Shown in pieces: positions 1-35,924 of a stretch of 35,924 nucleotides of DNA. The notes beneath the pieces are model-generated. The model did not search any database, was not told the origin of the DNA, and was given only the letters and a program-made list of their open reading frames with translations. The stretch is from Chloroflexota bacterium (GTDB lineage Bacteria; Chloroflexota; Dehalococcoidia; SM23-28-2; RBG-16-64-32). Where the stretch lies: assembly GCA_022561095.1 (NCBI GenBank), contig JADFRV010000003.1:1-35924 (forward strand), in the 5' to 3' direction. Each line of letters begins with the position of its first letter. Positions within the stretch are counted from its first letter, which is position 1. A program made the position numbers and the translations under genes.

Positions 1-93
1 GAGGTTCGTGACGCGGTCGCGAAACGTGTCAGGCAGATCTTCGACCGCGGAGGTTACCAGCCCTTCAAACGTTTCCCGATCGACCTCATACAT
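1..93 (-). CDS. Zincin-like minimal metallopeptidase family protein, N-terminus only (runs off the window's left edge)
   Basis: Not in the ORF track. Manual translation from ATG at 93: MYEVDRETFEGLVTSAVEDLPDTFRDRVTNL..., matching the typical FExLVxxAxxxLPxxF start of Zincin_1/DUF1025 proteins. Confidence 0.65.
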   Translation of the reverse strand, partial: MYEVDRETFEGLVTSAVEDLPDTFRDRVTNL

Positions 94-132
94 GTCCCCC
101 TGGATTATAGGGGAATAAGCGACGGCGCAGGG

Positions 133-170
133 CCCCGCCGCCGTGATTGCGCCCGGCGGGTGGCTGTCAA
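133..170 (-). repeat. Degenerate copy of the ~40-bp promoter-like module repeat
   Basis: Minus strand TTGACA-GCCACCCGCCGGGCG-CAAT-CACGGCGGCGGGG, 4 nt shorter than the consensus. Confidence 0.55.
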
Positions 171-332
171 CGGGGCCAAGGGCGGACGGGCAGGACCTCG
201 CGGGACCAGGTGCGGTCTCGCCCCGCTGGGCGTTGAGGACCGCGAGCGCGAAACCAATCGGAGGTCTGACGCAACGATGCTCAATTTTGGTGCATCTAAT
301 ATTGGTGAAGTCCGTGGGCGGACTCTAGCATC

Positions 333-2396
333 ATGCCTGACACTAATGTTCACGACGTTACTGGAGAAGGCCCCGTGGCCGAAACGCCCGCCCCCGCGCC
401 TGCAGAGGCGAGGCACCACCTCAAGGAAATTCGGTCGCTCAGGTTCCGGGTCCGGATAGCGGTCTACCCGGCTATCCTCATACTACTGGCCATCGACTAC
501 TTCGTCCTCGGCTTTACCCCACTCCAAACGTTTGTTACCGCCATCGCTGGCTTGTCTATCGCTATCCTATCTACGGAGACGGCTTTCGCCCGTGGATTCC
601 AGCTTCACAAGCGAACCCGCTATCCACGCGCTGTTATGGAGGAGCTGGGCACCATTAACGGGGTCTCTGAAGCTGGCGACCGCACCCTGGAGGTCGTCCG
701 TCAACTTCTCGATGTCCAAGCCTCCTTTATCATCATCCCTGGCGGCGACGACTGGATACTATCGATATCCGGAATGAGCCGGGACTCCGCAGGCCAACTC
801 ATCGAGGCGGGGATGCAGGCGATCGGAGAGGCGACTCGAACGCGGATGCCCGTGCAATTCAACCCGGCCAGCGGTAGGCGGTCGGAGACCGAGATCAGCC
901 GTCAGACACGCTTGGTGTTTATCCCCATGGTAGCCCTTCAGGAGCCGATTGGAGTTCTTGCCGTGGCGGGCGACAAGGGGAACAGAGACCTCAATGACAA
1001 CCAGCTCTTGAGCAGTATAGGCGTCGCCGTCGGCTTTTCCTTAGAGAACCTTCGCCAGAAGGAACTTATCCGGCATCTGGCCTATCACGATGGCCTGACC
1101 AACCTGCCAAATCGGATGTTGTTTGAAGACCGTCTCAGCGTAGCTCTGGCCCAAGCACGCCGCAGGAAGCAGATGGTTGCGGTGATGTTCGTGGATATGG
1201 ACCGGTTCAAGGTCGTCAACGATACAGTCGGCCACGCCCTGGGAGATCGGCTGCTGAAGGACATTGCCGAGCGGCTGAGTGGCCTCGTGCGCGATGGAGA
1301 CACCGTCGCCCGCATGGGGGGTGACGAATTCACTATCCTGCTCGCAGATGGCTCCGGGCTGGTAGAGGCGGCGGAGGTCGCCGAAAGAATCCTCGATGCC
1401 TGTCGGCGACCATGGCCTCTAGATGCCCGTGAGTTCCGCGTCACCGCCAGCATCGGGATCGCCATGTACCCCAACGATGCGGAAGACGTGGAAAGCCTGA
1501 TCCGGAACGCCGACGCCGCTATGTACCGTGCCAAGAACCAGGGTGGGGACGCATACCATTTCTACACGCCGGCCATGAATGCCACCATTGGGCGGCGGGT
1601 GGTCCTGGAGAGCGATCTGCGTCGAGCGCTGGATCGGAGAGAATTCGTGGTCCACTACCAGCCTCAGGTGAACATAGACACCGGGCAGGTCGTGGGCATG
1701 GAAGCTCTCGTGCGCTGGCAACACCCCGAACGAGGGGTGGTCCTTCCAGCAGACTTTATCGGCGTGGCCGAAGAGACCGGATTGATCGTGCAGCTTGGCG
1801 AGTGGGTGCTACGGTCCGCCTGCTCGCAGCTCAAGGCATGGCAGCAGTTAGGCCTTCCCCCAGTACGGGTGGCGGTGAACCTTTCTGCGCGACAGTTCCA
1901 ACTTCGGGATCTGAAGAACATCGTGGCTCTGGCTCTGGAAGAGACGGGCCTTGACCCTCACTGCCTTCATCTGGAGATCACCGAAAGCGTGGCGATGCAG
2001 GACGCTGAGTATACGATCTCGTTGCTGCGTGAGCTGAGGGAGATGGGGGTTCAGATAGCAATCGACGATTTCGGCACCGGTCATTCTTCTCTCAGCTACC
2101 TCACACGATTCCCTATCGATGTGTTGAAGATCGACCGGTCCTTTGTGACTGATCTCACCACTGACCCGAACGACGCCGCGATCGCCTCCACCATTATCGC
2201 CATGGCGCACAACCTCAAACTGAAGGTGATCGCGGAAGGTGTGGAGACCAAAGAACAGCTCGCTATCCTCTGGCAGCACCAGTGTGACGAGATGCAGGGG
2301 TACCTGTTCAGCAAGCCGGTACCCGCAGAGGAGGCCGAGACGATATTGAGGCGCCACCAGCGTCGGCCACTTCCCCGAGTTCGAGCAGGGCAATAG
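333..2396 (+). CDS. Membrane-anchored GAF-GGDEF-EAL diguanylate cyclase/phosphodiesterase
   Basis: Two N-terminal hydrophobic helices and a GAF-like segment. Motifs: HDGLTNLPNR, RxxD I-site (RDGD), RMGGDEF, EALVRWQHP, DDFGTG, KIDRSF, AEGVE. Confidence 0.95.
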   Translation: MPDTNVHDVTGEGPVAETPAPAPAEARHHLKEIRSLRFRVRIAVYPAILILLAIDYFVLGFTPLQTFVTAIAGLSIAILSTETAFARGFQLHKRTRYPRAVMEELGTINGVSEAGDRTLEVVRQLLDVQASFIIIPGGDDWILSISGMSRDSAGQLIEAGMQAIGEATRTRMPVQFNPASGRRSETEISRQTRLVFIPMVALQEPIGVLAVAGDKGNRDLNDNQLLSSIGVAVGFSLENLRQKELIRHLAYHDGLTNLPNRMLFEDRLSVALAQARRRKQMVAVMFVDMDRFKVVNDTVGHALGDRLLKDIAERLSGLVRDGDTVARMGGDEFTILLADGSGLVEAAEVAERILDACRRPWPLDAREFRVTASIGIAMYPNDAEDVESLIRNADAAMYRAKNQGGDAYHFYTPAMNATIGRRVVLESDLRRALDRREFVVHYQPQVNIDTGQVVGMEALVRWQHPERGVVLPADFIGVAEETGLIVQLGEWVLRSACSQLKAWQQLGLPPVRVAVNLSARQFQLRDLKNIVALALEETGLDPHCLHLEITESVAMQDAEYTISLLRELREMGVQIAIDDFGTGHSSLSYLTRFPIDVLKIDRSFVTDLTTDPNDAAIASTIIAMAHNLKLKVIAEGVETKEQLAILWQHQCDEMQGYLFSKPVPAEEAETILRRHQRRPLPRVRAGQ

Positions 2397-2518
2397 CCCG
2401 GGCCGACTGTACGCCGACGCAACGCCTAAGGTTCGGCCTCAGCCGCTTGGCGACGAGGTACTGAACCTGTTCTATAGCCCGCTCTCTGTCTGTCATCACC
2501 CTCGCTGATTCGCCCCGC

Positions 2519-2541
2519 TCGCCGCCGCGATTGTGCGCCCC
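2519..2541 (-). repeat. Partial copy of the module repeat
   Basis: Minus strand GGGGCG-CACAAT-CGCGGCGGCGA; the TTGACA end is missing. Confidence 0.55.
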
Positions 2542-2672
2542 AGCCTGGACCGCTGGGTGGGTGGTGTCGGACACCGTCCCTCCGGCAGGGCCCTTGACGT
2601 CGTCCTGCTGAGGTCTCAGGATTGTCCGCAGAAAGATCGGTAGGGGTCAAGGAAAGGAAGAAGGTAAGAAAC

Positions 2673-2744
2673 ATGGAAGAGAAGAAGGAAGGTAAGAAGA
2701 AGGGTAAGAAGACAAGCAGGAAAGGTGGAAAGAAAGACCGTTAG
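2673..2744 (+). CDS. Putative 23-aa lysine-rich basic peptide
   Basis: MEEKKEGKKKGKKTSRKGGKKDR*. Purine-rich SD-like leader; possible promoter TTGACG-N17-CAGGAT at 2594-2622. Confidence 0.4.
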   Translation: MEEKKEGKKKGKKTSRKGGKKDR

Positions 2745-2800
2745 TGTCTACGTTCGCTTGGGCCCGTCTGCCTAGAGCCAAAGGGACGAGGACGATCGTC

Positions 2801-2840
2801 CGCCCGCCGCGAATGTGCGCCTGGGCTGGGGGGGTGTCAA
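2801..2840 (-). repeat. Module repeat copy
   Basis: Minus strand TTGACA-CCCCCCCAGCCCAGGCG-CACATT-CGCGGCGGGCG, starting a few bp after the cyclase stop codon. Confidence 0.75.
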
Positions 2841-2845
2841 CTGGC

Positions 2846-3255
2846 CTAGCCCGGTTCCCGCCACCTCAGCTCGTACAGCCGGACAGGGTCCTCGAAGCCA
2901 CGCGGCTCGGTCTCGCCCAGGTCCGCGAACATGAACTGCTTCCCTGCCGCCAGCTCCCTGACGACGATGGGGGCGAGAATCTGACCCGCCTCAGCCTGTG
3001 CGCATATCCGCGCCGCCAGGTTCACTGCCGTCCCGAACAGGTCGCTGCGCCCGTCTGGGTCCTCCTCCGCTATCGGCTCCCCAGCGTTCATCCCTACTCT
3101 GACCTTGATGGGCTCCTCAGCCGACTCGTTGTGCTCCGCGAACGCCCGCTGCATGGCGATGGCGCACTCCAGCGCCTTCGTCGCGGAGGAGAATGAGGCC
3201 ATGAACCCGTCGCCCAGCGCCTTCACCTCCGAGCCGCCATGGGCCGTCAGCGCAC
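2846..3255 (-). pseudogene. Class III adenylate/guanylate cyclase domain, C-terminal fragment
   Basis: ALTAHGGSEVKALGDGFMASF...VRVGMNAGE...DLFGTAVNLAARI. Lacks the first metal-binding (LFTD) strand and an RBS; in-frame stop just upstream. Confidence 0.85.
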
Positions 3256-3288
3256 CGTGCTACACTCCGTCCACCACAGCAGGAGGTG
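3256..3288 (+). repeat. 33-bp direct repeat, copy 1 (flanks the SRPBCC insert)
   Basis: CGTGCTACACTCCGTCCACCACAGCAGGAGGTG, 30/33 identical to 3898-3930. Confidence 0.85.
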
Positions 3289-3320
3289 AAGAGCATCAGC
3301 CAACTTGGCTGACGCACTGT

Positions 3321-3791
3321 CTAGGAGGCTTCGGGGCTAGGCATAGGCTCGCCCGTCTCGACATAGTGCTTCAAGCCAGCCAATACCAGGGGTAACAAGT
3401 CTTCACGGTTCTGGCGCTCCACCTCTTGCGGGTCCACGGGGGTATCCGACTTAAGCTCGTACTCGAGCGCCAAAGTGACGATAGTTCCATCCCCGTCCTC
3501 TGAGACTGATATTGACCCCGTAGCAGACGCAAACGGCAACGTGCCTTCGTAAAGCTCGAGTGTGATGGCCTCACCAGGTCTCCACTCTACGACATTCTCT
3601 TTCACGTAACCGCCGTCAGGGAAATCGCAATGCCGAGAGGCTTCCAGCCCGCCCTTTGCCGCTGACGTGTAGTGCGAATCGGCAAGTGCGGGATTCCAAA
3701 CACTTACCGCTCCCAAGTCGGCAATAACGTCCCACACCCTGTCTTTGGACGCGCCGATTCGAGCTTCAACTGCAACTCTTGTCATGTTCAT
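3321..3791 (-). CDS. SRPBCC (polyketide cyclase/START-like) family protein
   Basis: IGASKDRVWDVIADLGAVSVWNP...LAGLKHYVETG signature; GAAGGGA RBS. Confidence 0.85.
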   Translation of the reverse strand: MNMTRVAVEARIGASKDRVWDVIADLGAVSVWNPALADSHYTSAAKGGLEASRHCDFPDGGYVKENVVEWRPGEAITLELYEGTLPFASATGSISVSEDGDGTIVTLALEYELKSDTPVDPQEVERQNREDLLPLVLAGLKHYVETGEPMPSPEAS

Positions 3792-3897
3792 CGTCCCTTC
3801 GTTTGAATAGTCTTGTTTTATTCTACGGACTACTGGTTACTGGATACAACAACCATTCGGATGTACGCTGGTTTCTCCGCTGGCCACTCCGCTGGAA

Positions 3898-3930
3898 CGT
3901 GATACGCTCCGTCCACCACAGCAGGAAGTG
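3898..3930 (+). repeat. 33-bp direct repeat, copy 2
   Basis: CGTGATACGCTCCGTCCACCACAGCAGGAAGTG; a partial third copy CGTGCTACACTCC lies at 3946-3958. Confidence 0.85.
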
Positions 3931-3970
3931 GCAATGAGCTAGCCCCGTGCTACACTCCCGCCATCTCACG

Positions 3971-4075
3971 TCATGGAGGTGGCGGCATGCCGACCATGGG
4001 AATCCCCTTCCCCAGCGTGTAGTAGGCGATGCTCACCCCGTCGCTCGTCTTCGCGTACTGGATGCGCGGCTCCAT
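3971..4075 (-). pseudogene. N-terminal fragment of an alpha/beta-hydrolase-adenylate/guanylate cyclase fusion protein
   Basis: Manual translation MEPRIQYAKTSDGVSIAYYTLGKGIPMVGMPPPP*, the typical start of hydrolase-cyclase fusions. Same strand as the fragment at 2846-3255; TACAAT -10-like box 9 nt upstream of the ATG. Confidence 0.75.
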
Positions 4076-4147
4076 GGCGGGGATATTGTACGCCTCTGGA
4101 CTATCTCTGTCTCGGTGTCACTGTCGGCAGGCGGTGGCTGCGGTAGG

Positions 4148-4183
4148 CCCCGCGATTGTGCGTCTGGGCTGGGCGGGTGTCAA
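4148..4183 (-). repeat. Module repeat copy
   Basis: Minus strand TTGACA-CCCGCCCAGCCCAGACG-CACAAT-CGCGGGG. Confidence 0.8.
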
Positions 4184-4208
4184 CGTGGCGCTAGCTCGTC
4201 TCGCGCCA

Positions 4209-4234
4209 CCCAGGCGCACAATCGCGGCGGCGGG
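4209..4234 (+). repeat. Partial module repeat copy, inverted relative to 4148-4183
   Basis: CCCAGGCG-CACAAT-CGCGGCGGCGGG, identical to part of the 5446 copy. Confidence 0.75.
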
Positions 4235-4383
4235 CCTACGCGACGAACTCGCCGCGATCGGAGAATAGGAAGCCTTTCCGGAGCAGAGGCCACGAACGGT
4301 GCAGCCTAGGTCTTTCAGCCTGAGCCGTCGGGAAGGGGCTGGCGATGTTAGATCGGCGACGACCTTCCAATCGGCAGCTGGTC

Positions 4384-5136
4384 TTACCGTCCGTAGACCA
4401 CCACAAGGTACTTGCTTTCGCTGGTGAACGGCTCGCGGTTCCAGCCGCCCCAACGCTCCTTCAGCCGTAGTCCGGCGATCCGTGCCATGAGATCGAGCTC
4501 GCTAGGCCATGCATAGCGGGTGACCACTGGGTTCACGCGCACGCGATCGCTCGATAGCAACACGTGGCTCTCTTCGAGTAATTGTGTGACCGGGTCGTGA
4601 CGAGCGACATCGAGCCGCACTAGGTCGACTTCGATACGTTCCGCGTCAACGTACTGGTTATCACGCAATCGGTAGAGGAAGTCAGGTCGGAATACTTCGA
4701 TGAGGAACACGCCGTCATCTTCCAAATGAGCCGCGACGTTCTCGAAGCAGCGCACTTGGTCGTCTTGAGTCAGAAGATTAAACAACGAGTTCGCCACAAC
4801 AAAGATCAACCGATAGGTGCCGGAAACGGTAACGTCGGCCATGTCGCCGATCGTAACCGCGATCTGTTCCCCTCCGGGCTTGGCGCGGAGCTGGTCGACC
4901 ATGGCGACCGACAAGTCGATCCCATCGACACGAATACCGCGAGCGGCAAGCGGGACCGCGATCCACCCGGTGCCGATGGCAAGCTCCAACGCAGGACCGC
5001 CACCTGCCAAGTTCTCCAAAAGTGCGACGGCCGCGTCACGGTGGCTACTGCTCGGGGTCTTCGAGAAACCTCGTAAGTCATCGTACACCTCGGCAACCTT
5101 CGGGCCAAAGCTCATGACTGGCTCGTAGTCCTTCAC
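4384..5136 (-). CDS. Class I SAM-dependent methyltransferase
   Basis: ALELAIGTG motif I, GIDLS, GDM; GTG start with AGGAGG RBS. Confidence 0.9.
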   Translation of the reverse strand: MKDYEPVMSFGPKVAEVYDDLRGFSKTPSSSHRDAAVALLENLAGGGPALELAIGTGWIAVPLAARGIRVDGIDLSVAMVDQLRAKPGGEQIAVTIGDMADVTVSGTYRLIFVVANSLFNLLTQDDQVRCFENVAAHLEDDGVFLIEVFRPDFLYRLRDNQYVDAERIEVDLVRLDVARHDPVTQLLEESHVLLSSDRVRVNPVVTRYAWPSELDLMARIAGLRLKERWGGWNREPFTSESKYLVVVYGR

Positions 5137-5151
5137 ACAAGCCTCCTATTG

Positions 5152-5241
5152 CTAGTGATGTAAGAAACTAAGTCGTTCTCCTGCTCGCCGGTTCGGCAGC
5201 AGGCGATCGTGGAGTTCGTGATTCGCGTGTCGAGCCTTCAT
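5152..5241 (-). CDS. Small ORF (29 aa) or gene remnant upstream of the methyltransferase
   Basis: AAAGGAGG-caaca-ATG; MKARHANHELHDRLLPNRRAGERLSFLHH*; no recognisable family. Confidence 0.3.
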   Translation of the reverse strand: MKARHANHELHDRLLPNRRAGERLSFLHH

Positions 5242-5445
5242 TGTTGCCTCCTTTGTTCTGCACCGAGCAGCTAAAAGCGCCGGTAGCCACCACTGAGACC
5301 CGACTCGCGCCGCCCGAGCGGCTCGGCAGCGGTGGGGATCACGTAGGGGGGGGCGCTCGCCTGTTAGGGCAGAGCCATTATAGCCCTTCGGCGATATGGT
5401 GGGCGCACTTCGACTAGGAGTACGGGTCTGCCAGGGACACACCCG

Positions 5446-5487
5446 TTGACACCGGCCCCGCCCAGGCGCACAATCGCGGCGGCGGGG
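5446..5487 (+). repeat. Module repeat copy (best match to the consensus)
   Basis: TTGACA-CCGGCCCCGCCCAGGCG-CACAAT-CGCGGCGGCGGGG, with 17-bp spacing. Confidence 0.8.
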
Positions 5488-5633
5488 GCGTGTCGAGCGG
5501 AGCGGGTTGCCGATGCTGCTCAACCGACTCTTAACTGATCCTTAACCTTTCGCCGTCCGAAGTTCACCCTGGTATATACCCTACGTTGATAAATTGAAGC
5601 TATCGGACGAGACCAAAAGGGGAGGGGTTAATC

Positions 5634-5882
5634 ATGGCAGGGTTTCGCGAGAGTAAGCCTGCCGATGAGGCAGTGCCAGAGCACGCTGAGGAGCCGCGCC
5701 GTCGGGGTCTTGACGAGCTCAGCGGCAAGGGCGGTTCAGAGGAGGAATTCCCGGAGCTGGCGGACGAGCTCAAGGGGATCGGCGATATCGCTGACCTGCT
5801 TCGGGAGGTCGGACGCGAGCGGCGTCGCTTCGGCGAGGACCTGATGCGGCTGTTCGAAGTGAGGTGGCAGAAGGAGGGCTAG
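5634..5882 (+). CDS. Hypothetical acidic protein, 82 aa
   Basis: GGGGAGGGG RBS before ATG; codon style matches the host. Confidence 0.6.
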   Translation: MAGFRESKPADEAVPEHAEEPRRRGLDELSGKGGSEEEFPELADELKGIGDIADLLREVGRERRRFGEDLMRLFEVRWQKEG

Positions 5883-5888
5883 GCTCTG

Positions 5889-5917
5889 TTGACACCCGCC
5901 CCACCCAAACGCACAAA
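5889..5917 (+). repeat. Module repeat copy
   Basis: TTGACA-CCCGCCCCACCCAAACG-CACAAA, 6 bp after the stop of the 82-aa ORF. Confidence 0.7.
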
Positions 5918-6017
5918 AGGAAGAGGCGCTCCCAAGTCCGCGTTGTCGCAAGGGGTGTGGCGATGAGACCCGGTTAGCGCCATTTAGGCGCGGTTTGGCG
6001 CAATCACGGGCCCTTTA

Positions 6018-6188
6018 TTACTTGTTCTTGATGATGATGGGCGGCTCCTGCCGCCACGTGTAACTCGCCCTGTAGTTAGGCGCGCTGGCTGCCTTTCTCG
6101 GCGAGGCAAAATGATAGATGGAGAGCGCCGACTTGGCGCAGTAGACACACAGCCGCTGCACGCCCCGCTTGTATTTGTGGTAGCTCAC
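6018..6188 (-). CDS. Small basic protein with CxxC, 56 aa (possible zinc-binding)
   Basis: Below the ORF-track cutoff. AGGAG RBS, GTG start; MSYHKYKRGVQRLCVYCAKSALSIYHFASPRKAASAPNYRASYTWRQEPPIIIKNK, followed by TAA TAA. Confidence 0.55.
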   Translation of the reverse strand: MSYHKYKRGVQRLCVYCAKSALSIYHFASPRKAASAPNYRASYTWRQEPPIIIKNK

Positions 6189-6348
6189 TTCAGCCTACTC
6201 CTAACCGCCAGTAGCACGTCCAGGTAGATTACTTGCCGCCTCGTGTGTCGGCTCGTCTCGCCTGCCCATATCGCACTTCCTGCTCACCCTGTAAACAACA
6301 GAGAGCCCCGTCTGTTACCGTTCCCTGTGCAGTATTGCTGCGCCGCCA

Positions 6349-6389
6349 TTGACAGTCGCCCGGCCCAGGGGCACTGTCGCGCCGGCGCG
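6349..6389 (+). repeat. Diverged module repeat copy
   Basis: TTGACA-GTCGCCCGGCCCAGGGG-CACTGT-CGCGCCGGCGCG. Confidence 0.55.
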
Positions 6390-6391
6390 AC

Positions 6392-6425
6392 TGACAGCCC
6401 GTTTGACAGCCACGTTGACAGCCAC
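6392..6425 (+). repeat. Triple TGACAGCC(AC) repeat with 12-bp period; putative tyrosine-integrase arm-binding sites
   Basis: Copies at 6392, 6404 and 6416, about 70 bp from the tRNA-Phe fragment; the same motif recurs after tRNA-Leu. Confidence 0.65.
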
Positions 6426-6492
6426 AGGCCGACGTTGGCGGACGCCTACAGACGACAAACAGATAGGGGATGGGGTATCCTCTACCTACGGA

Positions 6493-6543
6493 ACGCGACT
6501 GAAAATCGCGGTGTCGGCAGTTCAAATCTGCCCCCCGGCACCA
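6493..6543 (+). mobile_element. attR-like site: 3' part of tRNA-Phe(GAA)
   Basis: Anticodon arm CGCGA-CTGAAAA-TCGCG, T arm GGCAG-TTCAAAT-CTGCC, acceptor 3' strand CCCCGGC-ACCA. No 5' acceptor strand or D arm upstream. Confidence 0.8.
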
Positions 6544-6576
6544 GTTTGCATCTCCGTTCCGGAAGCGAGGTTGGAT

Positions 6577-7779
6577 GTGGCTGGTGCACTTGAGGGAGTG
6601 AAGGTTGTCGAGCTGGGGCTGTGGGTGGCCGCACCATCGGCGGCGGCGATGCTGTCCGATTGGGGCGCCCAGGTGATCAAGATCGAGCCACCGCAGGGCG
6701 ACCCGTTCCGGGGCCTGTTCGCGTCCTTAATGGGCTCGCCGGTGACCGTGAACCCTCCTTTCGAAACCGACAACCGGGGCAAGCGCAGCGTGGCGTTGAA
6801 CCTGGAGAGAGAGGAGGCGCGCGAGATCGCCTTCCGCCTCATCGAGGGGGCGGACGTGTTCGTGACCAACATGCGGCCGCGCGCCCTGGACCAGTTCGGG
6901 CTGAGCTACGAGGAGCTAAGCCGCCGCTACCCGCGGCTGGTCTACTGCCAGGTGACGGGCTACGGGCCGGACGGGCCGGACCGGAACCGGGCGGCGTACG
7001 ACATAGGGGCGTTCTGGTCGCGGGCCGGTGTCGCGGCCGCCCTCACGCCGGCGGGGGCTGAGATACCGCAGCAGCGAGGCGGCATGGGCGACCATATGGC
7101 CGGCACCGCCGCGGCGGGCGCGGTATGCGCCGCTCTGCTGGCCCGGGAGAAGACCGGCAAGGGGCAAAGAGTGGACGTGTCTCTCCTTCGCATGGGGGTG
7201 TACATGATGGGCTGGGATGTCAGCCTGGCCCTCAGGCTCAAGGTCCCTATCGTGCCGTACGACCGCCAGCACGCCATCAACCCCATCATCACGTGCTACA
7301 AGTCAGGCGACGAGCGTTGGTTCTGGCTTCTCCTTCTCCAGGCGGACCGGCACTGGGGCGACCTGTGCCGGGCGATCGGGCGGGAGGAGCTGATGACGGA
7401 CAGCCGGTTCGAGAACATCGAGCAGCGGCGGGCTAACGGCCCGGCGCTTGTGGCGGAGCTGGACGCGGTGTTCGCTACGAAGAGCATGGCCCAGTGGGGG
7501 GAGATATTCGACCGGCACGACGTGTGGTGGGCGCCGGTCAACTCCATCAACGAGGTGGTGGAGGACCCGATGGCCCAGGCCGCAGGCGCCTTCGCCGAGA
7601 TCCCTGGGCCGGACGGCCCCATCCCGGTGGTGGCCACACCAGCCGATTTCACCGACACGCCCCAGGCGCCGCGAGGCGCCGTGCCGGAGCTGGGGCAGCA
7701 CACGGAGGAGGTGCTGCTGGAGCTGGGTTACAACTGGGATCAGATCGTGGCTCTGAAAGAGCGGGGGGCGATTCCCTGA
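6577..7779 (+). CDS. CaiB/BaiF family (class III) CoA-transferase
   Basis: LEGVKVVELG, GAQVIKIEPP.GDP, NRGKRSV, ADVFVTNMRP, GMGD (catalytic Asp), PELGQHTEEVL. GTG start at 6577 chosen from the family N-terminus. Confidence 0.93.
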   Translation: MAGALEGVKVVELGLWVAAPSAAAMLSDWGAQVIKIEPPQGDPFRGLFASLMGSPVTVNPPFETDNRGKRSVALNLEREEAREIAFRLIEGADVFVTNMRPRALDQFGLSYEELSRRYPRLVYCQVTGYGPDGPDRNRAAYDIGAFWSRAGVAAALTPAGAEIPQQRGGMGDHMAGTAAAGAVCAALLAREKTGKGQRVDVSLLRMGVYMMGWDVSLALRLKVPIVPYDRQHAINPIITCYKSGDERWFWLLLLQADRHWGDLCRAIGREELMTDSRFENIEQRRANGPALVAELDAVFATKSMAQWGEIFDRHDVWWAPVNSINEVVEDPMAQAAGAFAEIPGPDGPIPVVATPADFTDTPQAPRGAVPELGQHTEEVLLELGYNWDQIVALKERGAIP

Positions 7780-7792
7780 GGCGGGAAAAGCA

Positions 7793-7820
7793 AGAAGCGG
7801 GCCGGCACCGGCCCGCTTCT
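7793..7820. terminator. Perfect GC-rich hairpin after the CoA-transferase
   Basis: AGAAGCGGGCCGG-CA-CCGGCCCGCTTCT; the T-run is on the minus-strand side. Confidence 0.65.
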
Positions 7821-7835
7821 CAGCGGAGCTAACGC

Positions 7836-7882
7836 GGCGTCAAAATTGCCTTCTTGACGCCAACGCCCAAAGGAGATACGGT
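7836..7882 (+). promoter_or_regulatory. sigma70-like promoter with an overlapping palindrome
   Basis: TTGACG(7854)-N17-TACGGT(7877). The palindrome GGCGTCAA-N10-TTGACGCC overlaps the -35. Predicted +1 coincides with the 5' end of the hairpin RNA. Confidence 0.55.
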
Positions 7883-7886
7883 GAGC

Positions 7887-8016
7887 GAGGTTGCCCACCA
7901 TCTAGGGCTGTCGGTAGGAGGACCCCTGGCCCCCTGAGGGACGGCAGATACCTCAGGTCGCGGCCGGCCCCCCTTGCGGCGATCTTGCCGGCGGTCCTAG
8001 ACGGTGGGTAACTTTT
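7887..8016 (+). ncRNA. Putative structured ncRNA of ~130 nt, family unknown
   Basis: 7887-7919 pairs with 7983-8015 over 33 bp: 24 Watson-Crick, 8 G-U, 1 mismatch. Internal bubble, then CTGGCC/GGCCGG and CCTGAGG/CCTCAGG stems; ends in TTTT. Confidence 0.7.
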
Positions 8017-8059
8017 ATCGCCGCCGTCCCTCCTCGGCTGATTCGTCCCTTACCTTGAC

Positions 8060-8191
8060 TTGAGCAGTCGCCACCCGTCTATGCGGGTTCAGGCCGGCAG
8101 AGCGAGAACTCGCGCGCTAATCAGGGGTCTTCCTCCTCCTGATTACGACGTCACGATGTTATGAAAAGCTCTGCGGCCTGGCAAGGTTCAA
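8060..8191. ncRNA. Second putative structured RNA, strand uncertain
   Basis: CAGGCCGGCAGAGC (8090-8103)/GCTCTGCGGCCTG (8168-8180); TAATCAGG/CCTGATTA closing the loop GGTCTTCCTCCT; small hairpin ACCCG/CGGGT; outer pair TTGAGC/GTTCAA. Confidence 0.45.
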
Positions 8192-8197
8192 CGGCTG

Positions 8198-8241
8198 ATT
8201 CTTGACTGGTTTTTGTGAAAAGACTGTGAGAATCGCGTGAA
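8198..8241 (-). promoter_or_regulatory. Three direct repeats with 11-bp period (OmpR/PhoB-type box-like) plus a -10-like element
   Basis: Minus strand TTCACG-N5-CTCACA-N5-TTCACA-N10-AAGAAT. Confidence 0.4.
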
Positions 8242-8254
8242 GAACACGCCCGCC

Positions 8255-11200
8255 CTACTCGTAACGCAAAGCTTCGGCGATAGGGACGCTAGCGGCCTGG
8301 CGCGAAGGAACGATCGTCATCAGAAGCGAGGCGAAGAAGGCGAAGGCGGAGATGAGCGCTATCTGGAACCAGGGTATGGCGTACCCTGAGTCCGAGGTGG
8401 GGAACTCGTCTGAGGTTATGAGGAAGTAGGAAAGCCAGATAGCCAGCCCAACCCCGGAGAGGACGCCCAGCGCCGCTACGAACGTGGATTCCAAGATGAA
8501 GCTCAAGGCCACCGTGCCGCGGGTGTAGCCTATAGCCCGGAGCATGCCGATCTGCTGCCTGCGCTCCACCACCGAGCGGAAGGCGATGACGCCCACGGCG
8601 GCGATACCCACGAACAGGCCCAGGCCCATGAACGCCTGCATCAGCCGGAAGAAGTTGCGGAACAGCGCCTGATCATCGTCGATGTCATTCTTGATGGACG
8701 ATGCCTGAGCGCCGCTTGTTGTGAGGGCGGACTCGACCTCCTTAGCCACGCCCACCGCGTCGCCAGGGCTCTCCAGCCCGACGTAATACTGGGAAGATCC
8801 CGCCTCGCCGAACACGTCCGCGAAGGTACGCTCCGGGATGAAGACCCCGAAGAAGGCCGAGCTTGAGGCGAAGCTGATGACGCCGATGATGCTCACCTGC
8901 CTGGTGTTTCCGGACACAGGGTCACGCACCTCGATGGTGACAGGGTCGAAGACGTCGGCGCCCTCGGGGATGCCGTCCAGATTGAAGGTGGGACCGAAGT
9001 TGAAACCACCCTCGATAGCGAAGGCGTCGATGAGGGCGACGTCCTCGCCGTCCCGTATCTGCTGCCACACCGCCTGATCGCTATCGAAGCCCGTGGCGCG
9101 GGCCTCGAGCGCGATGTCGGCGCCGTCCACGAAGCCAGGGCTGACGCCGCTGACGAAGTAGTCGTCGAAGTCGTCGCCCGGCAGCTCGCGCACCTCGGGG
9201 AAGGTGAAGCGGCCGGGCAGGCTGAGACGGCCCACGGAGCGGAACTGGGATGTGTCGACGGAGCCCTCAGCCTCCAGCGCCGCCACCAGGTCGCCGCCCA
9301 GGGGGTTGTTGGCGTTCTCCTCCACCAGCACGTCCCAGCCGCCGCGGGCCTCGTCGCCGAGGAACAGCCGGTCGAAGTTGAGGTTCATGGTGGACATCAT
9401 CACGAGGGCGAAGACGATGAGCGAGATCATGGCCATGGTCATGCCGGTGCGGAACTTGTTGGCGAGGGGATAGGCGACGGCGGTCTTCATGGCGGGCAGG
9501 ATGCGTCCGAACCGGGCCCCGAGGCGCGAGAGGAGGGCCAGGATGATGTCTGCGTTGTAGATGAGGACGAAGGTGGAGGCGGCGACCATGGAGATGCCGC
9601 TGAGGAAGAACATCTCGGGGCCGCCCTCCAGCGGCCCGAACAGGAACTCCAGGCGGCTGCCCGCGGTAAGGCCCCAGAGGAGCAGCAGGAAGATGCCCGT
9701 CGCTGTAAAAACGGGGCGCCCAGGCAGCCGGAAGAAGCGGAGGACGATAGCGGCGCCGAAGACGATCAAAGAGAAGCCGAAGGCGAAGGGGAATGTGGAA
9801 TCGGACCCGAGCCCCGACTGCATCATGAGGGCTCCGACGACCACACCTACCGTACCGAAGCCAGCGCTCCACGCGATGGGCCGATCACGGTCCTGAAGCG
9901 CCACCAGGACAAGGCCAAGAGGTGGCACCACGACTCCAAGCAGGACGAACCAATTGGGGACACTCCGAGGCCTGCGATCACGCGTGAGCCGGATTAGGAC
10001 TAGAGATGCCAAGTAGTGAAACGGAGTCAACAAGAGGGGCCAGGTCGGAATCCGCTCGCGGCGTCCCACAAAGAGGGTAACCTGATAGAGCGGAAAAGCC
10101 AGGATCGGGATGGGGAACCATAGGGGCCAAAACCAACGCATCGGACGGTCGCTGGACCTCTGACTGGCTGCCATGCTGAACCTTTCACCTCGCAGCAAGT
10201 AGAGCCATGGGCCAACTAGCCCTATGACGGCGGCAATCAGGAATAAAGGAGCGAGGTCGCCGAATTGGAGCGCTGCAATCAAAGAAAGGAGAATGGTTCC
10301 CACGGCAGCGAAGGCGTTGAGGACGCCACGGAGGTAGCCCTTCACGGTGGCTTGTTCCGGATTCGCCGCCTGGGTCTCCGGGAGGTTACGAATCGCCGCC
10401 ACGATGTTCAAGTTGGAGACGCGCCAGGAGGAGAAGGTGACGGTGATGAAGGTCAGGACCACACCGAGGCTGTAAGAGATGATGATGGTACGAAGGGTGA
10501 TATGGGGCTGAATGTTCAGGTCGAACTCAGAGAAGATGCGGGCCATTATCTGCGTCATGCCGAAGGAGATGAGGATACCGAGGGCGGCGCCGACGGCGGC
10601 TGCGACCAGGTTGTAGACCATGCCTTCCGAGAGGAATGCCTGGACGAGCTGGCCGCGCTTGGTACCGATAGCGCGGGTCATCCCCAACTCTGACTTCCGC
10701 TCGGCGGCCAGCATGACGAAGATCATCAGTATGAGAAGCATGCCGGCGGCGATGGAGAAGAGGCCGAAGATGAGGAAGAAGGTGACCATGAAGCTGCCAT
10801 CCTCCTCAGCATGATCCACGCCGTCCTGCTTGAAAGGCTCGATATCAAGGTCCAGCCCCTCGTCCGCGATCACCCTCTCGACGCTGGCCACAACCGCATC
10901 GGTCAGCTCTACGCCGTCGCGGACGCCGCCGCTGTTGGAGATGGCGATGACGTTGACCTCACCTTCGCGCCCCAGGACACGCTGCACGGTCTCCAGTCTG
11001 GTCACCAGCCCTTCAGTCTGCTCGAAATCGAAGACGCCGGTGGTGACGCGATCCTCCACGACATCCGCAACAGTGAACTCCAGCGGCTGGTTGTGGACGA
11101 ACACCTGGATCAAGTCGCCGGGCTGAATGTCCGCCTCGTCAGCCAGGGATTCGTTCACGTACACTTCGTTTACCGCCAGGTCAGCTACCTGGACGGCGTC

Positions 11201-11731
11201 GCCGCTGGTAGAGACGAAATCGGGGAAGGCAGCCAGCTTGTTCGGGTCGAGGCCCACGATGTTCGCCTCGGGCGAGCTGAGGCCGGTGCCGGGGTTTATC
11301 ACAGGCACAACCTCAAACAAGATGGGCAGAACACCATCGATATTGGGGTCGTCTGCCAGAGCCGCTTCGAACTCCTCCGCCAGAGTCTCAGGAAAGGAGC
11401 CGTTGGGGTTGGCCGCGCCGCCCCCGCCGCTCTGGCTGCGGAGCAGCACTATCTCGTCCACGTGGCCCAGCTGGGTGAAAGTCTGGTTGGTGATGCTGTG
11501 GTTGATGGTATCGCCGGTGGTGAAGGCGGCGGAGATGATCAGAGTGCTGAGCATGAGACCGACCACGATGAGTACGGTCTGGGCCATGCGCCGGGGGATG
11601 TTGCGCAGGCCGATGAGGAACATGACGCGGTTGCGCAGGACGACGTAGCCGACGACTGACAGGGAAACTCCCAGCAGCGCCAGCAGCACCAGCATGATGC
11701 TGGTCATAGGGATGCCGAATAGCGCGTCCAT
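8255..11731 (-). CDS. ABC transporter permease, FtsX/MacB-like, with two FtsX domains
   Basis: RNIPRR...IVVGLMLST; ERKSELGMTRAIG and ERRQQIGMLRAIG motifs; C-terminal AEALRYE; many TM helices. Confidence 0.93.
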   Translation of the reverse strand: MDALFGIPMTSIMLVLLALLGVSLSVVGYVVLRNRVMFLIGLRNIPRRMAQTVLIVVGLMLSTLIISAAFTTGDTINHSITNQTFTQLGHVDEIVLLRSQSGGGGAANPNGSFPETLAEEFEAALADDPNIDGVLPILFEVVPVINPGTGLSSPEANIVGLDPNKLAAFPDFVSTSGDAVQVADLAVNEVYVNESLADEADIQPGDLIQVFVHNQPLEFTVADVVEDRVTTGVFDFEQTEGLVTRLETVQRVLGREGEVNVIAISNSGGVRDGVELTDAVVASVERVIADEGLDLDIEPFKQDGVDHAEEDGSFMVTFFLIFGLFSIAAGMLLILMIFVMLAAERKSELGMTRAIGTKRGQLVQAFLSEGMVYNLVAAAVGAALGILISFGMTQIMARIFSEFDLNIQPHITLRTIIISYSLGVVLTFITVTFSSWRVSNLNIVAAIRNLPETQAANPEQATVKGYLRGVLNAFAAVGTILLSLIAALQFGDLAPLFLIAAVIGLVGPWLYLLRGERFSMAASQRSSDRPMRWFWPLWFPIPILAFPLYQVTLFVGRRERIPTWPLLLTPFHYLASLVLIRLTRDRRPRSVPNWFVLLGVVVPPLGLVLVALQDRDRPIAWSAGFGTVGVVVGALMMQSGLGSDSTFPFAFGFSLIVFGAAIVLRFFRLPGRPVFTATGIFLLLLWGLTAGSRLEFLFGPLEGGPEMFFLSGISMVAASTFVLIYNADIILALLSRLGARFGRILPAMKTAVAYPLANKFRTGMTMAMISLIVFALVMMSTMNLNFDRLFLGDEARGGWDVLVEENANNPLGGDLVAALEAEGSVDTSQFRSVGRLSLPGRFTFPEVRELPGDDFDDYFVSGVSPGFVDGADIALEARATGFDSDQAVWQQIRDGEDVALIDAFAIEGGFNFGPTFNLDGIPEGADVFDPVTIEVRDPVSGNTRQVSIIGVISFASSSAFFGVFIPERTFADVFGEAGSSQYYVGLESPGDAVGVAKEVESALTTSGAQASSIKNDIDDDQALFRNFFRLMQAFMGLGLFVGIAAVGVIAFRSVVERRQQIGMLRAIGYTRGTVALSFILESTFVAALGVLSGVGLAIWLSYFLITSDEFPTSDSGYAIPWFQIALISAFAFFASLLMTIVPSRQAASVPIAEALRYE

Positions 11732-11734
11732 CTT

Positions 11735-12535
11735 CTAGCTGGCCTCCGCCGGCGTTGCCGGGCCCCAGATACCCGCTGCCCGATCGATGATGCGGTTGTC
11801 GCTTGTGATCTGACCGTCCTGCATCTTGATGATGCGGCCCGTCCGCTCCGCCACCTCCCGGGCGTGCGTCACGAGCACGAACGTCTGATGGTGCTTCTCG
11901 TTGAGGTCGCAGAGGAGATCCATGATCTCGTTGGCGTTGGTGCTGTCCAGGTCGCCGGTGGGCTCGTCGCCCCAGACGATTGCCGGATCGTTGACCAACG
12001 CGCGGGCGATCGTCACGCGCTGTCGCTGGCCGCCGGAGAGCTCGCCCGGCTTGTGGGAGGCCCAATCGCGTAAGTGGACGGTCTCGAGGGCGGCGAGGGC
12101 CTTCTCGCGGGCCCGGCGGGCGGAGGTGCCGGAGACCAGCAACGGCAGCTCCACGTTTTCGATAGCGGAGAGCACCGGCAGCAGGTTGTAGAACTGGAAG
12201 ACGAAGCCCATATGGCGGGCGCGGTACTCCGTCTTCTTGTTGTCCGATAGGGTATTGACGTCGGCGCCGTCCACGAGCACCTGGCCGGAGTCGATGACGT
12301 CCAGGCCGCTGAGGCAGTTGAGGAGGGTGGTCTTGCCGCAGCCGGAGGGGCCCATGATGGCCACCATCTCCCCTCGTTCGATCGTGAGGCTGACGCCGCG
12401 CAGCGCTTCGACCTTCACCTTGCCTGTGTCATAGGTCTTTACGATATCGGTGGCCTGGATGATGACTTCATCCCGAGACGTCAACTGTCCCTCTCTTTCC
12501 TTGGTATGCGGTCTGGCCAACTGGGCGGATGTCAT
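11735..12535 (-). CDS. ABC transporter ATP-binding protein (LolD/MacB-like)
   Basis: Walker [18 protein letters not shown], Walker [10 protein letters not shown]-loop VTH; AGGAGGAGG RBS. Confidence 0.96.
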
Positions 12536-12552
12536 GGTTTGTGTTCCTCCTC

Positions 12553-12714
12553 CTATTTAGCCTGAGGGGCGAGTTTGTGCAACATTTCTGTCACGCCAAC
12601 GCTCAGGCCTGCCTCCGTCGCGATCTCCTCAATAGTAGCGCCGTGGACACCGTTACGCACGATCATCCTCATCGCCGCGCCCAAAACAGCCTCCGTTCGG
12701 GCATCGATATGCAC
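12553..12714 (-). pseudogene. Truncated TetR-family regulator (HTH only)
   Basis: Manual translation MHIDARTEAVLGAAMRMIVRNGVHGATIEEIATEAGLSVG then diverges; no ligand-binding domain. Confidence 0.7.
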
Positions 12715-12780
12715 ATTCGACCTTCCCTTTCACGGTCCTCTGAACAGGGTAACAACGAGTCAGTACAGCACCACTGTTTC

Positions 12781-12840
12781 ACCATCTGCTTTCTGTGCAC
12801 GGCGTTAGTCCATGAGTCGTGCATGTTTCAGCCGGTGCGG
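12781..12840 (+). repeat. 60-bp direct repeat, copy 1
   Basis: 59/60 identical to 13572-13631. Confidence 0.95.
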
Positions 12841-12945
12841 GCCTACCTTCTTCGGAGTCACTCAACCGAACGCTCGCTTTGGTGCGCTCTCGTTAATCAA
12901 GATCTTCCTTACAGCCTTAGCTCCTAATTGCAATCTATCAACCCA

Positions 12946-13395
12946 TTAATTGACCGACAAGGCATCGGGAGCCAAGTCAGTCTGAATGATAATAAACTCA
13001 TGGGCCTTCCCACCTCTGTTACTCACGTCGAATGTGATAGAGCCTGCCGTTACGGAGGCGCTATCTGCATTGACGAACCACTCTCCCAGTTCCACATTCA
13101 CGGTCGCACCCTGGGAGTCGGCCTCGTCGATGACCTCGAAGGCTGTATACATTCCATTCTTGTAATGGCCCCTGAGGTTGCAGAAGAGTACGTACTTGCC
13201 GGGCGCGAGATCAAACATGCCGCTAGCCGACTTGCCAGGTCCCAACTTGCTCTCCCCGATGCTGCCGTTGACCATTCCAGCTTGCGACTCGTCCACCTGG
13301 CCCCACCCGCAGGCCGCTAGTACCAAAGTCAGGGCCACGACCATCCCCAACAGCATCGTGATGGTGCCAACCGCCCGTCGGTGTCCGCTCGTCAC
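12946..13395 (-). CDS. Cupredoxin (blue copper) lipoprotein, circularly permuted
   Basis: GGGAGG RBS plus GTG; signal peptide with lipobox LAAC. The FCNLRGHYKNGM (Cys/His/Met) loop precedes the NRGGKAHEF His segment. Confidence 0.75.
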   Translation of the reverse strand: MTSGHRRAVGTITMLLGMVVALTLVLAACGWGQVDESQAGMVNGSIGESKLGPGKSASGMFDLAPGKYVLFCNLRGHYKNGMYTAFEVIDEADSQGATVNVELGEWFVNADSASVTAGSITFDVSNRGGKAHEFIIIQTDLAPDALSVN

Positions 13396-13416
13396 GACAT
13401 TGGCCTCCCTTGTATG

Positions 13417-13491
13417 TTGGCCAGTTTTGCCCGTGTCGCCAAGAACCAACGTTGGTTTCTTCTCTTGCGTGCTCTCTCTTACGCTGTTCAT
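13417..13491 (-). pseudogene. N-terminal remnant of an NmrA-like Rossmann-fold protein
   Basis: MNSVRESTQEKKPTLVLGDTGKTG resembles the TLVLGGTGKTG dinucleotide-binding start; RBS GAGAGGA; in frame with the cupredoxin. Confidence 0.45.
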
Positions 13492-13571
13492 GTTGTCCTC
13501 TCTCACCGGAATACAGGTATCGCCTGTTCGGTCATACTCGCCCGGCGGCCTTCTCCCCAGGAGAATTCCTA

Positions 13572-13631
13572 ACCATCTGCTTTCTGTGCACGGCGTTAGT
13601 CCACGAGTCGTGCATGTTTCAGCCGGTGCGG
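13572..13631 (+). repeat. 60-bp direct repeat, copy 2 (includes the LuxR-fusion stop codon and downstream hairpin)
   Basis: Contains the last codons and TGA of the 13619 ORF, plus a TGCACG/CGTGCA hairpin. Confidence 0.95.
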
Positions 13632-14644
13632 CGGCGGCTGCCAATAGGAGTTGGAACGTACGCTGAGGCGGTGTCACCGGGCTGGACGAAACCAATCTCA
13701 TAGGCGAACGACGCAGCCTGAGTACGGTCTCGAAGATCAAGCTTGGAGAGGACGCGCTTTACGTGGGTCTTGACCGTGCCCTCGCTGATAACGAACGCCT
13801 CCGCGATCTCGGCGTTGGAGTGTCCTCGGGCGATAAGCCCGAGGACCTCCTTTTCTCTGCGTGTCAGGGCATCGAGGCCTGTGAGCCCCTCGGCGGGCGC
13901 CGCCTGTGACTCCTCTATGGGAGCCCTAGAACCTCCCTCCGGACCGCCCGGGGTAGGCTCGATCTCGGGGGGCACCGTTGGGATATTCTTGGCCCGAGTT
14001 CCGAGCATCAGCCTTGCCCATGACGCGTGAACAGCCGAAGCTATGTTGACGAGATGTACAGTGGCCAGGAACATGAGCAGACCCAATGGAACTAGCACGA
14101 GACCTTCTAGGACAGTGTCGACCTGGGGGCCATTCGCCCCGAAGTGCTGGTGAGGGCCGGAAAGCGCGATCACCGCCGGTGCGCTGATGAAGACGCCCGT
14201 GATGACGCTCGCCACAATGAGGCCAACGAACGCGGCGATGCCAATGGGGAACTGCGCGAAAAGGTAGACTATGCCGGTCCACGTAGTGGGGTCGATGAGG
14301 CGCATCCATACTTGGGACCGAGCGGATTGTCCGGCTTCAATTGCGGTCGGCGGACGTCGAAGCTCGATCTGAGCCACCTTTCGAACGACCCAGGCCTCGG
14401 CGTCGCCAGCCCAACGGGATAGAAATAGGGTCGCGATCAGCAACACCGGACCAACGATGGTCCAGATCATGGCCCCGCCGACCGCCAGCGCGACGACAAG
14501 GCCGACAAAGTAGGCAATTCCCAGAGGGAACATTGCCAGTAGGTGGAGCGCTCGCAAGTAGGTGCGCGGTGCGACAATCGGCCCGAATACCTTCCCTAGC
14601 GGCGTCCCAAATGGACCGTAGATACGAGAAATCGCGTCGTTCGT
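13619..14644 (-). CDS. Membrane sensor domain fused to a LuxR-type HTH (one-component regulator)
   Basis: N-terminal multi-TM putative sensor domain (HLLAMFPLGIAYF, DPTTW); C-terminal LTRREKEVLGLIARGHSNAEIAEAFVISEGTVKTHV. The frame is open up to an ACG at 14644 behind an AAGGAG RBS; first canonical start is TTG at 14557. Confidence 0.85.
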   Translation of the reverse strand, partial: TNDAISRIYGPFGTPLGKVFGPIVAPRTYLRALHLLAMFPLGIAYFVGLVVALAVGGAMIWTIVGPVLLIATLFLSRWAGDAEAWVVRKVAQIELRRPPTAIEAGQSARSQVWMRLIDPTTWTGIVYLFAQFPIGIAAFVGLIVASVITGVFISAPAVIALSGPHQHFGANGPQVDTVLEGLVLVPLGLLMFLATVHLVNIASAVHASWARLMLGTRAKNIPTVPPEIEPTPGGPEGGSRAPIEESQAAPAEGLTGLDALTRREKEVLGLIARGHSNAEIAEAFVISEGTVKTHVKRVLSKLDLRDRTQAASFAYEIGFVQPGDTASAYVPTPIGSRRRTG

Positions 14645-14840
14645 GGCTTTCTCCTTCCGGTGGTGCCCTAAGCCTAGCGCTGAGCTTGCCGATAGGTCTA
14701 GCCTGCGACGCGTACCAGTGCCGGCGCGTCTCTCTAGAGGGGTATTTTGGCGTGATGGAGAGAATATCTAAGAAGGCGAGGCGTTTTGTCTTAGGACGGC
14801 CGTAGCCTAGCAGGACGTCGGCGTTGGCGTCGGCGGACGG

Positions 14841-15551
14841 TCAGATCAAGGAGGTTTGCTGCGGGACGGGAGAGGCGTCCAGCGGAGTGACATCGCGGCC
14901 GAAGACGGCGGCGAACTGGCAAGCCAGACGCTCAGCCACCTGCATCAGCGGTAGCGACAGCCCCAGCACCCTCTCCATGGAGGTGACGCCGTGATCGGCG
15001 ATGCCGCAGGGCACGATGCGCTCGAACCACGCTAAGTCGACGCTGACGTTGAGGGCGAGGCCGTGGCTGCTCACCCAGCCTCCCGCCGCTCCACCGGGCC
15101 GGCTCACCCGCACGCCGATGGCGGCGACCTTGTCGCGGCCGATCCAGACGCCGGTGAGCCCCTGGGCCCTTTCGGCCTCAATGCCGTAGCCGGTAAGGGT
15201 GCGGATAATCGTCTCCTCCAGGCCGCGAACGTAGGCCTGAACGCCGCGGGGACGGGCCCCCAGGCCGATGATCGGGTAGGCGATGAGCTGGCCGGGGCCG
15301 TGGAAGGTGACGTCGCCGCCGCGGTCTACCTCCAGCAGGGGCGCGCCGAGCGCCTCGGCGGGGACGAGGAGGAGGTCGGCGCACGTACGGCGGCCGGTGG
15401 TGTAGACAGGCGGGTGCTCCAGCAGGAGGAGCGTGTCCTCGATCTCGCCCGTGGCGCGGCGGACCGCCAACTCGCGTTGCAGCGCCCAGGCCTCCTCGTA
15501 GTCGACCCGGCCCAGCCAGCGAGCCGTGCAGGGCGGATAGCGCTCGCTCAT
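14841..15551 (-). CDS. lipB: Lipoyl(octanoyl) transferase
   Basis: LLLLEHPPVYTTGR, DRGGDVTFHGPGQ, KVAAIGV, HGLALNV, IVPCGI. Confidence 0.96.
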   Translation of the reverse strand: MSERYPPCTARWLGRVDYEEAWALQRELAVRRATGEIEDTLLLLEHPPVYTTGRRTCADLLLVPAEALGAPLLEVDRGGDVTFHGPGQLIAYPIIGLGARPRGVQAYVRGLEETIIRTLTGYGIEAERAQGLTGVWIGRDKVAAIGVRVSRPGGAAGGWVSSHGLALNVSVDLAWFERIVPCGIADHGVTSMERVLGLSLPLMQVAERLACQFAAVFGRDVTPLDASPVPQQTSLI

Positions 15552-16771
15552 TCCAGGGCTGAGTCCGGGCCGTAGCCCTCCAATCGCTGGACGACGGAGC
15601 GAAGGAATTCGCCCGCCTGGGCGCCGTCCAAGATGCGGTGGTCGAAGGAGAGGCAGAGGTTGACCATAGAGCGTATGGCTATGGCGTCGTTCTCCAGGAC
15701 GACGGGTCGCTTGGTGATGGCCTCCAGGGCGAGGATGGCGGCCTGACCCAGGTTGATGATGGGCATGCTGATGACGGAGCCGAACGAGCCGGTGTTGTCC
15801 ATGGTGAACGTGCCGCCTTGCACGTCCTGCAGTCGCAGCTTGCCGTCGCGGGCCCGCTGGGAGACGTCGTGTACGGCGCGGGCCAAGCCGGCTACGCTCA
15901 GGCGGTCGGCGTCGTGAACGACGGGGACGAGGAGACCCTGGTCGGCGGCGACGGCGATGCCGATGTGGATACGCTTCTTGAGGACGATCTTCTCCTCCGC
16001 CCAGGAGGCGTTTAGGGCCGGGTTCTCCCGCAGCTCATGGGCGGCGGCGGCCACGACGAACGGAAGGTAGGTTAGGTCCACCCCCTCGCGTTCGCGGAAC
16101 GCCTCTCTCTGCGCCTCACGCAGGCGGACGAGGCCGGTGACATCGGCCTCCATCACGAGCCAGGCGTGGGGGGCGCTGAACTTTGAGGCTGCCATGCGCC
16201 GGGCGATAGTGCGACGGATGGCGGTGAGGGGTAGCGTCTCCTCCTCCTGCTCCACCGGCCCGGCCGGGGCCACGCCGGCGGGCGGCTTCTCTCGCCCCCC
16301 CGCGAAGGCGCGGACATCGTCCTCTTTGATCCGGCCACCGGGGCCGCTGCCCTGCACCTGCGCCAGCTCCACACCCAGCTCCTCAGCCAGCTTGCGCACG
16401 CGGGGAGTGGCCCGCCTAGAGGCGGGCTCGCCGCGCTTAGCCGGGGCCCGCTCACGAGGCGGCGCCTCAGCCTTGGGCTTCGCGGCCTCCTCTTTCGGGG
16501 CGGGCGACGGCGTCTCAGCCGGGGTCTCGCCGGCGACTTCCTCGATGATGGCCAGCGGCGCGCCGACCTCGACGACCGCGCCTTCTTCGACGAGGAGCTC
16601 AGTTACCGTGCCCGTGACGGGAGAAGGGATCTCCACGTCGACCTTATCGGTGTTGATCTCGACGATCGGCTCGTACTTGTCTACGTGGTCGCCGGGCTTC
16701 TTGAGCCACCGCTCGATGGTGCCCTCCGTGACGGTCTCGCCCACTTCGGGCATCGTCAGGGTGGTGGTCAT
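15548..16771 (-). CDS. bkdB: Dihydrolipoamide acyltransferase (E2) of a branched-chain 2-oxoacid dehydrogenase
   Basis: One lipoyl domain (TDKVDVEIPSP), E3-binding domain (ATPRVRKLA...GSGPGGRI), catalytic DHRILDG. Confidence 0.9.
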   Translation of the reverse strand: MTTTLTMPEVGETVTEGTIERWLKKPGDHVDKYEPIVEINTDKVDVEIPSPVTGTVTELLVEEGAVVEVGAPLAIIEEVAGETPAETPSPAPKEEAAKPKAEAPPRERAPAKRGEPASRRATPRVRKLAEELGVELAQVQGSGPGGRIKEDDVRAFAGGREKPPAGVAPAGPVEQEEETLPLTAIRRTIARRMAASKFSAPHAWLVMEADVTGLVRLREAQREAFREREGVDLTYLPFVVAAAAHELRENPALNASWAEEKIVLKKRIHIGIAVAADQGLLVPVVHDADRLSVAGLARAVHDVSQRARDGKLRLQDVQGGTFTMDNTGSFGSVISMPIINLGQAAILALEAITKRPVVLENDAIAIRSMVNLCLSFDHRILDGAQAGEFLRSVVQRLEGYGPDSALE

Positions 16772-16782
16772 GAGCGCCCTCC

Positions 16783-17766
16783 CTAATAGGCGGCGAGGTC
16801 TCTTATCGCTTTCGCTATCTTCTCCGGGTTGGGGAGCAGGTACTCCTCGAGGACGGTGGCGTAAGGCGAGATGGGGACGTCCGGCGAAGCGACGCGGGTC
16901 ACGGGGCCGTCCAGGAACTCGAACGCCTCCTGGGCAATAATAGCAGCAACCTCTGCGCCGAAGCCACCGGTGAGGTTATCCTCGTACACCACCAGCGCCT
17001 TGCCCGTCTTCTCGACGGATTTCAGGATGGTCTTCTTGTCCAGCGGCGAGATGGTGCGCAGGTCGATCACCTCCACGCTGGTACTGTCCTCTTCCTGCAC
17101 CGTCTCGGCGGCCTTGAGGGAGTGGTGCATCATCATGCCGTAGGTGATAAGGGTGATATCCGAGCCCTCGCGCTTCACCTCCGCTTCGCCGATGGGGACG
17201 GTGTAGTCGTCATCCGGGAGATCCTGGCGGTACAGCCGGTAGGCCCTCTTGTGCTCGAGGAAGATGACGGGGTCCGGGTCGCGTATCGCCGACTTGAGGA
17301 GGCCCTTGGCGTCATAGGGGGTAGCGACGCAGACGACCTTGAGGCCGGGTACGTGGCCGTAGATCGCCTCGATGCTCTGGGAGTGGTAAGGGCCACCGTG
17401 GATGCCGCTACCATAGGGAGCGCGGACGGTGATAGGGCAGCCCCAGCTGCCGTTGGAGCGGTAGCGCAGACGGGCGGCCTCGCTCACGATCTGGTCCATT
17501 GCGGGGTGGATGAAGTCTGCGAACTGGATCTCGGCGATGGGAACGACGCCGTTGAGGGAGGCGCCGATGGCGACGCCGATGATGGCGGCCTCCGCCAGGG
17601 GCGTATCGACGCAGCGGTCAGGGCCGAACTCCTCGCGGAGGCCCTGGGTAGCGCGGAACACGCCGCCCCCAGCCACGTCCTCACCCAGGAGGACGACGCG
17701 CGGGTCACGCTTCATCTCCTCCAACATGGCATCGTTGACGGCCTCCACCATGTTCCTCTCAGCCAT
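16783..17766 (-). CDS. bkdA2: 2-oxoacid dehydrogenase E1 beta subunit (branched-chain type)
   Basis: GEDV..GGVFRAT, DTPLAE, EIQFADF, HSQS, FLEHKRAY; ATG overlaps the upstream TGA. Confidence 0.92.
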   Translation of the reverse strand: MAERNMVEAVNDAMLEEMKRDPRVVLLGEDVAGGGVFRATQGLREEFGPDRCVDTPLAEAAIIGVAIGASLNGVVPIAEIQFADFIHPAMDQIVSEAARLRYRSNGSWGCPITVRAPYGSGIHGGPYHSQSIEAIYGHVPGLKVVCVATPYDAKGLLKSAIRDPDPVIFLEHKRAYRLYRQDLPDDDYTVPIGEAEVKREGSDITLITYGMMMHHSLKAAETVQEEDSTSVEVIDLRTISPLDKKTILKSVEKTGKALVVYEDNLTGGFGAEVAAIIAQEAFEFLDGPVTRVASPDVPISPYATVLEEYLLPNPEKIAKAIRDLAAY

Positions 17767-18776
17767 CACGCCACCTCCTCCTCCGCGAAGACATGCCTCA
17801 GGGCGGTCTCCGGATCGGGCAGCGGCGCGTTCTCAGCGTACTCGGTGGCGGCGTCCACCTCTTCCGCCGCCTTCTTGGTCAGCTCGTCCCGGGTCTTCTC
17901 ATCCAGCAGGCCATGCCCCTCCAGGTAGGCCTGGAAACGGATGATGGGGTCCTTCTCGCTCCACTCCTCCACCTCCTCGCGGGAGCGGTAGCGGCGGTCG
18001 TCGTCGTCGCTGCTATGGGGGACGAGGCGGTAGGTCTTGGCCTCGATGAAGGTGGGGCCGTCGCCGCGACGAGCCCTCTCGACTGCCTCCTTGGCGGCGC
18101 GGTAGACGGCCAGCACGTCGTTGCCGTCCACGGTCACGCCGGGGAAGCCGTAGCCCTGGGCGCGCACGGCCACGTTCTCCACCGCCATCTGCTTCGTCCA
18201 GTGGACGGAGATGGCGTACTGGTTGTGCTCGCAAACGAAGACGACCGGCAGCTTGTGGACGCCGGCGAAGTTCATCGCCTCATGGCAGTCGCCCTTGGAG
18301 GTGGCGCCATCGCCGAACCAGACCATCGACACCTCGTCCAGGCCGCGGAGCTTGGCGGCGAAGGCGGTGCCAACGGCGTGCGGGATCTGAGTGGCCACGG
18401 GGGCGCCTTCGGAGACTATTCGCAATTTAGGATGGGAGAAGTGGCTAGGCATGTTACGGCCGCCGCTACTGATGTCATCCTTGCGGGCGAAGAAGGCCAT
18501 GAGGACATCGCGGGCGGTCATGCCGATAGTGAGAACCACACCCACGTCTCGATAATAAGTGAAGACCCAGTCATGACCAGGTTTCAGGGCGTAAGCGGTG
18601 CCCACCTGGGTCGCCTCATGCCCCTCGCCGCTGTAAGTGATGGAGCCCTTGCCCATTCGCTGAAGAAGGCGCTGGCGAACGCTAGCCGCCCGAGATAGAA
18701 CCATCTTGTAGTAGATATCCAGCGATTGACTGTTACTGAGGCCCAGTATGCCGGGCATGTCCTTTACAGCAACCAT
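17766..18776 (-). CDS. bkdA1: 2-oxoacid dehydrogenase E1 alpha subunit, paralog B
   Basis: ThDP motif GDGATSKGDCHEAMNFAGVHKLPVVFVCEHN; YRLVPHSSDDD; GAGGAGG RBS with ATG at 18776. Confidence 0.92.
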   Translation of the reverse strand: MVAVKDMPGILGLSNSQSLDIYYKMVLSRAASVRQRLLQRMGKGSITYSGEGHEATQVGTAYALKPGHDWVFTYYRDVGVVLTIGMTARDVLMAFFARKDDISSGGRNMPSHFSHPKLRIVSEGAPVATQIPHAVGTAFAAKLRGLDEVSMVWFGDGATSKGDCHEAMNFAGVHKLPVVFVCEHNQYAISVHWTKQMAVENVAVRAQGYGFPGVTVDGNDVLAVYRAAKEAVERARRGDGPTFIEAKTYRLVPHSSDDDDRRYRSREEVEEWSEKDPIIRFQAYLEGHGLLDEKTRDELTKKAAEEVDAATEYAENAPLPDPETALRHVFAEEEVA

Positions 18777-18839
18777 CGCTTCCTCCTCATCAGCTCCGGG
18801 AGCTCTCAACCTTGATACGACTCACGGTCATCTCTTGAC

Positions 18840-19838
18840 TCACTCCGCGAAGACGTGCCTAAGCGCGGTCTCCGGATCGGGCAGCGGCGCGTTCTCGGCG
18901 TACTCGGTGGCTGCATCCACCGCTTGCGCCGCCTTCTCGGCCAGCTGGTCCCGGGTCTTCTCAATCAGCAGGCCATGCTCCTCCAGGTAGGTCTGGAAGC
19001 GCGGGATCGGGTCCTTCTCGCTCCACTCCTCCACCTCCTCGCGGGAGCGGTAGCGGCGGTCGTCATCGTCGCTGGTGTGGGGGACGAGCCGGTAGGTCTT
19101 GGCCTCGATGAAGGTGGGGCCGTCGCCGCGGCGGGCCCTCTCGACAGCCTCCCTGGCCGCACCGTAGACGGCCAGCACGTCGTTGCCGTCCACGGTCACG
19201 CCGGGGAAGCCGTAGCCCTGGGCGCGGACGGCCACGTTCTCCACCGCCATCTGCTTCGTCCAGTGAACGGAGATCGCGTACTGGTTGTTCTCGCAGACGA
19301 AGACGACGGGCAGCTTGTGGACGCCGGCGAAGTTCATCGCCTCGTGGCAGTCACCCTTAGAGGTAGCGCCATCGCCGAACCAGGTCATGGACACCTCGTC
19401 CAGGCCATGGAGCTTGGCGGCGAAGGCGGTGCCAACGGCGTGCGGCATCTGAGTAGCCACCGGCGCCGAGCCGGAGACGATGCGCAGCTTTGGATCGCTG
19501 AAGTGTGAGGGCATGTTGCGGCCGCCGGAGCTGACGTTCTCGCCCCGCGCCAGAAACTCCAGCATCAGGTCGCGCGCGGTCTGGCCGAGGGTGAGGGCGA
19601 CGCCTATATCGCGGTAGTAGGGGAACGCCCAGTCCTTGCCGGACACCAGGGCGTAAGCGGTACCGACCTGCGTCGCCTCGTGGCCTTCGCCGGTGACGGC
19701 GAAGGGGGCCTTGCCCATCCGGTTCAACATTCGCTCCCGCTGCCCGACGGCGCGGGAGAGCATCATCTTGTAGAGCATATCCAGGAGCTGGTCATTGCTC
19801 AGGCTCAGCTCGGTTGGAGATTCCCTTACCGCTACCAG
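18840..19838 (-). CDS. bkdA1: 2-oxoacid dehydrogenase E1 alpha subunit, paralog A
   Basis: GDGATSKGD...CENN, YRLVPHTSDDD. Probable CTG start at 19838 behind AGGAGG, aligned with the ATG of the paralog. Confidence 0.9.
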   Translation of the reverse strand: MVAVRESPTELSLSNDQLLDMLYKMMLSRAVGQRERMLNRMGKAPFAVTGEGHEATQVGTAYALVSGKDWAFPYYRDIGVALTLGQTARDLMLEFLARGENVSSGGRNMPSHFSDPKLRIVSGSAPVATQMPHAVGTAFAAKLHGLDEVSMTWFGDGATSKGDCHEAMNFAGVHKLPVVFVCENNQYAISVHWTKQMAVENVAVRAQGYGFPGVTVDGNDVLAVYGAAREAVERARRGDGPTFIEAKTYRLVPHTSDDDDRRYRSREEVEEWSEKDPIPRFQTYLEEHGLLIEKTRDQLAEKAAQAVDAATEYAENAPLPDPETALRHVFAE

Positions 19839-19852
19839 CTTGCATCCCCTCC

Positions 19853-21235
19853 TTACCAATAGATGCTGATGCCTGCTGAAAGTTGCGCCGCCTCGCCCAT
19901 CACCTCGCTCAGGCTGGGGTGAGGGTGAACGTTTGTACCCATCTCCCAGGCAGAGGCGTTGAGGAAGCGGGCCAGCGCCGCCTCTGCGATGAGCTCCCCC
20001 GCCTGGTGGCCCAGGATGTGGGCGCCCAGGATGTCGCCGGAGTCAGCGTCGTAGACGAGCTTAACGAAGCCTTCCGTCTCGTCATGGATGAGCGCCATAG
20101 CGTTGTTGCGGAAGGAGAACCGCTGCGTCTTCACGTTGCCGCCCAGCTCCTTCGCCTGCCCTTCGCTGAGGCCGACGGCGGCGACGTGGGGCCGGGTGTA
20201 GGCGACGCGGGGGACGCGATTGTAGTCCAGCGGCTCCACGTCCTTGCCGGCGATCGCCTCGGCGGCGAGGTAGCCCTCGGCGGCGGCCACGTGGGCGAGC
20301 TGCAATCCGCCGATGAGGTCGCCAACGGCGAAGATGCTAGGCTCATCGGTGCGGTAGCTGCCGTCAACCTGTACGGAACTCCGTTCGACCTTCACGTTTG
20401 TGTTCTCCAAACCGAGGCCTTCGGTCAGACCCTCCCGGCCGATAGCGACGAGCACCTTCTCGGACTGCACGGTCTGCTCTTGACCATCACGCTCGATGGT
20501 GAGCTCCACTACGTTATCGAAGGTGCGCGTGGCCTCGGGGCGGACGGTAGCGGCGGTGAGGACGACAGCGCCGCGGGCGGCAAGCAGCTTTTCCATGCCG
20601 TTTCCCAGGCTGGCGTCCTCAAGGGGGAGAAGATGGGGCAGCGCCTCGATGATGGTGACCTCCGCGCCCACGTCCAGGAAGAAGGAGGCGAACTCCAGGC
20701 CGACTGATCCGGCGCCGATGACGGCCAGCGACTTGGGCACCTCGGTCATCTCCAGGCAGTGGTCGCTGGTGAGGATGCGCAGGCCGTCCGGCTCCAGTCC
20801 GGGCAGGCTCTTCGGCTTGGAGCCGGTGGCGAGGACGACGTTATTCGCCTCCAGACGGCGGCCGTCCACCTCCACTTCCGTGGGCGAGAGGAGCCGTGCT
20901 TCGCCCTGGATGATCTCCACCTTGTGCTTCTGGATGAGGGAGCGCAGGCTCTTGTGGAGGGCGCCCACAACCTGCTCCTGGCGCGCGGCGAGCAGGCCGT
21001 AGTCGAGCGAGATGTTATCAGCGGTGATGCCGAAGGTGCGGCTCTTGCGGACCAACGAGAGGTTCTGGGCGGTCTCCAGCAGGAGCTTGGTGGGGATACA
21101 ACCTTTGTGGAGGCAGACGCCGCCGACCTTCTCTCGCTCGATCAGGGCTGCTGTGAGGCCCAACTGGGTGGCGTGAATTGCGGCGGTGTAACCACCGTTG
21201 CCGCCACCGACGGCGACCAGGTCAAACGCCTCCAC
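19853..21235 (-). CDS. lpdA: Dihydrolipoyl dehydrogenase (E3)
   Basis: GGGNGG FAD motif, GGVCLHKGCIPTK redox disulfide, GAGSVGLE NAD motif, HPSLSE. Confidence 0.96.
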   Translation of the reverse strand: MEAFDLVAVGGGNGGYTAAIHATQLGLTAALIEREKVGGVCLHKGCIPTKLLLETAQNLSLVRKSRTFGITADNISLDYGLLAARQEQVVGALHKSLRSLIQKHKVEIIQGEARLLSPTEVEVDGRRLEANNVVLATGSKPKSLPGLEPDGLRILTSDHCLEMTEVPKSLAVIGAGSVGLEFASFFLDVGAEVTIIEALPHLLPLEDASLGNGMEKLLAARGAVVLTAATVRPEATRTFDNVVELTIERDGQEQTVQSEKVLVAIGREGLTEGLGLENTNVKVERSSVQVDGSYRTDEPSIFAVGDLIGGLQLAHVAAAEGYLAAEAIAGKDVEPLDYNRVPRVAYTRPHVAAVGLSEGQAKELGGNVKTQRFSFRNNAMALIHDETEGFVKLVYDADSGDILGAHILGHQAGELIAEAALARFLNASAWEMGTNVHPHPSLSEVMGEAAQLSAGISIYW

Positions 21236-21314
21236 GACCTACCTTCCCCAGGTCAACCCCCATCTATCGCTGGTATTGCTACCTTCGATTGCAGAGATAC
21301 AAGTCGCCTATTAC

Positions 21315-21343
21315 ATTCTCTCAGGGCAGCCCCAGGCTGTCAA
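21315..21343 (-). promoter_or_regulatory. sigma70-like promoter for the lpdA-bkd-lipB operon
   Basis: TTGACA-N17-GAGAAT, about 80 bp upstream of lpdA. Confidence 0.55.
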
Positions 21344-21363
21344 CGCGCAAAGCCGCACCGCTG

Positions 21364-21726
21364 TTACTTCGTCACGACTCTAACACCTTTGCGCTCCAGA
21401 GCCCGCACGACTGAGGATATACCGTACCAACTGAAGCTTACCCGGTTCGGTGCGCCCCCATGATGCCGGATTTCCAACCTGTCACCTAGCAGTATTCGCC
21501 AGATGTTCACCCTTTTGAACTCCACCAAATCAATATCCTGGAAGGAGATTGACACTTGTATTGGCCAGGCCTTGACGGTAATCGAGTCTTCATAGCATTC
21601 AATCTTGCCAATGGGCCACGATGCCCCCCATATCCATGGCCAAATTCGAATGCCCAGGAGTTTCATCGGAGGACCATGGAGCCGTACTGATCCTCTCCGC
21701 TGGCAGGCCAAATCACGACTCTTCAT
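21364..21726 (-). CDS. Hypothetical protein, lower GC
   Basis: 120-aa ORF filling the gap between divergent operons; start uncertain. Confidence 0.5.
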   Translation of the reverse strand: MKSRDLACQRRGSVRLHGPPMKLLGIRIWPWIWGASWPIGKIECYEDSITVKAWPIQVSISFQDIDLVEFKRVNIWRILLGDRLEIRHHGGAPNRVSFSWYGISSVVRALERKGVRVVTK

Positions 21727-21895
21727 AGGCTAGAGGAAGAACCCGCTCATTTATCGACAGACACGACCTAATTTATCACACCGCCCGCCGCTTGGGGTCA
21801 TTCAACGTGACCTCCTATCCAGCAGCGCCAGGTCTCGCCAATGGGAGGTCGCTTAGGGTAGACTTATCCCTCGGCAGTTCAGCCGCACTCAAGAC

Positions 21896-23056
21896 ATGCC
21901 AGCGAAAGTCGCCATCATCGGTGTAGGCCACACAGCGTTCCGGGCCACCAGCCCGGGGCTCTCCTACAAGGAGCTCATGTTCGAGGCGGCCACCCGCGCC
22001 TACGAGGACGCCGGCCTGGACGCCCGCAGCGAGATCGACTCCTTCCTGACCTGCTCCGAGGACCTGGCCGAGGGCACCAGCATCTTCGACGAGTACGTGC
22101 CGGACCAGATCGGCGGCGCCGAGCGACCCGTCTACACCGTGGGTGGGGACGCCATCCAGGGGCTGGCGACGGCCTACATGCAGATCGCCAGCGGCATCGT
22201 GGACGTGGTATCGGTAGAGGCACACAGTAAGGCGTCCAACGTGGTCACGCCGGGCGAGCTGCACGCCTTCGCCCTCGACCCGATCTTCGTGCGGCCGCTG
22301 GGCTTCAGCGCCCACGCCATGGCGGGGCTGGAGGCGTCCGCATACCTGGCGGCGACCGGCACGACCCGCGAGCAGTGCGCCCACGTGGTCGCCAAGAACC
22401 GGCGCAACGCCCTGGCGAACCCCAGCGCCGCCCACGCCGCCGCGATTGACCCACAGGACGTTCTCGCCTCGCCTCCCGCCTTCGCCCCGCTCACGGAGCT
22501 GGAGGTGAGCGCCCCGGCTGACGGCGCGCTGGTGATCGTCCTGGCGTCCGAGGAGCGTGTTAAGAAGCTGAAGGGGCAACCCGTCTGGCTGCGCGGCATC
22601 GGCTGGTCTACCGGCTGCGGCATCACTGCCGGTCCGGACGGCGCATCCGCGGACTACGCCAGGAGCGCCGCCGAGTTGGCCTATCGCATGGCCGGCATCC
22701 CCGCCGAAAAGGCGGGCCGGGAGATCGACTTCGCGGAGGTAGACGACAGCTACTCGTTCAAGGAGCCGCAGCACCTGGAGGCGCTGGGGCTGTTCGGGCC
22801 GGGGCGCGCCGGCGCGGCGACGGCGGATGGCGCCACCGCCCGCGAGGGCGACCTGCCGGTGAACGTGTCCGGCGGCTCCCTGGGCGTGGGGCAGCTGTTC
22901 GAGGCGAGCGGCGGGCAGAGGGTGGCGGAGGTGGTGGCGCAGCTCCGCGGCGAGGCCGGTCCGCGTCAGATCAAGAAGGCGAAGACCGGGCTGGCCCAAT
23001 CGTGGCGGGGCGTCCCCACGGCGACGGGGGCGGTAGTGGTGCTGAGCCGTGACTAG
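21896..23056 (+). CDS. Thiolase-fold protein (SCP2/Ltp4-like), lacking catalytic Cys/His
   Basis: KVAIIGVG, KNRRNALANP, DGALVIVLASEE, VNVSGGSLGVG; no Cys at the acyl-enzyme position. Confidence 0.85.
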   Translation: MPAKVAIIGVGHTAFRATSPGLSYKELMFEAATRAYEDAGLDARSEIDSFLTCSEDLAEGTSIFDEYVPDQIGGAERPVYTVGGDAIQGLATAYMQIASGIVDVVSVEAHSKASNVVTPGELHAFALDPIFVRPLGFSAHAMAGLEASAYLAATGTTREQCAHVVAKNRRNALANPSAAHAAAIDPQDVLASPPAFAPLTELEVSAPADGALVIVLASEERVKKLKGQPVWLRGIGWSTGCGITAGPDGASADYARSAAELAYRMAGIPAEKAGREIDFAEVDDSYSFKEPQHLEALGLFGPGRAGAATADGATAREGDLPVNVSGGSLGVGQLFEASGGQRVAEVVAQLRGEAGPRQIKKAKTGLAQSWRGVPTATGAVVVLSRD

Positions 23057-23077
23057 AGACGTAGCAAAGGCGATGCC

Positions 23078-24238
23078 ATGCGCAAAGTAGCGGTAGTCGG
23101 GGCCGGGCTGACGCGGTTCATGCGCCGGGCCCAGGAGACGGGGCCGGAGCTGGCCTGGCTGGCGGCCAGCCAGGCGCTGGAGTCGTGCGGGCTGGGGCTG
23201 AAGGACGTGGACAGCGTGGCCATCGGCTCGGCGCCGGACGCCTTCGACGGGGTGCACATGAAGGGCGAATACCTGGCGCCGGGCGCGGGCGGCTGGGGGC
23301 GGCCGGTGACGCGGCCTTACGCCGGCGGCGGCACCGGCGTCCTGGTGCCGATCCACGCCTGGTTCAACGTCGCCTCCGGCCTGTTCGACGTCTGCCTGGT
23401 GGTGGCGGAGGAGAAGATGTCCACCTGCCACCCCCACCCGCAGGGGGCCTTCGTCACCATCTTCGACAATATCCTGGAGCGGCCGCTGGAGCCGAACCTG
23501 ATCTGGATCTTCGCCCTGGAGATGCAGCGCTACATGGATACCTACGGCATCACCAAGGAGGAGATCGCCCTCGTCTCCGTGAAGAATAAGCGCAACGGCC
23601 TGGACCACCCCTCGACGCACGTGGCGGAGGAGATCACGGTCAAGGACGTGATGGAGTCCGAGGTGATGGTGTCGCCGGTGAACCGGCTGGACGTCAGCCC
23701 GGTGAGCGACGGCGCCGCCGCCATCGTCCTCGCCTCTGAGGACGTGGCGCGGCGAATCAGCGACAAGCCGGTCTGGATCGACGGCATCGGCTGGAACCTG
23801 GACACCGCCTACTGGACCAACCGCGATCTGGCTTATCCCAGCTACGTGGAGCGGGCGGCGCGCATGGCGTACAAGATGGCGGGGATCACGGAGCCGCGGA
23901 AGCAGATCAACGTGGTGGAGCCGTACGACCCGTTCTCCTACAAGGAGCTGCACCACCTGGAGGGGCTGCTGCTCTGCGACAAGGGGCAGGCGGCGAAGAT
24001 CACCGCCGACGGCGTGACCCAGCGCGACGGCGACATGCCGGTCTCTCCCTCCGGCGGGCTGCTGGGCGTGGGCAATCCGATCGCCGCGGCGGGGCTGATG
24101 AAGGTCGCGGAGATCTTCTGGCAGCTCAGGGGCGAGGCGGGCCGGCGCCAGGTGCCGGGGCAGCCCAAGGTGGGGCTGGCCCAGGCCTGGGGCGACCTGA
24201 TGCAGGTGGGCACCGTAGTGGTGATGAGGGCCGATTGA
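23078..24238 (+). CDS. Thiolase-fold protein (Ltp3-like putative aldolase)
   Basis: GSAPDAFDG, EEKMS, SDGAAAIVLASE, EPYDPF, SGGLLGVGNPIAA. Confidence 0.88.
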   Translation: MRKVAVVGAGLTRFMRRAQETGPELAWLAASQALESCGLGLKDVDSVAIGSAPDAFDGVHMKGEYLAPGAGGWGRPVTRPYAGGGTGVLVPIHAWFNVASGLFDVCLVVAEEKMSTCHPHPQGAFVTIFDNILERPLEPNLIWIFALEMQRYMDTYGITKEEIALVSVKNKRNGLDHPSTHVAEEITVKDVMESEVMVSPVNRLDVSPVSDGAAAIVLASEDVARRISDKPVWIDGIGWNLDTAYWTNRDLAYPSYVERAARMAYKMAGITEPRKQINVVEPYDPFSYKELHHLEGLLLCDKGQAAKITADGVTQRDGDMPVSPSGGLLGVGNPIAAAGLMKVAEIFWQLRGEAGRRQVPGQPKVGLAQAWGDLMQVGTVVVMRAD

Positions 24239-24759
24239 TGACGGAGCGTACGCTTCCCGGCACCCCCCTCAGCGACGAGGCCATCCAGCAAGGGAAGGTG
24301 CTCACCCTGAAGTGGCCGGCGTCGCTGCGCTACGAATGGGATACGGGCGTGGCGATAGGCCGCTTCCTCAGCGAGCTGAAGAACGGCCGCATCATCGGCC
24401 GGAGCTGCCATCGCTGTCAGCGGGTGCTGGTGCCGCCGCGGATGTTCTGCGAGCGCTGCTTCCGCCCCACTGACGCCTGGCAGTTCGTGCAGGACAGCGG
24501 CAGCGTCAACACCTACTCGCTCTCGCACCTGCGCTGGGACGCCAGCCGCGTCGAGGAGCCGATCCTGGTAGCGGTGATCGAGATCGACGGCTCCAGTCAG
24601 GGCGGCCTGCTCCACTACCTGGGCGATGTCAGGCCGGAGGAGATCCGCATCGGTATGAAGGTGAAAGCGGTATGGAAGCCGGCGGAGGAGCGGGAGGGCT
24701 CCATCCTGGACATTCGCCACTTCCGGCCCTTCGACTCCGCTCGGGACAGGCCGGCGTAG
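24238..24759 (+). CDS. Zn-ribbon/OB-fold (DUF35, ChsH2-like) protein
   Basis: CHRC...PPRMFCERC followed by an OB-fold (IRIGMKVKAVW); TGATG coupling to the thiolase. Confidence 0.9.
   Translation: MTERTLPGTPLSDEAIQQGKVLTLKWPASLRYEWDTGVAIGRFLSELKNGRIIGRSCHRCQRVLVPPRMFCERCFRPTDAWQFVQDSGSVNTYSLSHLRWDASRVEEPILVAVIEIDGSSQGGLLHYLGDVRPEEIRIGMKVKAVWKPAEEREGSILDIRHFRPFDSARDRPA
24727..24751 (+). repeat. REP-like element CCCTTCGAC...CTC.GG.CAGGC at the gene's 3' end
   Basis: CCCTTCGACTCCGCTCGGGACAGGC; a related element lies at 26499-26555. Confidence 0.55.
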
Positions 24760-24767
24760 GAGAGAGC

Positions 24768-25235
24768 ATGGGCAGCAGCGAGCACATAGACCGAGTGACT
24801 GACCTGCGGGCCTGGCCCGGGGAGTTTCCGGTGAGCCACCTGTATACGATGGGCATCGCTGGGGAGCGGTTCTTCCGCGAGCTAAAGGAGAACGGCCGAT
24901 TTCTGGGTAGCCGCTGCGCTGCCTGCGACCACGTCTATCTGCCGCCGTCCATCTTCTGTCCCCGCTGCTTCGCGGCCCTGGATGAGTGGAGAGAGGTGGG
25001 CCCGCAGGGTACGGTGCGCGCGGTAACAACCGCCCATCGCGGCGTGGACGGAGGCGCTCTCGAGACACCGGAGACGCTGGCCCTGATCCAGCTGGACGGC
25101 GCCGATGACCTGCTGGCGCACCGCATCGGGGAGTCAGCGGGGCTAGAGATTGGGGCCAGAGTTGCGCCCGTGCTCAAGGAGACGCCTGAGCGGGAGGGCT
25201 CTATCCTGGACATCCGCTACTTCAGGGCAGTGTAG
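24768..25235 (+). CDS. Zn-ribbon/OB-fold (DUF35) protein
   Basis: CAAC...PPSIFCPRC; C-terminal REGSILDI shared with the upstream paralog; AGGAGAG RBS with ATG at 24768. Confidence 0.9.
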   Translation: MGSSEHIDRVTDLRAWPGEFPVSHLYTMGIAGERFFRELKENGRFLGSRCAACDHVYLPPSIFCPRCFAALDEWREVGPQGTVRAVTTAHRGVDGGALETPETLALIQLDGADDLLAHRIGESAGLEIGARVAPVLKETPEREGSILDIRYFRAV

Positions 25236-25261
25236 TTTTCAGCTAGATAGGAGGGACCGCC

Positions 25262-25642
25262 ATCGCCGAGTCGGTGCGAGTTTTCAGGGCAGAAGAACGT
25301 CGGCAGACGCCCACGACCCAGACCCCTGGCATGCATCGCGAAGAGCTCATGTCAACACCGCAAAGCTGGGCGGGCATCGTTCGCATGCCGCCCGGGTCCG
25401 CTTCGGGCTGGCACCACCACGGCGAGTACGACTCGTACATCTACGGGATCTCGGGCAAAACCCGTCTCGAATTTGGGCCGGGCGGAAAGGAGTCCCTGGA
25501 GGGTGAGCCCGGCGATGTGCTCTACATACCCAAGGGCATCGTTCACCGGGAGCTGGCTCTCGGTTCAGAGGAAGGAGCGGCCTTTCTGGTAAGGGTCGGC
25601 AAGGGCGAGCCGGTGATCAACGTCGATGGGCCGGCCGAATAG
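25262..25642 (+). CDS. Cupin domain protein
   Basis: SGWHHHGEY and GDVLYIPKGIVHRE cupin motifs. In-frame ATC at 25262 lies 7 nt after AGGAGG; alternative start GTG at 25274. Confidence 0.85.
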   Translation: MAESVRVFRAEERRQTPTTQTPGMHREELMSTPQSWAGIVRMPPGSASGWHHHGEYDSYIYGISGKTRLEFGPGGKESLEGEPGDVLYIPKGIVHRELALGSEEGAAFLVRVGKGEPVINVDGPAE

Positions 25643-25681
25643 CTGACGAGCCCTTCCCTGCCGACCCGGCTAGCCAGCGTC

Positions 25682-26905
25682 ATGAACTTCCGCCTCAGCG
25701 AGCCCCAGGAACGCCTTCGGTCTGAAGTGTGCGAGTTCCTCTCGCAGGAGCTGGGGACGAGCCACACCTCGGAGCCGCGGCCGATGCCGCCCGGCTACCT
25801 GCCCGCGCGCGATTTCGAGCTGAAGCTGGGGGAGCGAGGGTGGCTGGCCCTGAGCTGGCCGGAGGAGTACGGCGGCGGCGGCCGGCCGGTAGCGGAGCAG
25901 TTCATCGTGGAGGAGGAGGTGGCGCTGCACGGCGGCCCCGCAAGCGACGCCATCGCCCGTGTCATCGTCGCCCCCATCCTCATGGCCAAAGGCAGCGAGG
26001 AGCAGAAACGCCGCTACCTCCCGGGCCTGGCCCGCGGCGAGATCACCTTCTGCCTGGGCTATACGGAGCCGGAGTCCGGATCGGACCTGGCGTCGCTCCA
26101 GACGCGGGCCGTGGCCGATGGCGACGACTACGTGATCAACGGCCGCAAGGTGTACACGAGCGGGGCAGAGGAGAGCGATTACTGCTGGCTGGCCGCCCGC
26201 ACCGATCCTGACGCGCCCAAGCACGCCGGTACGTCAGTCCTCATCGTTCCGATGAAGTCCGCCGGCGTGGAGGTACGCCCGTTGCTCAACCTGTTGGACG
26301 AAGAGTGGTTCAACGAGGTGATCTTCGAGGACGTGAGGGTGCCGCGCGGCGAGCTGGTGGGTGGGGAGAACAAGGGCTGGGAGGTGCTCACCTCAGCGCT
26401 GGGGGTGGAGCGGATCACGATCTACCGCGCCTTTGTGCACATGCGAATGCTGTGGGCTCTGGTGCGACAGGCCAGGGAGGAGCGCGGCGGCCGGCGGGCC
26501 CTTCGACAGGCTCTCCGAGCGGGGCATCGGAGTCCGCATAGCGGACAGGGCAGGCCGTGGGACGATCCGGCGGTGCGACAACGTCTGGGGGAGCTGGCGG
26601 CGGAGTTCGAGGTGGCGCGGCTGCTGCTCTGGCGGGCGATCGGTCTGCACGAGCGGGGCGAGGAGTTCCGCGCGCAAGCGGCTATGGTGAAGCTGTTCAA
26701 TACAGAGCTGGCGCAGCGGCTGTACACGGCGGGGATGGGGATGCTGGGCTCGTACGCCACCGTCCTGGGCGGCGAGAGGGCGCTGTGGCAGGGCGCCCTG
26801 CCCCACGCCTACCTATCGGCGGTGCAGGACACGATCGGCGCCGGCACCTCCGAGGTGCAGCGGGAGATCATCGCCCTACGCGGGCTGGGCCTGCCGCGGG
26901 GCTAG
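25682..26905 (+). CDS. Acyl-CoA dehydrogenase (FadE-like)
   Basis: WPEEYGGGG, CLGYTEPESGSDLASL, INGRKVYTS, FNEVIFEDV, TIGAGTSEVQR. Confidence 0.93.
   Translation: MNFRLSEPQERLRSEVCEFLSQELGTSHTSEPRPMPPGYLPARDFELKLGERGWLALSWPEEYGGGGRPVAEQFIVEEEVALHGGPASDAIARVIVAPILMAKGSEEQKRRYLPGLARGEITFCLGYTEPESGSDLASLQTRAVADGDDYVINGRKVYTSGAEESDYCWLAARTDPDAPKHAGTSVLIVPMKSAGVEVRPLLNLLDEEWFNEVIFEDVRVPRGELVGGENKGWEVLTSALGVERITIYRAFVHMRMLWALVRQAREERGGRRALRQALRAGHRSPHSGQGRPWDDPAVRQRLGELAAEFEVARLLLWRAIGLHERGEEFRAQAAMVKLFNTELAQRLYTAGMGMLGSYATVLGGERALWQGALPHAYLSAVQDTIGAGTSEVQREIIALRGLGLPRG
26499..26555 (+). repeat. In-frame nested REP-like insertion inside the acyl-CoA dehydrogenase
   Basis: CCCTTCGACAGGCTC + 33-nt double hairpin + AGGGCAGGC = 57 nt. 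Confidence 0.6.
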
Positions 26906-27339
26906 CCTTCGAGCTGGGCCTTCAGGCTCTCCAACGACTCCTCGATCTCGTTCTGGAAGACCCGGTTCATGAACAGGGCGTCAACCACCATGCCCAGCGG
27001 ACCCATGGGCGGCCTGTAGCCGATCGTCCACTCCACACGCGTGCCGTCATCGCTCGGCTCGAACGTCATACGGCCTTCCATCTCCATGCCGCTGGTGGCC
27101 TTGCGGGCGAACACGCGGGGCGGGTCGTACTCCGTCCATAGCGCCTCCACCTCCTGGGCTCGCGGCCCCAGCTTGATGACGCTACGATCAGTGGTACCCT
27201 TGCTCTGGCCATCGCCAGAAGTTATGTCGACTGACTTCATAAACATGATCCAGTCCGGCTGAGTGGAGGCGTTGGTGACGTAGTTGAACACGTTGTCCGG
27301 CGAAGCGTCTATATCGATAGACTTGAGGATGCTGGGCAA
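26902..27339 (-). CDS. SRPBCC family protein
   Basis: IDIDASPDNVFNYV..., C-terminal SLESLKAQLE helix; GGAGGTG RBS plus TTG. Confidence 0.88.
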   Translation of the reverse strand: MPSILKSIDIDASPDNVFNYVTNASTQPDWIMFMKSVDITSGDGQSKGTTDRSVIKLGPRAQEVEALWTEYDPPRVFARKATSGMEMEGRMTFEPSDDGTRVEWTIGYRPPMGPLGMVVDALFMNRVFQNEIEESLESLKAQLEG

Positions 27340-27418
27340 ACGGCACCTCCATCTCTTGAGAGCTATCGTCGCCGAGATTAGTGCTTGAAGCAGGCGCTGT
27401 CAAGGATGGACGACGGTC

Positions 27419-27446
27419 TTGCAGGTTTGGCGCAGCGCGCTATAAT
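27419..27446 (+). promoter_or_regulatory. Promoter of the tRNA-Gly/tRNA-Leu pair
   Basis: TTGCAG-N16-TATAAT, 14 bp before tRNA-Gly. Confidence 0.7.
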
Positions 27447-27460
27447 CTAGTGGCGAGAGA

Positions 27461-27535
<75 letters not shown>

Positions 27536-27556
27536 TCTTTCTGCCTGCGGATTGAA

Positions 27557-27645
27557 GCCGAAGTGGCGGAATTGGTAGACGCGGCAGACTCAAAATCTGC
27601 TGAGGGGCAACCCTCGTGCCGGTTCGAGTCCGGCCTTCGGCACCA
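27557..27645 (+). tRNA. tRNA-Leu(CAA)
   Basis: Acceptor GCCGAAG/CTTCGGC, anticodon arm GCAGA-CTCAAAA-TCTGC, long variable arm GAGGG-GCAA-CCCTC, CCA. Confidence 0.97.
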
Positions 27646-27684
27646 CAATCCGTATCTAAATGCGGCTCCCTGAGCCACAAATGC

Positions 27685-27715
27685 AAAGGCCCTCAGCGAT
27701 TGATTGAGGGCCTTT
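27685..27715. terminator. Intrinsic terminator-like hairpin after the tRNAs
   Basis: AAAGGCCCTCA-N9-TGAGGGCCTTT. Confidence 0.7.
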
Positions 27716-27737
27716 AGACAGCCACCGAGACAGCCAC
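27716..27737 (+). repeat. Double AGACAGCCAC repeat with 12-bp period; putative integrase arm sites (attL side)
   Basis: Same GACAGCCAC motif and period as 6392-6425; 70 bp downstream of the tRNA-Leu CCA. Confidence 0.6.
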
Positions 27738-27809
27738 GCGGGTTACTTGCAACCAGGACAGACTCCTGTGCTGAGTTTATGTCGAGGCCTGCCCTACCAC
27801 GAATCGCTA

Positions 27810-27837
27810 TGTGACACTAAGGGTTGTTAGTGGACAT
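27810..27837. other. dif/Xer-like site 1
   Basis: TGTGACACTAA-GGGTTG-TTAGTGGACAT (11-6-11). Confidence 0.6.
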
Positions 27838-27986
27838 ACTAGCTGGATGGCGAGCGTTGCGATAAGGTCATGTCATTGAAGAAAGTCTGCACTCGATCTC
27901 GGTCGCATCGCCTCGAAATCATCTGGACGACCCGCTTAGCGTGACGCAGTATATTGGTAGGAGGGGGTAGGCAGGAGGGAGCACGC

Positions 27987-30257
27987 GTGTTGAGGCGGGT
28001 GATCGTGGTGGCGGCGGTAGCTGTGCTCTCCTTGGCCACGGGTTTCGTAGCGCTAGCCTATCCCGCGATCTTCAGACAATCTCTTGCTGAGCCGTGGCTA
28101 CAGTTGGACGCCGCTGAAGGCCGCGTAGGGCTCGACTCCCAGATAGTCATCGAGGTGCGCGGTAGCTTCTCCGAAGAGGAGATCCGGGAGTCCCTGGACA
28201 TCCGCCCGCCGCTCCCGATAGGCGAGGACGACCTGACGGTGAAGCGAGTAGCCGTCTTTCCCTGGCACGAAGGATTTCCGTGGGCAAAGACGCGGGTCAC
28301 GATCAACCCAGCGAAGGCTCGTCTGTTCCAGCCCGAGACCAGCTACGCCATTGCTTTGAAGGATCAGCTCCTCACGTTCGACACGATCTCGCTGCCGCGC
28401 GTGGTGGCCGCCCACATCACCCCGGCCGTGGACGACGTTTCGGGCAGCGTGCCAACCTCCAGCTCAATCGTCCTGCGGTTCAACGAGGAGCTCATCTGGC
28501 AGGACGAGTGGCTGAGCGTTGACCCGCCCGCGGACGTCACGACGACGACGAGAAAGACCGAAGCGGGGGGCACGGAAGTCGTTGTTATGGCCGTCGACCG
28601 GTGGGAGAACTCTACGACCTACACCGTCACGGTTCCCGAGGGGGTAATCGACGTTCACGGTCATGAGGGGGAGGAGCCGTTCTCGCTGAACTTCAATACC
28701 GGGCCCCGGCCCGTGGTCGTCGGGGCGACGCCGACCGGAAACCATCTCTCCCCGGAGAGCGCCGTGAGGGTTGAGTTCGATAGGGCGATGAACCGCCAGA
28801 GCGTCGAGGAGAGCTTACTGCTTCAGCCGGGCGCCACCGGAATCTTCGAGTGGGAGAGCGATCTGGCGTTCAAGTGGAGGCCGGCGGCGCTGGAGTACTC
28901 GACGGCGTATACGGTCTCGCTGGGTGGCACCTCTATCGACGGCGACCCTCTCGTTCCGCACAAGTGGTCCTTCTCCACCCACGACCCGCCGATCCAGCTG
29001 GCGATCGAAGGCGAAGAGACGAGTCCAGCGACACTCGGCGCCGCCGTGTCCGGAGGCACAGGCGATTACTCGTTCGAGTGGAGCTCCGGCGAAACGAGCC
29101 GGGAGATCCGGGTGGACCTGTGGTTCGAGGAGGTGCGGACGTACGCCGTGTCCGTTACCAGCGGTGACCGGAGCGCCTCCGCGGAGTTCGTGGTCAGCGG
29201 CCCGCCGTCCCCTTGTCCGGAGGAGTGGCGGATCATCAACGAGGAGGTCTGCTACAACGAGGAGGTGCTCCCCGGGCCTGTGCAGGTGTTCACCGCGCGG
29301 GTGGACCTTCGCGACCCGGACGTGGGGCTGAGCTCGCTGCCTGCGGGGGACTTCCTGGGCCAGGCCCGCACGGTGAGCGAGTCCTCCCAGCCCAGGGATG
29401 CCGTGGTCGCCGTCAACGGCGACTTCTTTAACATCAGCGGCCCCGAACATTTCACTTTGGGACCGATGATCTCCGGGAGCAGCTTCGTCCGCGCTCCCCA
29501 ATCCGGCGGGGTGGTCCTGGCCCTCGATGGAGCACTCAACTCGTGGGTTGGGCCAGCGAAGACGCTGGAGGTTTACGTGCAACCCCCCGACGGCGACCCT
29601 CACCGTCTGAACTCGGTCAACACCGCCCCCGGCGAGGATCAGCTGGTGCTGTTCAACGCCTACCGGGCTAGCCAGCTCGCAGTCGCGGCGGACGCCTGCT
29701 ACGCGACGTTCGCCCCGGCTGACGATGGCGCGAGCGGCGCCTACGCCTTCTCCTGCGGCGCGACCACAGAGGTCCGGTTACAAGTGGGCGAGTTCGTGCT
29801 GGTGGGACGCGGAGCCGCCGCTGACTGGCTGCGCCAGTACGTCGATCAGCCGCTTGGCTTCGTTATCTCGTTCGCGCTGCCGGACGTCGAGTTCCTGGTG
29901 GGCGGCTCCCACGTTCTCATCAGCAACGGCGAACCAACGGAGCCGATCGAGGGTAAGAGGCACCCACGGACCGCCATCGGCGTCGACGCCGAGAGGTACC
30001 TGTACCTCGTCGTCGTGGACGGACGGAGCGACGATTCTATAGGGATGACGCTGGCGGAGCTCCAGGGGTACCTGGCCGGGTTCGATCTCGTGAGCGCGAT
30101 CAACCTGGACGGGGGAGGGAGCAGCACTCTCGTGCTGGAGGGAGCGGTGATGAACACCCCGTCCGATGGGAAAGAGCGGACTGTAGCCTCGGTCGTGGTG
30201 GTTCAGCTCGCCCAGTCCCCGGAGGCCTGCTGGCACCGGTTCATCCGGTGCAACTAG
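27987..30257 (+). CDS. Exported phosphodiester glycosidase (NAGPA-family) with Ig-like (Big_5) domains
   Basis: N-terminal signal/TM segment; Ig-like repeats (IVLRFNEE, VRVEFDRAMN, YTV); AVNGDFF, HPRTAIG, VVVDGRS, NLDGGGSST; AGGAGG RBS plus GTG at 27987. Confidence 0.88.
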   Translation: MLRRVIVVAAVAVLSLATGFVALAYPAIFRQSLAEPWLQLDAAEGRVGLDSQIVIEVRGSFSEEEIRESLDIRPPLPIGEDDLTVKRVAVFPWHEGFPWAKTRVTINPAKARLFQPETSYAIALKDQLLTFDTISLPRVVAAHITPAVDDVSGSVPTSSSIVLRFNEELIWQDEWLSVDPPADVTTTTRKTEAGGTEVVVMAVDRWENSTTYTVTVPEGVIDVHGHEGEEPFSLNFNTGPRPVVVGATPTGNHLSPESAVRVEFDRAMNRQSVEESLLLQPGATGIFEWESDLAFKWRPAALEYSTAYTVSLGGTSIDGDPLVPHKWSFSTHDPPIQLAIEGEETSPATLGAAVSGGTGDYSFEWSSGETSREIRVDLWFEEVRTYAVSVTSGDRSASAEFVVSGPPSPCPEEWRIINEEVCYNEEVLPGPVQVFTARVDLRDPDVGLSSLPAGDFLGQARTVSESSQPRDAVVAVNGDFFNISGPEHFTLGPMISGSSFVRAPQSGGVVLALDGALNSWVGPAKTLEVYVQPPDGDPHRLNSVNTAPGEDQLVLFNAYRASQLAVAADACYATFAPADDGASGAYAFSCGATTEVRLQVGEFVLVGRGAAADWLRQYVDQPLGFVISFALPDVEFLVGGSHVLISNGEPTEPIEGKRHPRTAIGVDAERYLYLVVVDGRSDDSIGMTLAELQGYLAGFDLVSAINLDGGGSSTLVLEGAVMNTPSDGKERTVASVVVVQLAQSPEACWHRFIRCN

Positions 30258-30277
30258 GCGCCCCCAGCTCCACGGCG

Positions 30278-30305
30278 ACCCACACTAAGGCAGATTAGTG
30301 GCGGC
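30278..30305. other. dif/Xer-like site 2
   Basis: ACCCACACTAA-GGCAGA-TTAGTGGCGGC, between two convergent stop codons. Confidence 0.6.
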
Positions 30306-31100
30306 CTACACCTTCTCAGCCAGGATTTGCGCCGCTGTCAGCTCTTCCTCTTCGTGGGCTCTAATTGTCCAGCTGATGGTTTCCGAAAACAGTTCGTACG
30401 GCTCTTCACCGAACTCCCCAATGAACTCGTCCGCCGCCTCTTTCAATCTCGCCAGGCCGGCCCGCCAACTCTCCAGAACGCGCTGCCTTCGATCCTCTTT
30501 ATGGATGACTCGAAAGCCAGTCCGGTCGAACGCCAAGCAACAGTCGTCCACTGTGCGTATCCCGGGATCGAACCATTTGTCTTTGACCGCTTCCTCGGTT
30601 TGCTTTGTAGTCTTTGGGGTTAGAAAGGCGTCGTACATCACGATCTTGCCCCCTGGTTTCAATGCCTCGTGGATCGTCCTGAACAGATCGGGCCAATCCG
30701 CCACATGTACCCAAGCGAAGACATCTATCGCCGCATCGAACGCTTCTCGTGGATAGGCGTAGGTGACGGCGTCGCCTTCTATGTAGGCGATCAAGGACTG
30801 AAAGCCCTCGTGCGCGGCTTTGGACTTCGCGACATCCAGCTGGTAAGGCACCACATCGATACCGAGAACTTCGCAGCGGAATTCCCGCGTAAGCAGCCGA
30901 CTCACTCCTCCGCTGCCAGAACATGGCTCAAGAATTCGCTGCTCCTTTGAGATTCCTGCAGAGCGCGCTAATTCAATGACTTCGTCATCACGAACCGGGC
31001 TGTCGGTTGTGCCCAAAGCGAAGATTTCGAACGCCCGGCGAAAAGCGGGGCCATAGATTAAGGTGAGGCGCGTTCGCCTCTCTTCAGTCTCAGACAGCAT
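30306..31100 (-). CDS. Class I SAM-dependent methyltransferase (sarcosine/tocopherol/sterol MT-like)
   Basis: ILEPCSGSGG, LGIDV, EGDA, FDAAI, LKPGG. Confidence 0.85.
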   Translation of the reverse strand: MLSETEERRTRLTLIYGPAFRRAFEIFALGTTDSPVRDDEVIELARSAGISKEQRILEPCSGSGGVSRLLTREFRCEVLGIDVVPYQLDVAKSKAAHEGFQSLIAYIEGDAVTYAYPREAFDAAIDVFAWVHVADWPDLFRTIHEALKPGGKIVMYDAFLTPKTTKQTEEAVKDKWFDPGIRTVDDCCLAFDRTGFRVIHKEDRRQRVLESWRAGLARLKEAADEFIGEFGEEPYELFSETISWTIRAHEEEELTAAQILAEKV

Positions 31101-31564
31101 GGGGCAAGCCGCGGTTCGAGGGTTCAGCTGTGACGCTGCTTCGATGATAGCACCCTCGGCTGATTAATTCGTATTCGGCCTGCGCCCTTGCCAGATACGG
31201 AGAGCGCGTCCTTCAGGGATCGGCCGCCCAGCTTTCTACAAAGAGCTTGGCGATGGCATCCCCCTGCGGTAAGATCAGACTCCGAAGGGAACCATATATG
31301 ATCCGCCGCATCGCCGCAGTACTCTTGTCATCCCACTCATCGCGCTCACCGCGCTCCTCATCTCGCGCCAGGGCGAGAGGCCGGCCCATCTCCGTTGGTC
31401 GTCGACAGCAACAGCGGCGGCGGTCCCCGTTCCCGACCATGAACATCGTCCGGTCCAGAAAGCGGCAGTTCAGCGAGTCGAGCGGCTCGGGTGAGCGAAC
31501 GTCGATACGAACCAGCTCCGCGGGCGCCACGGTCCCCTGAGGCCATAACGTAAAGGAGAAGGAA

Positions 31565-32737
31565 ATGCGTTCGGAAGCAGACACATCGCTGATCGACGCA
31601 GCGCGAGAAATCGCTCCAATCATCCAGAAACACACTGGGGAAGCAGAGCGGGAACGACGCCTGTCCCGACCAGTCTTAAATGCATTGCGCGAGAAGGGTC
31701 TCTTGCGAATGTTTACTCCCCGGTCTCTAGGGGGGTTGGAGACAGACCCCATAACTCGCGCACTCGTCGTCGAAGAAATTAGTCGTCACGACTCTGCGGC
31801 CGGCTGGACCCTGGAGAACCCTTTGGATTGGGCTTTTTTTTGTGCGCGTCTCCCCAACGAGGGAGCAGAGGAGATCTATAGCCGTGGCGCGGACATTTTG
31901 ATCGCCGCCCAATTTGGCCGCCCACTAAACGCAACTTCGACCGAAGGCGGATACCGTATCTCAGGTCGAGCGCCGTTCGTCAGCAATTGCTATGACGCCG
32001 ATTGGATCTCATCGACAGCCTTGGTGGATGTTGACCAACATTCCGAAGGCGAGCCGGTGACGGTGATGGTCTATTTTCCCAGAGAAGACTGCGAGATCAT
32101 AGACACCTGGGACGTTATGGGGATGCGAGGCACGGGCAGCAATGACATATCGGTGACCGACGTTTATGTACCCAAGTCTAGGACTTTTCCGATGGTGCCC
32201 GAATTCGAGCCGGGGTCCCACTATCAGGGTCCACTTTATCGACTCCCGTTTGTGGGCGCTGCTGCGACAGGCATACCGACGCCAATGCTGGGGGTTGCGC
32301 GAAGAGCGGTTGATGAGGTGACCGATCTCGCCCTAACCAAGACTCCGGTGGCATCAAGCGGCCCTTTAAAAGAACGCTCGTCGGCACAAGTCCAGTTGGG
32401 AAAAGCGGAAGCGGTCTTGCGTTCAGGCCGCTCATTGCTTCTCGACACTGTGAGTGAAGCGTGGCAAAGAAGCGTTGACGGTGGGACCCACTCGCTGAAG
32501 CAAAAAGCGGACATATTGCTTGCAATGACCCACGCGATGAGCAGCGCGGTACAGGCAGTGGAGCTCGCTTGTAGCATTGCGGGAACGACTGCATTTAGAG
32601 CCACCAGCCCGTTGGAACGCTGCTTTCGGGACGTCCAGACAATGAAACATCATGTCTTCGCCTCCGAGGCTCGGTATGGGACCTTCGGGCAAGTGTATCT
32701 TGGAGTTCCACCGGACTTTCCGGTGGTTGCCTTTTAG
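31565..32737 (+). CDS. Flavin-dependent monooxygenase of the acyl-CoA dehydrogenase fold (HsaA/Acyl-CoA_dh_2-like)
   Basis: AERERRLS, PRSLGG, DTWDVMGMRGTGSND, SPLERCFRDVQTMKHH; AAGGAGAAGGA RBS. Confidence 0.88.
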   Translation: MRSEADTSLIDAAREIAPIIQKHTGEAERERRLSRPVLNALREKGLLRMFTPRSLGGLETDPITRALVVEEISRHDSAAGWTLENPLDWAFFCARLPNEGAEEIYSRGADILIAAQFGRPLNATSTEGGYRISGRAPFVSNCYDADWISSTALVDVDQHSEGEPVTVMVYFPREDCEIIDTWDVMGMRGTGSNDISVTDVYVPKSRTFPMVPEFEPGSHYQGPLYRLPFVGAAATGIPTPMLGVARRAVDEVTDLALTKTPVASSGPLKERSSAQVQLGKAEAVLRSGRSLLLDTVSEAWQRSVDGGTHSLKQKADILLAMTHAMSSAVQAVELACSIAGTTAFRATSPLERCFRDVQTMKHHVFASEARYGTFGQVYLGVPPDFPVVAF

Positions 32738-32907
32738 CCCCGAACGTCCCCGCGGTTACGGAGATATTCAAGAACAATTCGTACACTTAACCCTTTCGCC
32801 GCAACCTCCAGATCTTGCTTCAGCCGCTGGCCGCCCCGTCCCGCTTGTGTTTAGCCCAGGGGGGAGAGAAGCGACTCGAACCCATGACCCTCTCTTGACG
32901 TTACCGA

Positions 32908-32935
32908 CTGCACACTAAGTTCCCTTAGTGCAGCC
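32908..32935. other. dif/Xer-like site 3
   Basis: CTGCACACTAA-GTTCCC-TTAGTGCAGCC. Confidence 0.6.
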
Positions 32936-33058
32936 AGCAGCGTGTGCCACGGCCAGTCCTCCCGACGACGAACGGCTAGTACCGGGCCGCTTCTGGCTCG
33001 CAGAGACGGTACAGCACTGTAACGTGGTGGGCGCGTTAGCTGTTATTAGCTTGGATAT

Positions 33059-33346
33059 ATGGGGCCTCTAGGACTAGCCCTCACTTTAGCCCTCATATTC
33101 CTGGCTCTCGCGGTGGCTGCCGCTTGGGGCGCTCGATACGTCCAACGTTCTCTGCAACGATGGCGGCGTCAAGAGCCGCCGCCGACTTTCGGCGGCCTTC
33201 AGCAGGAGCCGGTAGAGCCAGCGCTTGCTGAGAGCGTCCAGCAATTTCGCCGGCCCCACCTCGTGCAAACCATTAGCCTCGCAGTTGCCACGGCGCTGAT
33301 AGTCGTGTCCCTAGTCGCTCTCTTCCTCGGGCGAAGCGGCCGATAA
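33059..33346 (+). CDS. Small membrane protein with two TM helices
   Basis: 95-aa ORF with N- and C-terminal hydrophobic helices. Confidence 0.55.
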   Translation: MGPLGLALTLALIFLALAVAAAWGARYVQRSLQRWRRQEPPPTFGGLQQEPVEPALAESVQQFRRPHLVQTISLAVATALIVVSLVALFLGRSGR

Positions 33347-33405
33347 TCATGACCTCAACGTTGAACGGGCTCATCATTGCGCCATGCACGCTTGCACCCC
33401 AATGG

Positions 33406-34428
33406 CTATTGGCCATGTCCCACTCCCGCAATCACCTCCGCGAGCTTCTGGGCCGTGGTGCTCACATCGTATTTGCTGGCGTTCTGCCGGCAGCGCTGGG
33501 CCACTTCGGCTCGGAACTCTGGCTCCTGGATTAGTCTGTCCACCGCCGAAGCGATCTGACCATGGGGCACGAGGACCGCTCCGCTGTGAATTCCGGGATA
33601 GGCTACGGTGTTGGGGACGACGCAGGCGACGCCGGCGTAGGCCTTCTCCAGCATGGCGATGCCGAAGGTCTCGTGGTACGAACAGGAGAAGGCGATATCT
33701 ATCCCGGAGATGAAGCGCCAGTAGTCGACCTGGGTCTCAAACCGGGGTATGAACTGTACGTTGCCCAGCCGGTTGAGCCTGGTCGCGGCGTCTGCGTAGT
33801 AGTCTTTGAGGCTCTGAGGGACCCAGAACGGCTCATCCCAGTCCTCTTTCCGGCCGATGATGAACTTCACGTCCCTATGCTTGGCCGCCAGGCTCTCGAT
33901 GACGTCCAACGCTCCCTGGAGGTTCTTGTCGGTGCGCCAGCGGTGCTGCCACAAGACCGTCAGGCCGGAGCGCCGGGCCCTGTTCTCGCGCCGGCAGCGG
34001 TCTATGCCCTCGAGGTCGATGCCGAGGAAGCAGACCTGGAACTGGTAGCCATCGATGCGCTCCTCCAAGAGACGTTTGGTAAATACGCTCTGCGCAAGAT
34101 GTCTCTTGAAATAGGGCATGAGAATGGCTACGGACTCCAGGAAGCCGTCTTCATGCGCGTTCTTCCCCCGGTCCCAGCCCGTGATGTAGTCCGGATAGAG
34201 GGCCCACAGGACGGTTGGCGTGCGGAGGACGTCTTCTTTATGGAGCGCGAGTGCGTCCACGCGCCGGTGAGGGCCGTATACCACCACGTCAGGGGAGAAC
34301 TCCTCTAGCTCGCGGTACAAGGGGGGATCCAACCAGTTGCCGGCAACTTCAAGGCCTTTTTCGCATAGGATCTCGCTTCCCCGATTGGGGAAGATCCAGG
34401 ACTCGATGTTGGCCAGATAGAGTCTCAT
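33406..34428 (-). CDS. GT-B glycosyltransferase (Glycos_transf_1; DUF3524/GTDC1-like)
   Basis: VLWQHRWRTDKN and HETFGIAMLE motifs; GAGGTGG RBS. Confidence 0.82.
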   Translation of the reverse strand: MRLYLANIESWIFPNRGSEILCEKGLEVAGNWLDPPLYRELEEFSPDVVVYGPHRRVDALALHKEDVLRTPTVLWALYPDYITGWDRGKNAHEDGFLESVAILMPYFKRHLAQSVFTKRLLEERIDGYQFQVCFLGIDLEGIDRCRRENRARRSGLTVLWQHRWRTDKNLQGALDVIESLAAKHRDVKFIIGRKEDWDEPFWVPQSLKDYYADAATRLNRLGNVQFIPRFETQVDYWRFISGIDIAFSCSYHETFGIAMLEKAYAGVACVVPNTVAYPGIHSGAVLVPHGQIASAVDRLIQEPEFRAEVAQRCRQNASKYDVSTTAQKLAEVIAGVGHGQ

Positions 34429-34497
34429 GCCACCTCATCGGCGAGAGTCAAGAAACCTGTGGCCCGGCGGGATCTAGAGGGAGATGGGCTGGGCGGA

Positions 34498-35223
34498 CTA
34501 CCGTCCATGCTTCTTGCCGATCAAGAAGCCTCTTCCCCCTTTGGGGATGCCTTCTGGGGTCTTTTCGCTGTGCGGTTCGTAGTAGAAGCCCCGGAACTCT
34601 GCGCTCCCGAAGCCGGCCGCCCTCACCATACCCTCCAGGCACTGGGGCCCGTATATCCACCAATTGGTCGGATCACCCATGTAGGCGCCCTCGATGAACC
34701 TGCCCATGGAGATGAGGGCAGGGTCGAGGAGGAACACGCTTTCGATAAGGATCGTGTCAGTGCAGACGGCAGCCAGCTTCGATAGCACGTTCGTAGGGTC
34801 CGGTATGTGATACATCAGTCCTGTGCAGATGACGATGTCGAAGGTGCCGAGGCTGGCATCGACCTTGTGGGCGTCGTCGTTTATGAACTGTACGTCAAGC
34901 CCAAGGAGGTTGGAGAGGTACTGCGCTTGCCGGACGTAGCGGGGGTCCAGTTCCACCCCCAGCACGCGCTCGGCGCCCCTGCGTTTGGCCACGAAGCTGT
35001 AGTATCCGGCGTTGCAGCCCGCGTCCAGGACGGTCTTGCCGGAGAAATCGCGCGGGAAGCCGAGGCGGTCCAGCGAGGCCAGGACGGAGTCACCGTCATG
35101 GATCCCCTCGATCTTCAGCCAGTCCGCCAGGTGAAAGGAGTGGTACCAGGGTTCCAGCCGCTTGACGGCGCTCAGTATCTCTTTTCTCTCCTCGGTAGAA
35201 TGCACATCTAGATGCCAATTCAA
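34498..35223 (-). CDS. SAM-dependent methyltransferase (CmoB/DUF1698-like)
   Basis: PWYHSF, GKTVLDAGCNAGYYS, GAERVLGVE, FDIVICTGLMYH, DPTNWW; AGGAG RBS plus TTG at 35223. Confidence 0.85.
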   Translation of the reverse strand: MNWHLDVHSTEERKEILSAVKRLEPWYHSFHLADWLKIEGIHDGDSVLASLDRLGFPRDFSGKTVLDAGCNAGYYSFVAKRRGAERVLGVELDPRYVRQAQYLSNLLGLDVQFINDDAHKVDASLGTFDIVICTGLMYHIPDPTNVLSKLAAVCTDTILIESVFLLDPALISMGRFIEGAYMGDPTNWWIYGPQCLEGMVRAAGFGSAEFRGFYYEPHSEKTPEGIPKGGRGFLIGKKHGR

Positions 35224-35364
35224 ATCTTCTCCTCGCTTTCGGTAAACAGCGTGTCGGCACAAGCCGCAGCACAATCTCGTGCCGCTGCGACGACTCTCGC
35301 AGGTCGTGCAGGTCCATGTTCGAGCTGTCTCACCGTAGTAGTATGGGGCGGGGGTGCGACGTGC

Positions 35365-35924
35365 TCACTCCTTAGTAACGTAATATCGAAAACTTACCCA
35401 GTCCTGAGGTGCCGGCGGGGTTTGATCTTGCATCACGTCCACGATTTTGGCTCCATGCGCTTCGAGAGAGGCTACAACCTCCTCTGGCTTTATCCCATAC
35501 ATCTCCATCCTTGGCTGGTTAGGGCTCTTCGCTCCTGGCTTGTCGCCACGGGCCTCTAGTATTGGTTCGCTTGGCTGTTGAAATATTAGCAGGCCATGTG
35601 GGATAAGTATCCGCACAAATTCCTTTATATAGTTCTTAGAATATCGTGGTGCGATGTGTTGAAGCGTAATGTTTGTATAAATAAGGTCGAACCTATTATC
35701 GGCGAATAACTTGAGGTCAGCAGTCTCATTCAGATAGTATCTGCATCTATCGCCGCGGCTATTGAATTTGTTAGCTCGCTCGATCATAGATGGGGCGATA
35801 TCAACGCCATCAACTTCGTCGAAATAATTGGCAAGCGCCTGAGTTAACCTTCCAACACCACAGCCAAAGTCGAGCGCTTTTCTGCGTGCAGTATTGAGAC
35901 CCAATGATTCGACATGCCTAATGA
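35365..35924 (-). CDS. Class I SAM-dependent methyltransferase, 5'-truncated by the window edge
   Basis: ALDFGCGVGR, GVDIAPSM, FDLIY..ITLQH; frame open to the window end; noticeably AT-richer. Confidence 0.88.
   Translation of the reverse strand, partial: IRHVESLGLNTARRKALDFGCGVGRLTQALANYFDEVDGVDIAPSMIERANKFNSRGDRCRYYLNETADLKLFADNRFDLIYTNITLQHIAPRYSKNYIKEFVRILIPHGLLIFQQPSEPILEARGDKPGAKSPNQPRMEMYGIKPEEVVASLEAHGAKIVDVMQDQTPPAPQDWVSFRYYVTKE

What the first reader, a model, noticed from the sequence alone, without database searches (positions are those of the whole stretch)
133..6389. Integron-like array: every accessory module is bracketed by a ~40-bp repeat with a TTGACA-N17-CACAAT core
Seen: at least 8 related copies, consensus TTGACA-CC(C/G)GCCC(A/C)GCCCAGGCG-CACAAT-CGCGGCGGCGGG. 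Minus-strand copies are at 133-170, 2519-2541, 2801-2840 and 4148-4183. Plus-strand copies are at 4209-4234, 5446-5487, 5889-5917 and 6349-6389, with a 13-bp remnant at 5997-6009. The spacer and 3' tail are conserved, which ordinary promoters do not show. Copies sit only between genes, and each module lies between two same-orientation copies: GGDEF-EAL, K-rich peptide, cyclase/SRPBCC, methyltransferase, 82-aa ORF and CxxC protein. Two copies start 5-6 bp after a stop codon. All copies point away from about position 4195. I saw none in 6.6-35.9 kb. Inference: a recombination or capture site (or a mobile promoter) that builds a cassette array inside a tRNA-Phe island. It lacks attC (RYYYAAC...GTTRRRY) structure, so it would be a different system.
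Basis: partly seen in the sequence, partly recalled or inferred. Interest (0 to 1): 0.85.

Follow-up and report, generated by a model that had tools for sequence, protein, structure and literature searches.

The report
Promoter-like repeat bounding shuffled gene cassettes
A 45-base repeat that looks like a strong promoter marks the joints between small, interchangeable gene modules in sediment Dehalococcoidia genomes, which suggests an integron-like gene-capture system that uses none of the known integron parts.

Summary
The repeat is CCCCG-TTGACA-CCCGCCC-N-GCCCAGGCG-CACAAT-CGCGGCGGCGG, about 45 bp. The window holds 8 copies, all in 1-6396, diverging from about 4195. The same element has 71 profile hits in 30 of 267 contigs of this genome. 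It occurs in all 5 other species of the genus searched (133 matches in one) and in at least 111 metagenome contigs.

Neighbouring copies are almost always co-oriented (137 vs 5, and 123 vs 3 in an independent set), with a median spacing of 693 bp. The genes between them face either way, about 2:1.

The same cassette recurs in other arrays and species with different neighbours. Repeat positions up to 12 travel with the upstream flank and positions from 24 with the downstream cassette. So the -35 and -10 halves of each promoter-like site come from different cassettes.

Window 1-6492 is the cargo end of an island inserted in tRNA-Phe. I found no integron integrase, no attC structure and no co-occurring recombinase.

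Best reading, about 55%: a cassette joint site that also forms a sigma-70 promoter. Recombination and transcription are inferred, not shown. All the DNA comes from metagenome assemblies, most or all probably short-read.

The parts
133..179 (-). Repeat copy, diverged. It precedes the start of a Zincin-like ORF that runs off the window at base 1.
   Evidence: nhmmer E 0.12. The sequence was read. The likeness of the ORF to the Zincin_1 cassette L024:174-551 (Pfam) was judged by eye only.
333..2396 (+). Cassette gene encoding a GAF-GGDEF-EAL protein, facing against its flanking repeats.
   Evidence: Pfam EAL 274 bits and GGDEF 178 bits.
2517..2561 (-). Degenerate repeat copy. It reads CCGACA in place of TTGACA and has extra bases in the spacer.
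   Evidence: nhmmer E 0.13 for 2517-2539; alignment with three homologous cassettes.
2563..2789 (+). Lysine-rich mini-ORF cassette (ORF 2673-2744), facing against the repeats. The same cassette occurs in three other loci.
   Evidence: 86% identity to G000:C55 8365-8603; four-way alignment.
2791..2846 (-). Repeat copy.
   Evidence: nhmmer E 9e-11; pattern match with 1 mismatch.
2846..4146 (-). Broken cyclase cassette. The C-terminal piece is 2846-3250 and the N-terminal piece 3947-4146. An SRPBCC gene (3321-3791) sits between them, flanked by 33-bp direct repeats.
   Evidence: Pfam Guanylate_cyc and Polyketide_cyc2; repeat family D3; paralogues.
4143..4195 (-). Repeat copy, with perfect hexamers.
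   Evidence: nhmmer E 5.5e-12; 10 of 12 in the promoter scan. In one search, contigs of two of the four runs laid show loose ends here: at 4150 in X2 and X6, and at 4185 in X6.
4207..4235 (+). Partial repeat copy holding the right half only, from about position 15. It marks the point where the two arrays diverge.
   Evidence: nhmmer profile positions 29-57, E 3.6e-4; inverted repeat I8.
4384..5136 (-). Cassette gene encoding a methyltransferase, facing against its flanking repeats.
   Evidence: Pfam Methyltransf_25.
5438..5489 (+). Repeat copy. TTGACA is at 5446-5451 and CACAAT at 5469-5474. The inferred joint lies near 5469/5470.
   Evidence: nhmmer E 4.8e-12; loose ends at 5442 and 5486 in metagenome contigs; joint mapping.
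5634..5882 (+). 82-aa ORF cassette, co-oriented with the repeats, no family match.
   Evidence: 0 Pfam families; 92.7% identity to G000:C37 6573-6948.
5876..5927 (+). Repeat copy that keeps the left part only. Similarity ends within CACAA.
   Evidence: nhmmer E 3.2e-6; B-type clusters C97:5888/L132 and C234:1822/L169.
6018..6188 (-). 56-aa CxxC ORF cassette, facing against the repeats. It recurs next to the 82-aa cassette on other contigs.
   Evidence: 0 Pfam and 0 PHROG families; 96% identity to C37 6185-6551.
6336..6396 (+). Last repeat copy, diverged.
   Evidence: nhmmer E 4.6e-7.
6413..6547 (+). Right end of the island. An arm shared with the small island of G002 (6413-6492) is followed by the 3' fragment of tRNA-Phe (6493-6547), which acts as attR.
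   Evidence: Synteny with five relatives begins at 6493, and at 6413 in G002. The tRNAs are intact in G003, G004 and G005. Sequences are shown.

Best explanation
The repeat is the joint site of a cassette-array system. Each mobile unit appears to run from about ACAAT-CGCGGC... at its 5' end, through a body of usually one small gene in either orientation, to ...CCCCG-TTGACA-CCCGCCC-N-GCCCAGGCGC at its 3' end. Joining two units, or closing one into a circle, rebuilds the full 45-bp site. That site has the form of a near-consensus sigma-70 promoter (TTGACA, 17 bp, CACAAT, G+C-rich discriminator) pointing into the next unit. Arrays grow and shuffle by exchange at this site, and they sit as cargo in integrative elements such as the tRNA-Phe island of this window. 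Shown here: the repeat, its spread, its co-orientation, cassette reuse in new contexts, the linkage switch inside the repeat, the island, and the lack of integron parts. Inferred: that a sequence-specific recombinase makes the exchange (a tyrosine recombinase is the only candidate class found, and none is tied to the site), that circular intermediates exist, and that the site is transcribed.
For: (1) Copy number and spread. The profile gives 71 hits in 30 of 267 contigs. The pattern matches 11 of 41 related genomes, 5 of 5 other species of the genus, up to 133 per genome, and the reversed-pattern control gives 0 everywhere. In four metagenome runs the repeat-bearing bins reach summed depths of 930-9700, against about 5-60 in most single-copy island bins. 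Cyclase paralogues share three of the five high-depth bins.
(2) Co-orientation. Neighbouring copies within 4 kb are co-oriented in 137 cases and opposed in 5, with a median spacing of 693 bp. In the metagenome loci alone the count is 123 vs 3. Some arrays hold 12-13 copies on one strand over 15 kb.
(3) Gene direction does not follow the repeat strictly. There are 98 genes on the same strand and 59 on the opposite strand, or 69 vs 34 among strong calls. One cassette, 98.8-99.4% identical in three arrays, carries a reversed ORF with its own TTGACT-N17-CATAAC motif (the ORF and the motif were read by eye).
(4) Cassettes recur in new contexts. Of 11 homologous cassette pairs, 3 are an assembly duplicate and 3 lack neighbour data. 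In the other 5, every neighbour that could be compared differs. L129 reads X-site-Z where L032 reads X-site-Y-site-Z. L190 and L200 share one cassette with both flanks different. The 514-bp cassette is 98.8% identical between G000 and G003, whereas core DNA is 94% identical.
(5) Linkage switch. I compared copy pairs at least 95% identical over 100 bp or more on one flank and unrelated on the other. There are 17 pairs in 9 clusters sharing the downstream flank, and 13 pairs in 9 clusters sharing the upstream flank. Positions 0-12 follow the upstream flank. Positions 24-34 follow the downstream flank, with mismatch 0.00 at positions 29-32 against a background of 0.20-0.32. Rare variants at positions 18-23 stay with the upstream side. 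Only 10 of 407 unique copies lose similarity before position 27.
(6) The most conserved block is spacer positions 14-25, more conserved than either hexamer. That fits recognition by a protein other than sigma.
(7) Promoter form. The two best window copies score 10 of 12. Native tRNA promoters of the lineage read TTGACG-N17-TAGAAT and TTGACG-N17-TACAAT (read by eye). Of 120 co-oriented downstream ORFs, about 30 start 25-46 nt after the -10 (my count from the list), where a uniform spread over 300 nt would give about 9.
(8) Island context.
Against: No enzyme is tied to the site. The 304-aa tyrosine recombinase beside one array (P0001) was not found in four repeat-bearing species, and it is present in genomes without the repeat. 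Y1 transposases, IS110 transposases and serine recombinases do not track the repeat either. Positions 14-23 hardly vary, so the switch can be placed only between positions 13 and 24. Exchange limited to the longest identical stretch, by homologous or microhomology-driven recombination, would give the same picture. Position 13 follows neither flank, which no simple crossover model explains. No clear dyad symmetry was found: the best inverted pair is 6 bp and involves the poorly conserved tail, and hairpin z-scores are unremarkable in 5 of 6 folds. I saw no read-level evidence for any assembly, and they probably all come from short reads, so chimeric joins at a 45-bp repeat cannot be fully excluded. 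There is no RNA evidence. Own-promoter motifs are about as common before co-oriented genes (8 of 60) as before reversed genes (7 of 29).
Confidence: 0.55

Rival explanations
1. The repeat is only a reused strong promoter, possibly with an operator for a lineage-specific regulator in the spacer. Cassette shuffling would then be a by-product of general homologous recombination between the many near-identical copies.
For: The site has a perfect -35, a 17-bp spacer and a usable -10. Conservation fades about where transcription should begin. Genes show a 2:1 bias to the repeat's direction. ORF starts are enriched 25-46 nt downstream. Putative mobile promoters are a described class (PMC3575422, whole text read). 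An inferred crossover inside the invariant core is what identity-limited exchange would also give.
Against: About a third of cassette genes face against the repeat, including 4 of the 7 intact genes in the window's modules. Co-orientation of 137 vs 5 regardless of gene direction is not expected for independently placed promoters. The -35 and -10 halves are inherited from different neighbours. Degenerate copies with a spoiled -35 and a lengthened spacer still sit at cassette joints. The identical stretch that is always available is only about 12 bp, which by recalled knowledge is short for RecA-dependent exchange.
Confidence: 0.25
2. The copies are binding sites for a repressor or silencer encoded by the mobile elements. 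Such sites would be arrayed in one direction to shut down or insulate cargo transcription, as mycobacteriophage stoperators do.
For: The sites are asymmetric, co-oriented, lie in short intergenic gaps and overlap a -35. The spacer is the best conserved part. Arrays lie in integrative, phage-like elements.
Against: This reading does not explain why cassette homology breaks inside the site. No candidate repressor was identified. There are up to 133 copies per genome on many contigs. The pattern gave 0 exact matches in the viral contig collection.
Confidence: 0.08
3. The repeat is a selfish short element of the REP/REPIN or MITE kind that spreads on its own into intergenic DNA.
For: It has a high copy number, an intergenic position (145 of 163 copies by my crude gene calls) and a lineage-restricted distribution.
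Against: It does not occur as inverted pairs, and there is no convincing palindrome. No Y1 (RAYT-type) transposase was found in G000 or G001, which hold 47 and 20 copies. Independent insertions would not give flank linkage that splits the element at one place.
Confidence: 0.07
4. The arrays and the 'shuffling' are assembly artefacts, with contigs joined wrongly through a repeat.
For: I saw no read-level validation for any contig. Contigs of public runs break at the repeat edges. Array-bearing contigs of this genome are short.
Against: The same architecture appears in independent assemblies from many projects. By recalled knowledge, a 45-bp repeat is shorter than the largest k-mers of common assemblers. 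The window joins its array to core genes that are syntenic in five species. Orientation coherence of 96-98% would not arise from random misjoins.
Confidence: 0.05

Closest known systems
Integron cassette arrays and CALIN (clusters of attC sites lacking an integrase)
   Same: Both have co-oriented arrays of a short conserved site between mostly single, small and very diverse genes. In both, cassettes are shared between arrays, each unit carries parts of the site at both ends, and many arrays lack a nearby integrase (Cury 2016, PMC4889954, passages read).
   Different: No integron integrase was found: 0 of 5 genomes reach the cut-off. There is no R''/R' attC architecture, and the site is fixed in sequence rather than in structure. 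The site has the form of a promoter, so no common Pc would be needed. There are dozens of arrays per genome, inside tRNA-inserted, phage-like islands. Only about two thirds of the genes follow the site's direction.
Putative mobile promoters (Matus-Garcia, Nijveen and van Passel 2012)
   Same: Both are near-identical promoter-like DNA in front of unrelated genes, with an unknown means of spread, shared between genera (PMC3575422, whole text).
   Different: Most families in that survey are pairs. This family has 47-133 copies per genome, forms oriented arrays, flanks genes of either direction and is split between neighbouring units.
Phage morons (recalled knowledge)
   Same: Both are single accessory genes with their own promoter, added between the genes of a phage-like element. 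One array here abuts a large terminase gene.
   Different: Morons do not share one promoter sequence and do not form long oriented arrays with a common joint.
pdif / Xer-dependent modules of Acinetobacter plasmids (recalled knowledge)
   Same: Both are gene modules bounded by short recombination sites with no recombinase of their own, reshuffled between replicons.
   Different: pdif sites are 28 bp, resemble dif and alternate in orientation. The present site is 45 bp, G+C-rich and co-oriented, and I could show no likeness to a dif site.
Junction promoters of circular IS intermediates such as IS911, IS30 and IS492 (recalled knowledge)
   Same: In both, a -35 at one end and a -10 at the other end of a unit make a promoter only when the ends are joined.
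   Different: Those units encode their transposase, and the promoter drives it. Here the units carry unrelated cargo and no transposase.
Stoperators of cluster A mycobacteriophages (recalled knowledge)
   Same: Both are asymmetric sites overlapping a -35, many per element, lying in intergenic gaps and co-oriented.
   Different: Stoperators are 13 bp, confined to one phage genome, and are not joints between exchangeable units.

Membership tests
Integron | An integron integrase (IntI) is present in the genome or next to the array. | tested here: not met
   TIGR02249 was searched in G000, G001, G003, G004 and G005. The best score is 77 bits against a cut-off of 265, so 0 of 5 genomes pass.
Integron | attC sites with complementary R'' (RYYYAAC) and R' (GTTRRRY) boxes 40-130 bp apart that fold as a hairpin (definition recalled). 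| tested here: not met
   Six arrays hold 0-2 such box pairs each, equal to shuffles. The repeat reads GTTGACA at that place. Single-strand folds are unremarkable in 5 of 6. The attC covariance model of IntegronFinder could not be run.
Integron | Co-oriented sites at cassette boundaries, with cassettes exchangeable between arrays. | tested here: met
   Co-orientation is 137 vs 5 and 123 vs 3. Cassettes occur in new contexts.
Integron | Circular excised cassettes and insertion at an attI site. | not testable with these tools
   Only contigs were available. The 'goes back' joints are too short and too ambiguous to count.
Sigma-70 promoter | -35 and -10 hexamers at 17 +/- 1 bp, with A at -11 and T at -7. 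| tested here: met
   The site reads TTGACA-17-CACAAT. Column counts for 52 copies are, and the window copies score 10 of 12.
Sigma-70 promoter | A mapped transcription start. | not testable with these tools
   No run listed as holding the stretch is on record as RNA, and runs are held only as contigs.
Putative mobile promoter (PMP) | At least 80% identity over at least 50 nt upstream of non-homologous genes (criterion from PMC3575422). | tested here: inconclusive
   Identity is far above 80%, but the conserved block is about 45 bp. Only 43 of 407 copies carry an extension to about 58 bp. The downstream genes are unrelated: 627 clusters from 1097 ORFs.
REP/REPIN with RAYT | A palindromic unit, inverted pairs, and a Y1 transposase in the genome. 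| tested here: not met
   There is no strong palindrome. Copies are co-oriented and not inverted. PF01797 was not found in G000 or G001.
tRNA-inserted integrative island (context of the array) | An intact tRNA with integrase at one end, a repeat of the tRNA 3' part at the other end, and an empty site in relatives. | tested here: met
   G000:C158 carries tRNA-Phe, an integrase (PHROG 1, 271 bits), an excisionase and a primase. The window holds the 3' fragment at 6493-6547. G003, G004 and G005 have an intact tRNA-Phe directly beside the same core genes. The two ends lie on different contigs, so their linkage is inferred.

The most novel reading that the evidence does not exclude
A previously undescribed gene-capture system of sediment Dehalococcoidia. 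Circularisable cassettes would be exchanged by site-specific recombination at a fixed 45-bp site that is unrelated to attC. The two halves of this site, carried on different cassettes, would rebuild a sigma-70 promoter at every joint, so each captured gene arrives with its own expression signal. The recombinase would be either a host enzyme or a family not yet recognised.
Probability: 0.4. Interest if true: 0.92.

Novelty: new variant of a known kind. Interest (0 to 1): 0.8.

Why it matters
Integrons are the only well-understood system that builds arrays of single-gene cassettes. How cassettes are made and expressed far from the common promoter is still an open question. Here a different site, with no integron integrase in the genomes, bounds hundreds of cassettes per genome in a widespread and uncultured sediment lineage. 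The site appears to supply a promoter at each joint. If site-specific exchange is confirmed, this would be a second, independent solution to modular gene capture. It would also be a source of a compact, portable recombination-plus-expression site. It would help explain genome plasticity in Dehalococcoidia: the largest genome of the genus searched, about 3.0 Mb, also holds the most copies, 133. Even if exchange turns out to be homology-driven, this would be one of the largest and most ordered families of reused promoters described.

Tried and rejected
Dedicated recombinase. The 304-aa tyrosine recombinase next to the array of G003:C62 (P0001) was searched in 41 genomes. It was not found in G001, G002, G004 or G005, and it is present in six genomes without the repeat, so I rejected it. 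Y1 transposase PF01797, IS110 transposase PF01548 and serine recombinase PF00239 also do not track the repeat. Phage_integrase PF00589 gives 14 matches in G000 and 26 in G003, but none is consistently placed at array ends.

Hairpin or attC-like fold. Of six folds, one had z = -2.3 and five lay between -0.6 and +0.8. The box-pair scan equals shuffles.

Rfam. Only the tRNA fragment matched.

Viral contigs. There were 0 exact matches.

RNA evidence. No RNA holder is listed. Two runs labelled metatranscriptomic are guesses and are held only as contigs.

Joints. Examples are 140->4150, 5478->6392 and 6390->5445. They would fit loss or circular junction of cassettes, but each has a side of 30 letters or fewer, or extra letters at the joint. 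In a repeat these are ambiguous, so I did not use them.

Own-promoter test. Motifs occur before 8 of 60 co-oriented genes and 7 of 29 reversed genes, which is inconclusive.

Core-gene-adjacent site. A search across the family for a comparable locus failed, because only the first 320 bases of my query were conserved.

dif-like site. The only hit in G000 had 4 mismatches, and I did not use it.

Literature. The repeat string appears in 0 papers. 'Dehalococcoidia' + 'integron' + 'gene cassettes' gives 0 papers. 'Chloroflexi' + 'integron' + 'attC' gives 13 papers, all on classical integrons judging by the listing.

My gene calls come from a home-made codon-bias caller. Counts that rest on them are approximate.

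Full report
THE OBSERVATION. Window 1-6400 holds eight related copies of a sequence whose consensus is CCCCG-TTGACA-CCCGCCC-N-GCCCAGGCG-CACAAT-CGCGGCGGCGG. The consensus comes from 52 strong copies of this genome. Four are on the minus strand (179-133, 2539-2517, 2846-2791, 4195-4143) and four on the plus strand (4207-4235, 5438-5489, 5876-5927, 6336-6396). It finds none in 6.4-35.9 kb. The bare hexamer pattern is 8-fold over chance: 7 matches against 0.83 expected, with 0 of 100 shuffles reaching 7. The left edge of the repeat is sharp, 5 nt before TTGACA. The right edge fades over a (GGC)n-like tail. Contigs of public metagenome runs that match the copy at 5446 run on into unlike sequence at 5442 and 5486 (5480 as well in X2), which marks a 45-bp unit. 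There are two corrections. The '13-bp remnant' at 5997-6009 is not a profile hit. The 'tRNA-Phe' is only a 3' fragment.

CONTEXT: AN ISLAND IN tRNA-Phe. Core synteny with five species of the same genus starts exactly at window 6493, or at 6413 in G002. G003, G004 and G005 have an intact tRNA-Phe at that place, with its own TTGACG-N17-TAGAAT promoter. G002 has the intact gene 2.7 kb upstream plus a second 3' fragment. In this genome the intact tRNA-Phe lies on contig C158. It is followed by an integrase (PHROG 1, 271 bits), an excisionase-like protein and a primase. Window 1-6492 is therefore the cargo end of an integrative element. The array ends 17 bp before the arm that the island shares with G002's island. 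Another array, on G000:C37, abuts a block of primase/helicase, RusA-like resolvase, exonuclease and large terminase genes.

SPREAD. The genome is a 2.27-Mb, 267-contig assembly with 64% G+C. It has 71 profile hits in 30 contigs, many as arrays: 7 on C37, 6 on C234, 5 on C79 and 4 on C48. The 29-nt pattern with up to 3 mismatches occurs in 11 of 41 related genomes. It is in all 5 other species of the genus, with 6 to 133 matches each, and in five further genera. The reversed pattern gives 0 everywhere. An exact scan of one genome per species found 35 stretches, nearly all in records titled Dehalococcoidia or Chloroflexota. Viral contigs gave 0. Many public sediment metagenome runs from 9 studies hold most of the window. 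In the four runs laid, repeat-bearing bins reach summed depths 20 to 200 times those of neighbouring single-copy bins, though cyclase paralogues share three of the five high-depth bins.

ARCHITECTURE. In the genome-derived set (221 copies in 69 sequences), neighbouring copies within 4 kb are co-oriented in 137 cases and opposed in 5. Spacing runs from 117 to 3515 bp with a median of 693. In the independent metagenome loci (238 copies in 111 loci) the count is 123 vs 3. Some contigs of G003 carry 12-13 copies on one strand over 15 kb. By my own codon-bias gene caller, 145 of 163 strong copies are intergenic. Of 134 cassettes, 73 hold one gene, 32 hold two to five, and 29 hold none that I could call. 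The genes do not all follow the repeat: 98 are on the same strand and 59 on the opposite strand, or 69 vs 34 for strong calls. In the window, the GGDEF-EAL, mini-ORF, methyltransferase and CxxC genes all face against their flanking repeats. The 1097 ORFs near repeats fall into 627 clusters, of which 384 are singletons. Recurrent families are accessory signalling and secreted proteins: cyclase-AAA-TPR, PD40/TSP3, subtilase, Zincin-like, zinc-finger, PEBP and CHRD.

CASSETTES MOVE, AND THE JOINT IS INSIDE THE REPEAT. The same cassette turns up in different arrays and species. A 514-bp unit is 98.8-99.4% identical in G000:C35 and in two contigs of G003. Its flanks are unrelated in all three, and its ORF is reversed with its own promoter-like motif (the ORF and the motif were read by eye). 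Core DNA of the same two species is 94% identical. Of 11 homologous cassette pairs, three are an evident assembly duplicate and three lack neighbour data. In the remaining five, every neighbour that could be compared differs. L129 reads X-site-Z where L032 reads X-site-Y-site-Z, with Y about 520 bp. L190 and L200 share one cassette between different neighbours, and L073 and L081 part right after CACAAT. To place the joint I used 407 unique copies. I took pairs at least 95% identical over at least 100 bp on one flank and with no similarity on the other. That gave 17 pairs (9 clusters) sharing the downstream side and 13 pairs (9 clusters) sharing the upstream side. I number the T of TTGACA as position 0. 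Positions up to 12 follow the upstream flank. Positions 24-34 follow the downstream flank, with mismatch 0.00 at positions 29-32 against a background of 0.20-0.32. The few variants at positions 18-23 stay with the upstream side. Pairs sharing the upstream flank begin to differ at positions 24-31. Only 10 of 407 copies lose similarity before position 27. So each unit ends with ...TTGACA-spacer-GCGC and begins with about ACAAT-CGCGGC.... The -35 and the -10 of every site come from different units. Two limits apply. Positions 14-23 are almost invariant, so the switch is strictly bounded only to positions 13-24. Exchange confined to the longest identical stretch would look the same. Position 13 follows neither flank (mismatch 0.62-0.65, equal to background), and I cannot explain this.

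PROMOTER OR RECOMBINATION SITE? The hexamers and spacing are those of a strong sigma-70 promoter. Native tRNA promoters of the lineage use the same consensus. Conservation ends about where transcription would start. About 30 of 120 co-oriented ORFs start 25-46 nt after the -10 (a uniform spread would give about 9). Other facts do not fit a site that is only a promoter. The best conserved part is the spacer (positions 14-25), not the hexamers. A third of the genes face the wrong way. Degenerate copies with CCGACA and a lengthened spacer still sit at joints. Orientation is coherent regardless of gene direction. The reading that covers all of this is a joint site for cassette exchange that also forms a promoter.

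WHAT IT IS NOT. It is not a classical integron. No integron integrase was found (0 of 5 genomes over the cut-off), and attC-type box pairs are no more common than chance. It is not REP-like. There is no strong palindrome, copies do not form inverted pairs, and no Y1 transposase was found in G000 or G001. IS110 and serine recombinases do not track it, and neither does the one recombinase that sits beside an array. Tyrosine recombinases are abundant, with 14 matches in G000 and 26 in G003. Two Xer-like ones are conserved in all five species checked. They are the only candidate class, and nothing ties them to the site.

COMPARISON AND NOVELTY. The system works most like an integron or CALIN array (Cury 2016, passages read), but it fails two of that family's defining features. 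It also fits the loose class of putative mobile promoters (Nijveen 2012, whole text), as an extreme and ordered case. The split -35/-10 recalls the junction promoters of circular IS intermediates, and the single-gene-plus-promoter units recall phage morons (both recalled). The repeat string occurs in no paper of the library. No paper holds all three terms 'Dehalococcoidia', 'integron' and 'gene cassettes'. I rate it a new variant of a known kind, namely cassette arrays. If a dedicated enzyme or circular cassettes are found, it could prove categorically new.

CAVEATS. All sequences come from metagenome assemblies, most or all probably short-read, and none was checked against reads here. Gene calls are my own and approximate. 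No RNA data and no recombination assay exist. The profile was built from this genome, so its own hits match by construction. The pattern searches in other genomes, which include a reversed-pattern control, are independent of the profile.

Noticed in passing
window 6391-6431: Three tandem TGACAGCC motifs lie between the last repeat and the tRNA fragment. They resemble the left end of the repeat. The stretch from 6413 onward is shared with the 2.7-kb island of G002. They may be decayed half-sites or arm-type sites.
   Followed up: partly
window 3256-3288, 3898-3930, 3946-3978: A second repeat of 33 bp, 91% identical between copies, brackets the SRPBCC gene inside the broken cyclase cassette. G000 holds only one more copy (C115:6680). 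Many contigs of one metagenome run break at its edges.
   Followed up: partly
window 2563-2789 (ORF 2673-2744): A purine-rich cassette with a 23-aa lysine-rich ORF is conserved at 79-93% identity in the three other loci. It is always reversed relative to the repeats and has its own TTGACG-type motif. Whether it codes for a protein is unclear.
   Followed up: partly
position 13 of the repeat (for example window 5459): This single position (A, C or G) varies between copies whose flanks are at least 95% identical, and it follows neither flank. It is the last base of the first unit of a GCCCA-GCCCA tandem.
   Followed up: partly
repeat tail (for example window 5475-5487): The tail is a short (GGC)n-like run of variable length. 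43 of 407 unique copies carry a further conserved extension, CAGTGAGGTCGCC, which makes a sub-family of about 58 bp.
   Followed up: partly
window 4184-4208: A short palindrome (TGGCGC...GCGCCA) sits exactly where the minus and plus arrays diverge. The plus-side copy there lacks its left half, which suggests an inversion or a truncated insertion.
   Followed up: no
G000:C37 (L206) 777-6132: A phage-like block of primase/helicase, RusA-like resolvase, exonuclease and large terminase genes directly abuts a 7-copy array. That array begins with the same CxxC and 79/82-aa cassettes that end the window's array.
   Followed up: partly
window 5634-5882 and 6018-6188: The 82-aa acidic ORF and the 56-aa basic CxxC ORF travel together (on C37 and in the window; in part on C234, L025 and L069). 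In both loci where the array end is seen, the window and C37, they sit at that end. Neither has a Pfam or PHROG match.
   Followed up: partly
L190 about 10000-10170 (G001:C79): An array copy lies just upstream of a tRNA gene that has its own TTGACG-N17-TACAAT promoter. So single copies also occur beside core RNA genes.
   Followed up: no
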